Part shown: in pieces, positions 1-64,000 of the stretch
How positions within the stretch are numbered: the stretch's first letter is position 1
How the letters are laid out: every line of letters starts with the position of its first letter
Source: Centroscyllium fabricii
Lineage: Eukaryota
Direction: 5' to 3'
Length of the DNA stretch: 64,000 nt
Assembly: GCA_051313645.2 (NCBI GenBank)
Contig: JBNRSN020000012.1
Span: forward strand, 28,024,001 to 28,088,000
The notes under the pieces: generated by a model
Told to the model about the DNA's origin: nothing
The model's database searches: none
Seen by the model: only the letters and a program-made list of their open reading frames with translations
Program-made: the position numbers and the translations under genes

Positions 1-199
1 AGAGGAGTCATTTTCTCAGTTACCATTCCCATTAGGAGGCCTCTCCCACCAACCACCTGGTGCCCATGAACTTCTGACTATTTAAAATGAGCACGCGTGC
101 CTGAGTTTCCAGTATCGTTCTCCCGATTCTCCACCCCCCCCACACCACCCCCGGAATTAACCCCCAGAAGTGCAAAGCCAGAAAATTATTCCTTTGATG

Positions 200-1245
200 T
201 CAGCATTCTTCACCTTAAATCTCCATTGTCCACCCCCTACCTCAGCCCACTTGATGCTGAAACCCTCACCCATGCCTTTGGCAGCTCCAGACTCCGCCAT
301 TCCTGGCCGGCCTCCCATCCTCCGCCCTCCATGACCATCAGCTCCTCCAAAACCCCTGCTGCTCATGCCCTCTCCCACACCATGTCCTTCTTGCCCATCA
401 CTCATGCCTTCACTGACCTACATTGGCTCCCAACCCCTTCATTTCAAATTCACATCCTTCTTTAATTTCCTCCATGGCCTCGCCCCTCCCTATCTCTGTA
501 ACCTCCTCCAACCCTCCCCCACCCCATCTCAAGCTTTCCGTTTCTCTAGACTCTGGCCTCTTGTGCATCGCCTTCCTTCATCCCAACCATTGGCAACCGT
601 GCCTTTGGGTGGCACGGTGGCACAGTGGTTAGCACTGCTGCCTCACAGCACTGGAGACCCGGGTTCAAATCCAGACCCGGGTTCAAATCCAGCCTCGGGT
701 ACTATCTGTGTGGAGTTTGCACATTCTCCCCGTGTCTGCATGGGTTTCCTCCGGGTGCTCCGGTTTCCTCCCACAGTCCAAAGATGTGCGGGTTAGGTTG
801 ATTGGCCAGGATAAATTGACCCTTAGTGTTCGGGGGATTGAATATGTGGGGTTAGGGGGATAGGGTGGGATATGTGTCGGTGCAGGCTCAATAGGGATCG
901 AGGGATATGGGGAGAGGGTAGGGGCGGGGTGCTGGGTTTGGATGATCAGCCATGATCTCATTGAATGGTGGAGCAGGCTCGAAGGGCCGAATGGCCTACT
1001 CCTGCTCCTATCTTCTATGTTTCTATGTTTCTATGTTTAACCATCTAGGCCCCAAGCTTTGGAATTCCTTTCTAACTGCTTCCGCCTCTCCACCTCCCTC
1101 TCCTCTTTTAAGAGTCTTGTTCAAACCCACCTCTTTGGCCACCGCCTCCTGCCAGCTCCATCTGGCGTCTATTTTTCCCCTGATGCCGCTGTGAATCGCC
1201 TTCATTTTCTACATTAAAGGTGCGATGTCAGTGCAAGCCGTTGTT
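200..1245 (+). mobile_element. Degenerate L2-clade LINE 3' fragment, split by a V-SINE
   Basis: Remnant peptides DAETLTHAF, DLHWLP, LHGLAPPYLCNLLQP and GPKLWNS in shifting frames, typical of the L2 ORF2 C-terminus. Confidence 0.75.
608..1036 (+). mobile_element. HE1-type V-SINE
   Basis: tRNA-like head (ggtggcacagtggttagc ... gggttcaaatcc), V-domain tgtgtggagtttgcacattctcccc, CR1/HER1-like tail ending (ttctatgt)n; the 18-bp B-box segment is tandemly duplicated. Confidence 0.85.
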
Positions 1246-1438
1246 TCTGCTCCAATTTTCTACACTTTTCTACAGGTGTCAGCTGTGGCTCAGTGGGTAG
1301 CACTCTCTCACCTTCAAGAAATAAGGTTGTGGGTTCATAGTCCTGCTCCAGAGACTTGAGCCCAAAAGTCTAGGCTGACACTCACTCCAGTGCAGTGCTG
1401 AGGGAGTGCTGCACTGTCGTAGGTGTTGCAGAAACATA

Positions 1439-2145
1439 AGGGGAAATATTGGGTTGCTCGGAAAGTAGCGCCCCGAAAACGTTTGCGCCGTTGCGCCGTA
1501 AATTGGGTTTTAGCGCCCCAAGTAGGAGGTGGGGTGCTACTGCAGGCGCCTCACCTCGTTCCTTGGGCGCAACAACTGAAGTTCGGGCCACTGTCTGTCG
1601 CTGCGCCACACTCTACAGCACGCCGCGCCGCGGTACTGCAGGCCTCCCTCCCCTTCTTCAAGGGGAGTGGCCTAGCGTGGCGCGGCCTGGAGCCCCGCTG
1701 GACCGCCGGGGATCGGAGTGCCGGTGAATGAGCCCGGCACTCGAGGGAAGTGCCGGGCTCACGGAGCACAGACAGCACTCCGCGGGGGGCGGGGAGGAGG
1801 GGCATCGGGAAAGGCAGGGGACGACAGAGGGGGCAGGTGCTGGCAGGTGGGCAGCAAGAAAAATGGCCGCCTGCCACCCCCCCCTTTAAATAGCGCTGGC
1901 CCAGCTGCAACTACGTCCCCCTGACCCTGTCGGTGACAGCGTCCGGCGCTAAGTCAGGGGGCGCGAGTGAAGTTTGAGGCCGAGGCGCTGCGGCGCAGCA
2001 CCACAGGGTGCTAGCAGCTGCCGCCGCCGCCAGCGCCCCACTGAATATAACGGGAGGCGTCAACTCAGGTGCTCGGTGCCTTGCGCCCCATTGACAGCCC
2101 TCTTAGGGCGCTAACGGCTGCCGCAAGCCACCCAATTTTTGCCTC
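1439..2145. mobile_element. PIF/Harbinger-like GC-rich MITE (family A)
   Basis: About 15-bp TIRs (aggggaaatattggg / cccaatttttgcctc) and a 3-bp TSD ATA inside a CR1 tail; a second copy lies inverted at 18841-19464. Confidence 0.75.
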
Positions 2146-2505
2146 ATAGAAACATAGAAGATAGGAGCAGGAGTAGGCCATTCCGCCCCTCGAGCCTGCC
2201 CCGCCATTCAATGCGATCATGGCTGATCATCCAAACCCAGTACCCCACCCCTGCCTTCTTCCCATATCCCTTGATCCCTTTAGCCTTAAGAAATATATCC
2301 AACTCCTTCTTGAATATATTTAATGAATTGGCCTCTACTGCCTTCTGTGGTAGAGAATTCTACAGGTTCACCACTCTCTGGGTGAAGAAATTCCTCCTCA
2401 TCTCTGTCCTAAATGGCTTTCCCCTTATCCTTAGACTGTGACCCCTGGTTCTGGACTCCCCGGCCATCGGGAACATCCTTCCTACACCTAGTCTGTCCAG
2501 TCCTG
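2146..2505 (-). mobile_element. CR1/HER1 LINE 3' fragment
   Basis: Encodes GLDRL...RTRGHSLRIRGKPFRTEMRRNFFTQRVVNL and carries the (catagaaa)n tail. Confidence 0.85.
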
Positions 2506-2875
2506 TTACAGAAACATAGAAAAATGCACAGTCAGTCGAGGAAACACCGAACCCTGACCCAAAATCCGACTCTGGTGTCTTTCGGATGCTGAACCAAGGT
2601 TCTGCCTGCCTTCTCTCAGCTAGATGTAAAAGATCACATGACACTATTTCGAAGAAGAGCAAGAGAGTTCTCCCTCGTGTGCTGGCCAATATTTATCCCT
2701 CAATCAGCATCACTAAAAAAAAAGAACTCAGATTAGCTCATTGCTGTTTGTGGGAGCTTGCTGTGTGCAATTTGGCTGCTGCAGTTCCTACATTACAACA
2801 GTCACTCCACTTCAAAAGTGTTTTAATTGTCTGTAAAACGCTTTGGGATGTCCTGAGGTCGTGAAAGGCGGATAG

Positions 2876-3131
2876 ACATAGAAACATAGAAACATGGAAG
2901 ATAGGAGCAGGAGTAGGCCATTCGGCCCTTCGAGCCTGCTCCACCATTCAATGAGATCATGGCTGATCATCCAAACTCAGCACCCCGTCCCTGTCTTGTC
3001 CCCATATCCCTCTCGAACCTGTAACGACCCATATCCCACCCTATCCCCGTAACCCCACCTATTTAATCCCCCTAACACTAAGGGTCAATTTATCCTGGCC
3101 AATCAACCTAACCCGCACATCTTTGCACTTT
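2876..3131 (-). mobile_element. 5'-truncated HE1 V-SINE
   Basis: Reverse complement of the 3' half of the 608-1036 SINE. Confidence 0.8.
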
Positions 3132-5057
3132 GGATAAATGCAGGTCTTTCTTCTACTTCTCTCCTGAAGGTGTTGGCGCTTGCTGAGGTACGGCAAATGC
3201 CAGCCCTCTACTACCGCATCCAGGTAGCCATTCGCCCTCTGCGCCTGTTGGCAAGCTATTCAACTGTGGTAATCTTTGCCTGGCATCCATATATGTAGAC
3301 TTTCCAACAGGGGATCATTTGGTAATGACCAAAAGTGGGAATCTTGGCTGATTTCCCCGACGCCCACCCCCGCCCCCCCCCAGTCTCCACCCTTCCTAAG
3401 CCCGAGGGCACTGAGGCCAACTCTGTGCTAATTTAGGAGTCCAATCAGTTAGCTGTACAGCAAATTCTGTGTTGAGATGCAATGTGCTTTTCATGGCACA
3501 GTGCCCAGTATAACTGCTAATTCAAGTCACCGATCTGACTGTGAATGGAATAGTTGCACCTGGCATCTACTACCTTGACTGTCTTTTTAAATCTGCGACT
3601 AATTATCTACACAGGCGTGCCTGGAATTTACACCTGGGGTCTCTTAAGGACCTACTATGGGAACACAGTGTGCAAGCACGCAACACGGTCCTGATTACCA
3701 ATGTACCTGCTTTAAAGGGGCCGCAACACTCGGCCTGCTCTCACACTGCCAGACTGAACACGGCTAACGACCTGACGCTGCGTTCCCATTGGAGGAATGT
3801 CGCGGGGGAGTGCCTCATGGGACGTGGCAGTCGCACAGCCACTCCCCACCAGGATTGTGGAATTGGCCCTTGACTAAGACTGGAGCATGAGTGAGCGTAA
3901 CACAGTATGCAAGAGACACTCGGGTGCTGCTCTTGATCGCGCTTTGATTTTGCCTTCGATTTACGCACTTGCCTTCTGATGGTTTTATTTTGAGCCCTCG
4001 CTGTGTGGGAGTGCCTGTTTCTGATCGTGGTCTGTCCCGCCGCCTTAACAAAGCAATTCAATTCAATTCAATTCAAGTTTTATTGTCATTGCAGAGTACG
4101 AGTACAATACAACGAGATGAAGACTCGCCGCTCCCGAGAGTAGTGCAAATAAATTACATGCAAATTGCATACAGTAAAGTACATTTTCAGGTGTGCAGGT
4201 ACCGGAGTTTTTTTGTTAGAGTTCAGGAGGCTGACAGCCCTGGGGAAGAAGTTGTTCTTGAATCTGGTTGTGCGGGTGCGAATTGATCTGTAGCGTCTCC
4301 CGGAGGGCAGGAGGGCGAACAGACTGTGGCTGGGGTGTGTGGGGTCTTTAATAATGTTCAGAGACCTCCGTAGGCAGCGTTTGAGGTAGGTGCTTTCAAT
4401 TGACGATAGCTGGGTGCCGGTGATTCGTTGGGCAGTTTTGACTACCCGCTGCAGGGCCTTCCAGTCCGAGATGGTGCAATTTCCATACCAGACTGTGATG
4501 CAGCTTGTCAGTATGCTTTCGATTGTGCAGCGGTAGAAGTTGGAGAGGATGCCGGATGACAGCCTGGCTTTTTTCAGCTTCCTTAGGAAGTACAGGCGCT
4601 GTTGGGCCTTCTTAACCAGAGAGGAGGTGTTTAGTGACCAGGAGAGGTCTTCCGAGATGTGGACCCCGAGGAACTTGAAGCTGGACACCCTTTCCACCTC
4701 AGCCCCTTGGATGAAGATGGGGGTGTGTCTTCTGCTTTCAGTCCTCCGGAAGTCCACTATGATCTCCTTAGCTTTCTTGGTACATAGATACATAGATGAT
4801 AGGAGCAGGAGTAGGCCATTCGGCCCTTCGAGCCTGCTCCGCCATTCAATGAGATCATGGCTGATCCTTCAGTTCAGTATCCCGTCCCTGCCTTCTCTCC
4901 GTAACCTTTAACCCCTTTTGCCTGCAGAAATATATCTAATTCCCTCTTAAATATATTCAATGAGCTGGCATCCACTGCCCTCTGTGGTAGTGAGTTCCAC
5001 AGGTTCACCACTCTCTGGGTGAAGAAATTCCTCCTCATCTCTGTCCTAAATGGTTTA

Positions 5058-5344
5058 ATGCAAAAAGTCACACAACACCAGGTTTAAAGTCCAACGTTTT
5101 ATTTTAAATCACAAGCTTTCGGAGCGTCTGCCCCTTCGTCAGGCAAAGAGAAACTGAAGTCAAAGATCACACACATGGGGGAGGGGAGAAATTTCTCTTT
5201 GACTTCAGTTTCTCTTTGCCTGACGAAGGGGCAGACGCTCCGAAAGCTTGTGATTTAAAATAAAACGTTGGACTTTAAACCTGGTGTTGTGTGACTTTTT
5301 GCATTTGTCCACCCCAGTCCAACACCGGCACCTCCGCATTATGG
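5058..5344. mobile_element. Penelope-like element (PLE) fold-back insertion
   Basis: Perfect 109-bp inverted repeat (5058-5166 / 5196-5304) and a 12-bp TSD ctaaatggttta (5046-5057 / 5345-5356); homologous to the PLE end at 16769-16900. Confidence 0.85.
5216..5254 (+). ncRNA. Minimal hammerhead-ribozyme-like core in the PLE terminal repeat
   Basis: CUGACGA-A-GGGGC(AGAC)GCUCC-GAAA-GCUU-GUGA: conserved core, stem II and palindromic AAGCUU, the architecture reported for PLE minimal hammerheads. Confidence 0.6.
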
Positions 5345-8076
5345 CTAAATGGTTTAGCCCTTATCCTTAAACTGTGTCCCCTAGTTCTGTACTCTCCTGC
5401 CATCGGAAACATTCCTTCTGCATCTAGTCTGTCCAGGCCTGTCAGAATTTTATATGTTTCTATGAGATCCCCTCTCAATCTTCTAAACTCCAGTGTGTAC
5501 ATCCCCAAACTAGATAGTCTCTCCTCATAGGTCATTCCTGCCATTCCTGGTATCAGCCTGGTGAATCGCCGCTGCACTCCTTCCATGGCAAGAACATCCT
5601 TCCTCAGATGAGGCGACCAAAACTGCACACAGTACTCGAGGTGTGGTCTCACCAGTGCCCTGTACAGCTGTAGTAAGGTGTCCTTGTTCCTGTATTCTAA
5701 CCCTTTTGATATGAAGGCCAGCATACCATTTGCCTTCCTGACCGCCTGTTGCACCTGCATGCTCGCCTTCAATGACTGGTGCACAAGAACACCCAGGTCT
5801 CTCTGTACTTCCCCATCTCCCAATCTATTGCCATTTAAATAATAATTTGCCCTCCCATTTTTGCCCCCAAGGTGGATAACTTCACACTTGTCCACATTAT
5901 AGTGCATTTGCCATGTATCTGCCCAGTCCCCCAATTTGTCCAAATCGCTCTGGAGCTTCCTGATCCCCTCCTCTGAGCCTACCCCCCCTCCTAGTTTAGT
6001 GTCGTCTGCGAATTTGGAGATGCTGCATCCGATTCCCTGATCTAGGTCATTAATATAAATTGTGAACAGCTGGGGACCCAGGACAGATCCCTGAGGTACC
6101 CCACTTGTTACTGCCTGCCATTCAGAAAATGAGCCGTTTATTCCAACTCTCTGTTTTCTATCTGCCAGCCAGTTCTCTATCCACGTCAATACTTTTCCCC
6201 TTATCCCATGAGCCTTGATTTTACATGCTAATCTTTTATGTGGGACCTTATCGAAGGCTTTTTGGAAGTCCAGGTACACCACATCTACTGGCTCTCCCCC
6301 ATCTATTTTACCAGTTACTTCCTCAAAGAATTCCAATAGATTCGTCAAGCACGATTTTCCTTTTGTAAATCCATGTTGACTCTGTCCTATCCTGTCCCCA
6401 TTTGCCAAGTGCTCTGCTATTACATCCTTAATGATGGACTCTAGTATTTTGCCCACCACCGATGTAAGGCTTACAGGTCTGTAATTGCCCGCTTTTTCCC
6501 TACCCCCCTTTTTAAATAGTGGGGTAACGTTAGCTACCCTCCAATCCATGGGCACTGTTCCCGAGTCTATCGAATTCTGGAAAATTATCCTTAACGCATC
6601 TGCTATCTCTAGGGCCACCTCCTTGAGTACCCTAGGATGCATGTTATCAGGCCCTGGGGATTTGTCAGCCTTTAGTCCCTTTAGCTTCCCCAACACCATA
6701 TCCTTAGAGATATTGATTTTTGTCAGTTCCTCCCTTGCAATTGTCCCTATGGTTCCTGATATCTCAGGGAGTCTTTTTGTGTCTTCCTTTGTGAAGACAG
6801 ACCCAAAATATGCATTTAATTGGTCTGCCATTTCCTTATTTCCCATTATATATTCCCCAGAATCTGACTGTAATGGACCGACTTTGGATTTCACCAGTCT
6901 TTTCCTCTTAATATACTTGTAAAAGCTTTTGGAGTTAGTTTTTATGTTTGCCGCAAGCTTACTTTCGTACGCTATTTTTCCCCTCCTGATTAATCCCTTT
7001 GCCCTCCTTTGTTGTATCCTAAACTGTTCCCAATCTTCAGGTCTGGTGCTTTTTTTGGCTATTTTATATGCTCTTTCTTTGGATTTTATGCTGTCCCTAA
7101 TTTCCCCTGTTATCCACGGTTGAGTCACCTTTTTAGATTTCTTTTTATGCCAGATTGGTATAAACAATTTCTGCAATTCTGCCATTCTGTCTTTAAATGC
7201 TTGCCATTGTTTATCCACCGCCAGTCCCCCCAGAAACGCTGCCCAATCAGACTTACTTAATTCCCGTCTCATGGCATCATAATTCCCCTTATTTAAATTC
7301 AGGACCTTAGTCTCTGAGTCAGTTTCTTCGCTCTCCATTTCGAGTGAGAATTCGATCATGTTATGATCGCTCTGACCCAAGGGTCCCCGTACAACAAGAT
7401 TACTAATTAGTCCCTTCTCATTGCACAGTACCCAGTCTAAGATAGCCTGATCCCGAGTTGGTTCCTCGACATATTGATCCAGATAACCATCCCTTAAACA
7501 CTCAAGGAATTCCTCCTCCTCGTTATTTTTACTAATTTGGCTAGTCCAATCTATATGCAAGTTAAAGTCACCTATGATGACAGCTGAGCTCTTATTGCAT
7601 GCTTCTCTAATTTCCCTTTTGATGCCCTCCCCTACCTCCATATTACTATTTGGAGGCCTATATACCACTCCTATTAACGTTTTCCGCCCCTTGCTATTTC
7701 TTAGTTCTACCCATATAGATTCCGTATTAACCGAGTTAATATCCTTCCTTTCAATTGCATTTATCCCCTCTTTTACCAGCAATGCTACCCCTCCTCCCTT
7801 TCTTTTTTGTCGATCCTTCCTAAATATTGAATACCCCTGTATGTTAAGTTCCCAGCCTTGCCCATCCTGCAGCCATGTTTCCGTAATCCCAATTAGATCA
7901 TATTTGTTTACCTCTATTTCTACTGCTAATTCATCCACCTTGTTCCTAATGCTTCTTGCATTAAGGTATAAAGCCTTCAGGCTTGTTTTTTGCTCACACT
8001 TTTTATGAGTTACTTTGGCCCTTTGTGTATTTTGTTTTTTGTTTCTCACCCTTTTACCATTTATTTCTGGCTGCAT
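5275..8076 (-). CDS. CR1 ORF2: AP-endonuclease + reverse transcriptase, C-terminus cut by a Penelope-like insertion
   Basis: 933-aa ORF with YLNARSI, GITETW, GDFN and SDHN (endonuclease) and YLDFQKAFDKV, QGSVLGP and KFADD (RT). The last ~23 aa derive from the insertion; the true C-terminus resumes at 4874-5057. Confidence 0.92.
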   Translation of the reverse strand: MQPEINGKRVRNKKQNTQRAKVTHKKCEQKTSLKALYLNARSIRNKVDELAVEIEVNKYDLIGITETWLQDGQGWELNIQGYSIFRKDRQKRKGGGVALLVKEGINAIERKDINSVNTESIWVELRNSKGRKTLIGVVYRPPNSNMEVGEGIKREIREACNKSSAVIIGDFNLHIDWTSQISKNNEEEEFLECLRDGYLDQYVEEPTRDQAILDWVLCNEKGLISNLVVRGPLGQSDHNMIEFSLEMESEETDSETKVLNLNKGNYDAMRRELSKSDWAAFLGGLAVDKQWQAFKDRMAELQKLFIPIWHKKKSKKVTQPWITGEIRDSIKSKERAYKIAKKSTRPEDWEQFRIQQRRAKGLIRRGKIAYESKLAANIKTNSKSFYKYIKRKRLVKSKVGPLQSDSGEYIMGNKEMADQLNAYFGSVFTKEDTKRLPEISGTIGTIAREELTKINISKDMVLGKLKGLKADKSPGPDNMHPRVLKEVALEIADALRIIFQNSIDSGTVPMDWRVANVTPLFKKGGREKAGNYRPVSLTSVVGKILESIIKDVIAEHLANGDRIGQSQHGFTKGKSCLTNLLEFFEEVTGKIDGGEPVDVVYLDFQKAFDKVPHKRLACKIKAHGIRGKVLTWIENWLADRKQRVGINGSFSEWQAVTSGVPQGSVLGPQLFTIYINDLDQGIGCSISKFADDTKLGGGVGSEEGIRKLQSDLDKLGDWADTWQMHYNVDKCEVIHLGGKNGRANYYLNGNRLGDGEVQRDLGVLVHQSLKASMQVQQAVRKANGMLAFISKGLEYRNKDTLLQLYRALVRPHLEYCVQFWSPHLRKDVLAMEGVQRRFTRLIPGMAGMTYEERLSSLGMYTLEFRRLRGDLIETYKILTGLDRLDAEGMFPMAGEYRTRGHSLRIRAKPFSHNAEVPVLDWGGQMQKVTQHQV

Positions 8077-8639
8077 TTTGCCTTCCTCTTTTTCACTACA
8101 TAGGTTCCTAGCCCCCTGCCATACTAGTTTAAATGCTCCCGAACTGCTTTAGCAAATATTACCCCGAGAACATCAGTTCCATCTCTGGTGTTCAGTGCCA
8201 GGTTGTTGTCGGCACACCATCCCACAAGGCGCTGGATCTCATCCCTGTAGGCTGACTCATCGTTGTTGGTGATCTGGCCAACCACCGTGGTGTCGTCCGC
8301 AAACTTGATGATCGTGTTGGAGCCATGGACAGCCGCACGGTCGTGAGTGAAGAGGGAGTAGAGGAGGGGGCTCAGCACACAGCCTTGTGTGGCCCCCGTG
8401 TTCAGGGTAAGGGCGGGGGGGAGGTGAGGTTGCCTAACTTCACAGACTATGGTCTGTTGGTTAGGAAGTCCATGGTCCAGTTGCAGGGGGGGGTGTTCAG
8501 GCCGAGGGTGAGGAGTTTGGTAGACAACTTGCTGGGGACGATGGTGTTGAATGCTGAGCTGTAGTCAATAAACAGGATTCTGATATACGTAGCTGTCCGG
8601 GTTGTCACGCTGCTGCTGCACCACCATTTCATTTCACAA

Positions 8640-9530
8640 AGCAAGCAGTATAGAAAAGGCAAAGCAACAAGAGAAAATGCTGGCGAATGCTCAGCAGGTC
8701 AGGCAGCATCTGTGCAGAGAGAAGCAGAGTTAATGGCCCAGAAATTAAGGTTGGAGGCTTCCCGCGGGTGTAAGCCTCCAACCTGCACTTACCTTGCGCG
8801 CCGGCCGTTGTGCTGTGGGCCCGCGTGGAATTCCGATCCGGGGCTTCCTCCAACTGCCGGCGTACCGCGCTCATGTATCCCAGCAGCGCAGATAGTGCGA
8901 TGCGTCCCCTAGGATCACGTGGGCCATGGAGAGCCAATCGGAGCAGAGAATGCTCCATTCATAAGTTTGACAGGAAGAGCTGTCAAAACTATGAAAACTA
9001 CAAGCCCCAAAGCATCACTAAAACTTCAAATACATTTTTTTTAAATCACTTGTTTTAAATAACTATAAATTACATGAAATAACAATTTTAAACAATAATT
9101 TAAATTTTTGAACAAATTAATTATATTTTCTAACAGGGATTAAAATATATTTATCTTTCTTTAAAGTATTAAAAAATAATAAACCTGTGGAATTTTTTTT
9201 AAAATTTGAATTAATTCACCACTTTCTTTGTTAAAAGCAGGCCTTACTCCTGCTTTTTTCAAGTGTAAAATCTGCAGACTTACCCAGACAGAAAATCCTG
9301 TAAAAAAAACTGTAAGTGCAATGCGCACGCGCTGTCGCTCCCGCGCATGCGCTTCACCTCTTAACCCCTTAGTTCGGGGGAACGGAAGTGGCGGTTTCCT
9401 GCGCATGCGCAGTGCATGCACAAAACCGGCACTTTCGTGGGGCCTACGGGTGAATACCCCGCCCGTACTCACCCGTGGAGACCCGAATTTCTGGGCCAAT
9501 GTTTCAGGCCGATGACCTTTCGTCAGTATA
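8640..9530 (-). mobile_element. PLE 3' terminal fragment (second PLE family), interrupted by a MITE
   Basis: Minus strand reads ctgacgaaaggtcatcggcctgaaac-att-aactctg...gatgctgcctgacctgctgagc once the MITE is removed. Confidence 0.65.
8735..9497. mobile_element. PIF/Harbinger-like MITE (family B)
   Basis: TIR GGCCCAGAAATT, 3-bp TSD AAT, AT-rich centre; second copy at 55998-56817. Confidence 0.8.
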
Positions 9531-9694
9531 AGAAGGGTAAATGCACATATACTCCCAGCACTAGGGGGAATCAGATCTCGGTCTCAACCCCGACACCCCA
9601 ATAATGAATGCAGAGGGGGGTGGGTGGGGGTACTGCACTGTACACAGCCATGCAGCTGCGCTAAAATTAATATCTTAGATTCGTTTGCTAAACC

Positions 9695-10130
9695 TGTCAG
9701 CCTGTGGCTTGGTGGATAGCACTTTCGCACGTGAGTCAGAAGGTCGTAGGTTCAAGTCCCGCTCCAGAGACTTGAGCAGAAGACTTTGGCTGACACTCCC
9801 AGTGGAGTACTGAGGGAGCGCTGCGCTGCCGCCTTTTCGGATGCGACGTTAAACCGAGGCCCCGTCTGCCCTCTCAGGTGGACGTGAAAGATCCCACGGC
9901 CACTATTTCAGGGAAGAGCAGGGGCGCGTTATCCCTGGTCTCCTGGCCAATATCTATCCCTCAACCAATACCACTAAAAAAACAGATGATCTGGTCATTA
10001 CAAAATTGCTGTCTGTGAGATCTTGCTGTGCGTAAATTGGCTGCCGCGTTTTTTTACATTACAACAGTGTCTACACTTCAAAATGTACCTTAGGACATCC
10101 TGAAAGACGCTATCTAATTGCCAGTTCTTT
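9695..10130 (+). mobile_element. DeuSINE
   Basis: tRNA-like head plus Deu-domain (ttaaaccgaggccccgtctgccctctcaggtggacg...). Confidence 0.8.
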
Positions 10131-10137
10131 CTGTCTT

Positions 10138-10454
10138 TGTACTGAGCCACAGAGGCTTGGTATTTACAGGATCTTCTGGCAGGGTAGTCGCTTGCACTTA
10201 TAATTAATTGGTCTGCTCTGACGCTTAAAGAGTCTGAACCTCCAAACAACCTAGGAACAGTTACTGGTAGGCCAGCTGAGGGCACCTGACCAGGGAGTAT
10301 AAATACTGGGGCCTAAGCACCAGTTTAAACAGAGACACTCTCGTACTAGGAGGCTAGTGACTGTGAACTAGCTCTCTGTCTTTATGTTATGTAATAAGTT
10401 GAATAAAGCCTTGCTTTATGTTCACTAAAAGCTTGGTAAGTCTTTATTCCATCA
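10138..10454 (+). mobile_element. Possible solo-LTR remnant
   Basis: TATAAA at about 10298, AATAAA at about 10402 and a ...ccatCA end; 5' boundary and TSD not resolved. Confidence 0.4.
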
Positions 10455-10682
10455 CTGATCATACCTTTTACATTCATATCCAAATCATTAATGTAGACTA
10501 CAAACAGCAAGGGACCCAGCACCAATCCCTGCGGTACCCCACTGGACACAGGCTTCCAGTCACAAAAACAACCTTCAACCATCACCCTCTGCCTTTTGCC
10601 ACTAAGCTAGTTTTGGATCCAATGTGCCAAGGTGCCCTGGATCCCATGGGCTCTTACCTTTTTGACCAGTCTCCTATGTGGT
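10455..10682 (-). mobile_element. CR1 RT fragment
   Basis: SGVPQGLVLGPLLFVVYINDLD motif. Confidence 0.8.
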
Positions 10683-11149
10683 TCCTGCTGTTACACTGGT
10701 TGAGTGCACTGCCAGGACTGTCTGCATGGTGCTTTACTCCTTCGCTTTTATGCCAGGCTGCCTTCGACTGTGTTCGGTGTGCCTGCCACAGTAAATAGCA
10801 CACTAGGTGCATCCCTGTGAGATGACGTGACACATTGTCACATGACGTGACACATTGTCACACCCCCGTCGCAAATATGTGGTTGAGGCGCTTGTGGGAC
10901 AATTTGCGTGAAAATTTGAATGGGCCGCGCACCCTTCCCCCCAAAAATGACAGGGAATATTGGACACATATGAATTGAACTGGGTGGGGTCCGGGGGGTG
11001 CGGGGGTGGGTGGGATGTGGGAACGGGTGTATTCCTGATGGTTTTGTTCCCACCTCAAACTGCCCGCCCCCCACACTCCCAGCATTGGCTCATCCTCCAG
11101 ACACGCTGCCTTCCCATGGCCAATTGGAAAGCAAACAGACTATGAAGAA

Positions 11150-11591
11150 GCTATGAAGAGAGACTGGACAGGCTGGGGTTGTTTTGCTTGGAGCAGAGAA
11201 GGCTGAGGGGGGACCTGATTGAGGTGTACAAAATTATGAGGGGCATAGATAGGGTAGATAGAAAGGAACTTTTTCCCTTAGTGAAGGGGTCAATCACCAG
11301 GGGGCATAGTTTCAAGGTAAGAGGCAGGAGGTTTAGAGGGGGTTTGAGGAAGAACTTTTTCACCCAGAGGGTGGTTGGGATCTGGAACTCGCTGCCTGAA
11401 AGGGTGGTAGAGGCAGGAACCCTCACAACATTCAAGAAGCATTTAGATGAGCACGTGAAATGCCATAGCATACAAGGCTACGGACCAAGTGCAGGAAAAT
11501 GGGATTAGAATAGACAGGGTTTGATGGCTGGCGTAGACACGATGGGCCGAAGGGTTTCTTTCTGTGCTGTATAACTCCATGACTATGACTC
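11150..11591 (+). mobile_element. CR1 3' fragment
   Basis: RRLRGDLIEVYKIM...TRGHSFK...FFTQRVV followed by a 3'UTR with a (tatgac)-type tail. Confidence 0.85.
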
Positions 11592-11987
11592 TTTGTTACC
11601 CGATTGGATTACTCTTGACATGTTGGTCAAACAGCCTTTATTTCCCATCTCCGATATTTTTATAACTAATAAAGTGTTGAAAGCAAATGGAACTTCCCCC
11701 CCCACCCCCCAGCATTTTGTTTAATGCCCCGATGGTTTTGCTCCTGGATTGCTCACAGCAGACTCCAGGTGATTAACATACAGTTGCTAGGAGACTCGAC
11801 GATAATCCCGGAGGTTTGGGGGGTGGGTGGGGGGTGGTTATTTCGACTCTGCCTGGAGCATGAAAATTAGCAGTGAGTCTGAAGTGGCTTTTTGTAGGCT
11901 TGAACAGCACGATTGTCCCAGTGAACAGCTGTACTCCAGCAAGGAGGAGCGGGCCAGTACAAGAAGAGCGTCAAGTAAGCGGTAATA

Positions 11988-12600
11988 CAGGTTGAGCACC
12001 GGTAATCCGTTAACCGGAAAGCCGGCAGCTTCAGTCATCCGGCATAAATTGCCCCGACTGCCCTGTGCATGCGCAAAATGGCCGCCGCGATTGATGCTTC
12101 GGCGGAAGATCTGTGCATGCGTCGCCGAACGGCGAGCGCATGCGCAGATCATTCACAATGGACTCCGCGGGCCGGGCCACCCCGAGCCGGGCCGGGGGTC
12201 TCCGAGCCGATCGCGGGCCGGGCCTCCCCGAGTCTCTCCGAGCCGATCGCGGGCCAGGCTGGGGGTCTCCGAGCCGATCGCGGGCCGGGCCTCCCCGAGT
12301 CTCTCCGAGCCGATCGCGGTCCGGGCCTCCCCGAGTCTCTCCGAGCCGATCGCGGGCCGGGTCTCTCCGAGCTGATCGCGGGCCGGGCCTCCCCGAGTCT
12401 CTCCGAGCCGATCGCGGGCCGGGCCTACACGAGTCGCTCTGAGCCGATCGCGGGCCGGGCCTCCCCGAACGATAAGCGCATGCGCAGACCACTCAAAATG
12501 GCTGCCGGCCTTTCGCGGCGGCCATCTTGAATGGTCTGTGCATGCGCTCGCCGAAGCTTCAATCGTTCGGGATTTTCACTTTCCCGGCACGGGCCTGGTC
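11988..12600. mobile_element. Tc1/mariner (pogo/Tigger-like) MITE, 3'-truncated, with an internal 36-bp tandem array
   Basis: TA|CAGGTTGAGCACCGGTAATCCG start; unit ccgagccgatcgcgggccgggcctccccgagtctct repeated over about 12180-12468. Confidence 0.75.
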
Positions 12601-12689
12601 GTGTTATGCTTGAAGCTCAGTAAAGAACACTGGACATTCCTGACATGCTCCCGACTATAAAAGTTGGACCCTGTAGACAAGCTGCTCCC

Positions 12690-13225
12690 TTGAGTGGTCC
12701 AGTTCCTCCCTGAGGCTCGGCTATTCCAGTGTTCTCTTGCCCGGCCTCCCATCCTCCACCCTCCTAAACCTGAGCTTGCATCCGAACCCGCACCTACCCC
12801 ACTCACCCATCACCCTGACCTGCATTGGCTGCCGGTCCACCAATGCCCCAAATTTAAAACGATCATCTTTATATTCAAATCCCTCCATGGCCTCGCCCCT
12901 CCCTATCTCTGTAACTTCCTCCAGCCCTTCGAGATCTCTGCGTTCCTTCTACTCTGGCCTCTTGTGCGTCCCCCACTGCCCTCACCCCAGCACTGGTGGC
13001 CGTGCCTTGAGTCATCTAGGCCCTAAGCTCTGGAATTCCTTCACTAAACCACCCTCTCCTCCTTTAAGACCCTCCTTAAAACCTAACCCTTTAACCACGC
13101 TTTTAGTCACCTCACCCACTATCTCTGTCTGTGACACGGTGTCAATTGCTGACTGATTACGCTCCTGTGAAGTACCTTGGGGCGTTTTCCTGCGTTAAAG
13201 GTGCTATACAAATGCAAGTTGTTGT
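12690..13225 (+). mobile_element. Degenerate L2 3' fragment
   Basis: DLHWLPV...FKSLHGLAPPYLCN...GPKLWNS remnants and the aaggtgctatacaaatgcaagttgttgttg tail. Confidence 0.7.
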
Positions 13226-13279
13226 TGAACGCAGTCAGGTAAAATGTCCTGATACCTTAAATGCCCCATGCCGCCAAAG

Positions 13280-13470
13280 TATCCACAACCATGCCAACCA
13301 AGTACCAATGTGTACACTATGGTGATTTGTGCAACGTGCAACATGTACAATGCACCAGTGCGCACAATGTGCAAATGTGCGCAATGTGTGCAGCAATGCA
13401 ATGTACCAATTTGTACAATGTACCGGCATGCACAATGCACTATTGTGTGCTATGGAAAACACCATGTGAA
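13280..13470. repeat. Low-complexity tgyacaa(t)-like degenerate repeat
   Basis: Recurrent tgtacaatg / tgcacaatg / gtgcaaatg units. Confidence 0.5.
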
Positions 13471-13497
13471 TGAGGTACACCTCAACTGAACCAAATA

Positions 13498-13915
13498 TAC
13501 ATAGAAACATAGAAAAATAGGAGCAGGAAGTCGGCCATTCGGCCCTTCGAGCCTGCTCCGCCATTCAATATGATCATGGCTGATCCTCTCTGAATACCAT
13601 ATTCCCACTTTCCCCACATACCCCTTGATGCCTTTTGTGTCTAGACATCCTTCCTAAAAAGTGTGGAGTCCAGAATTAAACACAATACTCCAGCTGGGGC
13701 CTAACCAGTAATTTATAAAGGTTTTGCAGAACTTCCTTGCTTATAGAAGATAGGAGCAGGAGTAGGCCATTCGGCCCTTCGAGCCTGCTCTGCCATTCAA
13801 TGAGGTCATGGCCGATCATCCAAACCCAGCACCCCGCCCCTGCCCTCCCCCCACATCCCTCGATCCCTATCGAGCCTGCACCGACACATATCCCACCCTA
13901 TCCCCGTAACCCCAC
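13498..13915 (-). mobile_element. CR1 tail and HE1 V-SINE 3' fragments
   Basis: Two copies of the shared gataggagcaggagtaggccattcggccc tail at about 13500 and 13745. Confidence 0.7.
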
Positions 13916-15474
13916 TGTACTCCAGGCCTCCATATATAAAGCTCGGGTGGATTTCATAATCTATAATCGTCATTGTTGAAACAAACTTTAAATGTCGCTC
14001 TTCTATTAATCTAACTGTTGTCCATCACTGCACAAAGGCAACATATCTTTTACCATGGTTTTCAATAAACCCCCCTCAGAATCATGAGAACCAGTCCCTA
14101 CACGTGTGCACGCTAAATGGCCTCGAATATGTTAGTCAATCTTTGAAAATACAGTTAAAAAGTCAAAAATAAAATGGACTGGAATGTATGGAATAACAAA
14201 AGTTCACAAAGGGTTGGGGCTGACTCTCTGTGCTCTAATGATTTGTGATGCCGTTAGATTAATAAATACGTATTTTTCTTGGTTGTAATTCAAGTCTGGA
14301 GAAAATAACAAAGCTGTCCCTGTGTGTGTGTGTCTCTCTCTCTCTCTAATTCCTGGATTAGAAATTAAAAGCACTGTTTGGAGCAAGGGAAAGATGGCGT
14401 GACGCTATCTCTAAAATACCATTTCTAGCTCGTGGCCGGTCCTAGTTTCTCAGCATAAACGTCAGGAAAGTAAACATTAAATAAAAGCCAAGTTGCTCTT
14501 TGCAAACAGTTTAGAGGGAAATGAGGCTGGCCAATGGGTTCCTGTTGGGGTTTAGTGAAAAGGGTCCCCTGGTCAGCGGTAAGTGATTGAGGCCCTTAGC
14601 TCCCAGCGCTCTGACAGGTGTTGGGTGTCGCGTGACCCATCTTCAGCAGTAGAGGAGTTGACAGTGATGGGAATTGACCACCTGTCTGATACCGCCCCAG
14701 CCCCCAAAGCCCTCCCCCCCACCAAATCCGGCACCGTCGCAAGCAAAGGGACAGTGAGCACGGAAGGGAAAAATAGTTGTCTCTTCACTCCAGCTCCTGA
14801 CAGCTGCAGGCAACTTGTAAACGCTCAGCTCCATTTCTTTCCATGACTGCGGTATCCCTTTTCTTGGGCTTTTTATAGACATCCTTTGAAATCTATTACC
14901 ATGCTCCCGCACACAGAGCACATCCATTCCAAACTGAAACCCACGCGCCTTTGCCACATGAAGCAGCTGTTCACACTGTTCTGCATCTTCATCTTGCTCC
15001 AGTTCAGTCAGCCGCAGTGGGTGGGTGGGTGGGTCGGGTCAGTGAGGTAGACTCATTGACAATATGTTATGTACGATGTGTATGTATGTGTTATCCTCCC
15101 ACCTGTGGTGGCGCTGCTACAGCACTGCTACAGCCATGAGGTTCTTTTACTTTCACTTTCTCTTTTAACTGTTGATTAAACTTAACAGCTTTTTATAACA
15201 CTCTCAAGTTACATAGGGACAGGAGGAGGCCTTTGCAGCGCCCCCAACAAGGAGGTGGAGCGCTTCTAGTAGCACCCCGCCTCCTGCTTGGGATGCTACA
15301 ACTGAATTTTAGGCGCTAATTTTTTCCCCCGAAAGGGGCAAAACCAATTTTTTCCCCCTTGGAGCTTTCAAGTCTGAGATCAATACATTTTTATTAGGTA
15401 AGGGCATCAAGGGATATGGAGGTAAGGTGGGTAAATGATGTATGAGGTACAGATCAGCCATGATCTAATTGAAA

Positions 15475-16570
15475 GACATAGAAACATAGAAGATAAGTGT
15501 AAGCCATTCGGCCCCTCGAGCCTGCTCCACCATTCAAAGAGAACATGGCTGATCATCCAAACTCAATACAGGTTGAGCCGGCATCCGATGGTCCGGCACC
15601 TTCAGTGGTCCAGCACGAATGGAAACCGGCGGTCTTCAGTTTGCAGAGCAGCCGCTCAGCAGCGCCACTATTTCCCGCGAAGGGTGGGCGAGCTCCGAAG
15701 GCGTCAGGCGTTTGGGTTGCTGCTTTTTTAGGTCTTCTAAGTGTTCTATCCCCGGGCTGACTCCCGGGGAGTGTTCTACCCACGTGCTCCAGGCCCCGGG
15801 GTGTGTTCTACCCACGCGCACCCCCCGAACCTTTAGTGGTTTGGAATTTTCAATGGTCCAGCACCGGCCTGGTCCCGAGGGTGCCGGATTACCGGTGCTC
15901 AACCTGTACCCTTTTCCTGCCTTCTCCCCATATCCCTTGATCCCTTCAGTATTTAAGAAATATATCCAACTCATTCTTGAATATATTTTATGAATTGGCC
16001 TCAACTGCCTTCTGTGGTAGATAATTCCACAGGTTCAACACTCTCTGGGTGAAGAGGTTCCTCCTCATCTCTGTCCTAAATGGCTTACCCCTTATCCTTA
16101 GACTGTGACCCCTGGCTCTGGACTCCCCGACCATCGGGAACATCCTTCCTGCATCTAGTCTGTCCAGTCCTTTTAGAATTTTATAAGTTTCAATGAGATC
16201 CCCTCTCATTCTTCTAAACTCCAGCGAGTATAAGCCCAATCGACCCAATCTCTCCTCATATGTCAGTCTGGTGAATCTTCGCTGTACTCCCCCCATGGCC
16301 AGAACATCCTTCCTCAGATAAGGTGACCAAAACTGCACACAATACTCAAGGTGTGGCCTCACCAAGGCCCTGTAGCAAGACATCCTTGTTCCTGTACTCA
16401 AACCCTCTCGCTACGAAGGCCAACATACCATTTACCTTCTTAACCGCCTGTTGCACCTGCATGCTTGCCTTCAGCGACTGGTGCACAAGGACACCCAGGT
16501 CTGGTTGCACTTCCCCTTCTCCCAATCTATTGCCATTCAGATAATAATTTGCCTTCCTGTTTTTGACACC
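15475..16570 (-). mobile_element. CR1 3' fragment nested in an oppositely oriented CR1 tail (15360-16615)
   Basis: LVRPHLEYCVQFWSPYL...RGDLIETYK; the host tail gatcagccatgatctaattgaa resumes at 16571 with aggctcgaggggc. Confidence 0.85.
15569..15906. mobile_element. Tc1/pogo-like MITE, short reference form
   Basis: TA|CAGGTTGAG...CTCAACCTG|TA inserted in a CR1 3'UTR. Confidence 0.85.
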
Positions 16571-16768
16571 AGGCTCGAGGGGCTGAGTGGACTCCTCCTG
16601 TTCCTATGTTCCTATCATCAAGTATTCTGTGATATAATGCTGCGGCTTCACCCTGATTGTTTGGCACGATGCCATCGATGGTGGCAGAGATCACTGCAGC
16701 AATGGAAGGGTTCACTGACCGTAACTGTGCTGCTCTGAGTGGCAGCTCCCTCCACACTCTCAGGTACA

Positions 16769-17385
16769 ACATAATGTGGAGGTGCTGGTGTTGGACTGGG
16801 GTGGACAAATGCAAGAAGTCACACAACACCAGATTATAGTCCAACAGTTTTATTTTAAATCACAAGCTTTCGGAGCTTCTGCCCCTTCGTCAGATGAAAG
16901 AGAGACTGACTTAAAGAACGCACATGTGTGATGAAGAGAGAAATCTGATATCTCCCACATCTCACCTCAGTAGAGCTAGACACACAAAGGCTTATTAACA
17001 TATTTTAAGTGTTAACATAGCATATATAGAGAGAGATAACAATGTGGTCTCTCCAGTTGTTTCACATCACACCTCAGCTGAGGGACATCAAAGCAGTCAA
17101 AGGTTTTCCAACATATCAAAGGTTGCAGTCACAAAGGGTCAAATGTTAGTCTGCTTTAAATCCCACATCATGATTTTTTAAAAACCAGGATTTTTCTTAC
17201 TTAAAATCGCAGAACAAGCCAAAGATGGTTCGAGTCTGGATGACTCTACGTCAGGCGGGGTCACATGTAGCGTGACATAAACCCAATATCACGGTTGAGG
17301 CCGTGCTCATGGGTGCGGAACTTGGCTATCAGCCTCTGCTCGACGATTTTGCGTTGTCGTGTATCTCGAAGGCCACCCTGGAGAA
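16769..17385 (-). mobile_element. Penelope-like element 3' end
   Basis: LQGGLRDTRQRKIVEQRLIAKFRTHEHGLNRD (C-terminus of the PLE GIY-YIG region) followed by a UTR with a ctgacgaaggggcagaagctccgaaagcttgtga hammerhead-like core. Confidence 0.8.
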
Positions 17386-18524
17386 CAGGTAGAACAGGCC
17401 AAGTGAGATAGGCCGATACTCTACCGGGCCTGCTCAAGATAGAGGTGCACGTTATGTGCAGTAGTGCTCTTGAATACTCTTTTGTGAACAGCATCACACG
17501 TGTAATGGACAACCAGCTGTAATAAAGAAAGAACCGCCCTCTCCCCTCATCAATCCCCACAAGCTGACACATTCTATACATTTAAAAATAATTGATAGCA
17601 AGGAGTAAATTCATGTCTGCTTTAGTGTCACTGTTGAGTGTTTATTGAATACCACCCTTCATTCACGCTCAGAGGATGTGAGCTTGCCCTGTCCCCAGTC
17701 TTGAAACACCCACCCAGATATCCCATAATCTTTCATTTATCCATCCTTTTCAGTTTGTGCAAATGCAAGTTTGGAAATGCAGTAGGACCCAAGGCCACAA
17801 ACTAATTCCAGACCCTGGCTCGTTCCCGCCCCTCTGTGCAAATGTGGGCCTCAAGTCAGATGGGGGCCCGTGTACAGTGCTGGCTTCCCCCGAGGGGACA
17901 GGCTGCTGACTCTCCCCCCCCCCCTTACACATTCTCGCCAAGTTCAGAGTTGCAATTTGGCAGCTGTGGAACACCTGTTGAGGGGAACGCGCCTCGGCCT
18001 GCTGATGCTTGGAGCGGGGGGCGACCGGCGTGTGGTGCAGACCCAGTTGCTACGGCGAACGGGCCTTTTTCTCTCTCTCTCCACATAGAAAGGAGATGAT
18101 ACCTTCCTTGGTGGCGGGTTGGGGTGATTTGAAACGAGATGAAACCAAACAACCTCTTTGACGCATTGCTGGATAAAGTTTGAGGTATTGATAGTGAAAC
18201 ATTGCAAACAAATATCAATGGCTTTTCCATTGTGTAGGCCTCTAGAGAATTCCTTTGGACCACTTGAGTCACATTGTTAAAATAGGTGCTGATTTGTTGT
18301 GTCAACAGGTGCCAACTCTTTGGTTACATACCACAAGCAGTCCTGTTAAAATATCCCTTTAACTTGACCCATATACTTTGTGGAACATGATACTTTTATA
18401 CTTCAGTGCCATTGGCTTCAATTCTTTCTCTGTGATCTGGGTCAGTCCGACCAGATGGCACATTACAGTGGTTTTAAAAATATCATATTTGAAAGTTGTC
18501 CGGTGCCCCATCCTCTGCTCGTCA

Positions 18525-18840
18525 ATGCGAAGGGCATTAATTGGGTAGATAAGGAGAAATTGTTCCCACTGGCAGAAAAGTTGATAACCAGAGGACACGG
18601 ATTTAAGAACCGTGGGGGAGATGAGAACCTTTTTTTTTACACAGTGAGTTGTTATGATCGGGAATGCACTGCCTGAAGAAGATTCAATGATAACTTTAAA
18701 AAGGCAACTGGATATATACTTGAAAAGGAAAAAAATTGAAGGGCTATGGGGAAAGAGCGGGTGGAGTGGGACTAAATTGGATCAGTGCCGACATAGGCAT
18801 GATGGGCCGAATGGCCGCCTTCTGTGCTGTAATATTCTAT
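18525..18840 (+). mobile_element. Degenerate CR1 3' fragment
   Basis: VDKEKLFPLAE...TRGHGFK and a CR1-type 3'UTR. Confidence 0.7.
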
Positions 18841-19464
18841 GGGGAGAAAATTGGGTTGCCTGCGCCAGCCAAGGGCTGCTAATGGGACGCAAGGCACCTA
18901 GCGCCTGGGCTGGCGCCTCCCGTTATATTCAGTTGCGCCCCTTGACATAGAGCCGGACGCTGTCACCGACAAGGTCAGGGAGACGCAGATGCAGCCGGGG
19001 CAGCGCTATTTAAAGGGAGGGGTGCCGGGCGGCCATTTTTCTCACTGGCCGACTGCCAGCAGCTGCCCCCTCTGCTGTCCCCGGCCTTCCCCGATGCCCC
19101 CCGCTCGCGGAGTGCTGGCTGTGCTCCGTGAGCCCGGCACTTCCCTCGAGTGCCGGGCTCCTTTGGCGGCACTCCGGCGGTCCAGCGAGGCTCTGGGCCG
19201 CGCCGCGCTAGGCCACTCCCCTTTAAGCAGGGGAGGGAGGCCTGCAGTACCGCGGCGTGGCGTGCTGCAGAGCGTGGCGCAGCGACCCACAGCGGCCGAA
19301 ATTGAGTTGTTGCACCCAAGGAACGAGGTGGGGCGCTTGCAGTAGCACCCCACCTCCTACTTGGGGTGCTAAAGCCCAATTGCAGGCGGAACGGCGCTAA
19401 CGTTTTCGGGGTGCTAAAAGTAGCGCTCCCCCGAGGTTGGCGCCCCAAACCCAACCTTTCCCCC
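18841..19464. mobile_element. PIF/Harbinger-like MITE (family A), inverted relative to 1439-2145
   Basis: TIRs ggggagaaaattggg / cccaacctttccccc; interior is the reverse complement of the 1439 copy. Confidence 0.8.
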
Positions 19465-19562
19465 ATAGATTCATGCTGCTTCACAGTTGATCGCTGGGAC
19501 TTGCATGAGAGTGGCTCAGGGTGACGGCCTCTCTTGATTCGAACTCCCGCCTTCCAACTTCC

Positions 19563-19845
19563 CTGTATTTCCTAAGGAAGCTGAAAAAGGCCAGGCTGAC
19601 ATCCGGCATCCTCACCAACTTCTACTGCTGCACAATCGAAAGCATACTCACAAGCTGCATCACAGTCTGGTATGGAAACTGCACCATCTCGGACCGGAAG
19701 GCCCTGCAGCGGGTGGTCAAAACTGCCCAACGAATCACCGGTACCCAGCTACCATCAATTGAATGCACCTACCTCAAACGCTGCCTACGGAGGTCTCTGA
19801 ACATTATTAAAGACCCCACACACTCCAGCCACAGTCTGTTCGCCC
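19563..19845 (+). mobile_element. Rex1/Babar internal fragment
   Basis: LYFLRKLKKARL...TIESILTSCITVWYGN..., nearly identical to the 4086-4793 ORF. Confidence 0.85.
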
Positions 19846-19969
19846 CCGTTGTGGAGGAACCCATCGCCACACTTGTGAATTTCTTGGCAGTTTAGTATAG
19901 AGATTCCTATCAGTAGTTTTTGCTTGCTTGAGATCGAGTCCACAGTTTTCCCATTGAGACGCACTCCAC

Positions 19970-20710
19970 GGGGGGGTTTTGCCGGAAGTGCGGGAACCTG
20001 GTGGGGATTGGTCGGGGCGGGTTCCTGTCCTGCCTGACCAAAGACCTGGGAACCCCACACAATTTTCATTTAATGGAGTTGTTAAATCCCCGCCTGCGGC
20101 AGCCGGTGGTAATTGAATCAATCGAGTCGGTGCTGCATCGGGCTCGAGCAGTTTGATTGACAGTTCCAGCACTGGTTGTTGACAGTTCCCATGGAAACAC
20201 TCCACTGTGGCATCACAGTCGAGTGGAACCAATGGGAAAGGTCAAGTGCTGGTGACTGACAGGTGGGCAGGTGGGCTCCGAATCCTTGACAGCTCGGCAC
20301 CGGCTGTCAGGAAATGTGCAAAGCTGAGATTTCTCAGTTTTTGCCCACAGCTGGTGCACCCACCACGGAATGACTTACTCCTCTAAGGTGCTGGAGGAGG
20401 CATGCCAAGCATTATGCAGCATGTCCTTCACACCTTGAAGGAGAAAGTAATGACCAGCGCTGTGCTCTCACTGGGTTTCACCCAGTGAGGTTTAAGGTGA
20501 TGGAGAATGGGTGGGAAATGGCTAAAAATTCCTAAGGGCCCTTAAAATGGCAGTACAGATGCCAATTAAGGGCCCTTAAGGATCTTAACAACCATCCCCG
20601 CCGGCCGCCGGTGGGAAAGATTCGAGGCAGGGAAATAGGCCATCCGAAAATGAAAAACAGGCGGGGATCCGGCGGGCTGGGGCGGGACATGAAAATTCCG
20701 CCCCCCCCCC
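19970..20710. mobile_element. Harbinger-like MITE (family C)
   Basis: gggggttttgcc ... gaaattccgccccc termini; related copies at 24600-25410, 26174-26976, 40159-40997 and one starting at 63971. Confidence 0.7.
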
Positions 20711-22116
20711 ACTTGTCTAAGCCCTGAAAAGTCAGGTATAGGCTGATTACCATGGACCATCAAGTATGTGCATGGGTACTGCTGGAGTTTAATTGGCTAA
20801 AACCATGCACCTTACGAGCACAGAGCAATGGTACGCCTCCCACTGCTCATCCAGCTAGGACTATCCTACCTGTTTGGAGCAAAGTGGAAGAATTGGAGGC
20901 CCGAGTGAGGCTTTAAGTGTCTTGTTTTGCATACTTTTTACAAAACTAATACATTTTAGGACAACAGAGTATTATAAACTAACTCTTTATTCAGCAGAAG
21001 GTCTAATGGTCTCTTCACTGCCTCTCCATGTGCAGACTCTAAGTAAAAACTAAAATGGAGGCAGGACCCAAAGGTTTCTGGAACTTTCCCAGCAGTAGCT
21101 GCCCTTGCAGAATTCCTGCTGACTAATAACCAATCACAATTCAGTATGCAAATATTACATTAAGTAAGTGTTAGAACAGTTAGCAGGGAGCGTGCGCATT
21201 TTGCTCTGTCTGAATTAGGGAACTGCATGATTGACTGACTTCCTCTGCTCAATTGGAAGCTCAGCCACTTTGTCCGTAGTTTGACATTGAGGATCCCTCC
21301 CGCTGTGCAGTTGGAGCTGGTTTGTTTTTGTGTCAATCTCTGTACGATTTAATGTTATGAGTCAGCCAATGTGGGCAGCAGTTAATGTCCAGTGACTCAC
21401 TGCTTCCCGCTCGCCCTATCACTGGGACACCTTTGATGTGTGTGTATGGGAGTTGTGGTTTGTGTGTGCACTGGGGATATTAGTATGGGCAGAGTTGGGG
21501 GAGGACGGGTGGAGCGAAAGAGAAGTTAGGGATAAAGTTTAGGAATACATTGCAAACCTTCCTCTTTGCAGCAGACTCCATGACAAAAGGCAATAGGCAG
21601 CCTGCGTAAGCACACATAAAAAACAATTTTTTTGGACCGCATAAATTTTGGACAGGTGTTGGAGTTGGGAATGAGATTGGCTCGACGATTATGAGGGATC
21701 ACATGGCGGAGGACGCTACTGGGGTTAGACAAATCACAGGGCAGATCTCTTGTGCTCAGGCTTCAGCGCTCGCCTTTGATGGGATCTGAGGTTGAACAGA
21801 TTTATCCAGCTTGACATTTGATGCAGCACAAGCTGGCTCGTTTAGCAGATTTTTAAATGTTCTTCCATTCTGTCCAAAACAAAGTGTGACCTAACAGAAA
21901 CTGCGAGTAAGGGGACAAAATAGAACCCGAGCCATGTTAACTGTTTAAGTGCTGGATTTTAACAGGACCTTTTAGCAATAAAATCTGTTGCCCTCCACTT
22001 TCCTTTTTTATTTAATTGTCCCACTTAGGTCCCCTTGCAGGTGCTTGTCTCGAGATGTCTTTCTTTCTCCCTACAGCTGTGGAAAGCCAGGACGATTGCC
22101 TGGGCATGTTGCTCCC

Positions 22117-23545
22117 CACCTGGGCAGGACACTTTTCACCTGGGCAGGGCCTTCTTCTCCTGGACAGGATGTTTTTCACCTGGGCAAGGTCCCCTTTCAC
22201 CTGGGTAAGGTCCCCCTTCACCTGGGCAAGGACGCTCTTCAGCTGGGCAGGGTGATCTTCACCTGGGCAAGGTCCCTCTTCACCTGGGCAAGGACGCGCT
22301 TCACCTGGGCAGGGTGATCTTCACCTGGGCAAGGACGCTCTTCACCTGGGCAAGGTCCCTCTCCACCTGGGCAAGGGCGCTCTTCACCTGGGCAAGGGCC
22401 CCCTTCACCTGGGCAAGGGCCCCCTTCACCTGGGTAAGGGCCCCCTTCACCTGGGCAAGGACGCTCTTCACCTGGGCAGGGCCCTCTTCTCCTGGACAGG
22501 ATCCTTTTCACCTGGGCAAGAGCACTTTTCACCTGGGCGAGGGTGCTCTTCACCTGGGCAAGGGCGCATTTCACCTGGGCGAGGGCGCTCTTCCTCTGGG
22601 CACGGGCGCTCTTCCCCTGGGCAAAGGTGCTCTTCACCTGGGCACAGGTGCTCTTCACCTGGGCAAGGATGCTCTTCACCTGGGCAAGAACGCTCTTCAC
22701 CTGGGCAAGGACACTCTTCAGATGGGCAAGGCGCTCTTCACCTGGGAAAGGGCACTCTTCACCTGGGCAAGGATGCTCTTCACCTGGGCAGGGACGCTCT
22801 TCACTTGGACAAGGACGCTCTTCACCTGGGCAAGGACACTCTTCACCTGGGCAAGGATGCTCTTCACCTGGGCACAGGTGCTCTTCACCTGGGCAAGGAC
22901 GCTCTTCACCTGGGCAAGGACGCTCTTCACCTGGGCAAGGGCCCTCTTCACCTGGGCAAGGACTCTCTTCACCTGGGCAAGGGCACTCTTCACCTGGGCA
23001 AGGATGCTCTTCACCTGGGCAAGGGCCCTCTTCACCTAGGCAAGGACTCTCTTCACCTGGGCAAGGACGCTCTTCACTTGGACAAGGATGCTCTTCACCT
23101 GGGCAAGGATGCTCTTCACTTGGACAAGGATGCTCTTCACCTGGGCAAGGACACTCTTCACCTGGGCAAGGACACTCTTCACCTGGGCAAGGGCCCCCTT
23201 CACCTGGGCGAGGGCGTTCTTCACCTGGGCAAGGATGCTCTTCACTTGGACAAGGACGCTCTTCAGCTGGGCAAGGATGCTCTTCACCTGGGCAGGGCGT
23301 TCTTCACCTGGGCAAGGACACTCTTCACCTGGGCGAGGACGCTCTTCACCTGGGCGAGGGCGCTCTACACCTGGGCGAGGATGCACTTCACCTGGGCAAG
23401 GGTGCTCTCCACCTGGGCAGGGACGCTCTTCACCTGGGCAAGGACCCTCTTCACCTGGGCAAGGGCCCTCTTTACTTGGGCAAGGACGCTCTTCACCTGG
23501 GCAAAGGTGCTCTTCACTTGGGCAGGGACCCTCTTCACCTGGGTA
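22117..23545. repeat. 21-bp minisatellite, about 1.4 kb
   Basis: Unit gctcttcacctgggcaaggac with a conserved core and a variable 4-6-nt segment; occasional 20-nt units. Confidence 0.95.
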
Positions 23546-23860
23546 AACATAGAAACATAGAAGATAGGAGCAGGAGTCGGCCATTCGTCCCTTCGAGCCT
23601 GCTCCGCCATTCAATAAGATCATGGCTGATCATCCAAACCCAGTACCCTGTCCCCATATCCCTCGATCCCTATCGAGCCTGCACCGACACATATCCCACC
23701 CTATTCCCGCAACCCCACACATTCAATCGCCCTAACACTAAGGGTCAATTTATCCTGGCCAATCAACCTAACCCGCACATCTTTGGACTGTGGGAGGAAA
23801 CCGGAGCACCCGGAGGAAACCCACGCAGACACGGGGAGAATGTGCAAACTCCACACAGAC
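23546..23860 (-). mobile_element. 5'-truncated HE1 V-SINE
   Basis: V-domain and CR1-type tail on the minus strand. Confidence 0.85.
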
Positions 23861-24084
23861 AACTTCAATAGAGTTTCTAATGTTTTTATGAGTTGTAACA
23901 TGGCTGACTGGAGAGGATGGTGTGAGCAGTTTCACCTAGTTACAAAGAAACAGAAACAGAAAATACTGGAAGCTCTCAGCAAGTCGCTCAGCATCTGCGG
24001 AGAAAACCCATGAGTTAAGGTGCAGATCCTTAGTCAGAACACATTTTCTGTTTTTGTTTCAGATTTCCTACCTATGCAGTATTT

Positions 24085-25475
24085 TCCGTTCAGTCCGTAA
24101 GGGGGACCCCGAGCTCCCGGTGGCCTGTCACTTTAATTCTCCACTCCACTCCCATTCAGACCTCACTGTCTGTGGCCTCTTGCATTGTTCCACGGAAGCT
24201 CAGCGTAAACTCGAGGAACAGCACCTCATCTTTCGCTTAGGCACTCGACAGCCCTCGGGACTAAACATAGAGTTCAACAATTTCAGATCATAACCTCGGC
24301 CCCTATCACATTTTTAGATATATATATTTTCTCTCTTTTTTCAATCCACGTTTTCGTCTGGGCTTTTTTCTTCTCTCTACCAGAGCCGATCACACCTCCA
24401 GAGCCATCCTGTGTTCCTTGAATTTCTCTTAATGTCTCTCAATGTCTCTTAATCTCCCCGCCTTCCATCCTGTCGCTGACCTTCCCTTTGTTCTTTCAGC
24501 CCCTCCCACTTTCCCCAGCCCCCACCAGCGTTAAAATCGATCCCCTCTCCCGGTTTCTCCAGTTCTGACAAAAGGTCATCGACCTGAAACGTTAAGTCTG
24601 GGGGGGATTTTCCTCGGTCCGTGAAGGCGACTTTCCGGCAGGGTGGGGCGGGGCCTAAAATCGTGGAGCTGGGTGGTCCTGACCCCCCCCCCCCCGTCGG
24701 ATCGCCGCCGACTTGGAAGTTTCGGGCGGCGTGTCCCGCCGTCCCGAATCTTTCCCGCCCGCCGCCGGCACGATGCTCGTTTAAGTAATTGAGGGCCCTT
24801 AATTGGACTGGATAATGCCATTTTAAGGGCCCTCACCTATTTTAAACCCCTTCCCACCCAAACCCCGCCATCCTGAAAACCCGCTGGTGAAACCGAGCGG
24901 GAGCACAGTGGCCTTGGTCACTTTCACCTTCAAGGTATTGAAGGACCTACAGCAGAATGCTTTCTAGGCCTTCCAACACCCTGGAGGTGTAAGTGACTCC
25001 CTTGGGTGAAGACCAGCTGTGGAGAAAAAACTTAAAAACCTTACCTTGACAGATCGATTGAGAGACATTCCCTAACTGTCAAAGATTTGGAGCCCGAGCG
25101 TCCACCTGTCACTCAAAGCACTTGGCCTTTGCGATTGGTTGCACCCCATTGTGATGTCACATTGGAGTGTTTCCATGGGAACTGTCAACAGACAGTCTCT
25201 GGAACTGTCTGTCAAACTCCTCGCTCCCCGCTGCAGCGCCTTGATTGCCGACTTGAGTCAGGCAATTACAAGGGGCGCCCCGCACGCGGGGATTCAATTG
25301 ATCAATTTGTGGAAAATTGCTTCAGGTTTCCAGGCCCGTGGGCAGGCGGGACAGAAACCCGACCTGACCAATCCCCGCCAGGTTCCCGCACCTTCAGGGA
25401 AATCGCCCCCATAGTTTCTCCACCGATGCTGCCTGGCCTGCTAAGTTTTTCCAGCATTTTCTGATGTTATTACAG
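24085..25475 (+). mobile_element. PLE 3' fragment (GIY-YIG end + UTR), interrupted by MITE C at 24600-25410
   Basis: RSVRKGDPELPVACHFNS...RKLEEQHLIFRLGTRQPSGLNIEFNNFRS*; UTR ctgacaaaaggtcatcgacctgaaacgtt. Confidence 0.8.
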
Positions 25476-25595
25476 TATTTTGTTTTGTTGCTTTTTGCTG
25501 TGTGTAACACTGTTCACTTAATAAAGCTTTTCCCCCACATTTTTCTCATTGTCTCTGTTGCTAGCAAGCATTTCACATCCAAGCTTTTCATCCCG

Positions 25596-26050
25596 GGTCA
25601 GCCGTGACTCAGTTGGTGTTACCACCGCCTCTGAGTCAGAAGGTTGTGGGTTCATAGTCCGACTCCAGTGAACTGAGCACCAAAATCTAGGCTAATACTC
25701 TGGTGCAGTGCTGAGGAAGTACTGCAATGTTGGAGGTGCTGTCGTTCAGATGAGACGTTAAACTGAGGTCTCATCTGCTCTCAGGTGGATGGAAAAGAAC
25801 GTAAGATTGAAAAAGAACAGGGGAGTTATCCCCGGTGTCCTGGCCAATATTTATCCCTTAATCAACATCACAAAAAAACCAGATTATCTGGTCATTATCA
25901 CATTGCTGTTTGTGGGAGCTTGCCAAATCGGCTGCCACATTTCGTACATTACAAGAGTGTCTTCACTTCAAAAAGCACTTCATTGGCTGTAAAGCACTTT
26001 GGGACATCCGGTGGTTGTGAAAGGCGCTATAGAAATGCAAGTCTTTCTTT
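25596..26050 (+). mobile_element. DeuSINE, near full length
   Basis: Head, Deu-domain and aaggcgctatagaaatgcaagtctttc tail. Confidence 0.8.
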
Positions 26051-26173
26051 TGTACGGTAACTTATCTTCAGCTCCATTGCACAACCTGCCTGTTAACTAA
26101 ACTGCGCACAATTACTTGCTTTGGTTTCAAATAAATTTGTAACTTTATCCATGGAGAAAGAAACAGATTTAAC

Positions 26174-26976
26174 GGGGGGATTTTCGGAGGGTCGTGAGGG
26201 CGGGTTTCCGGCGGGGTGGAGCTTAAAATCCCGAAAGCGGGGGGTCCCGACCCCTCCACCGGATCCCCGCTACTTTGCGGTTTTCGGGCGGCGTGTCCAG
26301 CTGACCTGAATCTTTCCTGCCTGCCACCGACGGGGTTCATCGTTGAGGTAATTATGGGGCCCTTAATTGACATGGGTAAACCCATTTCAAGGGCCCATTG
26401 CGATTTTTAAGCCCTTCCCACCTATTCCCCGCCATCCTGAAACCCCGCCGATGAAACCCAGCGTTATCACAATCAGCTTGGTCACTTTCACCTTCAAGGC
26501 ATTGAAGGACCTACAGCAGAATGCCTTCCAGGCCTTCAACACCCTAGAGGTGTAAGTGACCCCCTTGGGTGAAGACCAGCTGTGAAGAAAACACTCAAAT
26601 CACTTACCTTGACAGATGCTGCAGAGATGGCCCCTCACTGTGAAAGCTTTGCAGCGTGTCCTTAGACCTGTCACTCAACCCACTTGGGCTTTGCGATTGG
26701 TTGCACTCCATTGTGATGTCACAATGGACTGTTTCCATAGAAACTAACAACACACAGTCCCTAAAACTGCCAATCAAACCTGTGTCTATCAACTCCAGCC
26801 GGCTGATTTTCGACTGGAAATTGTGTATTGGCAGGGGCTTCCCACACGCAGGCAATTAATTGGCCAGTTAAGCCAAAATTGCGTGGGGTTCCCAGGCTCT
26901 CAAACATTCGTGTCAGAAAACTGACATGCCCAAAACACGCCATCTTCCCACACCTTTACGAAAATCTCCCCCCCCC
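26174..26976. mobile_element. Harbinger-like MITE (family C) inserted in a PLE terminal repeat
   Basis: ggggggattttcg ... cgaaaatctccccc termini; 3-bp TSD AAC (26171-26173 / 26977-26979). Confidence 0.8.
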
Positions 26977-27423
26977 AACGTTTCAGGTCAATGACCCTTC
27001 GTCAGAACTGAGACTTCTTCACTCTCTCCACGGATGCTGCCTGACCTGCTCAGGTTTTCCAGCATTTTCTGTTTTTATTTCAGATTTCCAGCATCCGCAG
27101 TATTTTGCTATTCTGTAAAATATCTGTCGCCTTCAGAGTTTTCCACTTACATTTTTTTAAATGTTATTAAGCTATAAGAAATGATAATTCGCCCATCACC
27201 CTTGTGCTCGCTGATCTGCATTGTCTCCTGGTTCACTGACGCCTCGATTCTAAGATTCTCATTCTTGTTTTCAAATCCCTCCACAGCCTTGCCCCCTCCC
27301 TTTCTATTTACCCTCCTCCACCCCTACAATCCCCTCAGATCTCTGCGCTCCTCCAAATCTGGCCTCTTGCGCACCCACGGTTTTCATCGCTCCACCATTG
27401 GCGGCCGTGCCTTCAGCCGCCTA

Positions 27424-27787
27424 ATAATAATAATTCAACTTTTATTGTCATTATACAATGTACAAGTACATGAACAACGAAATGTGATCTTGCAAGCTCC
27501 CAAGAGTCCAGCAAAGCCGCTGCGTCTGTGCGCGCCGCCATTCCATCTTTCCATCATTCCGACAATCTTCAGCCAACCACCCCTCCCCGGGGTTCCTTTT
27601 GTGACCTCTGCACCTGGTATTCCCTGGTGGTTACCCATCCAAGTACTAACCAGGCCTGGCTCTGCTTAGCTTCCAAGCCTTGCCAGTGGCCCTGTCCCTA
27701 GTCCCAGGAACAGGGTTAAACTTTAGGTCCATTGCCGTGTCATTGCTTTATCCGCAATGCCGTGACTCGGATTCGAACCGAGGTTGC
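27424..27787 (-). mobile_element. Composite retroposon: tRNA-His 3' part + 5S rRNA segment + Rex/Babar-like tail
   Basis: 27758-27787 matches the 3' 30 nt of vertebrate tRNA-His(GUG); 27610-27674 matches the 5S internal control region; tail aatgacaataaaagttgaa(tta)n; gccta is repeated at both junctions. Confidence 0.8.
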
Positions 27788-27902
27788 CTAGGCTCTAAGC
27801 TCTGGAATTCCCCCCCTAAACCTCTCAGCATCTCTTTACTACCTCTCTCCCTCCTCTTTTAAGACCTTTCTTCAAACTTACCTCTTTTCACCTGTCCTAA
27901 TA

Positions 27903-28278
27903 CAGGAAACTCTCGATTTACCGGCACTTAAATAACCGGAAATCTCTGTTAACCGGCAAAATTCAGGAGTAGGTTCAGGTAAGTTTTACTTAATATTTGT
28001 GGCCGTTCCTGGATCTGTGACCGTGTAACCGGGGTTCCTGCACCTGCTGCTAAGCAACAGGGATGCCTGATCTTCTGGCCGGGGTTCCTGCACCTGTTGC
28101 TAAGCAACAGGGATGCCTGATCTTCTGGCCGGGGTTCCTGCACCTGTTGCTAAGCAACAGGGACGCCTGGATTTGTTGTTGTGTACAGGGCTCTCGTACT
28201 TTTTACTATACCTCTCTGGACTTTTTGATAAACCGGCACCACACCAATCCCATCGGTGACGGATAAAAATGTTTCCTG
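27903..28278. mobile_element. Tc1/pogo-like MITE with about 50-bp internal tandem repeats
   Basis: TA|CAGGAAAC...GTTTCCTG|TA; unit ccggggttcctgcacctgttgctaagcaacagggatgcctgatcttctgg present about 2.7 times. Confidence 0.75.
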
Positions 28279-28809
28279 TATCTCCTAATGTGGCTCGGTG
28301 TCAAATTGTGTTTGATAATCGCTTTGGGATGTTTTACTACGTTAAAGGCGCTCTATCAATGCAAGCTGTTGTTGACATTAAATGGCCTGTTTGTTCATTT
28401 TCCATTAAGTTAGACAACGCAAGAGGGATGAAAATAAAATACATAAGTGCGATGGTAGAGGGCAACATTTTTTGTTCCAGTAATAGAACACTATTATTAT
28501 GTGCATTCTTTGAGATGTTTTTGTTTCTTGCAGTTAGCGTAACCTTTAACCTAGTTGGTGCAGCATGAAGAAGACCCTGTAGTATAGGACATGCTCTGTA
28601 GGTTTGATGTCCTCCGGGGTAGGGCTGATACTTTCTTCGTTGGTGGGCGAGATTGGGTAGAACCTGACCTGATTGGGAAAATGTCACTTCGCTGCGCTGT
28701 GCTAAATGACTCAATGGGACAAGCAGTTTCTCGAGAGGTTTTCTAGTTCAACCAACTAGTTGATGGGATAATCATTTGGTCTCCCCGACCACTGGAGAAT
28801 CCAAAACGA

Positions 28810-29100
28810 TAAGGCGTTAAACCGAGGCCCAGTCTGCTCTCTCAGGTGTATAAGATCCCATGGCATGATTCAAAGAAAAGCAAGGGAGTTCTCCCCGCTG
28901 TCCTGGCCAATATTTATCCCTCAACCAACATCACTAAAACAGATGATCTGGTCATTATCACATCGCTGTTGGTGGGAGTTTGCTGTGCGCAGATTGGCAA
29001 ATCAATTACAATAGTGGCTACACTTGAAAAGTACTTCAAAACACATTGGCATGTCCTGGGGTTGTGAAAGTGGAAGCCTTTCTGGCTTTCTTTCTTTCTT
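28810..29100 (+). mobile_element. DeuSINE 3' part
   Basis: Deu-domain motif cgttaaaccgaggccc...tggccaatatttatccctc. Confidence 0.7.
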
Positions 29101-29101
29101 T

Positions 29102-31689
29102 ACATAGAAACATAGAAGATAGGAGCAGGAGTAGGCCATTCGGCCCCTCGAGCCTGCTCCGCCATTCGATGAGATCATGGCTGATCATCCAAACTCAGTA
29201 CCCCGTACCTGCCTTCTTCCCATATCCCTTGATACCTTTGGCTCTAAGAAATAAGGGGTGGCACGGTGGCACAGTGGTTAGCACTGCTGTCTCACAGCGC
29301 TGGAGACCCGGGTTCAAATCCAGCCTCGGGTACTATCTGTGTGGAGTTTGCACATTCTCCCCGTGTCTGCGTGGGTTTCCTCCGGGTGCTCCGGTTTCCT
29401 CCCACAGTCCAAAGATGTGCGGGTTAGGTTGATTGGCCATGATAAATTGACCCTTAGTGTTAGGGGGATTGAATATCTGGGGTTACGGGGATAGGGTGGG
29501 ATATGTGTTGATGCAGGCTCGATAGGGATATAGGGAGAATGCAGGGGCGGGGTACTGGGTTTGGATGATCAGCCATGATCTCATTGAATGGCAGAGCAGG
29601 CTCGACGGCCGAATGGCCTACTCCTGCTCCTAGTTTCTATGTTTCTATGTTTCTAACTCCTTCTTGAATATATTTAATGACTTGGCCTCAACTACATTCT
29701 GTGGTAGAGAATTCCACAGATTCACCACTCTCTGGGTGAAGAAATTCTTCCTCATCGCTGTCCTGAATGGCCTACCCCTTATCCTTAGACTATGCCCCCT
29801 GGTTCTGGACTCTCCAACCATCTGGAACATTCTTTCCGCATCTAGTTTGTCCAGACCTGTCAAAATTTTATAAGTTTCGATGAGATCCCCCCTCATTCTT
29901 CTAAACTCCAGCGGGTATAAGCCTAATTGATCCAATCTGTCCTCATACATTATTCCTCCCATCCCAGGTATCAGCCTTGTGAACCTTCGCTGAACTCCCT
30001 CCATGGCAAGAACATCCTTCCTCAGATAAGGCGACCAAAACTGCACACAGTACTCAAGGTGTGGTCTCACCAAGTCCCTGTACAACTGCAGCAGGCCATC
30101 CTTGTTCCTGTACTCAAACCCTTTCGCTATGAAGGACAACATACCATTTGCCTTCTTCACCGCCTGCTGCACCTGCATGCTTACCTTCAACGACTGGTGC
30201 ACAAGAATGCCCAGGTCTCGTTGCACTTACCCATCTCCCAATCTATTTCCATTCAGATAATAGTCTGCCTTTCTGTTTTTGACACCAAAGTGGATAACCT
30301 CGCATTTATCCACGTTATATTGCATCTGCCATGCTTCTGCCCAATCACCCAACCTGTCAAAATAATCCTGGAGTTTCTTGGTATCCTCCTCGCAGCACAC
30401 ACGCCCACCCAGCTTTGTGTCATCTGCAAACTTGGAGATATTACATCCAGTTCCCTTATCTAGATCATGAATGTATATTGTGAATAGCTGGGGTTCAAGG
30501 ACCGATCCCTGCGGTACCCCAATAGTCACTGCCTGCCACTTTAAAAAAGACCCGTTAATTCCTACTCTCTGCTTTCTGTCCGCCAACCAGTTCTCTATCC
30601 AAGTCAATACCTTGCCCCCAATCCCATGTGCCTTAACTTTACACGCTAATCTCTTATGCGGGACCTTATCGAAAGTATTTTGAAAGTCCAAATACACCAC
30701 ATCTACTGGTTCTCCCCTATCTATTTTCCCAGTTACATCCTCAAAGAAACTCCAGTAGATTAGTCAAGCATGATTTACCTTTTGTAAATCCATGTTGACT
30801 TTGTCCGATCCTGTCACTGTTTTCTAAGTGCTATTACATCCTTTATAATGGACTCTAGCATTTTCCCCACTACCGATGTAATTCCCCGCTTTCTCTCTAC
30901 CACCCTTTTTGAATAGTGGGGTAACATTAGCTACCCTCCAATCCATGGGTACAGTTCCAGATTCCAGCGAATGTTGAAAGATGATCAGTAATGCATCTAC
31001 TATTTCTAGGGCCACTTCCTTAAGTACCCTAAGATGTAGATTATCCAGCCCTGGGGATTTATCAGCCTTTAATCCCATCAATTTCCCTAACACCATTTCC
31101 CTACAAATACTGATTTATTTGAGTTCCTCCCTTTCATCAGACCCTATGCTCTCCAACATCTCTGGGAGGTTATTTGTGTTCTCCTTTGTGAAGACAGAAC
31201 TAAAATATGCATTCAACTGGTCTGCCATTTCTTTGTTCCCCATTATAACTTCCCCTGCTTCTGACTGCAAGGGACCTGCACTTGATTTCACCAATCTTCT
31301 TCTCTTCACATATCTATAAAAGCTCTTACAGTCAGTTTTTATGTTCTCTGCAAGCTTACTTTCATATTCTATTTTCCCCTTCTTAATTAATCCCTTTGTC
31401 CTCCTTTGTTGAATCCTAAACTGCTCCCAATCCTCAGGTTTGCTGCTTTTTCTAGCCAATTTATATGCTCTCTCCTTGGATCTTATGCAATCCCTAATTT
31501 CCCTTGTTAGCCATGGTTGAGTCACCCTTTTTGTTTTATTCTTATGCCAAACTGGGATGAACAAATTCTGTAGTTCATCCATGCGGTCTTTGAATGTTTG
31601 CCATTGCCTATCCACCGTCAACCCTTTGAGTGACATTCCCCAATTGATCCTATCCAATTCACGCCTCATACCATCATAGTTTCCTTTTA
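29102..31689 (-). mobile_element. CR1/HER1 LINE with frameshifted ORF2, running into the assembly gap
   Basis: ORF pieces 29645-30226, 30227-30700, 30824-31096 and 31115-31669 are collinear with the 933-aa ORF2; split by a V-SINE at 29255-29651. Confidence 0.92.
29255..29651 (+). mobile_element. HE1 V-SINE, full length
   Basis: Head, V-domain and tail as in 608-1036. Confidence 0.85.
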
Positions 31690-31932
31690 NNNNNNNNNNN
31701 NNNNNNNNNNNNNNNNNNNNNNNNNNNNNNNNNNNNNNNNNNNNNNNNNNNNNNNNNNNNNNNNNNNNNNNNNNNNNNNNNNNNNNNNNNNNNNNNNNNN
31801 NNNNNNNNNNNNNNNNNNNNNNNNNNNNNNNNNNNNNNNNNNNNNNNNNNNNNNNNNNNNNNNNNNNNNNNNNNNNNNNNNNNNNNNNNNNNNNNNNNNN
31901 NNNNNNNNNNNNNNNNNNNNNNNNNNNNNNNN
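31690..31932. other. Assembly gap (243 N)
   Basis: Run of n characters. Confidence 1.
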
Positions 31933-32839
31933 AGTTCTGTTGGGAATGGTCAGGTGCAGTTGGAATTTACTATTTATTGCTTGTTTCCGTGGAAGTAGAG
32001 CCTCGCTGGACACAGTCTGGCGATGCAGTCCAGGGCCGTGCAGTTGCTATGGCGAGTTGCTGAGTTTTGAGGGGCCTCGCTACTTGTGTCGCAGCGGTGG
32101 TGAGGCTGCCATCACAGCGCAAAATACCTTTTACCTCACCGGTCCCCAGACTAGATTCAGTCTCCTGTTCCAGGGGCAAAAGGGCAGTGTTCAGACAGAA
32201 TGCGTCGCCCCCATGCCAAGATTTTTCAATGAGGGCAACTGCGTAACCATGGTTACACAGCCTGCAGTCCATCGCAACAATTTCTCCAGGGCTGGCTCTG
32301 TGGCCGCCCCCCCCCCCCCCCACCCCCCCGAGTTGTGTAATGTTTCCCATTTTTCATCAAGATAGGCCTGTTACAAACAGACCCAGCTTCTCTGAACCTT
32401 ATCAGCCAGCATGCCGGGCCTCAGTTTATCTGAATTTTATTTTTAGAACGTGCTGAGTATCCACACCTTAAATTGCCAAACACGGTGAGCAATTATCTTG
32501 TGCACTTCGCAAAAACACACACACACAAATCCATCTCAGACCAGTTGTACTGGCTTGGCTGAGAATGCTTCGTTTGTTATGTGCACAGTAACTCTTTTGG
32601 TTAGGCCTGTACAGTAATACATTACTGATGCAACAAGACTGGTCATGTAGTCCCTCTGACACCTGTTTTACCTGGATGTCTATTGTGTTCATTTTTGAAG
32701 TGGTTGATATAAGTGCACAATACAAGTTGCTTACCCCCTGCCTTGCCTTGCCTCCCGCAGAGTGCCTTCAGGGCGTTGTCATTGCCTCTGGGCTCTGGGC
32801 TCTAGCTTTGATTGAAGATTGAAGTGAAAGAAAGAAGGG

Positions 32840-33050
32840 AAACGCAGCAGCTAAATTACGCACCGCAAGCTCCCGCAAACAGCAACGAGATAAATGACCG
32901 TATAATCTCTTTTAGTGATGTCGGCTGATGGGTAAATATTGGCCAGGACAACAGGGAGAATGCAACTGCTTTTCTTCGATATAGTGCCATGGGATCTTTT
33001 ACATCCACCCGAGAGGCCAGACAGGGCCTCGGTTTAACGTCTCATCCAAG
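32840..33050 (-). mobile_element. DeuSINE fragment
   Basis: Reverse complement of the Deu-domain (ggcctcggtttaacgtctcatcc). Confidence 0.7.
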
Positions 33051-33223
33051 GGAAGAGAAAACACAAAATACATCTTCCTGAAAATGACCCCGGTCAGGAA
33101 AACATCTTCACAGTGGACAGTGCAGGAAGACTAAACATTGTTTTCTTTTTGGGTAGAATTCTTTAATTACTGTCTACGCATTGGTTAGGAGGGAGGAAGG
33201 AGGGTGGATGGACAGTTATGGGG

Positions 33224-33510
33224 TGACGTATCGTCAATACCTCGAGATTAAAAGACACGACGAGTAGTTACCGTAACTATAGGCTTTTAATCACTAAGAT
33301 TGGAGCTACTCTCCGAACGAACATCTGAACAGGAATGAGGAGCCTGGGCCAGTCTCCACCTATAAGGCCTCACCTGGGGGAGGAGTTAGGGGTGTGGCTG
33401 ACCTGGCTCCCTACAGTATTACACTGGTATTACAGGGCTGCGTATACATATACGCAGCCCATTATTGATTACAATAATGCAGTGGTATTACATACAATAT
33501 GGTTACCACA
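33224..33510 (-). mobile_element. Solo LTR (287 bp)
   Basis: TG...CA termini, 5-bp TSD TGGGG (33219-33223 / 33511-33515), TATA-like and ATTAAA motifs on the minus strand. Confidence 0.7.
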
Positions 33511-33665
33511 TGGGGCACTACGCCTTTCTACTTTATTCCCGCCTGTGTTTCTCGAATTCCCTTCTTACCCATCAGCGCACCTTCCTGGCCAGGTTGTCGG
33601 GCCCAATCCTGGGCCCCGTGTCTCCTGTGTTTCTGACAGCATGGGGCTTCTGGGTCCTGGGGCCT

Positions 33666-34528
33666 AAACATAAGAAGTAGGAGCAGGAGTCGGCCATACG
33701 GCCCCTCAGACCTGCTCCGCCATTCAATAGGATCATGGCTGATCCGAACTTAGATCACGTCCACTTCCCTGCCCGCTCCCCGTAACCCTTTATTCCCTTA
33801 TCAGCTAGGAAACTGTTTATCTCTGTTTTAAATTTATTTAATGTTGCAACTTCCACAGCTCTCTGAGGTAGCAAATTCCATAGATTTACCACCCTCTGAG
33901 TGAAGAAGTTTCTCCTCATCTCAATTTTGAAAGGACAGTCCCTTATTCTAAGATTATGCCCCCTAGTTCTAGTCTCACCCATCAGTGGAAACATCCTCAC
34001 CGCATCCACCCGATCAAGCCCCCTCACAATCTTATATGTTTCGATAAGATCGCCTCTCATTCTTCTGAATTCCAATGAGTAGAGGCCCAACCTACTCAAC
34101 CTTTCCTCATAAGTCAATCCCCTCATCTCCGGAATCAACCGAGTGAATCTTCTCTGAACTGCCTCGAGAGCAAGTATATCTTTTCTTAAATATGGGAACC
34201 AAAACTGTACACAGTATTCCAGATGTGGCCTCACCAGTACCCTGTATAACTGCAGCAGGACTTCCCTGCTTTTATACTCCATCCCCCTCGCAATAAAAGC
34301 CAAGATTCTATTGGCCTTCCTGATCACCTGCTGTACCTGCAGACTAACCTTCTGTGTTTCATGCATCAGGACCCCCAGATCCCTTCGTGCTGTAGCACTT
34401 TGCAGTTTCTCTCCATTTAGATAATAACTTGCTCTTTGATTTTTTTCTGCCAAAGTGCATAACCTCACACTTTCTAACATTATATTCCATCTTCCCAAAT
34501 TTTTGCCCACTCACTTAGCCTGTCTATG
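33666..34528 (-). mobile_element. CR1 3' fragment (second subfamily, cataagaa tail)
   Basis: ORF 33755-34510 with RDLGVL...LVRPHLEYCVQFW...RGDLIETYK. Confidence 0.9.
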
Positions 34529-34962
34529 GTCAACGTCTTCAGACGCTCCAAAAGGGACTACTTTGATGAAAAAACAAGAGAAAATCACTGCAGAAAAATC
34601 TGTGCCCCATCTGTCAACAGTGCCGGCTGCTCAGAAATGTTTATGAAACTGCTGAAAACTGCGGTCAAGTGTTACAAACTCCCCTCCATTTGTGGCTGCT
34701 AGACATTCTGAGCTACTGTCTGTTGGAAAGTTTTCCCAACGAGAAGGTTACTGTGCGGGGATTTTTGTTTAATACTTAAACTTCCGCTCATTAACCATGC
34801 AACGTTTTTCCTTTGGTTTCGAGAGAATACGATGCACGCGACATTGGTATGAGCAGAGCTTTGCACTCCATCGTTATGCTTCTCTCTATAGAGCGTTAGT
34901 TGTTTCTAGCAGAGCCCCTGCTCCTTCTCTTTACTCACTCCAATGTTCTCCGCCCCTATCCT

Positions 34963-35630
34963 GAATTCAATTCAATTTCAATTTTATTTGTCACATGTGC
35001 TAAAATACAACAAGTGTAATCTAGACCGTGAAATGCTTTTTTCACGGTTCGAACGCACCGCGCAACAAAGAACACTAAGCTGCCCGACACGCCCGGAGCC
35101 CATGAGACGGCAGCCACCTCACCAGCGCCATCAATCACATGTCCCGTTCTCGCACCGCTCCGCCCTCTCCTGCACGCAAAGTTCTAAACGTTCTTAAAGT
35201 TCTTAGTCTTTTCTGTTGTTTCACTCGCTCCCCCTGAATCCTCTTGAAAACCTGGGCTCCGGGGGCCGCATTCGAAGGCTCTGGGCCTGCCCCTTGGTCC
35301 GACGCCATGCCGCGCCGCCGCCCCCCCCCCCCCGAATCCGCCGAGCTCCGAAGCGCCTGGCGGCCTGTGACCTGCCTCTCGGGCTCCCCGCCGAAACCTC
35401 TCGGAACCTGGGCTCCGGGGGGGGGCGCGTTCGAAGGCCCTGGTCCCTTGCCTCGCGGCTCCAGCCGAGTCCGCCGAGCTCCGGGAGCAGCGCCCGGTGG
35501 CCTGAGGCCTAGCCCTCGGCCCGGCGCCTTGCCGGCTCCCCCGAGTCTTCCGGGCTCCCCGTTCCCCTGATCGCTCCCGACTGCCTTCCCTCATCCTACC
35601 GGCCACGCCGGGCTCCTCCCGGCGTTCCTC
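34963..35630 (-). mobile_element. Non-coding GC-rich retroposon with a (TTGAA)n tail; related copy at 37766-38700
   Basis: Both copies share tttattgtcacatgt...gtgaaatgc...gaacgcaccgcgcaacaa...taagctgcccg and a GC-rich body. Confidence 0.55.
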
Positions 35631-35821
35631 ATGGACGGATGGCGGCCGATTAACTTTCTCTCAAGGAGGAGGTCCCCTCTATGGCGGCTGATGTGGCTGG
35701 AACCAGAAGGCCCTGACTCATGTCGGGGCACAGTCTTGTGGGCACTAGTTACGCACCAGTAGTATGTTACTGCTTGCTCACTCACATGTGAGCCTAGGTA
35801 GCAAGTGATGGAAAAATGAAA

Positions 35822-36180
35822 TAAGAAAGACTTGCATTTATATAGCACCTTTCATGGCCTCGGGACACCCCAAAGTGCTTTTCAGCCAATGGAGTACTTA
35901 TTTCTTTGAAGTGTGGCCACTGTTGTAATGTAGGAAACGCGGCAGCTAATTTGCGCACAGCAAGCTCCCACAAACAGCAATGAGATAAATGACCAGATAA
36001 TTTGTTGTACTGATGTTGATTGAGGGATAAATACTGGCCAGGACACCGGGGGAACTCCCCTGCTCTTCTTTGAAGCAGTGGCCGTGGGATCTTTTACGTC
36101 CACCTGAGAGAGCGGACAGGGCCTCGGTTTAACGCCTCATCTGAAGGACGGCACCTCTGACAGTGCAGCGCTCCCGCACT
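35822..36180 (-). mobile_element. DeuSINE
   Basis: Reverse complement of tail and Deu-domain. Confidence 0.8.
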
Positions 36181-36453
36181 ACAGGAAGGCAATTCAATCG
36201 TGGTGGATAGTATAGCCCAGCTCAATTCAGTCCTCGATGGAAGTGACTAGGGGAAGAAAACCCCGGCCGATTATTTTTTTCCCCCTCATCCAAGGAGTCC
36301 TGAAGCCTGTTCAAGTGCCCTTACTGCCACCCTAGCTCAGATCAGTTAACTCAGCAAAGACCAGTGATGAATGTGGGACCTTCCTGATCAGTGTAGGGGT
36401 AATTTCCTGAGTGTGCACCAATGGCAAGGACCCTTGCCAGATGTCCGCCCGTA

Positions 36454-37131
36454 CAGGTTGGGCACCGGTAATCCGGCGCCCGATGATCCGGCACCTTCAG
36501 TGGTCTGGCACAAATTCTTCAGTTTGCGGAGCCGCTCGCCGACCAACGCTTTCAAGCAGGCGCACAGTACCCAGCATCTACAGACACATCCTGACATACA
36601 TGGAAACCTCGTGGAAAATGTGGGAAAATGCTTTGGAGCTGGGAAAATGGGGATTTAATTAGTTTCAACACCCTCCTAACAAGCACAATTGAATGACCCG
36701 CCGCTCAGCGCCGTGTCTGCGAAGCGCAGGCAGAACCGGCACTCAGGAAACGGACAAGGAAGCTGGTTCAGAGCGGGATACCGGCCCACTGTCAATCTTT
36801 TTGATTTTGACAACGGTTCCGCCTCCAAACCCGTTCTCTGAGCGCTGGCAAATTCCGCCCAAAGTGGGGGTTTGAGTAATTACCCCATAAATATTAGGGC
36901 CAGTGTGCATCCTCCACTGAACAAAACCCGGTGCTGCTTGTGTGGTCTTCACTGAAATTTATATTCATTGGTTTCAGCAAAGGTTGCGTGGTTTTGAATC
37001 ACCGTTTAAGTGTTCTATCCCCGGGGAATGTTCTACCCGCGCATTCTACCAGAACCTTCAGTGGTCCAGCATTTTCAATGGTCTGGCACCGGCCTGGTCC
37101 CGAGGGTGCCGGATTACCGGTGCCCAACCTG
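36454..37131. mobile_element. Tc1/pogo-like MITE, long form with a unique interior
   Basis: TA|CAGGTTGGGCACCGGTAATCCGG ... CCGGATTACCGGTGCCCAACCTG|TA. Confidence 0.85.
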
Positions 37132-38022
37132 TATTGGCAAATTGCAGTCAACGTGATTTTACAATATGCGCTGATGGCGGGCAAGATTTCCCACTGCCAA
37201 CGTGTACTTGGAAAAGGATCTCTTATGGCTTAATACCAATTGTAAAATGGCCCCACTAGTTCAGGGGCCACCTTGTGATAATTGACTAAATAATTGCACC
37301 CCCGCTTCCCACACTCAGTAGAGAGAAGGGCCTGTGTCCAAGGGCACGACAGGCCTCATAATATTCCATCACCTTCATTCTACTGTATAAGCCTTTCATT
37401 GTAAAGCGGGCAAGGCAACTTCTAACATATCGGTGGTAATCCTGACTTTGTGCGTGTGTGTTAGTGTAAAATGAGTGATGGCGAATCGGCAGTCTGTTTT
37501 TGTACAATCGCACAATGTCAAAATGACCCATATCCAGTCTTGGGTTTGGAACTAGTTGAGCAGGGAAAGCCAGCTCTTTATTACTGATGATGAATTTAGT
37601 TATGTCTCATGGCCCTGGGGCTCATCCCAGTGCATCAATAGAGCAATGGATGACCCTCCCTCGCCACCAAGGAGAAGACATGATGGTTAGACTAATATAT
37701 GAGAATTTATCAGACACCATCTGAGAGAAAATACAAAAAGCAAAGTGTACGGCTTGTATCCTCTGAAGTTCAAGTTCAAGTTTATTGTCACATGTACTAA
37801 ATACAATCTAGACAGTGAAATGCTTATTGCGATCTGAACGCACCGCGCAACAACCGTGCAACAAGGACATTAAGCTGCCCGGCATGCACGGAGCCTCAGC
37901 CCGCAAGACGTCAGCCATTCTACGGCGCCATCATCATGGGTCCCGTTCCTGCTCCGGCTACTCAGTTTGATGTTTTCGTCCTCTGCCGCTCCGTTTATTT
38001 TGCTCCGCCGCTGTCTCTTCCA

Positions 38023-38436
38023 TTGGCACGGTGGCGCAGTGGTTAGCACTGTTGTCTCACAGCACCGGAGACCCGGGTTCAAATCCAGCCTCGGGTGACT
38101 ATCTGTGTGGAGTTTGCACATTCTCCCCGTGTCTGCGTGGGTTTCCTCCGGGTGCTCCGGTTTCCTCCCACAGTCCAAAGATGTGCGCGTTAGGTTGATT
38201 GGCCATGATAAATTGACCCTTAGTGTTAGGGGGATTGAATATGTGGGGGTACGGGGATAGGGTGAGATATGTGTCGGTGCAGGCTCGATAGGGATCGAGC
38301 GATATGGGGAGAGGGTAGGGGCGGGGTACTGAGTTTGGATGATCAGCCATGATCTCATTGAATGGCGGAGCAGGCTCGAAGGGCCGAATGACCTACTCCT
38401 GCTCCTAGTTTCTATGTTTCTATGTTTCTATGTTTC
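38023..38436 (+). mobile_element. HE1 V-SINE
   Basis: Head, V-domain and (ttctatgt)n tail. Confidence 0.85.
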
Positions 38437-39253
38437 TCGTCGCAGATGTGAAGCGGTTTCCGAAGGCCCGGGGGCCTGCCTCTCGGCCTGACACCATACC
38501 GGCTCCCACAAATCCTGTTGAGCTACGGGAAGCGGTGACCGAATGCCTGGGGCCTGCCTCTCGGGCACCCACCCACCGGATACTCCCGAAACCTGAACTC
38601 CGGGAGCCGCGGCCCTGGGCCTACCTTTCGGCCCGACGCCGTGCCGGCTCCCCCCGAATCCACCGAGCTCCGAACTCCGGGAGCAGCACCCGAAGGCCTG
38701 AGTTGATAGCGCTGTGCTTTTGTACGTTTAATGTTATGATGAAGTTATGGAAAGCACATGTAAGCTCGTAATCCTGTTTATTGCACCCTGAGCCTGTGGT
38801 GGTTTATAGAACGGGGGATTATAGTTTGTGTAATCACCAGGCCCCCACTTTAATAAGCAACGTCCAGTAGGGCGGGAAGACCATTTTGTTTTGAGTAAGG
38901 TTCCGTTGCTAAGAGTACCAAAGAGGTGCAGGTCGAGTCTAGTAATTACCATATTTATATTCTGAGAATCAGCATCAGATATTACAACTGGTTTTGCCAT
39001 TTAAGTTTAAGCTTCAGTGCGGAAAAGGATGTTTCAGCGGTTCTCACCGCCACAGATGCCAGAGGCGGTTGTCCATGGCAACGTTAAGCATGTTTGAAAA
39101 ATCCCATCAATGAGGAGAGCATCCCTTTAGACCTTGGCTGGGGGCTGGGGTGAGAGGGCATGGGTGATACTGGAGCCTTGTACCCTAGACTGGGAGACCA
39201 TGGTTTGAAAATACTGGGAAGTTGAGTCAAAGCAATGCAATAAAAAAAAAATA

Positions 39254-39567
39254 CAGGTCCAGCAGCTTCAGTGGTTTGGCACGATTGGAAACCGGCGTTT
39301 TTCATTTTGCGGCATAGCCGCTCGGCGGTGCCACCGTTTCCCGTGAAGGGTGGGCGAGCACCGAAGGCGTCGGGCTTTTGGGTTGCTGTTTTTCAGGTCT
39401 TGTAAGTGTTCTATCCCCGGGCTCCCTCCTGGGAAGTGTTCTACCCGCGTGCTTCAGGCCCCGGGGAGTGTTCTACCCGCGCTCCCCCCCGAACCTTCAG
39501 TGGTTTGGAATTTTCAGTGGTCCGGCACCAGCCTGGTCCCGAGGGTGCCGGATTAACGCTCAACCTA
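39254..39567. mobile_element. Tc1/pogo-like MITE, short form
   Basis: TA-flanked and collinear with 15569-15906, with small terminal deletions. Confidence 0.8.
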
Positions 39568-39569
39568 TA

Positions 39570-40158
39570 TAGGATGATATCAGAACTGAGAGAATATACT
39601 TATCAGGAAAGGCTGATCGGGCTGGGGCTCTTTTCTCTAGAAAAGAGAAGGCTGAGGGGTGACCTGATCGAGGTCTTTAAAATTATGAACGGGTTTGATG
39701 GAGGAGTTCAAAACTAGAGGTCATAAATATTTGCTCCCTCTCATTTTGTTTTTGGCACGTGACCCCTTACAGCGGCCGTGCATGCGGGCATTAGTTTCAG
39801 CAGCAGTATCTGGTGAGCGCCCTGCGTGGGAACCCCTGATTGGTGCGCAACACGCGGCTCAGGGGGAACATTGGCCACAAATATAAGACAGTCACTAATA
39901 AATTCAACAGGGAATTCAGGAGAAACTTCTTTATTCAGAGCGTGGCGAGAATGTGGAACTCGCTACCACAGAGAGTGGTTGAGGCGAATAGCAGAGAAGC
40001 ATTTCAGGGGAAGCCGGATTAGCACATGTGAGAGAGAGGAAGAGAAGGGTATGCTGATAGGGTTAGATTAAGAGGGGTGGGAGATGGCTCGTGTGGAGCA
40101 TGAACACTGGCATGGACCAGTTGGACCGAATGGCCTGTTTCTGTGCTGTGGACTCTAT
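39570..40158 (+). mobile_element. CR1 3' fragment containing a ~145-bp hAT-like MITE (about 39728-39873)
   Basis: YQERLIGLGLFSLEKRRLRGDLIEVFK; the insert has tgctccctct / agggggaaca ends and a degenerate 8-bp TSD. Confidence 0.7.
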
Positions 40159-40997
40159 GGGGGGGATTTTCATGTCCCCGTGAGGCAGGGTTTTGGGCGG
40201 CCCGGCTGGCAAAATAACGGAACCGGCAGGTCCCGCCCCCCTCCTCGCAGGATCCCCGCCGCTTTCTCATTTTTGCCCGCCCAGATTCCCCGCCCCGAAA
40301 CCTTCCCGCCGCCGACCGGCGGGGATGGGTTGTCACCTCGTTAAAGGCCCTTAATTGGCATCTTTAAAGCCATTTTAAGGACCCTCAGCCATTTTGCCCT
40401 GTTTCCCGCCCTAACCCCGCCACCCTAAACACCGCTAGGTGAAACCCAGCGGGAGCACAGCGCTGGTCATTACTGTTGGACTATAACCTAGTGTTGTGTG
40501 ACTTCTTGCATTTATTACTTTCTCCTTTAAGGTGTGAAGGACATGCTGCCAAATGCTTGGCATGCCTCCAGCACCTTAGAGGAGTAAGTAACTCTGTTCT
40601 GGCTGCAGCAGCAGCTCTGAGCAGAAACTGAGCAATCTCAGCTCTGAACAGCTCCTGACAGCCGCTGCGAGCTGTGAGGGATTATGAGCCCGCCCGCCCA
40701 CCTGTCAGTCGCCAGCACTTGGCCTTTCCCATTGGCTCCACTCCACTGTGATGTTACAGAGGAGTGTTTTCATGGGAACTGACGACAACCAGTGCTGGAA
40801 CTGTCAATCAAACTGCTTGCAGCACCGCTGCAGCCCAACTCGATTGACCTAATTACCTCCCGCTGCCGCCGACGGGGATTTAACAACCTTCTTGAACTAA
40901 AATTGCGTGGCCTTCCCAGCTGTTTGGGCGGGCGGGACCGGAAGCTGCCCAGACCAATCCCCGCCAGGTTCCCGCCCTAATGGCAAAATCACCCCCA
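40159..40997. mobile_element. Harbinger-like MITE (family C)
   Basis: gggggattttc ... gcaaaatcaccccc termini; inverted homolog of 19970-20710. Confidence 0.75.
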
Positions 40998-41013
40998 ATG
41001 TAACTCTGTATAA

Positions 41014-41408
41014 CGGGCGGCACGGTGGCATAATGGTTAGCACTGTTGCCTTACAGCACTAGAGACCCGGGTTCAAATCCAGCCTCGGGTGACTATCTGC
41101 GTGGAGTTTGCACATTCTCCCCGTGTCTGCGTGGGTTTCCTCCGGGTGCTCCGGTTTCCTCCCACAGTCCAAAGATGTGCAGGTTAGGTTGATTGGCCAG
41201 GATAAATTGACCCTTAGTGTTCGGGGGATTGAATATGTGGGGTTACGGGGATATGGTGGGATATGTGCCGGTGCAGGCTCGAGAGGGATATGTGGACAAG
41301 GCAGGGACAGGGTGCTGGGTTTGGCTGATCAGCCATGATCTCATTGAATGGCGGAGCAGGCTCGAAGGGCCGAATGGCCGACTCCTGCTCCTATCTTCTA
41401 TGTTTCTA
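41014..41408 (+). mobile_element. HE1 V-SINE
   Basis: Head, V-domain and CR1-type tail. Confidence 0.85.
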
Positions 41409-42200
41409 TATACATAATGTTATATAAACAGCCCAGTGTACAAAGTGATGTGGTCAATTGTATGTGAAATATATTTTCTTTGTAGTCCACCTGCATGTGC
41501 ATGTGAAAGACCTCTGAGCAATTTTCAGTTGAATGGTTACAAGGAAATTGGGTGTAACCGTGGGAGATTTGTGCCTCTTTTTATTGCAGTCTTATCTCAA
41601 AGATGAACGAGCGAGCATGTTGAGACAAGTTCTACGAGGTGCACAATGGAGCATGTGGCTGTAACACAACATTATACCTTTGTTGGGTGGTAGCTGTGTA
41701 GCCTGACTGACACAAAGATCAGTGCAGTCACAATTGATTGTTTTTTTTTCCAAAACGAGAATATTGGGGTGGGCGAGTCAGAAAAAAAACGCCCTGAAAG
41801 CTGTGGTTTCTCGGTTGTCATAACTACACACATAGGAAGACTTCAACTGTGACATGAAGTGACAGAAAACAATCACAAATAACCTACTTTAATGGACTGT
41901 CTAACCCCACAGCTTGCAGAGGCATTAATGATTAATCCAATATCATGGTAGCGCATTATGTTGGTTCTCCCATCCCTCCTTCCCAGGTGTCAGCCATGGC
42001 TTAGTGGGTGGCACGCTTACCTCTGAGCTGAAAGATTGTGGGTTCAAGTCTCACTCCAAAGGCTTGTGCACAAAATCCAGACCAACACTCTGCAGTGCTG
42101 AGGGGGTGCTGCACTGTCGGAGGTGCCGACTTTCGGATGAGATGTTAAACCGAGGCCCCGCCTGCTCTCTCGGGTGGATGCAAAAGATCCCGCGGCACTA

Positions 42201-42661
42201 CAGGTTGAGCACCGGTGATCCGGCACCCGATGTGCCGGCACCTTCAGTGGTTCGGCACAAATGGAAACCGGCGGTCTGCAGTTTGCGGAGTAGCCGCTCG
42301 GCGACGCCACCGTTTCCCGCGAAGGGTGCGCGAGCGCCGAAGGCGTCGGGCGTTTAGCTTTCTGTTTTTTTAGTGTTCTATCCCCGGGCTCCCTCCCGGG
42401 GAATGTTCTACCCGTGCGCTCCGGGCCCCGGGGAGTGTTCCAAGAGTAAGGAATGGCGAGCTGTCAACATCACCGTGGAGAGTCCGGCACAATTCCAGGT
42501 TGGGTTTAAAGCCATGAAATCGGATGTCGGAGAGACCGGTTACATTGCCATTGATGACGTTGAGTATTATCCTGAAGTGAACCACCTTCAGTGGCTCGGA
42601 ATTTTCAATGGTCCGGCACCGGCCTGGTCCTGAGGGTGCCGGATTAACGGTGCTCAACCTG
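42201..42661. mobile_element. Tc1/pogo-like MITE carrying a captured MAM-domain-like fragment
   Basis: TA|CAGGTTGAGCACCG ... CGGTGCTCAACCTG|(c)a; has about 140 bp not present in the 15569 and 39254 copies. Confidence 0.85.
42441..42583 (+). pseudogene. Captured coding fragment resembling the C-terminal strands of a MAM domain
   Basis: Open frame KSKEWRAVNITVESPAQFQVGFKAMKSDVGETGYIAIDDVEYYPE fits the MAM pattern W..a.v......FQv.Fe......G.IAiDDv. Confidence 0.75.
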
Positions 42662-43347
42662 CATTTCGAAGAAGAGCAGTGGCGTTGTCCCCGGTGTCCT
42701 GACCAATGTTTATCCCTCAATCAACATAACAAAATCAGATCATCTGGTCATTATCACATTGCTGTTTGTGGGAGCTTGCTGTTTGCAAATTGGCTGCCGC
42801 GTTTCCTACATTACATCAGTGACTCCACTCCAAAATTATTTCATTGGCTGTAAAGTGCTTTGGGATATCCCAAGGTCACAAAAAGCGCTATATAAATGCA
42901 ATGTTCGTTCTTTCTTTTCTCTTCCCTTGCCTCGCTGTGAGTTGCCAGGCTTATTGGGCAATCTAGTTGAGAAGACAATAAGTGGAGTCCAGAGGGAGGG
43001 AATGGGGGCTAATCTACGGTTGGTTCAACTTGATACCTTCAGATGTCCAGCTCAAAGGAGGTGTTTCTATTAACCATCTAAATTTGGGGACTGGTGTGTG
43101 GCTGGGAAATGTAATGAGATGGGAGGAAATAATTCCCAAACTTGAGGAAAGGGTTTGCAGCATGGTGTCAAAGAGCCCTATCTATGGCTTGACAACTAAA
43201 ATTCCTCTGAGAGCTCAGTAGAGTGTGACAGAAACAATCGCACGGGAAGTGTCTCAATGGATTTACTGCACGTACATGTAATCATTTGATTACCGGAGAG
43301 GAAAAGATCGTGTTTAATCTAACCTTTCATTCAATCATTTTTAACAG

Positions 43348-43472
43348 CCACGTCGACAGGATAACAACATGGCACGATCCACGAAAGACCATGAGTCAGA
43401 TGAACCTGAACACAGCTGGCACATCAAACCAGATGCAGCAGAGGTCCATGCCCGTGCCTCACCCAAATCCTG
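43348..43472 (+). CDS. WWTR1: WWTR1/TAZ internal coding exon (C-terminal half of WW1 + linker; equivalent to exon 3)
   Basis: Acceptor ttttaacag| and donor |gtgagt; 125 nt, phase 2 to 1, translating (N)HVDRITTWHDPRKTMSQMNLNTAGTSNQMQQRSMPVPHPNP(G). ITTW.DPRK and QRSM...PN match TAZ better than YAP1, whose equivalent reads TTTWQDPRK...QQNMMNSAS. Confidence 0.9.
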
Positions 43473-43870
43473 GTGAGTTCCCATTCCATCAGCACTATTC
43501 ATTTCCTAAACCAGGTGTCGGACGCTGTTGCAGAAAGGTTCTGCTTTAACAATCAAGGTGCCACTATTAGACCATTCTGAGCATCTTACGGACTGTGCTG
43601 CCTTCTTCCAACTCCCTTTGTATCTCCAATGTATAGATTTTATACACAATCAACAACACAAGTTGAATGCAGTGTGGAACAGTTTCTAAGCTCTATTTCC
43701 GCATAACAATACCTGTTGACGCGCACGTAGACGGTTTCGTCTACCAGATCCTTGTCTTTGGGTGGACAGGACATCTAGATCCATGTGTAATGCTTTGATA
43801 TGCAGCACATCCCTTTAAATCTGGAACCTGAACCACTCTCAGCAGTGTGTCATTAGGTTGTAAGTAACTA

Positions 43871-44340
43871 CAGGTTGAGCACCGTTAATCAGGCATCCTC
43901 GGGACCAGGCCGGTGCCGGACCACTGAAAAATCCGAACCACTGAAGGTTCGGGGAGCGCATGCGCAGCCCATTCAAAATGGCCACTGCGCCTGCGCAGAC
44001 CATTGAAAGTGGCCGCCGCACCTGGGCAGACCATTCAAAATGGCCACCGCACCTGCGCAGACCATTCAAAATGGCCACCGCACCTGCGCAGACCATTCAA
44101 AATGGCCGCCACGCCTGCGCAGACCATTCAAAATGGATGCCGCACATGCGCAGACCATTCAAAATGGACGCCGCACATGCGCAGACCATTCAAAATGGCT
44201 GCTGCGCATGCGCAGACCAGTCGGGGAGAGGCCCGCACATCACAAGCGTCCCTGGGATCATGTGGGCCGGCCAGTCGGATTCGTGCTGGACCACTGAAGG
44301 TGCCGGACCATCGGGTGCCGGATTAACGGTGCACAACCTG
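43871..44340. mobile_element. Tc1/pogo-like MITE with an internal 31-bp tandem array
   Basis: TA|CAGGTTG...CAACCTG|TA; unit gcgcagaccattcaaaatggccaccgcacct repeated about 8 times (43960-44217). Confidence 0.85.
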
Positions 44341-44996
44341 TATTTGACCTGTTCATCAACCACTTCTTGATCTACTGATACTGGGTGCGGTGACCCTACA
44401 TTCTGGTTGTGGTTACATTGTCTGCGACTGTTGCCTTTTGCTGGTTTTTGTACTGTTAAGCCTTTCTTCATTTTTGATTAAAGCACTTTGAATTCTACCT
44501 GCTTAATTTACCTGACGGGTCTACAGTTGTGTTGGATGAAGGGGTCGTTGTTGCCTCACTGAGGAGAGTCCAGATTGTGGCCAAACCCTGACACAGCCAA
44601 GCAGGACCTTCTCTCGAACTCTGCAATGGCTCTCTGCTGGCCGGCTAAAACTGGGCGGGGCTTTCTGAGCGCTCCTTCTTCTGTCAGGCGCTGTTTGCTT
44701 TCTCGAGTTTTATTTCTTCATGTTTAATTTTTTTTTCTGAATGAAAAGAATTGGGTGTCAAATGCATTTGCTCGATAATGAGCGTGTTGTTGAGCGTTCC
44801 TCTCTTTACCAACCTGACCCTTTACCAGAAACAATGCCATGGGTGTTTACCTTAGTACCTGTGATTTAATAAGGTGTTTCTGTACCAGCAGCGCAACTTG
44901 AGAACCCTGCTGTGTGCCAGTAAGATTTCCAGACTTTACTCCACTGGGATGAGAGGGAGGTGCTTTGCTGGGGTTAGTAGTTAGTACGGCAAGCAA

Positions 44997-45351
44997 TAAG
45001 GTTGCCAACCCTTGAGAATTGCCCTGGATTAATCTTCTGGACAATGCTGCGCGCATCACCTGGGAGAAAATCATTGGGGCATTAAAAATGTTTTTTTTTT
45101 TCATTTTCATCAAACACTTTTGCTTATTAATTATGAAAATATGAGCGATGGGGAAAAAATGTCTGACTGAGAGTGCAGAATCATCCAGTCAGGTAATGAA
45201 GAGTCTGTTTCCCAGTTGGCGTGGGAACGGCGGTGTGCCGTGAGGGGGATGGACATGTTGGGTGACCAATCGCCGGAGCTAGGGGGTGAGGTGGCAGGAG
45301 GTCATGTGATGAATCTTCCAGGGATGCGTCCAATAAGAGTTGGGAACCCTA
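44997..45351. mobile_element. Old hAT-like MITE
   Basis: taaggttgccaac / gttgggaacccta TIRs and a degenerate 8-bp TSD gcaagcaa / acaatcaa. Confidence 0.6.
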
Positions 45352-45373
45352 ACAATCAAACAAGCAAAGCTGT

Positions 45374-46082
45374 ACGATAGCAAAATACTGCAGATGCTGG
45401 AAATCCGAAATTACAACAGAAAATGCTGGAAAAACTTCAGCCTTTCGGGTTAGGACCCTTTGTCAAGACTGAAGCAAGGAAATGAAACAGGTGAGAAGGC
45501 CGGGGGAGCTGGGGGAGAACAAAAAGGGAAGAGAAAACAAAAGAGAAAAGACATTAAGAGTTATTCAAACTGAGACGAGGTAGTGATGGGGCTGCGGACA
45601 GGAGTCAGCTATAGATAAGCTGTGAAAAGCACCGGCACAATGGGAGGCGGCTGCCATATGGGAGAGAGAAAAAAGAAAAGAGAGAAGGGAGGCCAAATAA
45701 AAGTGTGGATAATTTCAGCCCCCGTTATATTTTTACCTATTTTTATCCACACCTTTTATTTGGCCTCCCTGCTCTCTTTTTTCTCTCTCCCATATGGCAG
45801 CCGGCTCCCATTCTGCCAGTGCTTTTCACACCTTATCTATAGCTGTCTCCTGTCTCCAGCCCCATTACCATCTTGTCTCATTTTGAAAACCTTTTAATGT
45901 CTTTTCTCTTTTGTTTTCTCTTCCTTTTTGTTCTCTCCCAGCTCCCCCTGCCTTCTCACCTCTTTCATTTCCTTGCTTCAGTCTTGACAAAGGGTCCTAA
46001 CCCGAAACGTCGACTCTATATTTCTCTCTTCACGAATGTTGCCTGGCCTGCTGAGTTTTTCCAGCATGTTCTGTTGTTATTT
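45374..46082. mobile_element. PLE fold-back insertion (two inverted 3'UTR copies)
   Basis: About 330-bp imperfect inverted arms and a 16-bp TSD aaacaagcaaagctgt (45358-45373 / 46083-46098). Confidence 0.8.
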
Positions 46083-47302
46083 AAACAAGCAAAGCTGTTG
46101 TTCTATTGCATTTGTTTCCAAGCTTCCTGATAGTTCAATGGATAAAAGCACTGTCTGGTGTGGTACTAAGACATGTAGACCAAGACGATCCCAGGTTAGA
46201 CCTCTGGTCAATACCGAGTTAGGCAATGTCAGCTGGAGGTGTGAGTAGAGGATCCCTGATGAATGTCATGGGACCTCTGCTGCTAGGTGGTGACATGTGG
46301 TTGTGATTCTTCATCATGGACTAATTGCCCACCGACGCTCACTGTCCAGGCTCTCACGTGAAGATTGGCCATTTTGTCATGGAGCACCACCACTATCTTT
46401 ATCAACATGGCCCAGCATTGGTCAGCTCCTTCAGGACAGAAGGAGCAAGGGAAGCAAAATGAAGTGGGGTGTGTGGTGTTGGTTGACTAATGGATGTATA
46501 AAACCATGGGATAGTAGGATGTGGAAATAATTTTCTCAGTTCACTATCCATTAGGTTTAATGGATAGAAAATGTTGGGCAGCGTGCCCGCAATTTCCTGA
46601 GATGCACGGCTGGTGGACAAAGTGTCTTGCTGGCAGTATGAACGCGCAAAAGCAACTCTTAACGAAAGTCAAGAGGTTTTGACAGATGAAATATCCGTGT
46701 TTGACAGCTGTTTGAAGCTGTCAAACACTGACAGTCTTACTTCTAACATGAGTCCTTCTCCACAGACTCAGTTAGAAATCTCTCCTGCACAGAAAGCTGC
46801 AGGCTGTCACTTTTGACAGTTCGCAGCCATTCTGCTTTCTGTGCCAATGAGATGAGGGACTCCCGAGACCTAAAGGAAGGAAGGCTGAAAACGTAATTAC
46901 GTGTAAGAAAAACTTCTTTAAACACTTTACACGCACCAAACACACTTACCTTTGCACTCATGCACACATCACTCACCTGAACAACGGACATCTCGACCCC
47001 TCCAAGTCCTTCAACCCGAGGGCCCGCCTCGCAAACTTGACATGGTTTGGAGCCGTCGGGAGTCCCACACTTCAGCATTAAAAATAGGCATTAGGCTAAA
47101 AACTGCCTGTTAAATACCTGTTAACAGGCAGTTCATTGGCACTAATCCCTTCCCGCCTCGGGTAGGTGGGTCCCAGTGCGGGCCGGGTACCCACCTCCTT
47201 TGAAACTGGCATGGAGGCGGGTTGGGTACGGGATGGTGTCGGGACCCCCGAATTTGGGATTTTAAACCCCCGCATGCCTCTAATCCCGCCTCCACGCCAG
47301 GA

Positions 47303-47667
47303 CGACATGGTGGCGCAGTGGTTAGCACCGCTGCCTCGCAATAAGGAGCTCTTGGGTTCGAATCCTGCTTGGCCCGGGGACCTCTCTGTGTGGAGTTTGC
47401 ATGTTCTCCCCGTGTTCCTGTGGGTTTCCTCCGGGTACTCCGGTTTCCTCCCACCACCCAAAGACATGCAGGTTAGGTGAATTGGAGATACTAAAAATTG
47501 CCCCATGAGCATGTGTGTGAGATATAGTTCTTAGAGTTGGGGGATGTGGGGAGAGGGTAGGAGGGAGGTGCTGGGTTTGGATGATCAGCCATGATCTCAT
47601 CAAAATGGCGGAGCAGGCTCGAAGGGCCGAATGGCCTACTCCTCCTATCTTCTGTTTCTGTGTTTCC
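47303..47667 (+). mobile_element. Divergent V-SINE subfamily
   Basis: ggtggcgcagtggttagc head, V-domain, distinct middle segment and CR1 tail. Confidence 0.75.
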
Positions 47668-48069
47668 ACGGCTCAATGAAAATCCTGCCCTATGTCTCAG
47701 TCCAACCTGTCCGCCGTGTCTTCCAGTAAGTGCGAGCGCCGTGTTTGCCTGCCAAAAGAGGTGGAAACCCAGAGTGAATATATAACAAAGGTTTCTAACT
47801 TGAGCAGCCGTTCCCTCCCCTTGGGTTCAAACCCTTGCATTGCCAAACACTCAGCTCGTCTGTGCAACTCGTGCTCTGAGTTATCTGTTGCATAAAGTCC
47901 TCTAGCAGTAAATTATTTCCAAATGTGAGTTCAGTTTTGGGGCTCCTGTGATTAAATGGAATATGAGTTAGTTAGTCTGCCTGTTTATCATACACATTAC
48001 TTTTCTTTTTTTATGCTAAAACGGCTGAAGGTTCCCCACAGATGCACAGGCTTTTTAAAGTTTATCAGG

Positions 48070-48302
48070 GATTTTTTTTTTAATGCAGCGAGTTGTGATC
48101 TGGAAGGCGCTGCGTGAAAGGGCGGTGGAGGCCGATTCAATAGTAACTTTCAAAAGGGAATTGGATAAATACTTGAGCAGGAAACATTTACAGGGCTATG
48201 GGGAAAGGGCAGGGGAGTGGGACTAATTGGATCGCTCTTTCAAAGAGCCAGCACAGGCACGATGGGCTGAATGGCCTCTTGCTGTGCTGTATCATTCTAT
48301 GA
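48070..48302 (+). mobile_element. CR1 3' end
   Basis: ttcaaaagggaattggataaatacttg...gatgggctgaatggcct...attctatg. Confidence 0.7.
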
Positions 48303-48369
48303 AGCAAAGGAGCAACTAGATTAAAACAAAGAGGAAAAGCAGCCTTCATTTATTAAGCTCGAGGAACAG

Positions 48370-49636
48370 CAGGGTGCTACAAAAATATTTTTTTCACTTG
48401 CCCAGTCGGGCAAGTGGATTTCTAAAACACTTGCCCGAACACAAATTTCACTTGCCCGAAATTTTTAAAGAAATAAATAAAGATTTTACATTTTTATTAA
48501 AATGCTTCAATATAAAGCCATAGATTGTGATTGTGCCTTTAGTTGCATTGGCCCAGTTTCTGCCCCTCTCTACCAGGGTCTCTCTCTCTCTACTCTGAAC
48601 ATTCTTCCCTCATTTACCAAACTTTCTGTGAAGCCTACGCAGGCCGCGGAGTCCCTCATGCTCTCTCCCTGCCTTCCTTCGTCCAGCAGCCGCTCCGCTT
48701 TTTCTCTCCCCCTCAGCGGGTCGACGGCACCGACCCACTCTTGCCGCGCGCCACCAGCCCGCTCCACCTAACCTGACGGCTGCCCCGTCCCCTGATTGAC
48801 ACGCCGCCTCCTCCAATCCCCGTCGTGCCGCCCGGCCCCACCGGCCAATCCGCACCCACCTCCAGGGCAGGATCCACCCACCCGTTCCCGTGGCCTCGAT
48901 CATCGAGCGGGCAAGCGGTTTTGTCGTGCCCTGGATTCGGTCTCTGGGTGCCAGTGTCCCTGGATTCGGTCTCTGGGTGCCAGTGTCCCTGGATTTGGTC
49001 TTTGGGCACCAGTGTCCCTGGATTTGGTCTCTGGGTGTCAATGTCCCTGGATTCGGTCTCTGGGTATCAGTATCCCTTGATTCGGCAGACTGGCGACCTG
49101 TACCCCTAATGGGAGATGCATCAGGGCTCTGTCGGACTACTGACAAGCCCCACCCCCCGGAACACACACTGAAAAAGCTGCTGCGCCGCTCGCACTGTGG
49201 CCATGTGACATGGGCTGGCCCGCCAATCAACTGCCAGGGGGGCAGGGCCTGGGCGTGGCTCGGTAAGTTCAATGGTTCCCCTCTGCCACGGACGCAGTTT
49301 GAAGTGAGTTCACTGCTGGTTCGTGCTGCTGCGAGACGCTGAGGTGTTGCGGCGGCGGCCGGCCGGAGCGAGCTATGATTGGCCGAGCACGGGCAGGGGG
49401 CGGGGCGCAGGGCGGAACACGAGGAAACTGCCGGGCTGTGATTGGCCGAGCTCGGGCGGGGCAGAATTGAAAACCAATTGGCCGAGGCGCGCCCGGCCCC
49501 CCGGCCAATCCGCACTCGCCTCCAGGGCGGGATCCACCCACCTGTTCCCATGGCCTCGATCACTTGCCTGGTCGGGCAAGTAAGATTTTCATTTACTTGC
49601 CCCGGGCAAGCGGGCAAGCGGTTTTGTCACGCCCTT
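48370..49636. mobile_element. hAT-like non-autonomous DNA transposon with a duplicated right end, inside a PLE fragment (48353-50090)
   Basis: CAGGGTGCTACAAAA / TTTTGTCACGCCCT termini, subterminal cttgccc/gggcaag repeats, AACAG repeated at both junctions, 29-bp tandem array at 48929-49085. Confidence 0.7.
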
Positions 49637-50399
49637 AACAGCACCTCATCTTTCGCTTAGGCACTCTACAGCCCACTGGACTAAACATAGAGTTCAACAA
49701 TTTTAGATCTCAACCTTGGCCCTTACCACACTTTTTTAAATATATATATATTCTCTTTTTTTCAATCCACACTTTTGTCTTGGCTTTTTTCTTTACTCTG
49801 CCAGAGCCGTTCACACCTATCCTGAGCCATCCTGTGTTCCTTCAATTTCTCTGAATATCTCTTACCTTCCCCGCCTTCTAGCCTGTTGCTGATCTTTCCT
49901 CTGTTCTTTCAGCCGCCCCCCCTTTCCCCAGCCTCTACAAGCTTTAAAATCTATCCCCCCTCCTGGCTTCTCCAGTTCTGACGAAAGGTCTTCGACCTGA
50001 AATGTTAACTCTGTTTCTCTCTCCACCGATGCTGCCTGGACCTGCTGAGTTTTTCCAGCGTTTTCTGTTGTTATTTCATTTATTACGCACCTGATTCCGT
50101 CTCCCAGAAATGTCTGCAAGGCAATGAATCAGTTTGAAATGCCTTGACTGTTGGTTTGCAGGCAAACGTGGCAGCCATTTATCGCACAGCAGGATCCCAC
50201 AAGCTGCAGACGTTGAACGGTTAATCTGATTTTAATGGTATTGGCTGAGGGAAGAATGTTGGTCAGGGCACCATGAGAAGACCCTGCTCTTCTTTGAAGA
50301 GTGCCTTGTGAGCTCTTCGATGTTTCATCTGCCACCCCTGGAGCAGACAGACCGGCCCCGTGTTTAACATCTCATCCAAAGAAGGCTACCTCTGACAAG

Positions 50400-51372
50400 C
50401 GGCCTCCTCTACATTGGGGAGAACCAAACGCAGATTGGGTGACCGCTTTTTTGGAAAACCTCCGTTCAGTCCGCAAGGGGGACCCCGAGCTCCCGGTCGC
50501 CTGTCACTTTAACTCTCCGCTGGGCGGCACGGTGGCATAGTGGTTAGCACTGTTGCCTCACAGCGCCAGGGGCCCGGATTCAAATCCGGCCTCGGGTGAC
50601 TATCTGTGTGGAGTTTGCACATTCTCCCCGTGTCTGCGTGGGTTTCCTCCGGGTGCTCCGGTTTCCTCCCACAGTCCAAAGATGTGCAGGTTAGGTTGAT
50701 TGGCCAGGATAAATTGACCCTTAGTGTTAGGGGGGATTAAATATGTGGGGTTACGGGGATAGGGTGGGATATGTGTCGGTGCAGGCTCGATGGGCTGAAA
50801 TGGCCTCTATCTGCACTGTAGGGATTCTATGATTCACTCCCACTCTGATCTCTCTGTCCTTGGCCTCTTACATTGTTCCTCGGAAGCGCAGCGTAAACTC
50901 GAGGAACAACACCTCATCTTCCAATTAGGCACTTTACAGCCCTCCGGACTCAATATCGAGTTCAACAATTTCAGACCATAACTTCAGCCCCCATTATATT
51001 TTTACCTATTTTTATCCACACCTTTTATTTGGTATTTTTTTCTCTCTCTCTCGTGGTAGCCGCCTCCCATTCTGCCAGTGCTTTTCACGCCTAATCTATC
51101 GCTGTCGCCTGTCCACAGCCCCATCAGCATCTCGTCTCATTTTGAAAACCTCTTAATGTCTTTTCTCTTTTGTTTTCTCTTCCCTTTGGTTCCCTCCCAG
51201 CTCCCCCGGCCTTCTCACCTCTTTCATTTCCTGGCTTCAGTCTTGACAAAGGGTCCTGACCCGAAATGTCAACTCTTCATTTCTCTCCACCGATGTTGCC
51301 TGGCCTGCTGAGTTTTTCCAGCATTTTCTGTTGTTATTTCAGATTTCCAGCATCTGCAGTATTTTGCTATCA
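50400..51372 (+). mobile_element. PLE 3' fragment interrupted by an HE1 V-SINE (50522-50835)
   Basis: GIY-YIG remnant LRSVRKGDPELPVACHFNS|...RKLEEQHL followed by a PLE UTR. Confidence 0.8.
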
Positions 51373-51946
51373 TGCCTCTGACAAGGCTGCACTCTCTCAG
51401 TATTTCAGCACAGTGTTAGCCTAGTTCACGTGGGGTTTGAACCTGCATCTTTCTGATTCAGAGGCAAGCGTCAACTAAGCCAGACCAATGCCAAGCAACT
51501 TGACTGTTCAGTCTCTTCCCCCACCCCCCCTCCTCCGAACTCTGTTGGACTGTAAGATCTAATGTGATAAGTCACTATTCTTTAAGGCCTGTGAAACCAG
51601 AACTGCTTCGAGAACAAAGGTTTTGCTTTTGTGCTGTGTGAACCTTTACGCAGTTTTGAAAGTTATTTTTTAAAGTAGGGCGGAATTTCTGCTTTTTGTT
51701 GAAAGTGTTCTCATTATAAACAGAAGAAAGACTTGCATTTATACAGCACCTTTCACGACCTCGGGACGTTCCAAACATGGTGGGACCCAGCTCCAAACAC
51801 CAGTCTTCCGGAATCTTCTGGAATCAGACCTAAGCAAGTACCGGTATACAAGCCGCAGAAGGGCTGGTGTGGGAATCGGAAAATCTATATCGGTGCAATA
51901 TGGGTAGTCCCCTGAGGTTGGGCAGAGCAGAAGAGGCTTTACACTG

Positions 51947-52163
51947 TGTGGTAATATTGAACAGACTTCCGGGGGAAGACTAAGGGGTGAACTCTGTACA
52001 TGTCACTTCCTGTTTCCTGTTACTATAAATACTGGAACTGCTCAGTATGGGGAGAAAGCTTCACCTGGAAGCATGGTAAAACCCGTCTTTGTACATAGTG
52101 ATAATGTAGTGGATTAAAGCTTTGCTTTAAGTTATTGATGTATCAGACTCCATTATTACATCA
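51947..52163 (+). mobile_element. Solo LTR (217 bp)
   Basis: TG...CA termini, 5-bp TSD CACTG (51942-51946 / 52164-52168), TATAAA at about 52024 and ATTAAA at about 52113. Confidence 0.75.
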
Positions 52164-52390
52164 CACTGCATCGACCCCATGCTGTACAGGCCCTGGGAAC
52201 ATCCCATGCGAACTCTTGGTACCAGATGTGGAAAAGTGTTCTGCTACTCTGCGACCGATGTCCTTCACCCTGATGAGCCTTAAAAGACTCCTAAAATGCA
52301 CTGGTTCTTGGAGTTGACTTGGTGAAGGCACAGGATCGTTACAGGCAGAACATAGTCAACAGACACGGTTACAACTGCATTAGTGCTAGG

Positions 52391-52843
52391 ACATAAGAAC
52401 ATAAGAAGTAGGAGCAGGGGTAGGCCATTGGGCCCCTCGGGCCTGCTCCGCCATTCAATAGGATCATGGCTGATCCGAACTTAGTCTCAGGTCCACTTCC
52501 CTGCCCGCTCCCCGTAACCCCTTATTCCCTTAACAGCTAGGAAACTGTCTATCTCCGTTTTAAACATGTTTAATGTCGCAGCTTCCACAGCTCTTTGAGG
52601 TAGCAAATTCCATAGATTTACTACCCTCTGAGTGACGGAGTTTCTCCTCATCTCAGTTTTGAAAGGGCAGCCCCTTACTCTAAGATTATGCCCCCTAGTT
52701 CTAGCCTCGGCCATCAGTGGAAACATCCTCGCCGCATCCACCCGATCAAGCCCCCTCACAATCTTATATGGTTCGATAAGATCGCCTCTCATTCTTCTGA
52801 ATTCCAATGAGTAGAGGCCCAACCTACTCAACCTTTCCTCATA
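52391..52843 (-). mobile_element. CR1 3' fragment
   Basis: ORF 52487-52831 RLGLYSLEFRRMRGDLIE... Confidence 0.85.
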
Positions 52844-52904
52844 TGCTCTTTATGGTTAGAGAGGAAACAGGATGCGCAGTTCATCGAGCTTCATGGTTTG
52901 GGAA

Positions 52905-53110
52905 CTTAAGTGTGCGTGCGCACTGTTTGTGTGTGCACGCGTGTACATGCGTGTACGCACTGTTTATGTGTGCATGCACGCATGTGCCTGTGTGCATTGT
53001 TTATGTGTGCACTTTTTAGTTGTGCCTGTGCATTATAATTTGTTTATGTGTGTGTGTCTGCACATGTGCATTGTTGCTCTGCACGTGCATATTGTTTGTG
53101 TGTTTGTGAA
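52905..53110. repeat. Degenerate (TG)n-rich low-complexity tract
   Basis: gtgtgc / tgtgca repeats. Confidence 0.7.
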
Positions 53111-53564
53111 ATTAAGTGAGAACATGCAGCTGGTGATGGAGCCTGGAGTTAGTACCGGGGCTCATTACAATGGAAGGCCTTTTATGGCGCTTGGTTGTAT
53201 TTCCTGAGGAAACGTGTCAAGATGCTTTGGGGCTCAGTTGATTCAGGGCAAAGTTCAGCTTTAGGATATTGGTTGTTTTATTTTAGAATTTTTTTCCTCA
53301 CTTGGAAATGCCAGGAATTCACCAGCTGCTCTTGTGTTGTGTGTGTCTCCGCCCCCCCCCCCCCCACACCGCCACCCCACCACCCTCACCTTATTTCACA
53401 GAGCGGGAGAGGGAATTCTGTTTAAAAGTCCTTCACTGAACAGGATCTGTTTCATATTACACTCCATTTGCAGGCAGCCTTTATCTGCTGAACTCCACAG
53501 TCCTCGTTAATTGTTCTGTGTCTCTGTGCAGTGTCTGTCAGCCCTTAATACGGCCAACATCTCA

Positions 53565-54040
53565 TATGATACCTGGGATGGCAGGAATGACGTATGAGGA
53601 GAGAGTGGGTCGATTGGGCTTGTACTCGTTGGAGTTTAGAAGAATGAGAGGGGATCTCATTGAAACTTATAAAATTCTAAAAGGACTGGACAGACTAGAT
53701 GCAGGAAGGATGTTCCTGATGGTCGGGGAGTCCAGAGCCAGGGGTCACAGTCCAAGGATAAGGGATAAGCCATTTAGAACAGAGATGAGGAGGAATTTCT
53801 TCACCCAGAGAGTGGTGAACCTGTGGCATTCTCTACCACAGAAGGCCGTAGAGGCCAATTAAATAAATATATTCACAAAGGAGTTCGATATATTTCTTAA
53901 GGCTAAAGGGATCAAGGGATATGGGGAGAAGGCATGGACAGGGTACTGAATTTGGATGATCAGCCATGATCTCATTGAATGGCGGAGCAGGCTCGTGGGG
54001 CCGAATGGCCTACTCCTGCTCCTATCTTCTATGTTTCTAT
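53565..54040 (+). mobile_element. CR1 3' fragment
   Basis: IPGMAGMTYEER...RGDLIETYK and tail. Confidence 0.85.
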
Positions 54041-54275
54041 AAGGCCATGGGTGCACTTTTGCCTCGGAGTCAGAAGGTTGTGGGTTAAAGTCCCACTCTA
54101 TATAACTGAGCATATAATTCAGACTGACACTTTAGTGCTGCACTTTCTTTTGAATGCGGCTTTCGACCGAGGTCCCCTCTGTCCCGTCAGGTGGACATTA
54201 AAAGTTCCCATGACACTATTTCATCGACGAGCAGGGGAGTTCTCCCAGGTGTCCTAGCCTCAACCAACATCACTA

Positions 54276-54734
54276 TAGGTCTGGCACCATTAATCCGGAC
54301 ACCGGTAATCTTCAGTCGTCTGGAACGAATCCGGCCGACTGGTCTGCGCATGCGCAAAATGGCTGCCGCGCTTGGCTGCGCATGCCCGGGTCTCTCCCTG
54401 ACTGCTTTGCGCATGCGCAAAATGGCCACCGCGCTTGGCTTTCAATGCCCGGGCCTCTCCCCGACTGGTCTGCGCATGCGCAAAATGGCCACCGCGCTTC
54501 GCTGCGCATGCGCAAAATGGCCACCGCACTTGGCTGCACATGCTCGGGCCTCTCCCCGAACGATTGATGCTTCGGCGAGCGCATGCGCAGACCATTCAAA
54601 ATGGCCACCGGCCTTCACGGCAGCCATTTTGAATGGTCTGCGCATGCGCTCGCCGAAGCATCAATCGTTGGGATTTTTCACTCGTCCGGCAGCGGCCTGG
54701 TCCCACCGGTACCGGATTAATGGTGTCGGACCTG
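54276..54734. mobile_element. Tc1/pogo-like MITE with gcgcatgcgc/aaaatggc repeats, inside a DeuSINE (54045-54760)
   Basis: TA|(t)AGGTC...GACCTG|TA; interior related to the 11988 and 43871 copies. Confidence 0.8.
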
Positions 54735-55997
54735 TACAACAGATTATCTGGTCTGATGCAGCTTGCAATGTCACAGAGAGCTGAAACCTGATTTACAGCC
54801 CACACCTAAGATTTTAGGAAATGCCCTTGTGACAAGCAATAAATAACCCCAAATGTTTTTTTCCCCAAATGAAAATTCTTGTTACTGAAATGACCTCGAG
54901 CGTACAGATCTCGAACCGATTCCCAGCAGGACACCTGATTTACAGCCATCGGGACCAGGTAGATGTTAGGAGTGGCAGTCATGATTGGAGAGAATGAGAC
55001 AGATTACAAACCCAGTCAATCATATGTGCAGGTTGCGTTTTGTTTTCAGAGTGACAGACATAAAAAAAGGTCACACCTTTAACTCTTTTTAATGACTACT
55101 TTCAAGGGCATACGGGTGAGACCGCCTCGTAATATGCTGGTTTGCACGGCCAGACAATTATATCTTGAGTGGCAGTCATGCCAATGTGGTGAGCAATTAA
55201 AAACATTCAGTGAAACTAGAAACATAGAAGATAGGAGCAGGAGTAGGCCATTTGGTCCCTCGAGCCTGCTCCGCCATGCTAGACTGGTGGAGACGCCCTG
55301 CCATCAGGATGGCCAACTCTGGTTGAACATATTCCTGGGGGTTTCATCACACGACCTCACATGGTGAGCGGGCAGGTAAGTGGACGTGAGGCTAGGTTCA
55401 GATCGGCCACATGCTCTCCTGGACCAGTTTTCGATCGCCTAGATGGGTCGGGGAGGAATTTCCCAGATTTTTTCTCCCAAATTGGCTACTGGGTTTTTAA
55501 TCTGGTTTTTCGCCTCTCCCGGGTGATCACATGGGTTTGGGCGGGATGGAGCGTAAAAATAAAATTGAGGTTAGGATCAGATCAGCCATGATCTTGTTGA
55601 ATGGCGGAGCAGGCTCGAAGGGCCGAATGGCCTACTCCTGCTCCTATCTTCTATGTTTCTAACAACATAGTGGGTGTACCTACACCATATGGACTGCAGC
55701 GGTTCAAGAAGGCGGCTCACCACCATCTTCTCAAGGGCAATTAGGGATGGGCACTAAATGCAGGCCTAGCCAGCCAGCGACGCCCACATCCCATCAACGA
55801 ATAATTAAAAAAAAAAAATCCTGTCGGCACCTTATTGATATATTTTTCATTGTGTGGGGGTGGGGTAAGGTGGGGGGAGAGCGGCGTTATGTTCTTGCTG
55901 AAGACAGTGAGCCTGTGTCCCTGGAAGGGGGCCAAGTAGATGCAGAGCTGGACCCCAAAGCACTGCCAGTCCTTGCAAGGCCCCTGTGCCCTCTATT

Positions 55998-56817
55998 GGG
56001 CCAGAAATTCAGGTTGGAGGCTTCCCACGAGTGCAAGCCTCCAACCCACACTTACGGACCGCGCCGACCGTTGATCATTGCACCTGCATGGCATTCCGAT
56101 GTTGGGTTCTCCTGAAGTGCCGGCGCACTGTGCTGCTGGATTTGAGCGACGAAGATAGTGCGAGATATCGCGCGGGATCACGTGGGCCGCGGAGAGCCGA
56201 TTCCGCGGCCCACGTGATCCCGCGCGATATCTCGCACTATCTTCGTCGCTCAAATCCAGCAGCACAGAATGCTCCATTCATAAGTTTGACAGGAAAACCT
56301 GTCCAGCTTATGAATACTACGTCCCCAAAACATCACTATATCTTAAAATATATTTTTTTTAAATCACATTTTTTTAAATAACTATCAATTATACAAATGA
56401 GCTATTTTAAATAAAAATTTAAAATGTTGAAAAAAAGAATTAAAGTATTTAACGGGGCTAAAAATCAACTTACCTTTCTTTAAAGTATTTAAAAATAAAA
56501 AACCTGTGGAATTTTTTTTTTAAATTGAATTAATTCACCACTTACCTTCTGAAAAGGGATCTTTGCGCATGAAAGTAGGAGCCGTATCTTTTTCCTTACT
56601 TACCCGCGCACAGACCTGTAAAAAAAAAAATCGGAAGTCCATTGTGCACGCGTTGCCGCGCCGCGCACACGTTCCAACCCCTGACCCCTTCTGTCAGGGG
56701 ATCAGAAGTGCCGGTTTCGCGCGCATGCGCTGTGCATGCACGAAACCGGCACTTCGGATGGGCCTACGGGTGAGTACCCAGCGCGGACTCACGCGTTGGG
56801 AATGGAATTCCTGGGCC
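55998..56817. mobile_element. Harbinger-like MITE (family B) with an internal perfect hairpin
   Basis: gggccagaaattc ... gaattcctgggcc termini; collinear with 8735-9497. Confidence 0.8.
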
Positions 56818-57139
56818 AATATGAATGATCAAAGGCATGTAAAGGGTTAAAAAGTACTATTTCTCAATAGTTCTCTCAACTTCGAAGGACTAGAAAGGCT
56901 TGTTTAACCAGTCCTGAAATAGAATAGCAAGCAGAAGAAAGCGAGAAGTCCAACATGGATGAATGGTAGTCTGGAAGTTACGGTGTGAGATGCTCAGTAA
57001 GGCAGTGTAGGTTCAAGGTCATGTCCCAGTAAAAGCTGCTAAAGTTTGTCTGTTCTGGGATGTCAGTAAATTAGAATGACTCACACTGGAAGCCAAGATA
57101 AAGTCTCAAGTCACCCACATCCCCAAACTACCACAACCG

Positions 57140-57420
57140 CTTGCATTTTATACAGTGTCTTTTACGTAATAAAACATCCCAAGCTGCTTCACAGGAGCGT
57201 TATCGGACAGCGTTTGACACCGAGCCACATAAGGAGATATTAGGACAGGGCATGGTCAGAGAGGTGGGTTTTAAGGAGAATCTTAAAGGAGGGGAGAGAG
57301 GTGGCGAGGTTTAGGGAGCAAATTCCAGAGCTTGGGGTCCAGGTAGCTGAAGGCACGGCCGCCAATGGTGGAGCGATGTAAATTGGGGAAATGCGGAAGA
57401 GGGCAGAACTGGACACGATT
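57140..57420 (-). mobile_element. L2 3' fragment
   Basis: Reverse complement of ccaccattggcggccgtgccttcagc...aagctctggaat and the L2 tail. Confidence 0.65.
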
Positions 57421-58067
57421 GCGTGGAGAGCTCGGGGCAAGTGAGGCCCAAGACTTCCTTGTCAGGCCCGGAGGATCACTCTTGCTCCTGCTGGCCCATA
57501 AGGAAACCTAAAATAAAATGTTAAAACCTACCTTGCTTGGGCCTCATCTGGCCCACAATCCACCTCCCGGCAGGTTTGACCTAACCGGGTGCTCCCCTGC
57601 CCCCCCCACCCCCCGGCTCAGGCCTCTGACTAAAATTCCCGATCTGCATATTTAAAGCCGGATATCCCCGCCACCTTCCTGCGCATGTCCCGCTCGTCTG
57701 TTGAAATCCACCTCCCGGGACTTGGTGTTGAATCGCTGTGGCAAGGCAAGCGGCCTGACTGTCATCCTCTTCAAACAGGTGAGCTGTCTGTGGAGGCGGG
57801 GCGGGCACCGGCAGCTCGCCCAAACAATACTAATGAGGCCTGAGGCCTAATTTTGGGCCCTCTTCGGGCCTACTGCTGGGGACACAGAAAGTGCATGGCG
57901 CCCACTTCAGGCTCGAAAACGGGCCTAAAGGAACTTTCACCCCCCCTAATAGTTTCAGTCCTGGCCTTTTGAGAAACCATTACAACAACAAAAAATGCTC
58001 CTAATATTGATCTATCAAAGTAGCTATTCATCCTTGCTTTACCGAAGTACATGAGGGAGAAAGGAAT

Positions 58068-59193
58068 AGCAGTTCAGAGAAGGTTCACTCGGTTGATTCC
58101 GGAGATGAAGGGGTTGACTTATGAGGGAAGGTTGAGTAGGTTGGGCCCCTACTCATTGGAATTCAGAAGAGTGAGAGGCGATCTTATCGAAACATATAAG
58201 ATTGTGAGGGGGCTTGATCGGGTGGATCTGGTGAGGATGTTTCCATTGATGGGTGAGTCTAGAACTAGAGGGCATAATCTGAGAATAAGGGGCTGCCCTT
58301 TCAAAACTGAGATGAGGAGGAACTTCTTCACTCAGAGGGTGGTGAATCTATGGAATTTGCTGCCTCAGAGAGCTGTGGAAGCTGCGACATTAAATAAATT
58401 TAAAACAGAGATAGACAGTTTCCTTGCTGATAAGGGAATAAGGGGTTACGGGGAGCGGGCAGGGAAACATAAGAAACATAAGAAATAGGAGCAGGAGTAG
58501 GCCAATTGGCCCCTCGAGCCTGCTCCGCCATTCAACAAGATCATGGCTGATCTGATCCTAACCTCAAATCTACTTTCACTCTCCATCCCGCCGGAACCCA
58601 TGCGATCTCCCGGGAGAGGCGAAAAAACAGACAAAAACCCATTGGCCAATTTGGGAGAAGAAATCTGGGAAAATTCCTCTCCGACCCATCTAGGCGATCA
58701 AAACTTGTCCAGGAGATCACATTGCCGATCTGAACCTAGCCTCACGTCCACTTACCTACCTGCTCACCGTAACCCCTAATTCCCTTTACTTCCAAGAAAC
58801 TGTCAATCTCGGTTTTAAATTTATTCAAAGTGGCAGCTTCCACAGCTCTCTGGGGCAGCAAATTCCACAGACCTAACACCCTCTGAGTGAAGAAGTTTCT
58901 TCTCATCTCAGTTTTGAAAGGGCAGCCCCTTATTCTCAGATTATACCCCCTAGTTCTAGTCTCACCCATCAGTGGAAACATCCTCAGCGCATCCACCCGA
59001 TCAATCCCCTTCACAATCTTATATGTTTCGATAAGATCGCCTCTCACTCTTCTGAACTTCAATGAGTAGAGACCCAACCTACTCAACCTTTCCTCATAAG
59101 GAAGTTCAGATCAGCCATGATCCTATTGAATGGCGGAGCAGGCCCGAAGGGCTGTATGGCCTACTCCTGCTCCTACTTCTTATGTTCTTATGT
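58068..59193. mobile_element. + strand CR1 3' fragment with a related CR1 (58466-59098) inserted in the opposite orientation
   Basis: ORFs 58051-58488 (+) and 58742-59086 (-) encode near-identical peptides; the host tail resumes at about 59101. Confidence 0.85.
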
Positions 59194-59344
59194 CCAGTCG
59201 CTCAGTGATGGGGAAGGAGAAAGCTCATTCTTGATATCGATCAGAATTGCTGGCTAAGGTTTCCACTATCAGTAGTTGTTTTTGCACGAATTTCTCAAAA
59301 CTAGAAGAAGACTCATGGATGACTCTCGTGGTGTTTCCGTTTAA

Positions 59345-59473
<129 letters not shown>

Positions 59474-60841
59474 TAAGACTACTAGCAGACCCAGTTGCAC
59501 ATTCCTGTACATCTGTACACGCAATGTGTTCCACAGCCTTGCTAGGAGCTTGAACCGTGCACGTCCCTGGTAAGGTGAGAGGTGACTGACCGTGCCAGGG
59601 GGGAAAAAGATGGAACAGTTCTTTATCGGGACGGCCAGTCACCGCATCCAGTAATGCAGGTCGGATATGGCGCAGGTCCAGCACGGTGAAGAGTTTCCTT
59701 TGCATTAGCATCGCCGGCGGTGCCTCTCCGACTTGGAAGAGCGCCAGGGTTTGTCCTACCCTCTGTTCTCATTGGTTCTCAAAGCTGGCGTTGCTCAAGT
59801 TGGAGACGAATTCAGGGCAGTTTTGTGGCGTGGGTTGTGCCCACTGGGAACGGGATTGAGAAGTGGCTAATTGCCCTTCACCTGCTGACTCTTTGGCGGA
59901 ATAACCCCCTTTCCCCCCCCCCCCGCCCCCCCCCCCCACCGTCTCCCTTCCAGGCCTGGATCCGAACCCAAGTCTCCAAGGTGAAAGGGTAGTTCTCTGG
60001 TGTTTCCCCCCCCGGCACCCCAGCCATGCAATTTGGTCGCCCTAAATAAATACTTTTACATTTTCCTGACTTCTTGCTCTTGTTTAATTTCAAATGCAAC
60101 AGTTGAGAAGATGCTTGTGTGAGCAAAAGTAGTACGCACAAAGAATGATCCAAAAAATAAAATGGTTTTCGCTCCGTGCTAGCTTGCAGGCTTAGAATTC
60201 TGGAACCAGTAAGACTTCTGTTATGTGCTATAGGGAATATTTTAAAATTCCGTTGAGATCTGGTAAAGCATCTTGCAAGTGCCTTTGGCAGATTTAGAAG
60301 TTGAAGGCACAGACATAAGATGTGACTGAGGTTGCAATAAGATTGTTGGGACAGCCCAACGCAATTTTAGTCTCGAAAGGATTTTCTCCAGGATGGCCAC
60401 CAAATTCTCAATGCTATAAAGGCAGACTTTTATCTCCTTAATGGGGCGCCTCACTACTTCCATATCTGTGTGTCTCGTGCTTTTAAATCAGTGGTCGGAG
60501 ACCAGCCTGAAAGCAGATATTCTGAACACCACCCATCTCCAGAGAGGGCATGAATCGAAAGTGCTGCTCTCAGCCTTTTGCCCTTTATTGCCTCAATTTT
60601 AAAATTCTCATCCTCTTGTTCATATCCTTCCATGGCCTCTCCCCCTCCGTCTCTGTGTAACCTCCTCCAGCCCTACAACCCTCCGAGAAGTCTGCGTTCC
60701 TCTGACTTCTGGCGTCTTCGTCCCACTATTGGTGGCCGTGCCTTCAACCATCTTGACCCTAAACTCGGAAACTCCCCCTTTAAACCTCTCTCCGCCTCTC
60801 CATTCTCCTTTAAGACGCTCCTTAAAACCTACCTCTTCAAC

Positions 60842-61630
60842 CAGATGCAACACCTGCCCTTACACCTCCCCCGTTCCCATGGTCCAGGGCCCCAAACACC
60901 CCTTCCAGGCCAAACAGCGATTTACTTGTGCTTCTTGCAATCTAGTATACTGTATTCGCTGCTCACGATGCGGTCTCCTCTACACTGGGGAGACCAAACG
61001 CAGATTGGGTGACCGCTTTGCGGAACACCTCCGTTCAGTCCGCAAGGGGGACCCCGAACTCCCGGTCGCCTGTCACTTTAATTCTCTGCCTCACTCCCAC
61101 TCTGATCTCTCTGTCCTTGGCCTAGTACATTGTTCCTCAGAAGCTCAACGTAAACTCGAGGAACAACACCTCATCTTCCGATTAGGCACTTTACAGCCCT
61201 CCGGACTTGACATCGAGTTCAACAATTTCAGATCATAACTCCGGTTCCCATTATATATTTTTACCTCTTTTTATCCTGCTGAGTTTTTCCAGCATTTTCT
61301 GATGTTTATTTGGCCTTTCTTTTCTCTATCGTGGCAGCCACCTCTGTTCTGCCAGAGTTTTTCACACCTAATCTACTACAGGTACTGTCTCCTGTCCACA
61401 GAATCTCGTCTAAGTATTTTCTCTTTGTGCTGTCTTTCCTTGTTCCTTTCCCCCTCCCCACCCGCCTTCCTGCTTGTATTTCATTCCCCTACTTTAGTTT
61501 TGATAAAGGATCTGAACCCGAAATGTCAACTCTATTTCTTTCCACCGATGCTGCCTGAATGAACTGCTGAGTTTTTCCAGCATTTTCTGTTGTTATTTTG
61601 GATTTCCAGCATCTGCAGTATTTTGCTATT
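60842..61630 (+). mobile_element. PLE GIY-YIG endonuclease fragment + UTR, inserted in an L2 3' fragment (60580-61745)
   Basis: RCNTC...FTCASCNLVYCIRCSRCGLLYTGETKRRLGDRFAEH...GLDIEFNNFRS*. Confidence 0.85.
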
Positions 61631-62679
61631 GTACAAGCTTTTGGCCACCTTTGGCTTGGTGTCAATTCTTGACTGATTACACCCATTGAAGTGCCGTGGG
61701 AAGTTTTACTACATTAAAGGCGCTATATAAATGCAAATTGTTCTCGTTATTGTGTTGTATCTTGGGAAGATGTTCCACACATAATTTCTGCCTCCTCGCT
61801 CCCGCTCTGCAGCAATTTTAGAGCATGTACTATCGGAGCTAAGGAGCATTGAAAGATGCCAATAACGCTATATATATCTATCTTTAACGTTATCCAGCAA
61901 TTCAGTAAAACACCTTTCTCCTTCAATGCAGAAGTTACGAGGATTAATTTTGGTCGGTCCCACCAGTGGTTTGGGGCCTTGTAAAATTTATCCTGCCGCG
62001 CGACTAATGTGGTAAAGGTTTGCCGAATGATTGAGGCGTGTGTTATTTCCGTCTTTTTTTTGGATCAATTCACCTGCCCAAGAGCTCCCCGGTGAGACGA
62101 TGGCCTCCCCGCCCCCTTGTGAGTGGTAGCACCCAGCTAGCCAGTGAAGTAGAATCATTTGACATCATCAGACATCACCATAGAAACATAGAAGATAGGA
62201 GCAGGAGTAGGCCATTCGGCCCCTCGAGCCTGTCCCACCATTTAATGAGATCATGGCTGATCATCCAAATTCAGTACCCTCCCCCATCCCAAAGTAACGG
62301 TGCATCTGAGAAACTGAATGACGTTTAGTTCTACTTCAATGTATGGAATTGTGGACGACCTGTGCAATTGTGATGCTAGAGACTTGCTAAACGGAGCCGG
62401 AATCTCCAAGTACCAGTGAGTAGTTTCTAAGAGTGAATCTATGGCAGTGAAGGATTTACACAACTCTTTCTTTTTTTTTTTAGAGAGCCAGGGCTTTGAG
62501 GAGCTACAGCTTTAACGAACGCGCTCCGTGAGAAAAACGTTTTCTGTGCACTTGTCTTTTAGCTGCATTTTGTTGGCGCCATCACTTAACGTGACTTCCT
62601 CTCTGAGGCAGATGCCCTTTTACCTCATGGTGTCAGCCGTGGCTCAGTGGGGAGCTCTCATGCCTCTGAGTCAGAAGGT

Positions 62680-63020
62680 TGTAGTGATAGATAAAAACAT
62701 GCCATTCTATAATTGTCCACTAGATGGAGCTGCATGTAATATAGTGAACTAAATCAATTGAGTTGTTTCTTGTTTAAACGTATTGTGTTCACATTAATGT
62801 TTAGACATATAAATTATGAACAGCTAGTTTTAAACTAGTCATTTATTTAGATGATACAGAGCTCACAATTCACAGTATTGTAGACTGGCATCCATGTTTA
62901 ACAACCAACAAGTGCAGTAGAGTTTAAACAAGAAACAACTCTATTGATTTAGTTCACTACATTACATGCAGCTCCATCTAGTGGACATTCTAGAATGACA
63001 TGTTTTTATATATCACTACA
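62680..63020. mobile_element. AT-rich MITE with ~100-bp TIRs and TGT...ACA ends (Ginger-like)
   Basis: Arms 62680-62779 / 62922-63020; imperfect 5-bp TSD aaggt / gaggt. Confidence 0.7.
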
Positions 63021-63190
63021 GAGGTTGTGGGTTCAAGTCCCACTCCAAAGCCTCGAGCCACAATCTCGGCTGCCACTCCTGGTGCTGTACTGTCAAAGGT
63101 ACGGTTTTTTGGATGAGTAGTTAAACCGAGGCCCCGTAAAAACAGGGGAGTCGTATAGTGCCACTATTTTTGAAGAAGAGCAGGGAGTTC

Positions 63191-63560
63191 TCAACTCAAT
63201 TCAATTTAATTCAATTCAATTCAATTCAATTTATTGTCATTGTAAAGCGAACATACACAATACAACGAAATGCAAACACGCAATCTCCCCAGATATTAAA
63301 ATGTCCTCTAGTCCTAGACAGATCTCTTCCATCCCACCAGGACGACCCGGCGCTCCGGACACGACGGCCTCGATGCTCCAGGTGCCCCGGCCACTCAGGC
63401 CCCGGAGGTCCCGGCACTCAGGCCACGCAGGTCCCGGCACTCAGGCCACGCAGGTCCCGGCACTCAGGCCCCGCAGGACCCGGCACTTAGGCCACGCGGG
63501 TCCCGGCACTCAGGCCACACAGGTCCCGGCACTCAGGCCACGCAGGTCCCGGCCCTCAGG
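63191..63560 (-). mobile_element. Retroposon with a Rex/Babar-like (TTGAA)n tail and a 23-bp tandem array
   Basis: tttattgtcattg...atacaacgaaatg tail as at 4075-4120; unit ggccacgcaggtcccggcactca repeated about 7-8 times (63385-63560). Confidence 0.65.
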
Positions 63561-64000
63561 CATCACTAAAAACAGATTATCTGGTCATTATCACATTGCT
63601 GTTTGTGGGAGCTTGCTGTGCGTATATTGGCTTCCGCATTTCCTACATTACAACAGTGACTACACTTCAAAAAGTATTTAATTGGCTGTAAAGCACTTTG
63701 GAACGTCCTGAGGCTGTTACAGGTGCTTTATAAATGCAAGTCTTTATTATTTTTCTTTATTTTTATTTTGGTTTGCTTCAAATCACAACTGAGGCCAAAG
63801 TCCGCAATTTCCTTTTATACAACCCACTGCCGTGCTTTAGTCCAATGCAGCCATCCTCCTGCATTTAAAATTGCACACAGGCAATGGAAGGACAAATGGC
63901 AGCTGCCTTTAATGCCACAAATCATTGTAATGCCTGCGGTTTTTAACCCCTTGAAGTCCACGGAAGTATTGGGGGGGATTTTGCCGGAAGGGCAGGAACC

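What the first reader, a model, noticed from the sequence alone, without database searches (positions are those of the whole stretch)
27424..27787. Composite tRNA-His + 5S rRNA + Rex/Babar-tail retroposon (candidate undescribed hybrid SINE)
Seen on the minus strand, in order: GCAACCTCGGTTCGAATCCGAGTCACGGCA (as I recall it, identical to the 3' 30 nt of vertebrate tRNA-His-GUG, including the B box, no CCA); an ~80-nt spacer; a 65-nt segment differing by my count at 8 positions from the vertebrate 5S rRNA A-box/IE/C-box region; a unique body; and a tail (tttcgttgt...aatgacaataaaagttgaa) resembling the Rex1/Babar LINE end at 4055-4120. It cleanly interrupts an L2 with gccta at both junctions. Known: SINE heads derive from tRNA, 5S or 7SL RNA and borrow LINE tails; tRNA/5S hybrids are rare. 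Inference: a 5'-truncated copy of a SINE with both type-2 and type-1 Pol III promoter elements, mobilised by Rex1/Babar.
Basis: partly seen in the sequence, partly recalled or inferred. Interest (0 to 1): 0.75.

Follow-up and report, generated by a model that had tools for sequence, protein, structure and literature searches.

The report
Precursor tRNA captured by 5S SINE
This is one copy of a young, roughly 12,000-copy 5S-RNA-derived retroposon with the 3' end of an unprocessed tRNA-His transcript fused to its front, likely because the copying enzyme jumped between RNAs; it is not a hybrid family, but the same kind of capture recurs with other tRNAs and other retroposons in this genome.

Summary
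The insert is two things joined once. (1) 27424-27717 is a full-length copy of a young 5S-derived SINE: 11,853 exact head matches, all starting at the same 5' hairpin with no tRNA part, and a tail 74% like a nearby LINE. (2) 27718-27787 is 70/70 identical to the last 30 nt of tRNA-His plus 40 nt of 3' trailer, up to the T-run terminator, of a tandem tRNA-His gene array. The junction occurs once in 7.2 Gb. A 5-nt direct repeat flanks both parts, so one insertion event is likely. Best mechanism: a template jump from the SINE 5' end onto the oligo-U end of a nascent pre-tRNA. It recurs: five more copies of this SINE carry other pre-tRNAs, and 13 of 19 dispersed tRNA copies examined abut a SINE head directly, with short leaders and trailers. 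Small-RNA/retroposon chimeras are known (U6-L1, tRNA-R2); precursor capture as a recurrent route, and a SINE3 with this tail, were not found in nine paper searches. Repbase, Dfam and SINEBase could not be checked.

The parts
27786..27790 (-). 5' copy of the 5-nt direct repeat (likely target-site duplication; its last 2 nt are also the first 2 nt of the tRNA piece, i.e. microhomology)
27758..27787 (-). 3' 30 nt of tRNA-His(GTG), with B box, no A box, no CCA
   Evidence: identical to array genes L032-L043; ARAGORN tRNA-His in 8 of 8 other loci scanned, none in this one
27718..27757 (-). 40-nt 3' trailer of the tRNA-His gene, ending in three of the four T of the gene's T-run
   Evidence: 12 array copies 100% identical over 70 nt; genes continue TTTT then diverge from the window
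27678..27717 (-). 5' end of the SINE: start site shared by the family, 11-bp hairpin (27690-27715), not alignable to the 5' part of 5S (11 of 41 matches in register)
   Evidence: fold z -2.3, 5 of 200 shuffles as stable
27605..27677 (-). 5S rRNA-derived segment (5S positions ~44-117) with A box, intermediate element and C box; A box begins at SINE position 47 versus 50 in the 5S gene
27516..27604 (-). SINE body, no match found in Rfam or elsewhere in the window
27434..27515 (-). LINE-like 3' tail
   Evidence: 74% over 84 nt to 4070-4149 and 75% over 75 nt to 63223-63293
27424..27433 (-). (TTA)n terminal repeat, running into the 3' direct repeat
27419..27423 (-). 3' copy of the 5-nt direct repeat
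27200..27960 (-). host repeat (L2-like, label recalled) interrupted by the insert without loss of bases
   Evidence: other window copies at ~13000, ~57300, ~60750 are continuous across the site
4070..4790 (-). 5'-truncated non-LTR retrotransposon with a related tail (candidate partner clade; Rex1/Babar label recalled)
   Evidence: PF09004 hit; homologues are fish RT + PF09004 proteins

Best explanation
The insert is one copy of a 5S-derived SINE carrying at its 5' end 70 nt identical to the 3' end of a tRNA-His gene with its trailer, and it likely arose in a single retrotransposition in which the LINE reverse transcriptase reached the SINE RNA's 5' end and jumped onto the oligo-U 3' end of an unprocessed pre-tRNA-His. 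Steps: the SINE is likely transcribed by Pol III from its internal 5S-type promoter (inferred from the boxes and start position); a LINE enzyme likely binds the shared tail and primes at the target on (TTA)n (inferred); it copies the whole SINE, jumps end-to-end to the pre-tRNA, copies trailer and 30 nt of tRNA and is joined to the target at a 2-nt microhomology, leaving a 5-nt duplication (structure shown, order of events inferred). The product lacks the tRNA A box and has left no daughter copy. The same jump recurs with other pre-tRNAs and with other SINEs and LINEs of this genome.
For: Donor identified: 70/70 identity to array genes, ending at the T-run. Junction unique; family starts without tRNA (11,853 heads). 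Direct repeat encloses both parts and the host is continuous. Same orientation of both parts. Five further chimeras of this SINE, each with its own donor and junction: Sec (L065, 95-96% to an array on C745 including trailer), Asp (L067) and Gly (L071) (Rfam tRNA hits; L071 leader and trailer match gene L165), Met-like (L122; identity by eye, no Rfam hit), Gly (L167). Direct repeats of 5-7 nt read by eye around L122, L071, L167, L067. Dispersed full-length tRNA copies share only 3-20 nt of leader with the array genes, whereas array genes mostly share 80-100+ nt upstream, so they look transcript-derived; 13 of 19 abut a SINE head within 3 nt against a head density of 5e-5 per strand-base in the window. 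In vivo jumps to small RNAs are reported for R2 (PMC3414825, passages) and for L1, L2, RTE and L2-driven SINEs with U6 (PMC4476161, passages).
Against: No experiment; sequence alone cannot separate a jump during reverse transcription from RNA ligation before it. The partner LINE was not found: 24 of 25 tail-pattern hits were SINE copies and one a tail-only piece, and the best LINE tails are only ~74% alike. L065 has no direct repeat and its trailer ends about 10 nt before the gene's T-run. Several trailers run past the first T-run (61, 140, 84, 260 nt). The automated direct-repeat search found no convincing repeat for the tRNA-SINE chimeras. 0 of 5 further tRNA-Sec copies were clearly fused to a retroposon. 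The window's 5' junction rests on the assembly alone.
Confidence: 0.7

Rival explanations
1. RNA-level ligation: the pre-tRNA 3' end was ligated to the SINE RNA 5' end (as proposed for U6/L1 via RtcB) and the fused RNA was retrotransposed.
For: Gives the same sense-orientation, end-to-end structure; PMC13174262 (section 17) lists ligation and template switch as indistinguishable by orientation.
Against: The SINE partners are mostly full-length to their start site; a primary Pol III transcript should carry a 5' triphosphate and RtcB needs a 5'-OH and a 3' phosphate (recalled biochemistry, not tested).
Confidence: 0.11
2. Read-through from a source locus: a SINE first inserted at the terminator of a tRNA-His gene, the tRNA promoter read through it, and the co-transcript retrotransposed (5'-truncated here).
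For: The junction removes the fourth T of the terminator; SINEs prime on T/A-rich sites; tandem arrays may be incompletely assembled.
Against: No source copy: the junction occurs once; none of the array genes seen carries the SINE; every chimera has a different junction, which would need as many lost source loci.
Confidence: 0.1
3. Two separate events or repair capture: a pre-tRNA cDNA was inserted or patched in at the 5' junction independently (second-strand repair, twin priming, or SINE insertion at the end of an earlier pre-tRNA pseudogene).
For: 2-nt microhomology at the 5' junction; 5' junctions of ordinary copies often carry extra bases.
Against: One direct repeat encloses both parts; both parts are nearly unmutated; orientation is sense, while the twin-priming tRNA/L1 chimeras in human are mostly antisense (PMC13174262, section 11).
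Confidence: 0.07
4. One reading: a 5'-truncated member of a tRNA-His/5S hybrid SINE family.
For: Hybrid-head SINE families exist (PMC4494074 passage: RNA-gene heads are occasionally added to SINEs).
Against: Single-copy junction; 0 of 94 other copies inspected at the head carry a tRNA part (29+25+40); the His piece and spacer are explained by the tRNA gene array.
Confidence: 0.02

Closest known systems
U6/L1 and U6/SINE chimeric retrogenes (PMC4476161, passages read)
   Same: Pol III RNA ending in oligo-U fused in sense to the 5' end of a retroposon, one direct repeat around both, recurrent independent events, seen with L1, L2, RTE and L2-driven SINEs
   Different: Donors here are unprocessed pre-tRNAs with leader and trailer; the acceptor is usually a full-length SINE; that paper suggests switching may be restricted to U6/U6atac in human
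R2 template jumps to tRNA in Drosophila (PMC3414825, passages read)
   Same: tRNA sequence at the 5' junction, attributed to an end-to-end jump
   Different: There the donor is mature tRNA with CCA (two cases); here precursors without CCA, in many cases and with several retroposon types
tRNA/LINE-1 chimeras in human (PMC13174262, sections 11 and 17 read)
   Same: tRNA piece and retroposon inserted together in one event
   Different: 21 cases, tRNA halves, mostly antisense (twin priming); here sense, with trailer, often the full precursor
SINE3 class: zebrafish SINE3, AmnSINE1, OS-SINE1, Ped-1, MEG, HaSE3 (tables/passages in PMC3747384, PMC10946416, PMC3272025, PMC7245038)
   Same: 5S-derived internal promoter boxes, short body, LINE-like tail, high copy number
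   Different: Listed partners are CR1-type, RSg-1, BovB/RTE or I; none has the tail type seen here. The first ~45 nt are a hairpin unrelated to 5S. No conserved central domain was tested.
SINE2-5_NV / Rex1-24_NV (table row in PMC3747384)
   Same: a SINE paired with a Rex1-type LINE
   Different: tRNA head, sea anemone

Membership tests
tRNA/5S hybrid SINE family | multiple copies sharing the tRNA-5S junction | tested here: not met
   1 match in the genome; 0 of 94 other copies
tRNA/5S hybrid SINE family | complete tRNA promoter (A and B box) in the consensus | tested here: not met
   only the B-box half is present, and only in this copy
SINE3 (5S-derived SINE) | 5S-derived head with A, IE and C boxes at Pol III distance from the 5' end | tested here: met
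   7/65 mismatches to the genome's 5S; A box at 47 vs 50
SINE3 (5S-derived SINE) | short, non-coding, dispersed, high copy, common 5' and 3' ends, simple-repeat tail | tested here: met
   286 nt; 11,853 heads; median 95.8% identity in 40 consecutive copies
SINE3 (5S-derived SINE) | no internal Pol III terminator (TTTT) | tested here: met
   none in the window copy
SINE3 (5S-derived SINE) | transcription by Pol III | not testable with these tools
   only contigs available; X12 is a guessed RNA run
SINE mobilised by a Rex1/Babar LINE | 3' tail shared with a LINE | tested here: met
   74% over 84 nt, above all 300 shuffles
SINE mobilised by a Rex1/Babar LINE | an active LINE with a near-identical tail | tested here: inconclusive
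   not found among 25 of 284 tail-pattern hits
SINE mobilised by a Rex1/Babar LINE | LINE placed in the Rex1 clade by RT phylogeny | not tested
   RT + PF09004 fish homologues, none named Rex1; label is recalled
Template-switch chimeric retrogene | donor RNA 3' end joined in sense to the retroposon 5' end | tested here: met
Template-switch chimeric retrogene | one target-site duplication around both parts | tested here: met
   5-nt repeat, host continuous; short, partly overlapping microhomologies
Template-switch chimeric retrogene | independent recurrence with different junctions | tested here: met
Template-switch chimeric retrogene | formed during reverse transcription, not by RNA ligation | not testable with these tools
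   needs RNA data or an assay
An existing Repbase/Dfam/SINEBase entry | consensus match to a library entry | not testable with these tools
   no repeat library among the tools

The most novel reading that the evidence does not exclude
In this genome, reverse transcriptases of at least two LINE types routinely finish an insertion by jumping onto nascent pre-tRNAs, so that most dispersed tRNA gene copies are passengers at the 5' end of SINE and LINE insertions. Copies that keep the whole pre-tRNA and lose the terminator (L071, L067, L167) are ready-made tRNA+5S or tRNA+tRNA hybrid SINE masters: the birth step of composite SINE heads caught in the act. The carrier is itself an undescribed SINE3 driven by a Rex1-type LINE.
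Probability: 0.4. Interest if true: 0.65.

Novelty: new variant of a known kind. Interest (0 to 1): 0.45.

Why it matters
The claimed hybrid family does not exist, but the locus is a clean snapshot of how composite SINE heads can arise: donor gene, junction and target duplication are all readable. Because pre-tRNAs with leader and trailer are short-lived nuclear RNAs (established knowledge), their recurrent capture marks where and when non-L1 reverse transcriptases meet their second template, and gives a natural series to test template jumping against RNA ligation. It also warns that dispersed tRNA gene calls in such genomes may be retroposed passengers. The 5S SINE, young and about 12,000 copies strong, would extend SINE3 to a new partner LINE type and could supply insertion markers.

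Tried and rejected
ARAGORN finds no tRNA gene in the window. Rfam hits to mir-587, mir-2060 and L25 at 28078-28176 are below their cut-offs and sit on a local tandem repeat; rejected. A ribozyme at the SINE 5' end was considered from the hairpin; Rfam gave no ribozyme hit. Partner LINE search by a tail pattern excluding the SINE's usual upstream base: 284 matches, 25 read, 24 SINE copies and one tail-only piece. Of 13 B-box-plus-head matches, 9 look by eye like insertions into tRNA-derived SINEs and were not counted; of 3 new matches, L116 and L120 were not counted. Automated direct-repeat search (6 nt or more) around 12 tRNA copies gave only chance-like candidates, and L167 was mis-oriented in that script (corrected). 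Five further tRNA-Sec copies: none clearly fused. In one search, L165, L181, L192 and L193 were treated as genes, not as dispersed copies, without proof. Public runs: none holds half of the stretch (best 0.39); contigs of X1, X5, X12 cover the SINE body and tail deeply, X15 patchily, but no contig bridges this insertion, so presence or absence of the allele elsewhere is open and expression is not shown. Earlier findings of the scan: nothing. Paper searches with no description of this family or of pre-tRNA-trailer chimeras.

Full report
Observation. Rfam finds a 5S match at 27602-27691 (36.2 bits, E 3e-5, gathering 38); ARAGORN finds no tRNA gene in the window. The tail matches a LINE end at 4070-4149 (74% over 84 nt) and a second element at 63223-63293 (75% over 75 nt); both scores exceed all 300 shuffles. 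The flanks belong to one repeat whose other window copies run across the site without a gap; a 5-nt direct repeat lies at both junctions. The labels L2, CR1 and Rex1/Babar are recalled; calls show only that the 4070-4790 element encodes a PF09004 protein whose homologues are fish RT + PF09004 proteins. The repeats present suggest a shark or ray (recalled, not tested).

The SINE. A search of the 7.2-Gb genome with the whole insert gave 2,258 candidates, 40 scored; the 39 other hits are 97-99% identical but begin at query position 69-83, after the tRNA part. In the 29 fetched, upstream DNA is unrelated and the element starts at the same few bases. The 16-nt head word occurs 11,853 times (control 3; some copies have duplicated heads, diverged copies are missed). 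Forty consecutive copies on C1 have a median identity of 95.8% to a central copy, and none has a tRNA at the head; nor do 25 copies picked by a body mutation. Against the genome's own 5S genes the SINE matches 5S positions ~44-117, with 7 mismatches in 65 nt over the control region; its first ~45 nt are not 5S-like (11 of 41) and form an 11-bp hairpin. The A box starts at position 47 (50 in 5S) and there is no TTTT inside, which fits Pol III transcription from the 5S-type promoter (inferred). The window copy differs from a central copy at 4 substitutions and 2 single-base indels. Contigs of public runs from three coded organisms cover the body and tail, a fourth patchily. The partner LINE was not found.

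The 5' addition. The 72 nt in front of the SINE gave 67 candidates, 40 scored; 36 lie in a tandem array on C756 with a ~2.4-kb unit, 12 of them identical over 70 nt. These are complete tRNA-His(GTG) genes (8 of 8 scanned). The match covers the last 30 nt of the tRNA and 40 nt of trailer and stops within the genes' first TTTT. The junction pattern occurs once, in this window. So the addition is a copy of the 3' end of an unprocessed precursor, and the composite is a one-off.

Recurrence. B-box-plus-head patterns gave 13 and 8 matches. Besides the window, four look like tRNA precursors: Sec (L065), Asp (L067), Gly (L071) by Rfam/ARAGORN and a Met-like 3' part by eye (L122; no Rfam hit). The Sec piece with trailer matches an array on C745 (95-96%) and interrupts a LINE reading frame; L071's 6-nt leader and 7-nt trailer match gene L165 with one trailer mismatch; the Asp and Met donors were not looked up. 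A sixth chimera, L167, came from the Gly search. That is at least 6 in ~11,900 heads, a lower bound. Direct repeats of 5-7 nt were read by eye around L122, L071, L167 and L067; none around L065. Of 19 dispersed tRNA copies tabulated (4 His including the window, 15 Gly), 3 abut this SINE, 10 abut the head of one of two abundant tRNA-derived SINEs (L183 after a 260-nt trailer), 1 does so across a later insertion (L052, by eye), 1 precedes a near-complete LINE (L176), 3 precede LINE-like 3' pieces (by eye) and 1 is unassigned. Their leaders match array genes for only 3-20 nt, while His and Gly-B array genes mostly match each other for 80-100 nt. One of those SINE heads occurs 6 times in the window, 5e-5 per strand-base, so adjacency is not chance. 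These copies are the best hits of three searches, not a census; four singletons were treated as genes, and 0 of 5 further Sec copies were clearly fused.

Mechanism. The parts are in sense, end to end, inside one direct repeat, each with its own junction. An end-to-end template jump after the SINE's 5' end onto the single-stranded oligo-U end of a nascent Pol III transcript explains all of this (0.7). RNA ligation (0.11), read-through from an unseen source locus (0.10) and separate events (0.07) remain; a hybrid family (0.02) is excluded in this assembly. The His chimera lacks the tRNA A box and has no daughters; copies with the whole precursor and a broken terminator would carry two promoters and could found hybrid families (inferred, none shown to have amplified).

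Literature. I read keyword passages of PMC5499810, PMC7245038, PMC3747384 (with its SINE/LINE table rows), PMC10946416, PMC4476161, PMC4494074, PMC3414825 and PMC3272025, and the abstract and sections 11 and 17 of PMC13174262; no supplements, which may list further chimeras or families. PMC7245038 states that vertebrate SINE3 families are moved by the CR1 clade; the only Rex1-paired SINE seen has a tRNA head. U6 chimeras with L1, L2, RTE and SINEs are known, as are two R2 jumps to mature tRNA, 21 mostly antisense tRNA-half/L1 chimeras and, by citation, L1-made pre-tRNA retropseudogenes. Nine searches showed no paper on this SINE or on sense chimeras with pre-tRNA trailers; the library lacks most subscription papers and all repeat databases.

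Verdict. Observation confirmed; hybrid-family claim refuted. What remains is a probably undescribed SINE3 family and a recurrent precursor-tRNA variant of a known chimera-forming process. Interest 0.45.

Noticed in passing
G000:C756 ~80.92-81.13 Mb (L032-L060, L206, L207): Tandem array of at least 36 tRNA-His genes, unit ~2.4 kb; the spacer holds a decayed retrotransposon pol-like stretch (read by eye from L040).
   Followed up: partly
G000:C745 ~22.89-23.06 Mb (L082-L090): Cluster of about a dozen tRNA-Sec genes or pseudogenes with TATA boxes, each followed ~25 nt downstream by an antisense LINE tail of the same motif type; 18 tRNA-Sec-like matches genome-wide. Vertebrates usually have very few (recalled).
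   Followed up: partly
L014, L026, L071, L113: 5' ends of SINE copies with partial duplications of the head hairpin, suggesting slippage or self-jumps at the end of reverse transcription.
   Followed up: no
L108:638-1600: A 5'-truncated LINE of the 4070-type family inserted inside a copy of the 5S SINE; this SINE copy ends in the LINE's 5-nt repeat rather than (TTA)n.
   Followed up: no
L103 ~1285-1610: SINE copy with a poly-T tail and a ~15-nt direct repeat, unlike the usual short repeats.
   Followed up: no
L176: Full pre-tRNA-Gly fused to the 5' end of an apparently near-complete LINE, itself inside another LINE copy.
   Followed up: partly
window 5275-8148 (-): Uninterrupted 957-aa endonuclease/RT frame (CR1-like, label recalled), probably a young LINE.
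   Followed up: partly
window 28030-28170: Three tandem ~48-nt repeats that cause the weak miRNA hits.
   Followed up: no
window 63223-63500 (-): Second element with the same tail motif and no coding frame upstream, with a GC-rich tandem repeat body; possibly another non-autonomous family.
   Followed up: no
G000:C734 ~17.57-17.60 Mb (L195, L196): Array of variant tRNA-Gly(TCC) genes (~660-nt unit) without a clean TTTT, donor of four dispersed SINE-fused copies (L197-L200).
   Followed up: partly

What the first reader, a model, noticed from the sequence alone, without database searches (positions are those of the whole stretch)
42201..42661. MITE that has captured an open MAM-domain coding fragment (Pack-TIR-like)
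Seen: this TA-flanked MITE is collinear with sister copies at 15569-15906 and 39254-39567, except that about 20 bp (tacccgcgctccccccga) is replaced by about 140 bp (42441-42583) reading stop-free as KSKEWRAVNITVESPAQFQVGFKAMKSDVGETGYIAIDDVEYYPE. Known: W-x2-a-x-v...FQ-V-x-F...G-x-IAIDD is the C-terminal signature of MAM domains (meprins, PTPRM/K, neuropilins, MAMDC/MALRD1-type proteins). Inference: a host-gene fragment was captured inside a non-autonomous Tc1/pogo element. Read-through at CAG/GTT (FQ|V), a position where I recall some MAM genes having an intron, hints at an RNA template. The element sits about 690 bp upstream of a TAZ exon, with the fragment on the sense strand.
Basis: partly seen in the sequence, partly recalled or inferred. 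Interest (0 to 1): 0.85.

Follow-up and report, generated by a model that had tools for sequence, protein, structure and literature searches.

The report
Transposon multiplying a spliced mRNA fragment
A small cut-and-paste-type DNA transposon in a likely shark genome carries a 142-base piece of a host gene joined exactly across a 26-kb intron, so likely copied from messenger RNA during repair of a DNA break, and this hybrid now sits at over 1,300 sites with no sign of selection for protein.

Summary
Confirmed and extended. Window 42201-42661 is a 461-bp element with 28-bp terminal inverted repeats at a TA site. Its 142-nt cargo (42441-42582) hits Pfam MAM. The donor is a single-copy apical-endosomal-glycoprotein-like (MAMDC4-like) gene on another contig. 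The cargo is 58 nt of one exon plus 84 nt of the next, joined exactly at the splice sites of a 26,475-bp intron, so the template was spliced RNA or its cDNA. There is no poly(A) and no duplication around the cargo. It replaces 18 nt of the empty element at microhomologies (TTC, GAAC). It is not a one-off: 1,328 sites carry the left junction (up to 2 mismatches) and 834 the exact exon-exon junction. Sampled copies sit at separate TA sites, about 3% from their majority, with no purifying selection. Best reading: one RNA/cDNA-templated break repair inside a pogo/Tigger-like MITE, then mass transposition. The published animal Pack-TIR survey discarded intronless cargo and found four multicopy cases. 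Bat Helitrons amplify retrocopies by other routes. Exonisation into the host WWTR1 (TAZ) gene is untested, and the mobilising transposase was not pinned down. New variant of a known kind.

The parts
42201..42661 (+). Cargo-bearing MITE (461 bp), one copy of a family of at least 1,328
42199..42200 (.). Left TA target-site duplication; the SINE it interrupts reads through a single TA in other SINE copies
   Evidence: joint letters, table 5c
42662..42663 (.). Right target-site duplication, reads CA (T>C change inferred; most other copies have TA)
42201..42228 (+). Left terminal inverted repeat, 28 bp
   Evidence: 26 of 28 complementary to the right one
42634..42661 (-). Right terminal inverted repeat, 28 bp
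42371..42440 (+). Units of the GC-rich internal tandem repeat (period about 32; up to 11 copies in an empty element); the cargo sits in the last unit; start coordinate approximate
42438..42440 (+). Left microhomology TTC, present in both the MITE and the donor exon at the junction
42441..42498 (+). Cargo part 1: last 58 nt of donor exon A (G000:C825:207167-207040, minus strand)
42499..42582 (+). Cargo part 2: first 84 nt of donor exon B (G000:C825:180564-180447, minus strand); the donor intron of 26,475 bp is missing at 42498|42499
42579..42582 (+). Right microhomology GAAC, shared by donor and empty MITE
42583..42585 (+). Three extra bases (CAC), found at this point in neither the donor nor the 12 empty copies read; shared by most cargo copies
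43348..43472 (+). Host-gene exon, WWTR1/TAZ (end of first WW domain); context only
   Evidence: (piece 8)
15569..15906 (+). Empty sister MITE
39254..39567 (+). Empty sister MITE with a 5' internal deletion

Best explanation
A piece of spliced AEGP/MAMDC4-like mRNA, or its cDNA, was likely copied once into a broken copy of a non-autonomous, likely pogo/Tigger-type DNA transposon, and that hybrid was then likely spread by a transposase in trans to the 1,328 or more sites where it now lies. Shown: the two-exon cargo, the precise loss of the intron, one shared pair of junctions, microhomologies, the 18-nt deletion, no poly(A) or TSD at the cargo, TA-flanked dispersed copies, no purifying selection. 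Inferred: a germ-line or zygotic break in the GC-rich tandem array; annealing at TTC and GAAC with fill-in (microhomology-mediated, RT-product-templated repair); and the identity of the transposase. The cargo is most likely a neutral passenger.
For: Donor exons have canonical AG/GT borders 26,475 bp apart. Related shark proteins read straight across FQ-VGF/FQ-IGF. The majority base of 40 sampled copies equals the spliced donor at 139 of 142 positions; the window copy matches at 134 of 142. 834 exact hits span the exon-exon junction and 1,328 hits span the MITE-cargo left junction (up to 2 mismatches), with 0 hits for the reversed-pattern control in both. 29 of 40 sampled copies have TA plus TIR at both ends; 35 of 40 and 34 of 40 show the same left and right junction. 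Only 1 pair of the 40 shares both flanks. Empty elements are common: 1,265 exact hits to a CpG-rich junction pattern. Donor sequence just outside the cargo occurs once in the assembly on each side. A match of at least 3 nt on the left arises at 1.7%, and of at least 4 nt on the right at 1.1%, of 1,157 donor positions. Substitutions nonsynonymous/synonymous/stop are 158/53/9 against 143/68/9 expected (p=0.08). Experimental precedent: spliced mRNA fragments captured at Cas9 breaks in mouse zygotes without poly(A), with microhomology for Pcnt (PMC4516963, passages).
Against: The capture event itself is not observable. A since-deleted processed pseudogene as DNA template would give the same cargo. 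No transposase-bearing element with the MITE's exact TIR was found among 50 DDE_1 loci read, of 150 scored and 1,715 candidates. The microhomology background fixes the MITE breakpoints after the fact, so it overstates significance. A 121-nt stretch around the break region folds no better than shuffles (z -1.12), so a hairpin fragile site is not supported. Germ-line expression of the donor was not tested. The 3 extra bases and the C>A change next to the left junction are not explained by simple two-sided annealing.
Confidence: 0.72

Rival explanations
1. Two steps: the mRNA first made an ordinary processed pseudogene, a broken MITE then copied 142 nt of it by DNA-level gap filling as for other Pack-TIRs, and the pseudogene was later lost or is unassembled.
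For: DNA-level gap filling with 1-36 nt microhomology is the published route for animal Pack-TIRs (PMC8277862). Capture of pre-existing retrogenes is a category used for bat Helitrons (PMC4224331).
Against: Donor sequence 5' and 3' of the cargo occurs once each in the assembly. The cargo majority is only 3 of 142 bases from today's donor, and 2 of the 3 look like donor-side changes, leaving little time for an intermediate to age and vanish.
Confidence: 0.2
2. Purely DNA-level template switching: the polymerase jumped from the MITE to exon A, across the intron to exon B using the AGGT shared by both splice sites, and back to the MITE, with no RNA involved.
For: AGGT lies at both ends of the intron. 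Multi-switch replication repair (FoSTeST) is invoked for a multicopy Pack-TIR in PMC8277862 (passages).
Against: AGGT occurs 120 times inside the intron, so landing on the true acceptor 26 kb away is unlikely, and the first jump must also fall on the true donor site.
Confidence: 0.03
3. The cargo was kept or amplified because it does something: a cassette exon, a short MAM peptide, or a source of small RNAs against the donor gene; this copy would act on WWTR1.
For: The frame is open and on the sense strand 687 bp before a WWTR1 exon, and a pyrimidine-rich AG lies upstream in the MITE. Contigs of run X1 (guessed to be RNA) cover the cargo. Two amino-acid changes appear on the donor side at positions conserved in other sharks.
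Against: There is no deficit of nonsynonymous or stop changes. The fragment is under a third of a MAM domain and lacks the closing cysteine. The empty form amplified at least as well. Junction hits split about evenly between strands of the assembly (404/430). Selection on RNA-level roles was not tested.
Confidence: 0.08

Closest known systems
Animal Pack-TIRs (Tan et al. 2021, PMC8277862; passages plus part 2 of 10 read, supplements not read)
   Same: TIR element with internal host sequence, a short deletion at the break, microhomology at the junctions; multicopy cases have distinct TSDs and lie far from the parent.
   Different: That survey discarded intronless captures from multi-exon genes, found only four multicopy cases in the reference genomes (the illustrated one has three copies), and the word 'shark' does not occur in its main text. 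Here the cargo is spliced and there are at least 1,328 copies.
Helitron-amplified retrogenes in Myotis bats (Thomas et al. 2014, PMC4224331; passages)
   Same: Intronless mRNA-derived host sequence inside a DNA transposon, then amplified with it.
   Different: Helitrons are rolling-circle elements. The four retroposed-in cases (118 copies) have poly(A) and TSDs typical of LINE-1 retroposition; other cases (TACC3, TFPT; 17-36 copies) were classed as captured retrogenes. Here the carrier is a TA-targeting TIR MITE, the cargo is an internal fragment cut at both ends, and the copy number is about ten times higher.
RT-product-mediated DSB repair (Ono et al. 2015, PMC4516963; passages)
   Same: Spliced internal mRNA fragments inserted at a break, no poly(A), often short microhomology.
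   Different: Seen at induced Cas9 breaks in mouse zygotes as single events. Here it would be a natural, inherited event multiplied by transposition.
Plant Pack-MULE / Pack-CACTA transduplication (review PMC13317346; passages)
   Same: TIR DNA transposons carrying host gene fragments.
   Different: Described there as capture of genomic DNA, in different superfamilies. I did not check how often plant cargos lack introns.
PIF/Harbinger element carrying a CR1 fragment (Frith, bioRxiv 10.1101/2021.11.26.470093; passage)
   Same: RNA-derived sequence inside a TIR element, proliferated to thousands of copies in a vertebrate.
   Different: That cargo is a retrotransposon fragment, not a spliced host mRNA.
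pogo/Tigger-like (DDE_1, PF03184) elements of this genome, about 2.4 kb
   Same: TA TSD, termini beginning CAGG, a shared ATCCGGCACC core and 75-79% identity over 46-48 nt of the 3' subterminal region.
   Different: The first 16 or so bases of the TIR differ after CAGG, so this is a relative and candidate helper, not a proven parent.

Membership tests
MITE / non-autonomous TIR transposon | Short, terminal inverted repeats, no transposase | tested here: met
   461 bp, 28-bp TIRs; too short for a transposase, and the cargo's only Pfam match is MAM
MITE / non-autonomous TIR transposon | High copy number at dispersed sites with TSDs | tested here: met
   1,328 junction hits; 29 of 40 with TA at both ends; 1 flank-sharing pair in 40
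Tc1/mariner-pogo (Tigger-like) | TA target-site duplication | tested here: met
Tc1/mariner-pogo (Tigger-like) | Autonomous partner with the same TIR and a DDE_1 transposase | tested here: inconclusive
   Related termini only, in 50 DDE_1 loci read of 1,715 candidates
Pack-TIR | Internal non-TE host sequence with a parental locus not associated with the TE | tested here: met
   Donor exons in C825; blastn of the whole element against 200 kb around them hit only the two exons
Pack-TIR | Deletion of TE sequence and microhomology at the breakpoints | tested here: met
   18-nt deletion, TTC and GAAC
Pack-TIR (as operationally defined in PMC8277862) | DNA-level capture; intronless copies of multi-exon genes excluded | tested here: not met
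   Cargo lacks the 26,475-bp intron; exclusion rule read
Processed pseudogene made by LINE target-primed reverse transcription | Introns precisely removed | tested here: met
Processed pseudogene made by LINE target-primed reverse transcription | Intact 3' end with poly(A) tail and flanking TSD | tested here: not met
   Cargo ends inside coding exon B; longest A run 3; target bases deleted rather than duplicated
RT-product-mediated break repair | Doubly truncated spliced insert, microhomology, no poly(A) or TSD | tested here: met
RT-product-mediated break repair | Template is RNA/cDNA rather than a chromosomal retrocopy | tested here: inconclusive
   No extant extended retrocopy; a lost one cannot be excluded
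MAMDC4/AEGP (donor gene) | Tandem MAM domains, one transmembrane helix, short cytoplasmic tail | tested here: met
   MAM exons at C825 about 279.0, 272.4, 233.3, 228.1, 220.6, 207.1 and 180.5 kb, TM and tail at 179.9 kb; 7 of 7 hits named apical endosomal glycoprotein(-like); single-pass topology in PMC11125477 (passages)
MAMDC4/AEGP (donor gene) | One-to-one orthology with mammalian MAMDC4 | not tested
   Shark matches are 248-601 aa, coelacanth MAMDC4 1,157-1,205 aa; the donor may be a short paralogue; no tree or synteny was done
Functional exapted exon or gene | Purifying selection on the reading frame across copies | tested here: not met
   158/53/9 against 143/68/9 expected; 22 of 40 open

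The most novel reading that the evidence does not exclude
Cut-and-paste MITEs in vertebrate germ lines take up spliced host mRNA by RNA/cDNA-templated break repair and can multiply it a thousand-fold, a class of gene-fragment duplication that the published animal Pack-TIR screen filtered out by design. In the boldest form, the 1,300-plus scattered copies, many in introns in either orientation, now supply antisense small RNAs against the AEGP-like donor, and the two donor-side amino-acid changes reflect escape from, or relaxation under, that targeting. I put direct RNA/cDNA capture at about 0.7; the probability given here is for the full reading with a regulatory effect on the donor.
Probability: 0.1. 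Interest if true: 0.85.

Novelty: new variant of a known kind. Interest (0 to 1): 0.66.

Why it matters
It is a well-resolved natural case in which retro-duplication and DNA transposition act in series in a vertebrate. A spliced fragment entered a TIR element without LINE hallmarks and was then copied at least 1,328 times. The animal Pack-TIR survey reported only four multicopy cases and excluded intronless cargo, so such families may be systematically missed and can be screened for directly: repeat families whose interior maps across an exon-exon junction. Because every copy preserves the founder junction, the family gives an unusually clean record of a repair event in the germ line or early embryo and of the donor mRNA at that time. 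Practically, over a thousand false MAM 'exons' can mislead gene annotation and read mapping in this lineage. No function is shown.

Tried and rejected
Word-based protein search with the 46-aa cargo found nothing; HMMER over representatives did (47 hits). None of 37 regions fetched around the 45 Pfam MAM hits held the donor; it was found by a splice-aware pattern, 1 of 15 loci read of 17 hits. Cargo as part of the parent transposon: rejected, since it maps to two host exons that continue in frame beyond it. Host exons derived from the MITE: rejected for the same reason. Segmental duplication as source of copies: 1 pair in 40. Purifying selection: not seen. Hairpin fragile site: z -1.12. Rfam: no match in 41900-43000. 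L173 looked like a TIR-bounded transposase but is a copy of the main 2.4-kb family with MITE ends next to it. Expression: no RNA holder listed. In one search all four runs were contigs; none of the 15 joints shown (650 not shown) links the cargo to the WWTR1 exon. Runs X3 and X15 lacked cover over parts of the MITE (X15, about 5% different in the intron, had near single-copy depth over the cargo). This hints at a lineage-restricted family, but contigs cannot show absence. X11 matches the flanks without differences and may be the source sample. Earlier scan findings: none by sequence or by words. Literature: searches listed no report of this family or of a TIR element amplifying spliced host mRNA. 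I saw only listings and abstract starts except for the six papers cited, the library lacks most subscription papers, and Repbase/Dfam could not be searched.

Full report
Observation. Window 42201-42661 is a 461-bp element with 28-bp terminal inverted repeats matching at 26 of 28 positions. It is preceded by TA and followed by CA, and it interrupts a SINE-like repeat whose other copies read through one TA at this point (table 5c; 'SINE' is my recalled label). The cargo peptide hits Pfam MAM at E 3.9e-6, just over the curated cut-off. The exon 687 bp downstream is WWTR1/TAZ: most of the 33 hits that carry a name are called WWTR1, at 93-100% identity in sharks and rays, which also places the genome among cartilaginous fishes.

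Copy number. A DNA search of the own genome (7.2 Gb, 1,598 contigs) with the cargo and its junctions gave 1,516 candidates; all 40 scored were at least 96% identical. Pattern counts are whole: 834 exact hits to a 24-mer across the exon-exon junction and 1,328 hits to the MITE-cargo left junction with up to 2 mismatches; reversed-pattern controls gave 0. Correcting 834 for 2.5-3.5% divergence gives 1,500-2,000. Unresolved haplotypes in the assembly could inflate these counts somewhat. I read 40 copies chosen by position from the first hits listed on contigs C1 and C2 (40 of 834, all selected for the exact 24-mer). Of these, 29 have TA plus TIR at both ends, 35 show the same left junction and 34 the same right junction. 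One pair shares both flanks. The empty element is also abundant (1,265 exact hits to a CpG-rich pattern) and has an internal GC-rich tandem array of variable length.

Donor. A pattern demanding a base other than T after the putative splice site gave 17 hits. Of 15 read, 14 were variant or disrupted MITE copies and one (C825:207037, minus strand) was a free exon ending CAG|GTCAGT. The second half of the cargo lies 26.5 kb downstream, after TAG|, in an exon that continues beyond the cargo as ...PGVNCYGVRTDEIIG|GTAAGT. The intron is 26,475 bp. Further MAM exons lie upstream and a transmembrane-plus-tail exon downstream. An upstream exon matches 7 of 7 proteins named apical endosomal glycoprotein(-like) from sharks and rays. 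The cargo's top HMMER hits include shark and ray AEGP-like proteins and coelacanth MAMDC4 (5 of 47 hits looked up: 3 named AEGP-like, 1 MAMDC4, 1 hypothetical). Orthology with mammalian MAMDC4 was not tested. Donor sequence just outside the cargo occurs once in the assembly on each side, so no longer retrocopy is detectable.

Anatomy of the capture. The cargo is 58 nt of exon A plus 84 nt of exon B, joined at window 42498|42499. The majority base of the 40 copies equals the spliced donor at 139 of 142 positions. At two of the three differences the MITE encodes the residue seen in most or all other sharks aligned (V in 4 of 6, I in 6 of 6), so the donor appears to have changed since capture; at the third, next to the left junction, the donor looks ancestral. 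The cargo replaces 18 nt of the empty element. TTC is shared at the left junction and GAAC at the right, followed by three extra bases. Such matches arise at 1.7% and 1.1% of 1,157 donor positions, a figure that is optimistic because the breakpoints were fixed after the fact. There is no poly(A) and no duplication around the cargo.

Fate of the copies. Twenty full-length copies (19 of the 40 that passed length and end filters, plus the window copy) differ from their majority by 3.2% at non-CpG and 11.9% at CpG sites. In the cargo, nonsynonymous/synonymous/stop changes are 158/53/9 against 143/68/9 expected from the same mutation spectrum (p=0.08; three copies with large deletions or insertions align poorly and were left in). 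The frame is open without indels in 22 of 40. The open frame in the window copy therefore needs no functional explanation.

Mobiliser. DDE_1 transposases are abundant (1,715 candidates, 150 scored). The main family, about 2.4 kb with TA|CAGG termini and copies about 86-95% identical to each other, shares an ATCCGGCACC core and 75-79% of 46-48 subterminal bases with the MITE. No element with the MITE's exact TIR around a transposase was found in the 50 loci read. The pogo/Tigger assignment is therefore likely, not proven.

Mechanism. Shown: spliced two-exon cargo, single origin, microhomologies, deletion, dispersal to TA sites, no purifying selection. Inferred: a break in one MITE copy in the germ line or zygote was repaired on the donor mRNA or its cDNA, as seen experimentally at Cas9 breaks in mouse zygotes (PMC4516963, passages), and the repaired copy became a master element (0.72). 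Rivals: DNA capture from a since-lost processed pseudogene (0.2); a DNA-level jump across the intron using the shared AGGT, which occurs 120 times within the intron (0.03); a selected function for the cargo (0.08, not exclusive of the others).

Comparison and novelty. It works like a Pack-TIR but fails the operational definition in Tan et al. 2021, who discarded intronless captures and found four multicopy cases (PMC8277862; supplements not read, and they may list related cases). It is not a standard processed pseudogene. Bat Helitrons amplify retrocopies, in a different transposon order and at lower copy number (PMC4224331), and a CR1 fragment rides in a Harbinger family at thousands of copies (bioRxiv 10.1101/2021.11.26.470093). 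Searches listed no report of a TIR element amplifying spliced host mRNA in an animal; that library is incomplete and repeat databases were not searchable. Expression and exonisation remain open (see Tried and rejected).

Noticed in passing
window:36454-37131: A 678-bp element with nearly the same ends (TIR differs at one base) and an unrelated interior of about 480 bp. It is its own multicopy subfamily (3,014 candidates, 40 scored; most of 19 copies read have full TIRs, mostly at TA). The origin of the interior is unknown; it could be a second capture.
   Followed up: partly
window:43871-44340 and 11988 onward: Further elements sharing the same terminal motif but with different, CATGCGCAG-rich interiors; this TIR group has many MITE subfamilies.
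   Followed up: no
window:59348-59452: A second WW-domain exon of the host gene, so this WWTR1 locus has tandem WW domains; inclusion in transcripts was not tested.
   Followed up: partly
G000:C825:207167-207040 (donor exon A): Two apparent donor-side amino-acid changes since capture (V>G, I>V) and no synonymous difference within the 142 nt, at positions mostly conserved in other sharks. Too few to interpret.
   Followed up: partly
window:42201-42661 in WWTR1 intron: Mammalian MAMDC4 is reported to regulate YAP (PMC11125477, passages) and this copy sits in the YAP paralogue TAZ; with over 1,300 copies this is probably coincidence.
   Followed up: no
G000:C967:6984886-9290855: Eight DDE_1 hits each within a 558-aa open frame on one 9.5-Mb contig, likely segmental duplicates of a pogo-like ORF; no TIRs were seen around the one read.
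   Followed up: partly
L078:1700-2500 (just upstream of donor exon A): An LTR-retrotransposon-like stretch ends about 70 bp before the acceptor of donor exon A (label from my reading of the sequence).
   Followed up: no
L130 and L131 (G000:C2:76718009 and 76735525): Two cargo copies 17.5 kb apart with identical flanks: a local segmental duplicate or assembly duplication.
   Followed up: yes
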